From Octopus vulgaris (lineage: Eukaryota), in contig OX597831.1 in the NCBI GenBank assembly GCA_951406725.2, positions 77,128,001 to 77,192,000 on the forward strand: a stretch of DNA of 64,000 nt. Reading direction: 5' to 3'. This document shows, piece after piece, positions 1 through 64,000 of this stretch (position 1 is the first letter of the stretch; every line of letters begins with the position of its first letter). The notes beneath the pieces were generated by a model, which did not search any database, was not told the DNA's origin, and saw only the letters and a list, made by a program, of their open reading frames with translations. The translations under genes were made by a program, and so were the position numbers.

Positions 1-29392: not shown

Positions 29393-30135
29393 TTTTATTT
29401 TTATAGCGTGCTTTCACTTCACTACCGAGCGCAGCTCTGTGTGCCTTGGGTATGTGCTGTGATTTGTTGTGATGCTCTGATGGTTATTGTATGGAAAGTG
29501 TTCTGCGTAGGATGTGTGCAGTGCCTAGTAGTGCAGTTTTCTGTGTTATATGTGTTTGTAAGTCCTGGTGTTTTTGTTATGTATTTGTTTGAGTATTTTT
29601 TTATCATGCCTAATGCGCCTACTATGATAGGAATTGTTTCTATTTTTAGATTCCACATTCTGGTTACCTCTATTTCCAGGTCTTTGTATTTTGAGAGTTT
29701 TTCCATTTCTTTTAGAGACACGTTGTCATCTGCCGGTATTGATACATCAATTAGAAAGCATTTTTTTCTTCATGATCTCTGACAACTATATCTGGTCTGT
29801 TAGCCTTAATTTCTCTATCTGTGTGTATCGGCATATCCCAGAGTATGGTTGCTTTCTCGTTTTCTGTGACCTTTTGTGGTGTGTGCCTATACCATCTTTT
29901 TTCTGTTGTTATTCCATAATGTTGGCATAGCTTCCAGTGTATGTAGGTTCCAACTCTGTCATGTCTGTGAATATATTCCTTCTTAGCCAGGACTGGGCAG
30001 CCAGAGATAATATGATTTATTGTTTCTTGTCCAACCCCACATATTCTGCAGTTACTTGTTATATTTCTTTTCATTACACATTTTTGGTAATTTCTGGTGG
30101 GGAGGCTTTGGTCTTGTGCTGCAATTAAAAATCCT
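29393..30135 (-). mobile_element. R4/Dong-clade LINE 3' fragment (CCHC knuckle plus restriction-like endonuclease)
   Basis: CRICG..ETINHIISGC, RHDRV, ILWD, NRPDIVV, EKLSKYKDL, IPIIVGALG; abuts (TAA)n, the known Dong target. Confidence 0.9.
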
Positions 30136-30297
30136 GGGGAAAGAGTACAGCAGGGTTCGCACCACCCTCTGCCGGAGCTTCGTGGAGCTTTAGGTGTTTT
30201 CGCTCAATAATCACTCACAAGATCCGGTCTGGGAATCGAAACCGCGATCCTACGACCGTGAGTCCGTTGCCCTAACCACTGAACCATTGCGCCTCCA
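30135..30297 (-). mobile_element. SINE family C, 5' part
   Basis: TGGAGGCGCAATGGTTCAGTGGTTAGGGC head on the minus strand. Confidence 0.87.
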
Positions 30298-31566
30298 CAT
30301 TTATAAAGGCATTACAGTAATGATCCATAGAAGATTGTTTTTGTTCTTTTTCTTTTAGATGGATTTTAAGTTCAGCAAACGAGACAAATGTTGGGCAGTG
30401 TTTAGTATCACGATGATACCAGTAATAGACGGCTGGCTAATTGCAACCTAGCGATTGCTCAATCACTGTTTTTGTATACCAGTAACAGTAGATTTTGTCT
30501 TTGAATGCGGTTACCAGTGAATAAATGCTACTGACAAAGTTCAACAATGCAGAAATGTGCATGTACCACTCTCCCTGTCGCCGATGGACAATTTTCGCCT
30601 ACTACTTATATATTATTAGTATTATCCTGCGTTTGAGAATTTAAAATCACTTCTTTAACTTTCTAAGACATCTCAACACTTCTAAAGCAAACTTCGTCTG
30701 TTTGTTTACGTTCATCGTAATTTGTATTTAATATATATTTGTGATTTTAAATGCAGTACACCCATAAGGGATATCATCGCCGAACGAATACTGCTGTTAA
30801 TCTGGCTTATCGCGATCTATTTGCATTAAGTGTGTTATATAGATAGCTACATTCTCCTTCCGGTTCTTTACGTTCTGAATGCAAATCCTACGGAGATCAC
30901 TTTTGCCTTCCATCCCATCAAAGTACCAGTGAAATACTGGGGTTGATAGCAGCGCCTAACATCCTCACCTAAAAAAGTTTTGACCTGGTACCTAAAATAA
31001 GGATTATTATTAAGATGGTGCATTTGCTGAAGGGATAAAGGGAGGAATAATTTATACATTGTATGTCTGAGTCTTGACATCCTGAGTCCAAATCCCGCCA
31101 AGGTTAACTTCGCTTTTCATACTTCCGGGATCGATAGAATAAAGCATCAGCTACGTAGTGATACCATTCATCCAACTGTAACCTTATCTGGTATCCAATT
31201 TAAAATCATTTATTAATTACTGAGAAATAAAGCTTAGGAATCGAGTTGAATATAAAATGGTCAAATTCGATTTTAAGGAGATTTGACTGCTATTTCTACC
31301 AGGTCGAGCAGGTATGTAGATTCTTTCTACTTGATATTGTGTGTTTCATTCTTTACAAGCCGATCAACACCATAAACACGTCAAACGCCACATGACATCA
31401 AAGGCGCTGAACCGAAGAAAAGTTTGTGGTTTGCTTGCTCAGGTAAAACATTTAAACATCAATTCGGAAATTTATGCAAGGTTACCCGCTTCCATCACGT
31501 ATCAGTTGATTTCGTTAATCCTCACCACCTAACCGGTTTAGTACCCACCTTCACCTCACACCTCTG

Positions 31567-31624
<58 letters not shown>

Positions 31625-31625
31625 A

Positions 31626-31695
<70 letters not shown>

Positions 31696-32047
31696 ATATC
31701 TATGAAATGACCTGATATGGGAATCTTGAAGTAAAGATTAACGGGGAGATCATTCAAACATAAAACGAATCAATACAATAATACGGAGAGAGTAAAACTA
31801 TACTTTTTATTAATCCAGTTGAATTATTCAGTTTAGATGTGCTAAAATAAAATTCCAAAATTTAGTGGTGTTACAGTTACACCCTTGGTGTTACAGTTAC
31901 CACAAAGATAAACATAAATTATCTGATATTACGTTAGATCGAGAGGCGGGTGGATATCAACTTTAGACAAATCCCCAAAAATAACGAAAGTACATAAAGA
32001 TTTTTGCTATTTTCCAAATGCATAACAAAATTTACTTCAACATTTAA

Positions 32048-32098
32048 TTTGTCAAAATATTTTCGTCGCTTTAAGAACGCGACCTGTTCACTGACAAA
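32048..32098 (-). ncRNA. Type I hammerhead motif, G3-C8 variant
   Basis: UUUGUCA-GUGAACA-G-GUCGC(GUUCUUAAA)GCGAC-GAAA-AUAUUU/UGACAAA; 7-bp stem I, palindromic AAAAUAUUUU. Confidence 0.7.
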
Positions 32099-32517
32099 AA
32101 TCCGTGCTGCTAAATGGCTTACAAACACCTTCCACACTGCAATTGTTTTCGTTTCAGCACACGATCTCAGATCAAATCACTTGCTATGCAGGTACATCCC
32201 CGTAATAACAAAATTTAGTTATACAAGAAAAGACTGTCAACTATATCTTCAGTTATAGAAAACCGATAATCTGTTTATACCAATAAACGCAGATTTTCAG
32301 GAAAAAAATATTAGAAGCAAAGCTAGAAGACATAACGCCACAAGGTTTAATCCACTCTATAGTAAACATGGCAAACCAACCAAATCAAGAAATAGCTTAG
32401 CCTTGATAATAAAAGAGAATACTAATAAGCATGGATAGAAGGTATTTACTGAGAACATTTGACTATACACTACATCATGTATTGAGTACTTTTTCTCTCA
32501 GTTATTACAAACAGCTC

Positions 32518-32599
<82 letters not shown>

Positions 32600-32600
32600 C

Positions 32601-34224
32601 AGTGGGCTTGCGGCTCGGCACCTGGAGAAGCAATCCCATGCCGTCCACCAGCACCTCCGTCGTGGGACGCTGGACGGACGGCCCGGTTGAGTTGCTCGGG
32701 GTCTGGTTCGGTCCGGACCTCCAAATGGAGGAGAACTGGAACGAAATAACGAGTAGGGTGGTCACTCTCGCCCGGCAATGGGCCGAGAGGAAACTATCCC
32801 TAAAAGGTCGGGCGGAGGTGGCGAACACGTACATCGCGTCCATCATCTACTACCGCCTGACCGTCGTACCTTGTCCCGACCCTACCATCACCAAACTAGA
32901 ACGCATTCTCTTCCGCTTCCTGTGGAAAGGATGCGTCCCGATGGTCAGGCGATCCATTTGCAGGTCAACACCCGTTAAAAGGAGGGCTGGGCATGCCGTG
33001 GTTGATGATGCACAGACACGCCTGAGATTGCGACATCTCAGGCTCTTTGTAGACGACGGTGAACAGGTGTGGTCACCGTTTGTGAGACACGCTTTCCCGC
33101 AGGTCGTCTCCATGACAGAACTGCAGTCGTGTATCAAAAAGAGGCCGAGGAAGGACGAATGGCACCGCGAGTGTCGCGTTGCTCTCAAGCAACTATGCCG
33201 TCCTGGGTCGACCTTGAGTGACTTCAACACAACCAAAGCATTCTATAGGGGATTAGTGGAGGGGAGGTACGACGACGACCTTGGGGCAAACCCGGGCGTC
33301 GACGAGGAATACCTGACCTGCCTGTTTAAGACGACTTTCAGGTTGTGACCTATGGACAACTTCCAGAGATCCCTGGCCTGGCAGTGCTACCGAGAAGCGC
33401 TATCCGTTCGGGATAAGCTCTATAGGCATGGCACGAGAAACACGGGGCCGACCTGTCCGAGATGCGGGCAGAGCGACGAAACCGTTCTGCACGCACTCGT
33501 GCAGTGTCCAACAATCTCCGACCTGTGGGCTTATGTCGAACGACTGCTGTCACGTGTGGGACGTGTCGGTTTATCAGCCGAGTCTATCGTTAATATCGTC
33601 ACGCCTCCTTCCTTCAAACGGGAAGGAAGAGCTATTTTTATCATACTTGTGGCTATGGCGAAAGAATGTATCTGGTGGACGCGCCTGAAAGGATTAGAGA
33701 CAAACACTTTCCTCTCTGGTCAATCTCTCATCAACTTTTTCAAGTATCACTTGAAGAGGAAAGTGAAAGTAGAGAGGCAAGTTTTGTCTAGTGAATGTTT
33801 TTAAAAAAGATGGGTGAATGTAGCAAGGATGGCACGTATGAATGACGAACCCACCTTGACTATGATCCTATGAACCGTAAAAATTAATACAGAGAGTTGC
33901 TTATTTGTAAAAAAAATATAACATGTGACTTCATTGACCGAGGTTGCCGTGGTCTTTTCCGTAGGCTTTTCTTTCCACGGGTAAACCTCACCTGCCCTCC
34001 CCTTTACACTTTATATTGACGTTTCTGTGATAACGATCCCTATTGATCGATTTTTTTCTTTTCCCTTTTATTTTTATCCCCCCCTTTTTTTGCTTTCCTC
34101 TTTCTTGCCTTTTACGATCCCTTTTGATCGAAAACCAAACCCCCTTTTTTTACCCCCAAAAGAAAAGCTCTACCTTGTAATTTGTCCTGTCTGTGTGCAG
34201 CCCTGTGTGGCTAATAAAGAAACA
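32601..34224 (+). mobile_element. 5'-truncated Tx1-clade LINE flanked on both sides by (TATC)n
   Basis: LLGVWFG, RKLSLKGRAEV, FRFLWKG, CPRCGQSDETVLHALVQC; (TATC)n at 32518-32599 and 34225-34420. Confidence 0.93.
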
Positions 34225-34423
<199 letters not shown>

Positions 34424-34796
34424 AAATGGATCAAAGTTCTTTCCCGAGTTACAGGTTCACAAGACCGGTTTTTCCAGGATTCTGTGGCACATATATTCCG
34501 CTCTCTCCACCACCACGACCACAACCACGACCACGACCACCACGACCACCACCACGACCACACCACGACCACCACCACCACGACCACCACCACCACTACT
34601 GAACGGGGAGCCGGTTCGTCGCCGGATTATTCAGTTTTACTCACTGAGTGGACTGGAGTGACGGCAAATGAAGTGTTTTACGTTACAATGCATTGCTTGG
34701 CCCAGAAAACGAAACCACAACCTTACGATCATGAATCCACCACCGTAACCAATAAGCCATATGCCCCCCACGCACACTCACACACATATCCACACA

Positions 34797-34854
<58 letters not shown>

Positions 34855-34855
<1 letters not shown>

Positions 34856-35070
34856 TCTTTTATTCTTTTACTTGTTTCAGTCAATTGAGTGCGGCCATGC
34901 TGGAGCACTGCCTTTACTCGAAAAATCGATCCCGGGACTTATTCTTTGATTGCCTAGTACTTATTCAATCGGTATCTTTTTTTGCCGAACTGCTAGTTTA
35001 CGAGGGCGTGAACACACCAACATCGGTTGTCAAGCGATGGTGGAGGGGGGACAAAGCTCAGACACAAAGA
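34855..35070 (-). mobile_element. SINE family B, 3' half
   Basis: Tail and body similarity. Confidence 0.82.
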
Positions 35071-35074
35071 CAAA

Positions 35075-35165
<91 letters not shown>

Positions 35166-35193
35166 GTGTATACATATATATATATATATATAC

Positions 35194-35278
<85 letters not shown>

Positions 35279-35480
35279 GTATACATACATATATATATAT
35301 AAATATGCGCGTGTAACGTTGATGCCTTCGAGCGGAACGAAATGTATTTTATTCAGCTCATTGTTTATATAAAGCATTTATATACACACATACATACATA
35401 CATGGATGTATATATATGTACATATATGTATGCGCATATATATATATATATTTAAATATATATATATATATATATATATA

Positions 35481-35547
<67 letters not shown>

Positions 35548-35961
35548 CCTACATATATATATATACACAAGCGCACAAACATAGACACACAAATATTTAA
35601 AATATGCGTCTGAACTGTGTGTGTGGTTTGCATAACTGTATTTTATTCTTTTTATAATTCAACTGTTTAGTCATTTTTAATCCACAATTCTGACAAGCTT
35701 TTTCTCGAACAATCCATCAGTCTGTGTGCAGCCATTAGACCATGGCAAATGAAAGAGAAAAGGGAACTTGTTAGGAATAAATCAAAACTGAAGTGCTTCT
35801 CATGTCAATTGATGTCGCCATGTTTATTTGCGAAACGACGCCCATTCATACATACATACATACATACATACATACATACATACATACATACATACATACA
35901 TACATACATACATACATACATACATACATACAAACATGCATGCATACATACATATATATAT

Positions 35962-36004
<43 letters not shown>

Positions 36005-36012
36005 TATATATA

Positions 36013-36059
<47 letters not shown>

Positions 36060-36243
36060 ATATATATATACATACATACATACATACATAGATGTATATA
36101 CATACATACATATGTACATATGTATATATATATACATACATGCATATATATATATATATATATACACATACATACATACATATACATTTACAAAGACACA
36201 CACACACACATATATATGTGTGTGAGGTGCCTGTGTGTCTGTA

Positions 36244-36289
<46 letters not shown>

Positions 36290-36290
<1 letters not shown>

Positions 36291-36575
36291 TTTTACTTGT
36301 TTCGCTTATCAAACTGCGGCCCTGCTGGTGCACTGCTATGAAGACTCCTTTTAGTCGAACGAATCGACTCCAGTACTTTTTTAAAAAACCAGGTACTTAT
36401 TCAATCGATATCTTTTGCCACACTGTTAAGTTACGTGGACGTAAACACACAAACACCGGTTGTGGGGAACAAGCATAGACCCAAAGACACACACACACAC
36501 ACACACACACCTAAACGACGGCTTTCCTTCAATTTCCGTCTATCAATTCCTCTCACAAGGCTTTGGTTGGCCCAG
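36290..36575 (-). mobile_element. Diverged SINE family B
   Basis: Body similarity with internal (CA)n. Confidence 0.72.
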
Positions 36576-36679
36576 GTATGGCTTTAAGCGGCATCCAGTA
36601 ACGGGGCTCAGGTTGGGGAGTTCCAGTATGTTGAATAATGTGGAACCACCTTTTAGGTACTGTGGTTCCCAGATCTAAC

Positions 36680-36870
36680 CTGACCCAGGCCTGTGGCTGA
36701 GTTTGATCTCATTTCATCAACGGCTGATATCACACCAGCTTCTTCTATCTTGATGCTATTAATAATTGCCATTTCACAGTGTGGAGCTGTGGCTCCTGAG
36801 AACTCATCCGGTATAGCTACATGCAAGTGTCTCAGTGGAGTACCGAAAACACTGTTGTATTTCCCATTCA
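36680..36870 (-). mobile_element. Small LINE ORF2 fragment (region just before the RT domain, CR1-group-like)
   Basis: YNSVFGTPL...SIKIEEAGVISAVDEMRSNSATGLG resembles the ..SA.GPDG pre-RT segment. Confidence 0.5.
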
Positions 36871-36889
36871 TGTATATGTGTATGTATGT

Positions 36890-37215
36890 AGGGGACAACA
36901 TTTCACAGTGAAAAGCAGCTTCACATGTGCTTCGGAGAACCCGATATACGCACTAACCTGCTCTGGGTGTCAAACAAAGAAACTACGTCAAAGGATGGCT
37001 CGGTACAGATCCCAGATCAAAATTTAAAAAAAAAACCCAGAAAAATAACATTCAACCAACGCATTGATATTTCCGCCATTAACAAAAATCGAAGCTTCAG
37101 AATTTCCCCCCTCTATCAATTCAGGGACGATACATCTTGTAACCAACGAATTAGTAAAGGGTTTCTCTTTATTTATAAAATACAGACCCCTTTTGAACGC
37201 ATCTACAACAAATGA
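36890..37215 (+). mobile_element. Penelope-like element GIY-YIG endonuclease remnant (Neptune-type with CxxC)
   Basis: FTVKSSFTCASENPIYALTCSGC..LRQRMARYRSQIK then frameshifted FRISPLYQF..R..K.FLFI; YIG motif deleted. Confidence 0.72.
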
Positions 37216-37399
37216 CATATCCACCACGACCTTAGAATAACACACACGCAAATATTAAAAATGATACATTGAAAAGAGATACCCAAGAATTCATTAAAAA
37301 CAGTCTCAAATCCATCACGAGTCACTTTTAGGTCATTTGACCATTTAAACCCTACAACTATCATACCACTTACATTCCTTTCTTATTCTCCTTTCCAAA

Positions 37400-37720
37400 C
37401 GCATGGATGGGAAGTGCTGCCACACCCGCCGTACTCTCCTGATTTGGCACCAACGGATTTCCACCTCATTCCATCTCTTTCAAATGCTATGCGCGGAGTT
37501 TTGTTGAATACTGATGCAGAATTGAGAGCTTGGTTGGATCAATTTTTCGAGTCGAAATCGGGTAATTTCTACCAACGAGGTATTGAAAATCTTGTTGAAT
37601 GTTGGAAAAAAGTTGTAAACAACAAGGGTGAATACATTATTGATTAATTAGTTGTTATTTTTTATTAAAACTTAAAAAATTTAAATTAGAAAACAAAACG
37701 GCGGGAACTTAGTTACCAAC

Positions 37721-37724
<4 letters not shown>
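37400..37724 (+). mobile_element. Mariner (DD34D) transposon 3' end with TIR
   Basis: WEVLPHPPYSPDLAPTDFHL...FYQRGIENLVECWKKVVNNKGEYI; terminal CGGCGGGAACTTAGTTACCAACCCAA|TA. Confidence 0.93.
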
Positions 37725-37782
<58 letters not shown>

Positions 37783-37819
37783 GTTGGTAACTAAGTTGCC
37801 GCCGTTTTGTTTTCTAATT

Positions 37820-37863
<44 letters not shown>

Positions 37864-37942
37864 AGATAATAAAGAAAGCTGGAAATAACTTGAAGGAGAT
37901 AGAGTAGTTTCTTTTTATAACAACGACATCATAAATATACAC

Positions 37943-37983
<41 letters not shown>

Positions 37984-38660
37984 TATACACACATATATAT
38001 GTATACATGTATATACATACATGTATACATATTTATGTGTGTGTGCGCGTGTAAATAAATGTATATATACACATATATATATATGTCTGAATATGTGTGT
38101 GTGATGGATGGATGGAGAGTGTTCATGCATAGGATCACACCTCATTCGTAGACAGCGTATGTACCACTGGGTCCATAAAACGTGTCATAAAAATCATATG
38201 AGACACACATAGTTATATACAAAACACATTCGCACAAACATCCACGCAGACGAACTGACGGAGACATACACATTTCTATACACGCACACACACACACACA
38301 CAAACATATATATATATATATAAATATACACATACATATACATACATATATATATATATATATATAAACATACATATATATGTATATGTATATATTCATA
38401 TGTATATATATATATATGTAGGTATATGTATGTGTATATTTATATATATATATATGTTTGTGTGTGTGTGTGTGCGTGTATAGAAATGTGTATGTCTACA
38501 TATATATATATATGTATATATTCATATGTATATATTCATATGTATATATATGCATATATATGCATATATGTGTATATATATATTTATGTATATATAAACA
38601 CACCTATATATATATATACTATGTATACATATATATATATATATATACATACATACTTAC

Positions 38661-38717
<57 letters not shown>

Positions 38718-38909
38718 GATATGTATATATACATGCACACATTCATGAACACCTCTACCTAGACAGGCAGAGTATATATATATATATTTCCCAGAAATAT
38801 GTGGGTTTTGTATGTGTGCAGTTAATTGAAACAATTTATCGTAGTTTTGCCTCGCTGGTTATTAATTAGACGGGCCACCGGCATCCTCTTCAGCATTCAA
38901 GAACCTTAC

Positions 38910-38969
<60 letters not shown>

Positions 38970-39344
38970 TAACAGTCATTCATTTGCTGCCGAACAGATT
39001 TATTTCGATTTTGACGTTGAATATTTCTATTTTCTGTTGTATCTCTAGAAATGGAACACTGTATTTGACCCACCCCTATCCAAATGGAACTCTGTATTTG
39101 ACCCACCCCTATCCAAATGACGAACAAAGCTATGTGCTTTGTAGCCGGTCGTAGCAAGCTTTCCACTTTCGGGATATTGTAAAATGTAGATGGGCGAGAA
39201 AATATAATTCCGAAATAATTAAATATATATTGTGAAAGAAAACGTAAAATAGATATTTAAATAAATATACAAATAACAGGTTAACATGACTTACTCCCGC
39301 CAAAACACATAGACAAGAATATATATACTTAGATGATATGACGT

Positions 39345-39835
39345 TAGTTAGTTAGTTAGTTAATTATTTGGCTCGAAAAGCAAAATGCAAGGCCATGTAG
39401 GGGGACATGGAATTATGTACAGGATGGTGTTCATGTAAAGAGTTCAGGCCACTTGTGGTCAAGAGAGACTTTGAACCGAGCGGTCGTCGGCATCTTCACT
39501 ATCTCGTCCGGCAGCTTATTCCACGGATCCGCAACCCGGACGGAGAAAGCCCCTCTCCTTCGATTGAGATAAAATCGTCGCTGATAGAGCTTTTCGGAGT
39601 GACCCCGAAGCCGACGCTCTGGAGCAGGAGTGAAGAACAGCTCTTTCGAGAAGTTACACTTTCCGCTTATGATGTTGTGAGCAAGAATGAGATCACCACG
39701 GTCGAGCGTCTTCAGCCTTTCTTCATAAGACAAATGCTTGAGACCAAGAACCATGCGGGTAGCCAGCTTCTGGACTCTTTCGAGATGCTGTATGTCTTTG
39801 AGGAGATAAGGAGAAGAGGCTTGAATCCCGTACCC
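39345..39835 (-). mobile_element. 3' fragment of the same CR1-group LINE as 14060-15585, with a small internal deletion
   Basis: Near-identical DNA and peptide; (TAAC)n tail. Confidence 0.93.
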
Positions 39836-39869
39836 CATAGGCCATTCCTGCGCCTGTATACATATATAG

Positions 39870-40100
39870 ATAGTTGAAATTTACAGAAATTTTGCAGAAA
39901 AACAAAAGACAGGTGTATAAACAACAAACAGGTGTATTAGTTTAACGCTCGGAAAGGTGAGAAGGTCTTCTACGTTTCGAGCTTACGCTCTTCAACAGAG
40001 AGTAAGACGAGGAAGGAAACAGAGAGAGAATAAAAAACTATTGGAGCTAGCGGTCAATCATGGCGGCTGGCTGGGCAAAGATAGTTAGACAGGAGAGCTA
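39870..40100 (-). mobile_element. Small element with a minimal hammerhead-like motif (39967-40002)
   Basis: CUGUUGA-A-GAGC(GUAA)GCUC-GAAAC-GUA; A6 is U, stem I weak. Confidence 0.6.
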
Positions 40101-40129
40101 GTTTGAGAAGGGGATATATATATATATAT

Positions 40130-40542
40130 ACTCTTTTACTCTTTTACTCTTTACTCTTTTACTTGCTTCAGTCATTTGACTGAGGCCATGCTGGAGCACC
40201 GCCTTTAGTCGAGCAAATCGACCCCGGGACTTATTCTTTGTAAGCCCAGTACTTATTCCATCGGTCTCTTTTGCCGAACCGCTAAGTAACGGGGACGTAA
40301 ACACACCAGCATCGGTTGTCAAGCAATGCTAGGGGGACAAACACACATACATACACACACATATATATATATATACATATATACGACAGGCCTCTTTCAG
40401 TTTCCGTCTACCAAATCCACTCACAAGGCATTGGTCGGCCCGGGGCTATAGCAGAAGACACTTGCCCAAGATGCCACGCAGTACAACTGAACCCGAAACC
40501 ATGTGGCTGGTTAGCAAGCTACTTACCACACAGCCTATCCTA

Positions 40543-40623
<81 letters not shown>

Positions 40624-40884
40624 TTTTATTATGTTACTTGTATCAGTCATTTGACTGCGGCCATGCTGGTGGACCGTCTTCATTCGAACATATCGAACCC
40701 AGGACTTAACCTTTGTAAGCCTAGTGCTTATTCTATCGGTCTCTTTTGCCGAACCGCTGGATTACAGGGACGTAAACACACCAGCATCGGTTGTCAAGCG
40801 ATGTTGGATGACAAACACAGACACAGACACACACACGTACACACACACACGTACACATACACGTACACACACACGTACACACAT

Positions 40885-40919
<35 letters not shown>

Positions 40920-41227
40920 CATATATATAAGACGGGTTTCCTTCAGTTTCCGTCTACCAAATCCGCTCACAAGGCTTTGGTCGGCCTGAGGCTATAGTAG
41001 AAGACACTTGCCCAAGGTGCCACGCAGTGGGACTGAACCCGGAATCCTGTGGTTGGTAAGCAAACTACTTACCACACAGCCATACATATATACATATATG
41101 TATATATATTATATAGGTGCAGGAGTTGCTGTATGGTAAGTAGCTTGCTTACCAGCCACATGATTCCGGGTTCAGTCCCACTGCGTTTTACCTTCGGCAA
41201 ATATCTCCAACTGTAGCCGCGAGCTAT

Positions 41228-41259
<32 letters not shown>

Positions 41260-41480
41260 GTATATATGTGTGTGTGTGTATGATTGTGTGTCTATGTTTC
41301 TCCCCACCATTGCTTGACAACCGATGATGGTGTGTTTAATACCCCGTACCGTTGCGGTTCGGCAATAAGAGCCCGATAGAATAAGTATTAGGCTTACAAA
41401 GAATAAGTCCTTGGGACGAATTGTTCGACTAAAGTCCGTACTCCAGCATGGCCAGAGTCAAGTGATAGAAAAAAGTCTAA
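40130..41480. mobile_element. Three near full-length family B SINEs: 40130-40535 (-), 40620-41080 (-), 41115-41480 (+)
   Basis: Head, CORE-like box, internal microsatellite and tail in each. Confidence 0.9.
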
Positions 41481-41496
41481 GAATCTATATATATAC

Positions 41497-41531
<35 letters not shown>

Positions 41532-41720
41532 CATATGTATATACGTTTATATATTTGTTGTGCAAGATTTTTTATGTGAAGTCGTGTGTTGAAACAGATA
41601 TTGTTATATTTCGGAATGGTCATTTTGCCAGTTTAGCCAATAAAAACACACGCATTATATATTTGGTGTTATTTTGCTTCAGAGTTATTTATTTTTTGCA
41701 TTAATCTTAATTTTATTTCA

Positions 41721-41763
41721 GCCAGAGTTCTTTCGTCACACTCCTGTGACCGCATCAGTGGCC
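41721..41763 (-). ncRNA. Minimal type I hammerhead motif (A9C variant)
   Basis: GGCCA-CUGAUGC-G-GUCACA(GGAG)UGUGAC-GAAA-GAACUC/UGGCU. Confidence 0.62.
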
Positions 41764-42081
41764 CTTTGCTTTCTTCTTTCTTATTTGTGTCTCTCCTTAC
41801 TAACCGTCAGCCATTTTGTATTTCTATTGTATGTCTTCATTTGCGCATGCTTATATCTCTATGTGCCTCTATGTTTATTTATTGATTTGACTAACTGTAA
41901 CCTTATATATATGTATGTATATTATTATATATTATTTTGTATATACGTATATATATATATATATATATAGGTGCATGTGTATATATACTTCTATGTATGT
42001 GTATATTATATATTATGTATATGTACTCATTCTTGTATGGGTCTACCTTCTTTGATATTCATATTTAGATTGTACTTTATA

Positions 42082-42208
42082 ATCTCTGAAGAGGCCTTGG
42101 GATATATTTGTAAGTGTCTCATTTATAACCACATATTAACTTATCACACCTGGCTAATATGAGCATAATGAGATACTCATATCTACATGGCTGAAACAGC
42201 TGTAAGAT
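42082..42208 (+). ncRNA. Type I hammerhead ribozyme with intact core and ~100-nt extended stem II
   Basis: AUCU-CUGAAGA-GGCC...GGCU-GAAACAGCUGUA/AGAU; palindromic ACAGCUGU stem III; predicted cut after 42204. Confidence 0.8.
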
Positions 42209-42401
42209 ATAGTTTATATTTATATTTATTTATACATATTGTACTTATTGTATCATATTACTCATTGATGTGCACTGTTTTGTTCTGTACTATTATGTTT
42301 GACCTTGATGTTCATATGTAGTTGGTTAATAAGTTATGTGAATGGGTATTATCCGGTAGTTGATTATTGATTAAAGTGTATTTCTCCATTTTCTTATTTT
42401 G

Positions 42402-42441
<40 letters not shown>

Positions 42442-42599
42442 ATATATTACATATATTTAAGTATATACATGTATATACGTGAGATATGTGGGCATCTATA
42501 TATATATATATATATCACGGGACCACGGGACCGACCAGACCATCAGATGTTGCTACACATCAGATCATCAGATCATCAGATGTTGTTACAATGCGTTCG

Positions 42600-42825
42600 C
42601 ATTGTTTTAGCCTTCAAATGACGCCACCCCGCTGGCTAAGCGAGCAGGCCGACAGAAGAAAGAGTGGTGAAAGAGTACAGCAGGGATCAGCACCTCCTGC
42701 CGGAGCCTCGTGAAACTTTTAGGTGTTTTCGCTCAATAAACACACACAACGCCCGGTCTGGGAATCGAAACCGCGATCCAGCGACCGCGAGTCCGCTGCC
42801 CTAACCACTAGGCCATTGCGCCTCT
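42600..42825 (-). mobile_element. SINE family C
   Basis: GAGGCGCAATGGCCTAGTGGTTAGGGCAGCGGACTC head. Confidence 0.87.
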
Positions 42826-42852
42826 ACACACACATATATATATATATGTATG

Positions 42853-42941
<89 letters not shown>

Positions 42942-43299
42942 GGTATTTAGAATATATACACTCACCGAACATTGAACCTAGTAAACAGTAACGGAATTTC
43001 GGAAAATAGTCATACGACAGTGTATGGTAAATACATATTTTATGAACTTAGTCAACGTTTCATAGTCAAAAAATATTAAAAGCTGATGAAGTGATTTGGT
43101 AATTACATCAATTTGCAATAGATGACAGATGGCGCTGATGTGATGGAGATAAGGATAAATGCAAAGGAGACAACTTGCATTCAGGAGTTAGTAAAGCTAT
43201 GCTGCTTCATTAATCCTTCCTTCGCGTTCGTAGAAATATAAAGAAACCGAGGTGGGCTGAGACAATATCATCACCGGGCATGACAGCCGCAGCAGCATT

Positions 43300-58699: not shown

Positions 58700-59252
58700 A
58701 TGCATCTCCTTAGCCCATTTCTTTCTTTGATATTAATTGGATGAAAGAGAGGTTTTCTTCTAGCTGATTGTCCATAATACCCAAGCTTATGCAGATATGT
58801 AACACACGTTCTTGGACTAACTTCTAGCTGTTTTGCAATGTCAGAAGCCTTTGAACGGGGTCTGTTTCCACAATTCTCTTCAAACAGTGAAGCTTCCTTT
58901 TCGATGGCCCAGGTCGGCCTGGACGAAAATCTGTTGATTCTTTTCTTTGGCTTTTGAATTGCACTATAATTCTATTAATATTAGCAAGAGGAATTTGAAG
59001 ATTTTCGGCAATTTTTCGCTGGCTAAGACCAACCTCAGATTGCCCAACAATACGACTTCTTTGAACACCTGACAGTTCTGCTGAATTTTTTGTGCGCGGC
59101 ATGGGTACTCTTCGCAAATGTTTAATATAATGGCACCTGGAATGAAAAAGAATAATTACATTGTAAATTCTACACAGCTGAAAACATCTTAAGACGCTTA
59201 GATAAGAAATTTTGAAAATTAAAGGTGTCCATTTACTTCCTGCATATCTGTT
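58700..59252 (-). mobile_element. Second, shorter copy of the Tc1 element (5' TIR plus DNA-binding region)
   Basis: Closely matches 6895-7417; [12 protein letters not shown]...RPGRPGP. Confidence 0.92.
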
Positions 59253-59318
59253 TATACATACACACATACACACGCGCACACACACACATACACACACACA
59301 CACATATATATATATACA

Positions 59319-59352
<34 letters not shown>

Positions 59353-60535
59353 CATACATACATATATACATACATACATACATACATACATACATACATA
59401 CATACATACATACATGCACCAAGTTTTATTCTTGGAGGTCTCAAGTTTGTAACACCTTAATATTTCATCTTTTCTCATTTTTTATGCCCAAGATATTTAT
59501 TTTCTATTCTGGTTTTTATATATCTCTTTATTCTAATACTTTATATTTGTATCTATACTTTACTTTAACCGAAACATAAAAGTGGTTTTGTCCAATTCAG
59601 GCAAAATCTTATGACGATCCTTGTACGAACAAAAGACCAAATGTCGTCTGGATATTTTTGTTGGGTAGACTTTCGTATTTGTAATCGAAGGTAACATGTG
59701 CGCTAGTTTTACGGCAGCTGAAGAAGTGCGACGATTATCGTATCTTTTACAGAGAAACTTGAAGCCCCGAATGTAAACCACAACATTATGTATAATTCAA
59801 TAATTATAGTTCTCTATTTCTAACTGAATTTCTTTTTCCTATCGTTCAGCTACAGGGATAAGACGCATTCTTGTCTGTCTCTTGTCACCTGTCAAACCTT
59901 GTTTCTCCAGCGTTTACCACCTTCCCGTATGTTTTCACTGTCCTGTTTTTGTTACCAACTTCGACGCTCCGCAAATCCCGAATTTATTTAATTTCTTTTG
60001 CGAGAGCAACTGCTTTGACGAAGACGCATCTTGTAATGCTGGAAATGTTTAGGTTTTTATTGACGTCCTATACCCATATATGCATATTTTTTTTTTTTTT
60101 TGATTTTTCCAGTTTCAGCTAATGAGCTGTGGCCATGCTGGGGCACCGCCATTTATGTACATATATATGTAAGTATGTACATTTATGCATATATCGGGTG
60201 TGGGCATGTAAACATTATTCCCACACCCCATATATGCCCGCAAACCAGTACTCCACATTATGCTACTCCACACAACACATCACCAAATCACACCACCACA
60301 TCAGATCGCACCAACCCTCACACACTATCATTGGCCACTTCCCAGCACCCACAGAGCACTAACTAAGCGGAACTTTTTACGAACTGAAAAGTCACCATGT
60401 AGTGCCTTACTGGATTTTATCTTGACAAAGGAACCCTGAGGAAGGAAATGTTTTTATACGGTGAGCTGAATTTGGACTATTTCCCACAAGCCCTTAAAAC
60501 TTTTCTGAAACGGCCACAGAGCTGGACTAATAATG

Positions 60536-60847
60536 CCAAGCCGAGTTAGCGGAGCCAAGCCAAGCCGAGCCGAGCCGAGCCGAGCCGAGCCGAGCCGAGC
60601 CGAGCCGAGCCGAGCCGAGCCGAGCCGAGCCAAGCCAAGCCGAACCGAGCCGAGCCGAGCCAAGCCAAGCCGAACTGAGCCAAGACGAGCTGAGCCGAGC
60701 CGAGCCGAGCCAAGCCAAGCCGAGCCGAGCCGAGCCAAGCCAAGCCGAGCCGAGCCGAGCCGAGCCAAGCCGAGCCGAGCCGAGCCGAGCCGAGCCGAGC
60801 CGAGCCGAGCCGAGCCGAGCCGAGCCAAGCCAAGCCGAGCCGAGCCA
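60536..60847. repeat. (GCCGA/GCCAA)n pentanucleotide array
   Basis: Direct reading; source of the ARLGS/AEPSR ORFs. Confidence 0.96.
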
Positions 60848-60928
60848 ATTAGATCGTAACGAATCAAGAAAAGTTACTGCATCAGTCATCAAATGTTTGT
60901 TTTTCGTTCTTTTCTTTACCACACAGAC

Positions 60929-61039
<111 letters not shown>

Positions 61040-61314
61040 CGCGTGTAGTACAGGCGGCGGCGTAGTTTAGCAGGTATGAGCGACTTGGTTATGAGGTTCA
61101 TTTTACGATTACAGGATCACCAGTTTCGACCTCGCTGCGCAACACTGCGGGTAATAATTTTCTTTCGTAGCATCAACAGAGAAACTAGGTAGACTCAGAC
61201 TCTGTGTGTGTGTGTCTGTGTGTGTGTGTGTGTGTGTGTGCACGCGTGTGAACGTGTGTGTGTATGTGTTTCTGTGTAAATCTGTTGTATGAATATTTCG
61301 CCTGCCTTTGAAAC

Positions 61315-61625
61315 GGAGCCGCGTGGCTTAGTGGTTAGAATGCTGGTCTCATTTATCGTAAGATCGTGGTTCGATTCCTGTACCGGGTGATGCGTTGAGT
61401 TCTTGAGACTTTCTTTCACGTTGCTCCAATCTAGTCAGCTGATAAAACTGAGCAATCCTACAACGAAGCGGTGTCCCGTCTACCGAGAAACCGGGAAACC
61501 GTTCCTATTCTCCTTTCGGCCTGAGGCTATAGTAGAAGACACTTGCCCAAGGTGCCACGCAGTGGGACTGAACGTAGAACCATGTGATTGGTACCTAAGC
61601 TTCTCAACACAACCACATCTGCACC
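61315..61625. mobile_element. Diverged family D SINE (+, 61315-61500) abutting a family B head (-, 61515-61625)
   Basis: TGGCTTAGTGGTTAG A-box, GGTTCGATTCC B-box; family B CORE-like motif. Confidence 0.75.
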
Positions 61626-62544
61626 TAGTTGTTTACAATAGTTGTTTACAGTTTGCAAGAAACAGCCAATTTCTGCTGCGTTTTAATATCAAACATATTA
61701 ATGACTGATTGACACCCTGCAATTAGAGAAAAAAACAGAATTTATAAGATCGATACTAACGTTATACGTTATCTAAAACCTAATATTTTAATATTGCTCT
61801 CTTGTCAAAGTTCACAATAAAGAAATAAAAACGAAAATATTAAATAAATCAAAAATCAAAAATCAAATGAATAAACAAATGAAAAGTTAATAGAATAAAA
61901 TGACTTTCATGCGATGAAAATATGTGGCTTTCATGCGTCTTAAACAAAATAACATTTTTGTTTGGTTATTTACAATGCGTTACTGCGTGGCTCTTCCGAT
62001 CGCCATGATAGTTTTAAAGTCACCTTGCTATACTCGAAGCCATAACCTGTAGAAATGGACGGAAGAAACCGTGTGTACTTGGGAAGTGTAAAATGCTCTT
62101 CAAAACCAACCGGAGATCCGTCAGCCCTGCGAATACTGTCCAGTTTGGAACCCGTGATCCTCCTAAGGGAAACAATATTTCATGATCCTTTCTACTTTAG
62201 GCACAAGGCCGGCGATTGTGAGGAGAGTGGGAAGTCGATTACATCGAACCCATTGCATTTGAATTATGCTTGCACCGATGAGTCTTTACTCCACTGCACT
62301 GATTACGAAATCACTGGTGATCTACAGCTAAATTCTGTTTTTGAATGACTTGCTTCGAGACATGCATTCGGTACGATATGTTTATTTTAGTAGTTTTGAC
62401 TTTAAGAGTCCCTCCTAGCGTGCGGCATTTATGTGTAATAATGCCCTCTATATAACATATGAATGTATATATATATGTATATATATGTACACAAACACAC
62501 ACACAGATACATATGTGTGTGTATATTTGTGTGTATGTGTATGT

Positions 62545-62860
62545 ATGGTTCAGTGGTTAGAGCGTCGAGCTTGCGATCGTGAGGTTGTGAGTTCGATTCC
62601 CGTGTTGTGTTCTTGAGCAAGACACTTTATTTTCACGTTGCTCCAGTTCACTCAGCTGTAGAAGTGAGTTGCAACATCACTGGTGCCAAGCTGTATCGGC
62701 CCCTTTGCCTTTCCCTTGGGTGACATCGGTGGTGTGGAGAGGAGAGGCCGGTATGCATGGGTGACTGCTGGCCTTCCACAAACAACCTTGCCTGGACTTG
62801 TACCTTGGAGGGTAACTTTCTAGGTGAAATCCCTTGGTCATTCATGACCGAACGGGGTCT
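62545..62860 (+). mobile_element. tRNA/CORE-type SINE (family D head)
   Basis: TGGTTCAGTGGTTAGAGCG, AGTTCGATTCC, TCTTGAGCAAGACACTTT. Confidence 0.8.
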
Positions 62861-63254
62861 CCAATTGATAGGTAGGTGAGTAAGTTTGTACAGGCAAAGT
62901 AATGTTGGATGTATGTATGTGTATATATAATATAATTTGCGTGTGCGTATGTATCTGTGTGTATATATTTTATTGACTCCGAAAGGACTAAAAGCAAAGT
63001 TAACCTCGCTGGTATTTGAACATAGAACGTAAAGATCCATAAGACATACCGTTAAGCATTTTGTTCGACGCACTAAATATTCTGCCAGCTCGCCATCTTA
63101 AAAATAGTATCCCATGATGCAAAGGATCATATGAAGTTTGTTGCAATTGATCATTATTCCCCCGAAGACCACCATCTTGCTTAGCGAATAATGTTAACCG
63201 GTTGACATACCGCTGAGTCCACTACTACAGCTGGGTTAGGTGCTACAACTACAA

Positions 63255-63791
63255 GGCGGCGAGCTGGCAGAAACGTTAGCACGCCGGGCGAAATGCGTAG
63301 CTGTATTTCGTCTGCCGCTACCTTTTTGAGTTCAAATTCCGCCGAGGTCAACTTTGCCTTTCATCCTTTCGAGGTCGATAAATTAATTCCAGTTACGCAT
63401 TGGGGTCGATGTAATCGACTTAATCCGTTTGTCTATCCTTGTTTGTCCCCTCTGTGTTTAGTTCCTTGTGGGTAGTAAAGAAATAGGTATTTCGTCTGCC
63501 GTTACGTTCTGAGTTCAAATTCCGCCGAGGTCGACTTTGCCTTTCATCCTTTCGGGTTCGATTAAATAAGTACCAGTTACGCACTGGGGTCGATATAATC
63601 GACTTAATCCGTTTGCCTATCCTTGTTTGTCCCCTCTGTGTTTAGCTCCTTGTGGGTAGTAAAGAAATAGGTATTTCGTCTGCTGTTACGTTCTGAGTTC
63701 AAATTCCGCCGAGGTCGACTTCGCCTTTCATCCTTTCGGGGTCGATTAAATAAGTACCAGTTATGCACTGTGATTGTGGGTAGTAAAGAAA
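63255..63791 (+). mobile_element. Trimeric family A SINE inside one 18-bp TSD
   Basis: TAGGTGCTACAACTACAA at 63237-63254 and 63792-63809. Confidence 0.93.
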
Positions 63792-64000
63792 TAGGTGCTA
63801 CAACTACAAACTTTGATTGAAACTAGAAATTATTATGCAATGGACGTGAATTAATTGTTCCCCTAAACTTACCATTTAAATTTCAATAACTCTGGTTCAA
63901 TATGAAAACGAAACCGTATAGCATTTTTCTAACAAGTTATTTCTGGTTTGTTAAAAACGCTGTCGAGGCTTAAATTTTATCGCAAATTTAACATTTAAAT

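Follow-up and report, generated by a model that had tools for sequence, protein, structure and literature searches.

For PLEs, descriptions exist in print of inverted arms, of tails, of (TA)n targeting and of hammerheads on opposite strands, as far as the available portions of the sources go (PMC8557442, PMC4209133, PMC3846280). Dual minimal hammerheads lying 100-700 bp apart on opposite strands were described by Cervera and de la Pena 2014 (PMC4209133, available in part). For the inverted arms of rotifer elements, the accessible text of Arkhipova et al. 2013 favors self-priming and gives no cross-mobilisation between PLE families (PMC3846280). According to the passages available of Frangieh et al. 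2024, the purified Poseidon PLE protein, predicted to form a dimer, nicks and extends both strands; the tail is defined there by two RT start sites, and hammerhead cleavage is not needed for insertion in vitro (PMC11167929). Elements of the Hydra clade are characterized by a CxCX5C linker, by CxxC and CxH around the E/N residues and by the lack of CCHH, and an octopus family of this clade, Hydra-1_Obim, is already listed in the part of Craig et al. 2021 at hand (PMC8557442). Retrozymes are defined by tandem units and have been proposed to be PLE derivatives (bioRxiv 10.64898/2026.07.22.740005, available in part). The octopus repeat annotation lists active Penelope families and, in its accessible sections, leaves ribozymes unmentioned (PMC13282606).

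The segment considered here belongs to a 64-kb window, the term by which the whole stretch of DNA analysed is designated below. Judging from its sequence, this segment is composed of the 3' ends of two different PLE families, A and B, joined head-to-head between two (TA)n tracts (Table 1). It is mostly ordinary transposon debris and not a viroid-like two-sided RNA. The opposite strands of its two hammerheads are a by-product of the head-to-head geometry, since PLEs often insert as two such arms. As a ribozyme finding the segment is therefore ordinary, opposite-strand hammerhead pairs being a companion of PLE inverted insertions.

Table 1. Features of the head-to-head PLE segment (window coordinates)
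Feature	Positions	Strand	Remarks
Left (TA)n tract; likely arm A target; SINE-like repeat alongside	41486..41543		
Arm A: 3' end of a probable Nematis-type PLE (family A), truncated at its 5' side, tailed terminus	41544..41881	minus	95-97% to other copies
Optional ~53-nt tail of family A	41544..41597	minus	tail-less copies end at position of 41598
Motif A: minimal type I hammerhead, family A	41720..41763	minus	A9C, one more nucleotide ahead of G10.1, loop III not palindromic
Head-to-head junction, 2-nt TA overlap common to both families	41880..41881		unique in genome
Arm B: 3' end of a Hydra-type PLE (family B), truncated at its 5' side, tail-less terminus	41880..42404	plus	91-98% to other copies
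Motif B: type I hammerhead, family B	42082..42208	plus	long loop II, palindromic stem III
Right (TA)n tract; likely arm B target	42405..42437		

A type I hammerhead descriptor matched the window exactly twice, once per strand, and gave 0 matches in 40/40 dinucleotide shuffles of it. An earlier note on this DNA had announced two hammerheads on opposite strands; the sequence and the descriptor confirm both at their claimed places, with a separation of 318 nt for a claimed divergence of ~320 nt. In motif A, stem I is formed by 41759-41763 and 41720-41724 (minus strand) with C3 at 41758, stem II is the perfect 6-bp helix that had been reported (41735-41750), position 9 is a C, and cleavage is predicted after 41725 (minus strand). 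In motif B, stem I is formed by 42082-42085 and 42205-42208 (plus strand) with C3 at 42086, loop II spans ~100 nt, a palindromic stem III is accompanied by a G10.1-U11.1 wobble, and the predicted cut falls after 42204 (plus strand). The segment was rightly described as ORF-free and (TA)n-bounded: four ATG frames of 41-48 aa, all of low complexity, were found and none is coding, (TA)n adjoins at both ends, and no tandem unit was found within it. An Rfam search of the segment produced no match at the gathering score and, at E<=10, TA-repeat noise only with no hammerhead family. MFE folding recovered neither hammerhead, and neither motif folded better than shuffles (z -0.87 to -1.83).

The boundaries of the two arms were obtained from their genomic copies. 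Copies of the left half depart in sequence after the base equal to 41881. Those of the right half start further 5' and span the whole AT-rich 41900-42030 stretch, which the earlier note had taken for an insertion spacer; the copies show it to be part of element B, namely its own 3' UTR, and neither spacer nor target. A nested insertion of B into A or of A into B was rejected, as no remainder of either element is found beyond the outer (TA)n tracts. In the 2.8-Gb genome, motif A has 3,092 exact copies and motif B 164, and the junction 24-mer occurs once. Linkage of the two halves was judged from this junction count and from locus samples. Among the 94 other B-motif loci sampled, covering 100 matches listed of 164, none carries a head-to-head A arm at the spacing of the window; some A sequence is present in 3 of the 94, never head-to-head, and a short-motif scan added L203 to the loci with A sequence near B. 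The B subfamily of the window has 31 motif matches, of which 30 loci were taken in, and an A arm on the 5' side of B is absent from the other 29 of these 30. The proposal of a single ambisense element is therefore largely refuted, by the criterion that the note itself had set: the halves belong to independent families, the junction is single-copy and no linkage is seen in the sampled loci. Its counterpart, two small ribozyme elements inserted back to back, holds as regards two joined elements; what is joined, instead of small ribozyme elements, is a pair of truncated ends from PLEs coding for RT and GIY-YIG. The suggested connection with the hammerheads of PLE pseudo-LTRs is borne out.

Long copies of family A run into a GIY-YIG/RT ORF, open for up to 1271 aa, whose longest frame displays DKSG, YVDD and GIY-YIG motifs and stops 487 nt before the hammerhead. 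Pfam returned GIY-YIG for family A with E=0.002, below the curated cut-off, and no match for the long ORFs. The protein has 267 homologues, some of them named RT-domain proteins, the closest one found being 98% identical with the source label Octopus vulgaris. The features of EN+ PLEs are found in family A, that is an RT plus a GIY-YIG at the C-terminal end in a single ORF upstream of the arm, together with 5' truncation, inverted copies, an optional tail and a microsatellite target. Its linker reads CX4CxxC, within the Nematis CX2-5CxxC, with CCHH and a short spacing to GIY. Family A shares with Nematis the C-terminal GIY-YIG with CCHH and the short GIY spacing, by eye against Fig. S2 of the partly available PMC8557442, and Neptune is disfavored by linker length alone, also judged by eye. 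Family A is thus likely a Nematis-type PLE. An assignment of A to Neptune and of B to Nematis was rejected after comparison with the published clade motifs, as given in the accessible part of the same paper (PMC8557442).

In long copies of family B, a GIY-YIG ORF lies 2.1-3.1 kb upstream of the arm, across an AT-rich UTR. The linker of this ORF (L070, L281, L282) is CxCX5C; CxxC and CxH are placed around its E/N residues, and CCHH is absent. The family also displays (TA)n insertion and a canonical hammerhead near the 3' end; in A as in B the hammerhead lies near the 3' end on the ORF strand. The ORF copies of B itself are truncated or broken, and RWK-like and DKT motifs were not seen there; a sister family has intact ORFs of 955-960 aa (L278/L279) with RWR and DKT. 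The proteins of A and of the sister of B have in common only a 62-aa endonuclease patch (34%). Long asparagine-rich stretches occur in ORFs of both families (L092 3517-7332; L070 1-1431), and such stretches are described for rotifer Penelope elements in the available text of PMC3846280. Elsewhere in the window, a Hydra-like GIY-YIG fragment with 32% identity to the B-sister protein was observed at 45759-46115 (+), a PLE remnant located 3 kb away. Open frames of 198-264 aa were observed at 14142-15564 (-), 2679-3290 (-) and 6544-7335 (-), which resemble fragments of LINE RT and of a Tc1-type transposase.

The two ribozymes differ in predicted activity. In hammerheads, A9 forms a pair with G12 that is important for catalysis. 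Position 9 of motif A is a C in 120/120 arms, so that A9C is a trait of the family and not decay at the window locus; a sister family of A, at L106, keeps A9. Loop III (AGAACU) is non-palindromic in 117/120 arms, with a self-duplex of +1.4 kcal/mol. Stem I is mismatched across the family, the neat 5-bp stem I of the window resulting from private changes, and a young subfamily (~49/120 arms; L092-L101 and others) has, besides A9C, a U instead of a C at the predicted cleavage nucleotide. From hammerhead core chemistry, motif A is predicted to be weakly active. A literature search for 'hammerhead' and 'A9C' found no paper, and the passages available of PMC3088659 and PMC544870 hold no A9C activity data. 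Motif B has the core CUGANGA...GAAA...UH, stems I and II and the palindromic helix III all present, with a self-duplex of -11.1 kcal/mol; pair 10.1-11.1 is G-U in 75 of the listed distinct copies and G-C in 18. It is predicted to work as a dimer. With one hammerhead per strand and cleavage sites facing outward, no unit-length RNA can be released. The two ribozymes probably have no joint function here, because each would require another member of its own family on the same transcript and because motif A is predicted to be weak. Family A, with more than 3,000 copies, young near-identical members, a fixed A9C and a broken dimer helix, offers a natural test of whether PLEs need cleavage. Type I hammerheads with a palindromic helix III were encountered in at least six further repeat families of this genome (L184, L217, L027, L118, L062, L078, L271-L277), and these would likely be missed by Rfam-type searches. 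Also noticed was a TA-inserting family, very young (97-99%), whose direct repeats are separated by ~6.2 kb and which carries a hammerhead-like motif (L340, L341 and related matches).

The organization of inverted insertions was established on same-family pairs. Among the 100 A motifs listed, neighbouring pairs within 5 kb diverge in 22 cases, converge in 0 and point in the same direction in 2. An inverted partner of the same family accompanies 54/116 distinct B arms and 29/64 A arms. The 3' end of either family falls at one of two fixed sites, tailed and tail-less, the tail measuring ~53 nt in A and ~170-180 nt in B. Association of one tailed with one tail-less arm was observed in 20/20 typed A-A pairs and 34/34 typed B-B pairs; 7 more pairs have one untyped end, 1 B locus was unaligned and 6 A loci were left out because they are the partner arms of loci already counted. 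The window follows this rule with a tailed arm A and a tail-less arm B. An exception occurs in a third family, C, where both arms of an inverted pair are tail-less (L283 3020-3225). The odd tail of L104 was examined as a cross-family case and rejected, being private with 1 copy. Same-family arms were also compared for subfamily, with 0 discordant of 30 A and 30 B comparisons, one row (L224) of which compared different structures. Since inverted arms of the same family match in subfamily, they do not normally stem from a mixed RNA pool. The A-A pair of L069 (6449-7882) carries different-subfamily markers; it comes closest to the discordance threshold while still below it, and a B-relative fragment lies across the TA run. 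A strict tail rule (54/54 typed pairs) together with cross-family joins makes the origin of the arms, by self-priming or by two-strand priming, testable by census.

How arms of two families came to be joined can be approached through comparable loci. We consider it somewhat probable that one family inserted beside the other and that the DNA between them was then lost, i.e. two sequential insertions followed by a deletion. Each arm would result from target-primed reverse transcription at nicked (TA)n, priming would begin at one of the two fixed 3' sites of the family, and the unfinished 5' end of the later arm would be joined to the earlier arm via the 2-nt overlap. Sequential joining is demonstrated in this genome. 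The left-facing partner is far older than the B arm at L300 (16/110 vs 11/338, p=7.5e-5) and at L185 (34/419 vs 3/340, p=1.5e-6). L158 and L183 each carry, directly against B and without intervening TA, a complete inverted insertion that belongs to another family; L158 had been a candidate for a second cross-family single insertion and was rejected as such, the abutting structure being a complete, older C-C inverted insertion. L203 shows an A tail inserted in the junction of a B-B pair, and same-direction cross-family joins exist as well (L207 and L265, by eye). Because partners were identified visually against an incomplete library, the numbers of such joins are minimum values. B arms without an inverted partner of their own family amount to 62/116, and many of these run, by eye, straight into SINE, LINE or unclassified DNA; the 5' end of B is commonly attached to an adjacent repeat in this way, with no TA in between. 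The partners found at L310, L186 and L151 have no match among the sampled loci. From copy numbers and (TA)n density, a few tenths of a chance A-B join would be expected per genome, as a rough estimate. Against this reading, no remnant of lost inter-arm DNA was seen. For the left part of the segment, the contigs of 4 public runs contained only pieces of the repeat families, and among the matches listed none bridges the junction and no empty allele appears.

A single event involving two PLE ribonucleoproteins is a tentative and rather unlikely explanation: both strands of one (TA)n tract would be nicked, A would prime the tailed arm on one strand and B the tail-less one on the other, each using its own RNA, and the two would be joined through a 2-nt microhomology. 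Single-event joining across families is only compatible with the data. The ages of the two window arms agree with it, private changes amounting to 8/335 in A and 5/375 in B (p=0.40), as does locus L295 (1003-1725; G000:C4:93765695-93766430), where a tailed arm of family D, a sister of A, and a tail-less B arm lie head-to-head within (TA)n bounds and are age-matched (D 4/115 vs B 8/349, p=0.50). The tailed plus tail-less geometry, the outer (TA)n tracts and the 2-nt overlap are as this event would leave them. A third age-matched join with B is found at L179, with an unclassified partner. The L069 arms, of different A subfamilies below the flag threshold, point the same way, and so does the Poseidon protein with its activity on both strands, its two start sites and its predicted dimer, as far as described in the available part of PMC11167929. 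Against this, only 2 cases are typed, an outcome that chance would give ~1 time in 4, sequential joining is seen in at least 4 comparable joins, and same-family arms are concordant in subfamily. A heterodimer is moreover doubtful for proteins sharing just the 62-aa patch, and the available text on rotifer PLE families speaks against cross-mobilisation (PMC3846280). Should the two-protein event be true, the window and L295 would prove, from genomic sequence, that PLE insertions acquire their inverted arm as a second cDNA with priming of its own and not as a self-primed fold-back.

It is improbable that two complete neighbouring inverted insertions, one A-A to the left and one B-B to the right, later lost the DNA between them so that their outer arms fused. 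Inverted structures are frequent enough, given the partner counts above for B and A arms, and different PLE insertions do share one TA tract at L173 and L069; the scheme nevertheless requires two full structures side by side and a deletion whose ends fall within the two outer arms, and no inner-arm remnant lies within 36-48 kb of the window. Very improbable indeed is a single non-autonomous ambisense element, retrozyme- or viroid-like, both strands of which would self-cleave and circularise: the opposite-strand hammerheads and the ORF-free, (TA)n-bounded segment would suit it, against which stand a single-copy junction, halves drawn from two coding PLE families, no tandem unit, outward cuts that yield no unit-length RNA, and a motif A with A9C and a non-palindromic loop III whose self-duplex is far less stable than that of B.

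Sequential insertion followed by deletion thus being the preferred reading, the segment can be set against the described systems. Non-LTR retrozymes and ambisense viroid-like RNAs resemble it in being non-coding sequences with type I hammerheads; the window differs in having neither a tandem repeat nor a second hammerhead on the same strand, and its joined unit is single-copy. With the minimal hammerheads of metazoan PLEs, as described in the available part of PMC4209133, the segment shares type I topology, the extra nucleotide between 9 and 10.1 and a little or palindromic helix III. Family A departs from them by C9 (120/120) and a non-palindromic loop III (117/120), family B by G10.1-U11.1 in most copies and a ~100-nt loop II; the intact core and palindromic helix III of B match the dimer design of the published motifs (PMC4209133). 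Family B is like the Hydra clade in its C-terminal GIY-YIG, its (TA)n target and its sense-strand hammerhead near the 3' end. Its 3' UTR of 2-3 kb contrasts with described elements that are generally <3 kb in all, and the hammerhead motif listed for Hydra-1_oBim is unlike that of family B, in the text accessible (PMC8557442). A literature search, whose coverage lay outside subscription journals, did not turn up any published case in which PLE arms joined head-to-head belong to different clades. The inverted PLE insertions of Craig et al. 2021 (PMC8557442) and Arkhipova et al. 2013 (PMC3846280), so far as these are available, have the same truncated arms joined 5'-5', outward 3' ends, a tail at one end and (TA)n. 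Their tails measure 30-40 nt, compared with ~53 and ~170-180 nt here, and the window differs further from the published insertions in that its arms come from families of different clades (PMC8557442, PMC3846280). It is this combination that is unusual, namely arms of different clades and similar age that obey the rule of one tailed and one tail-less end.
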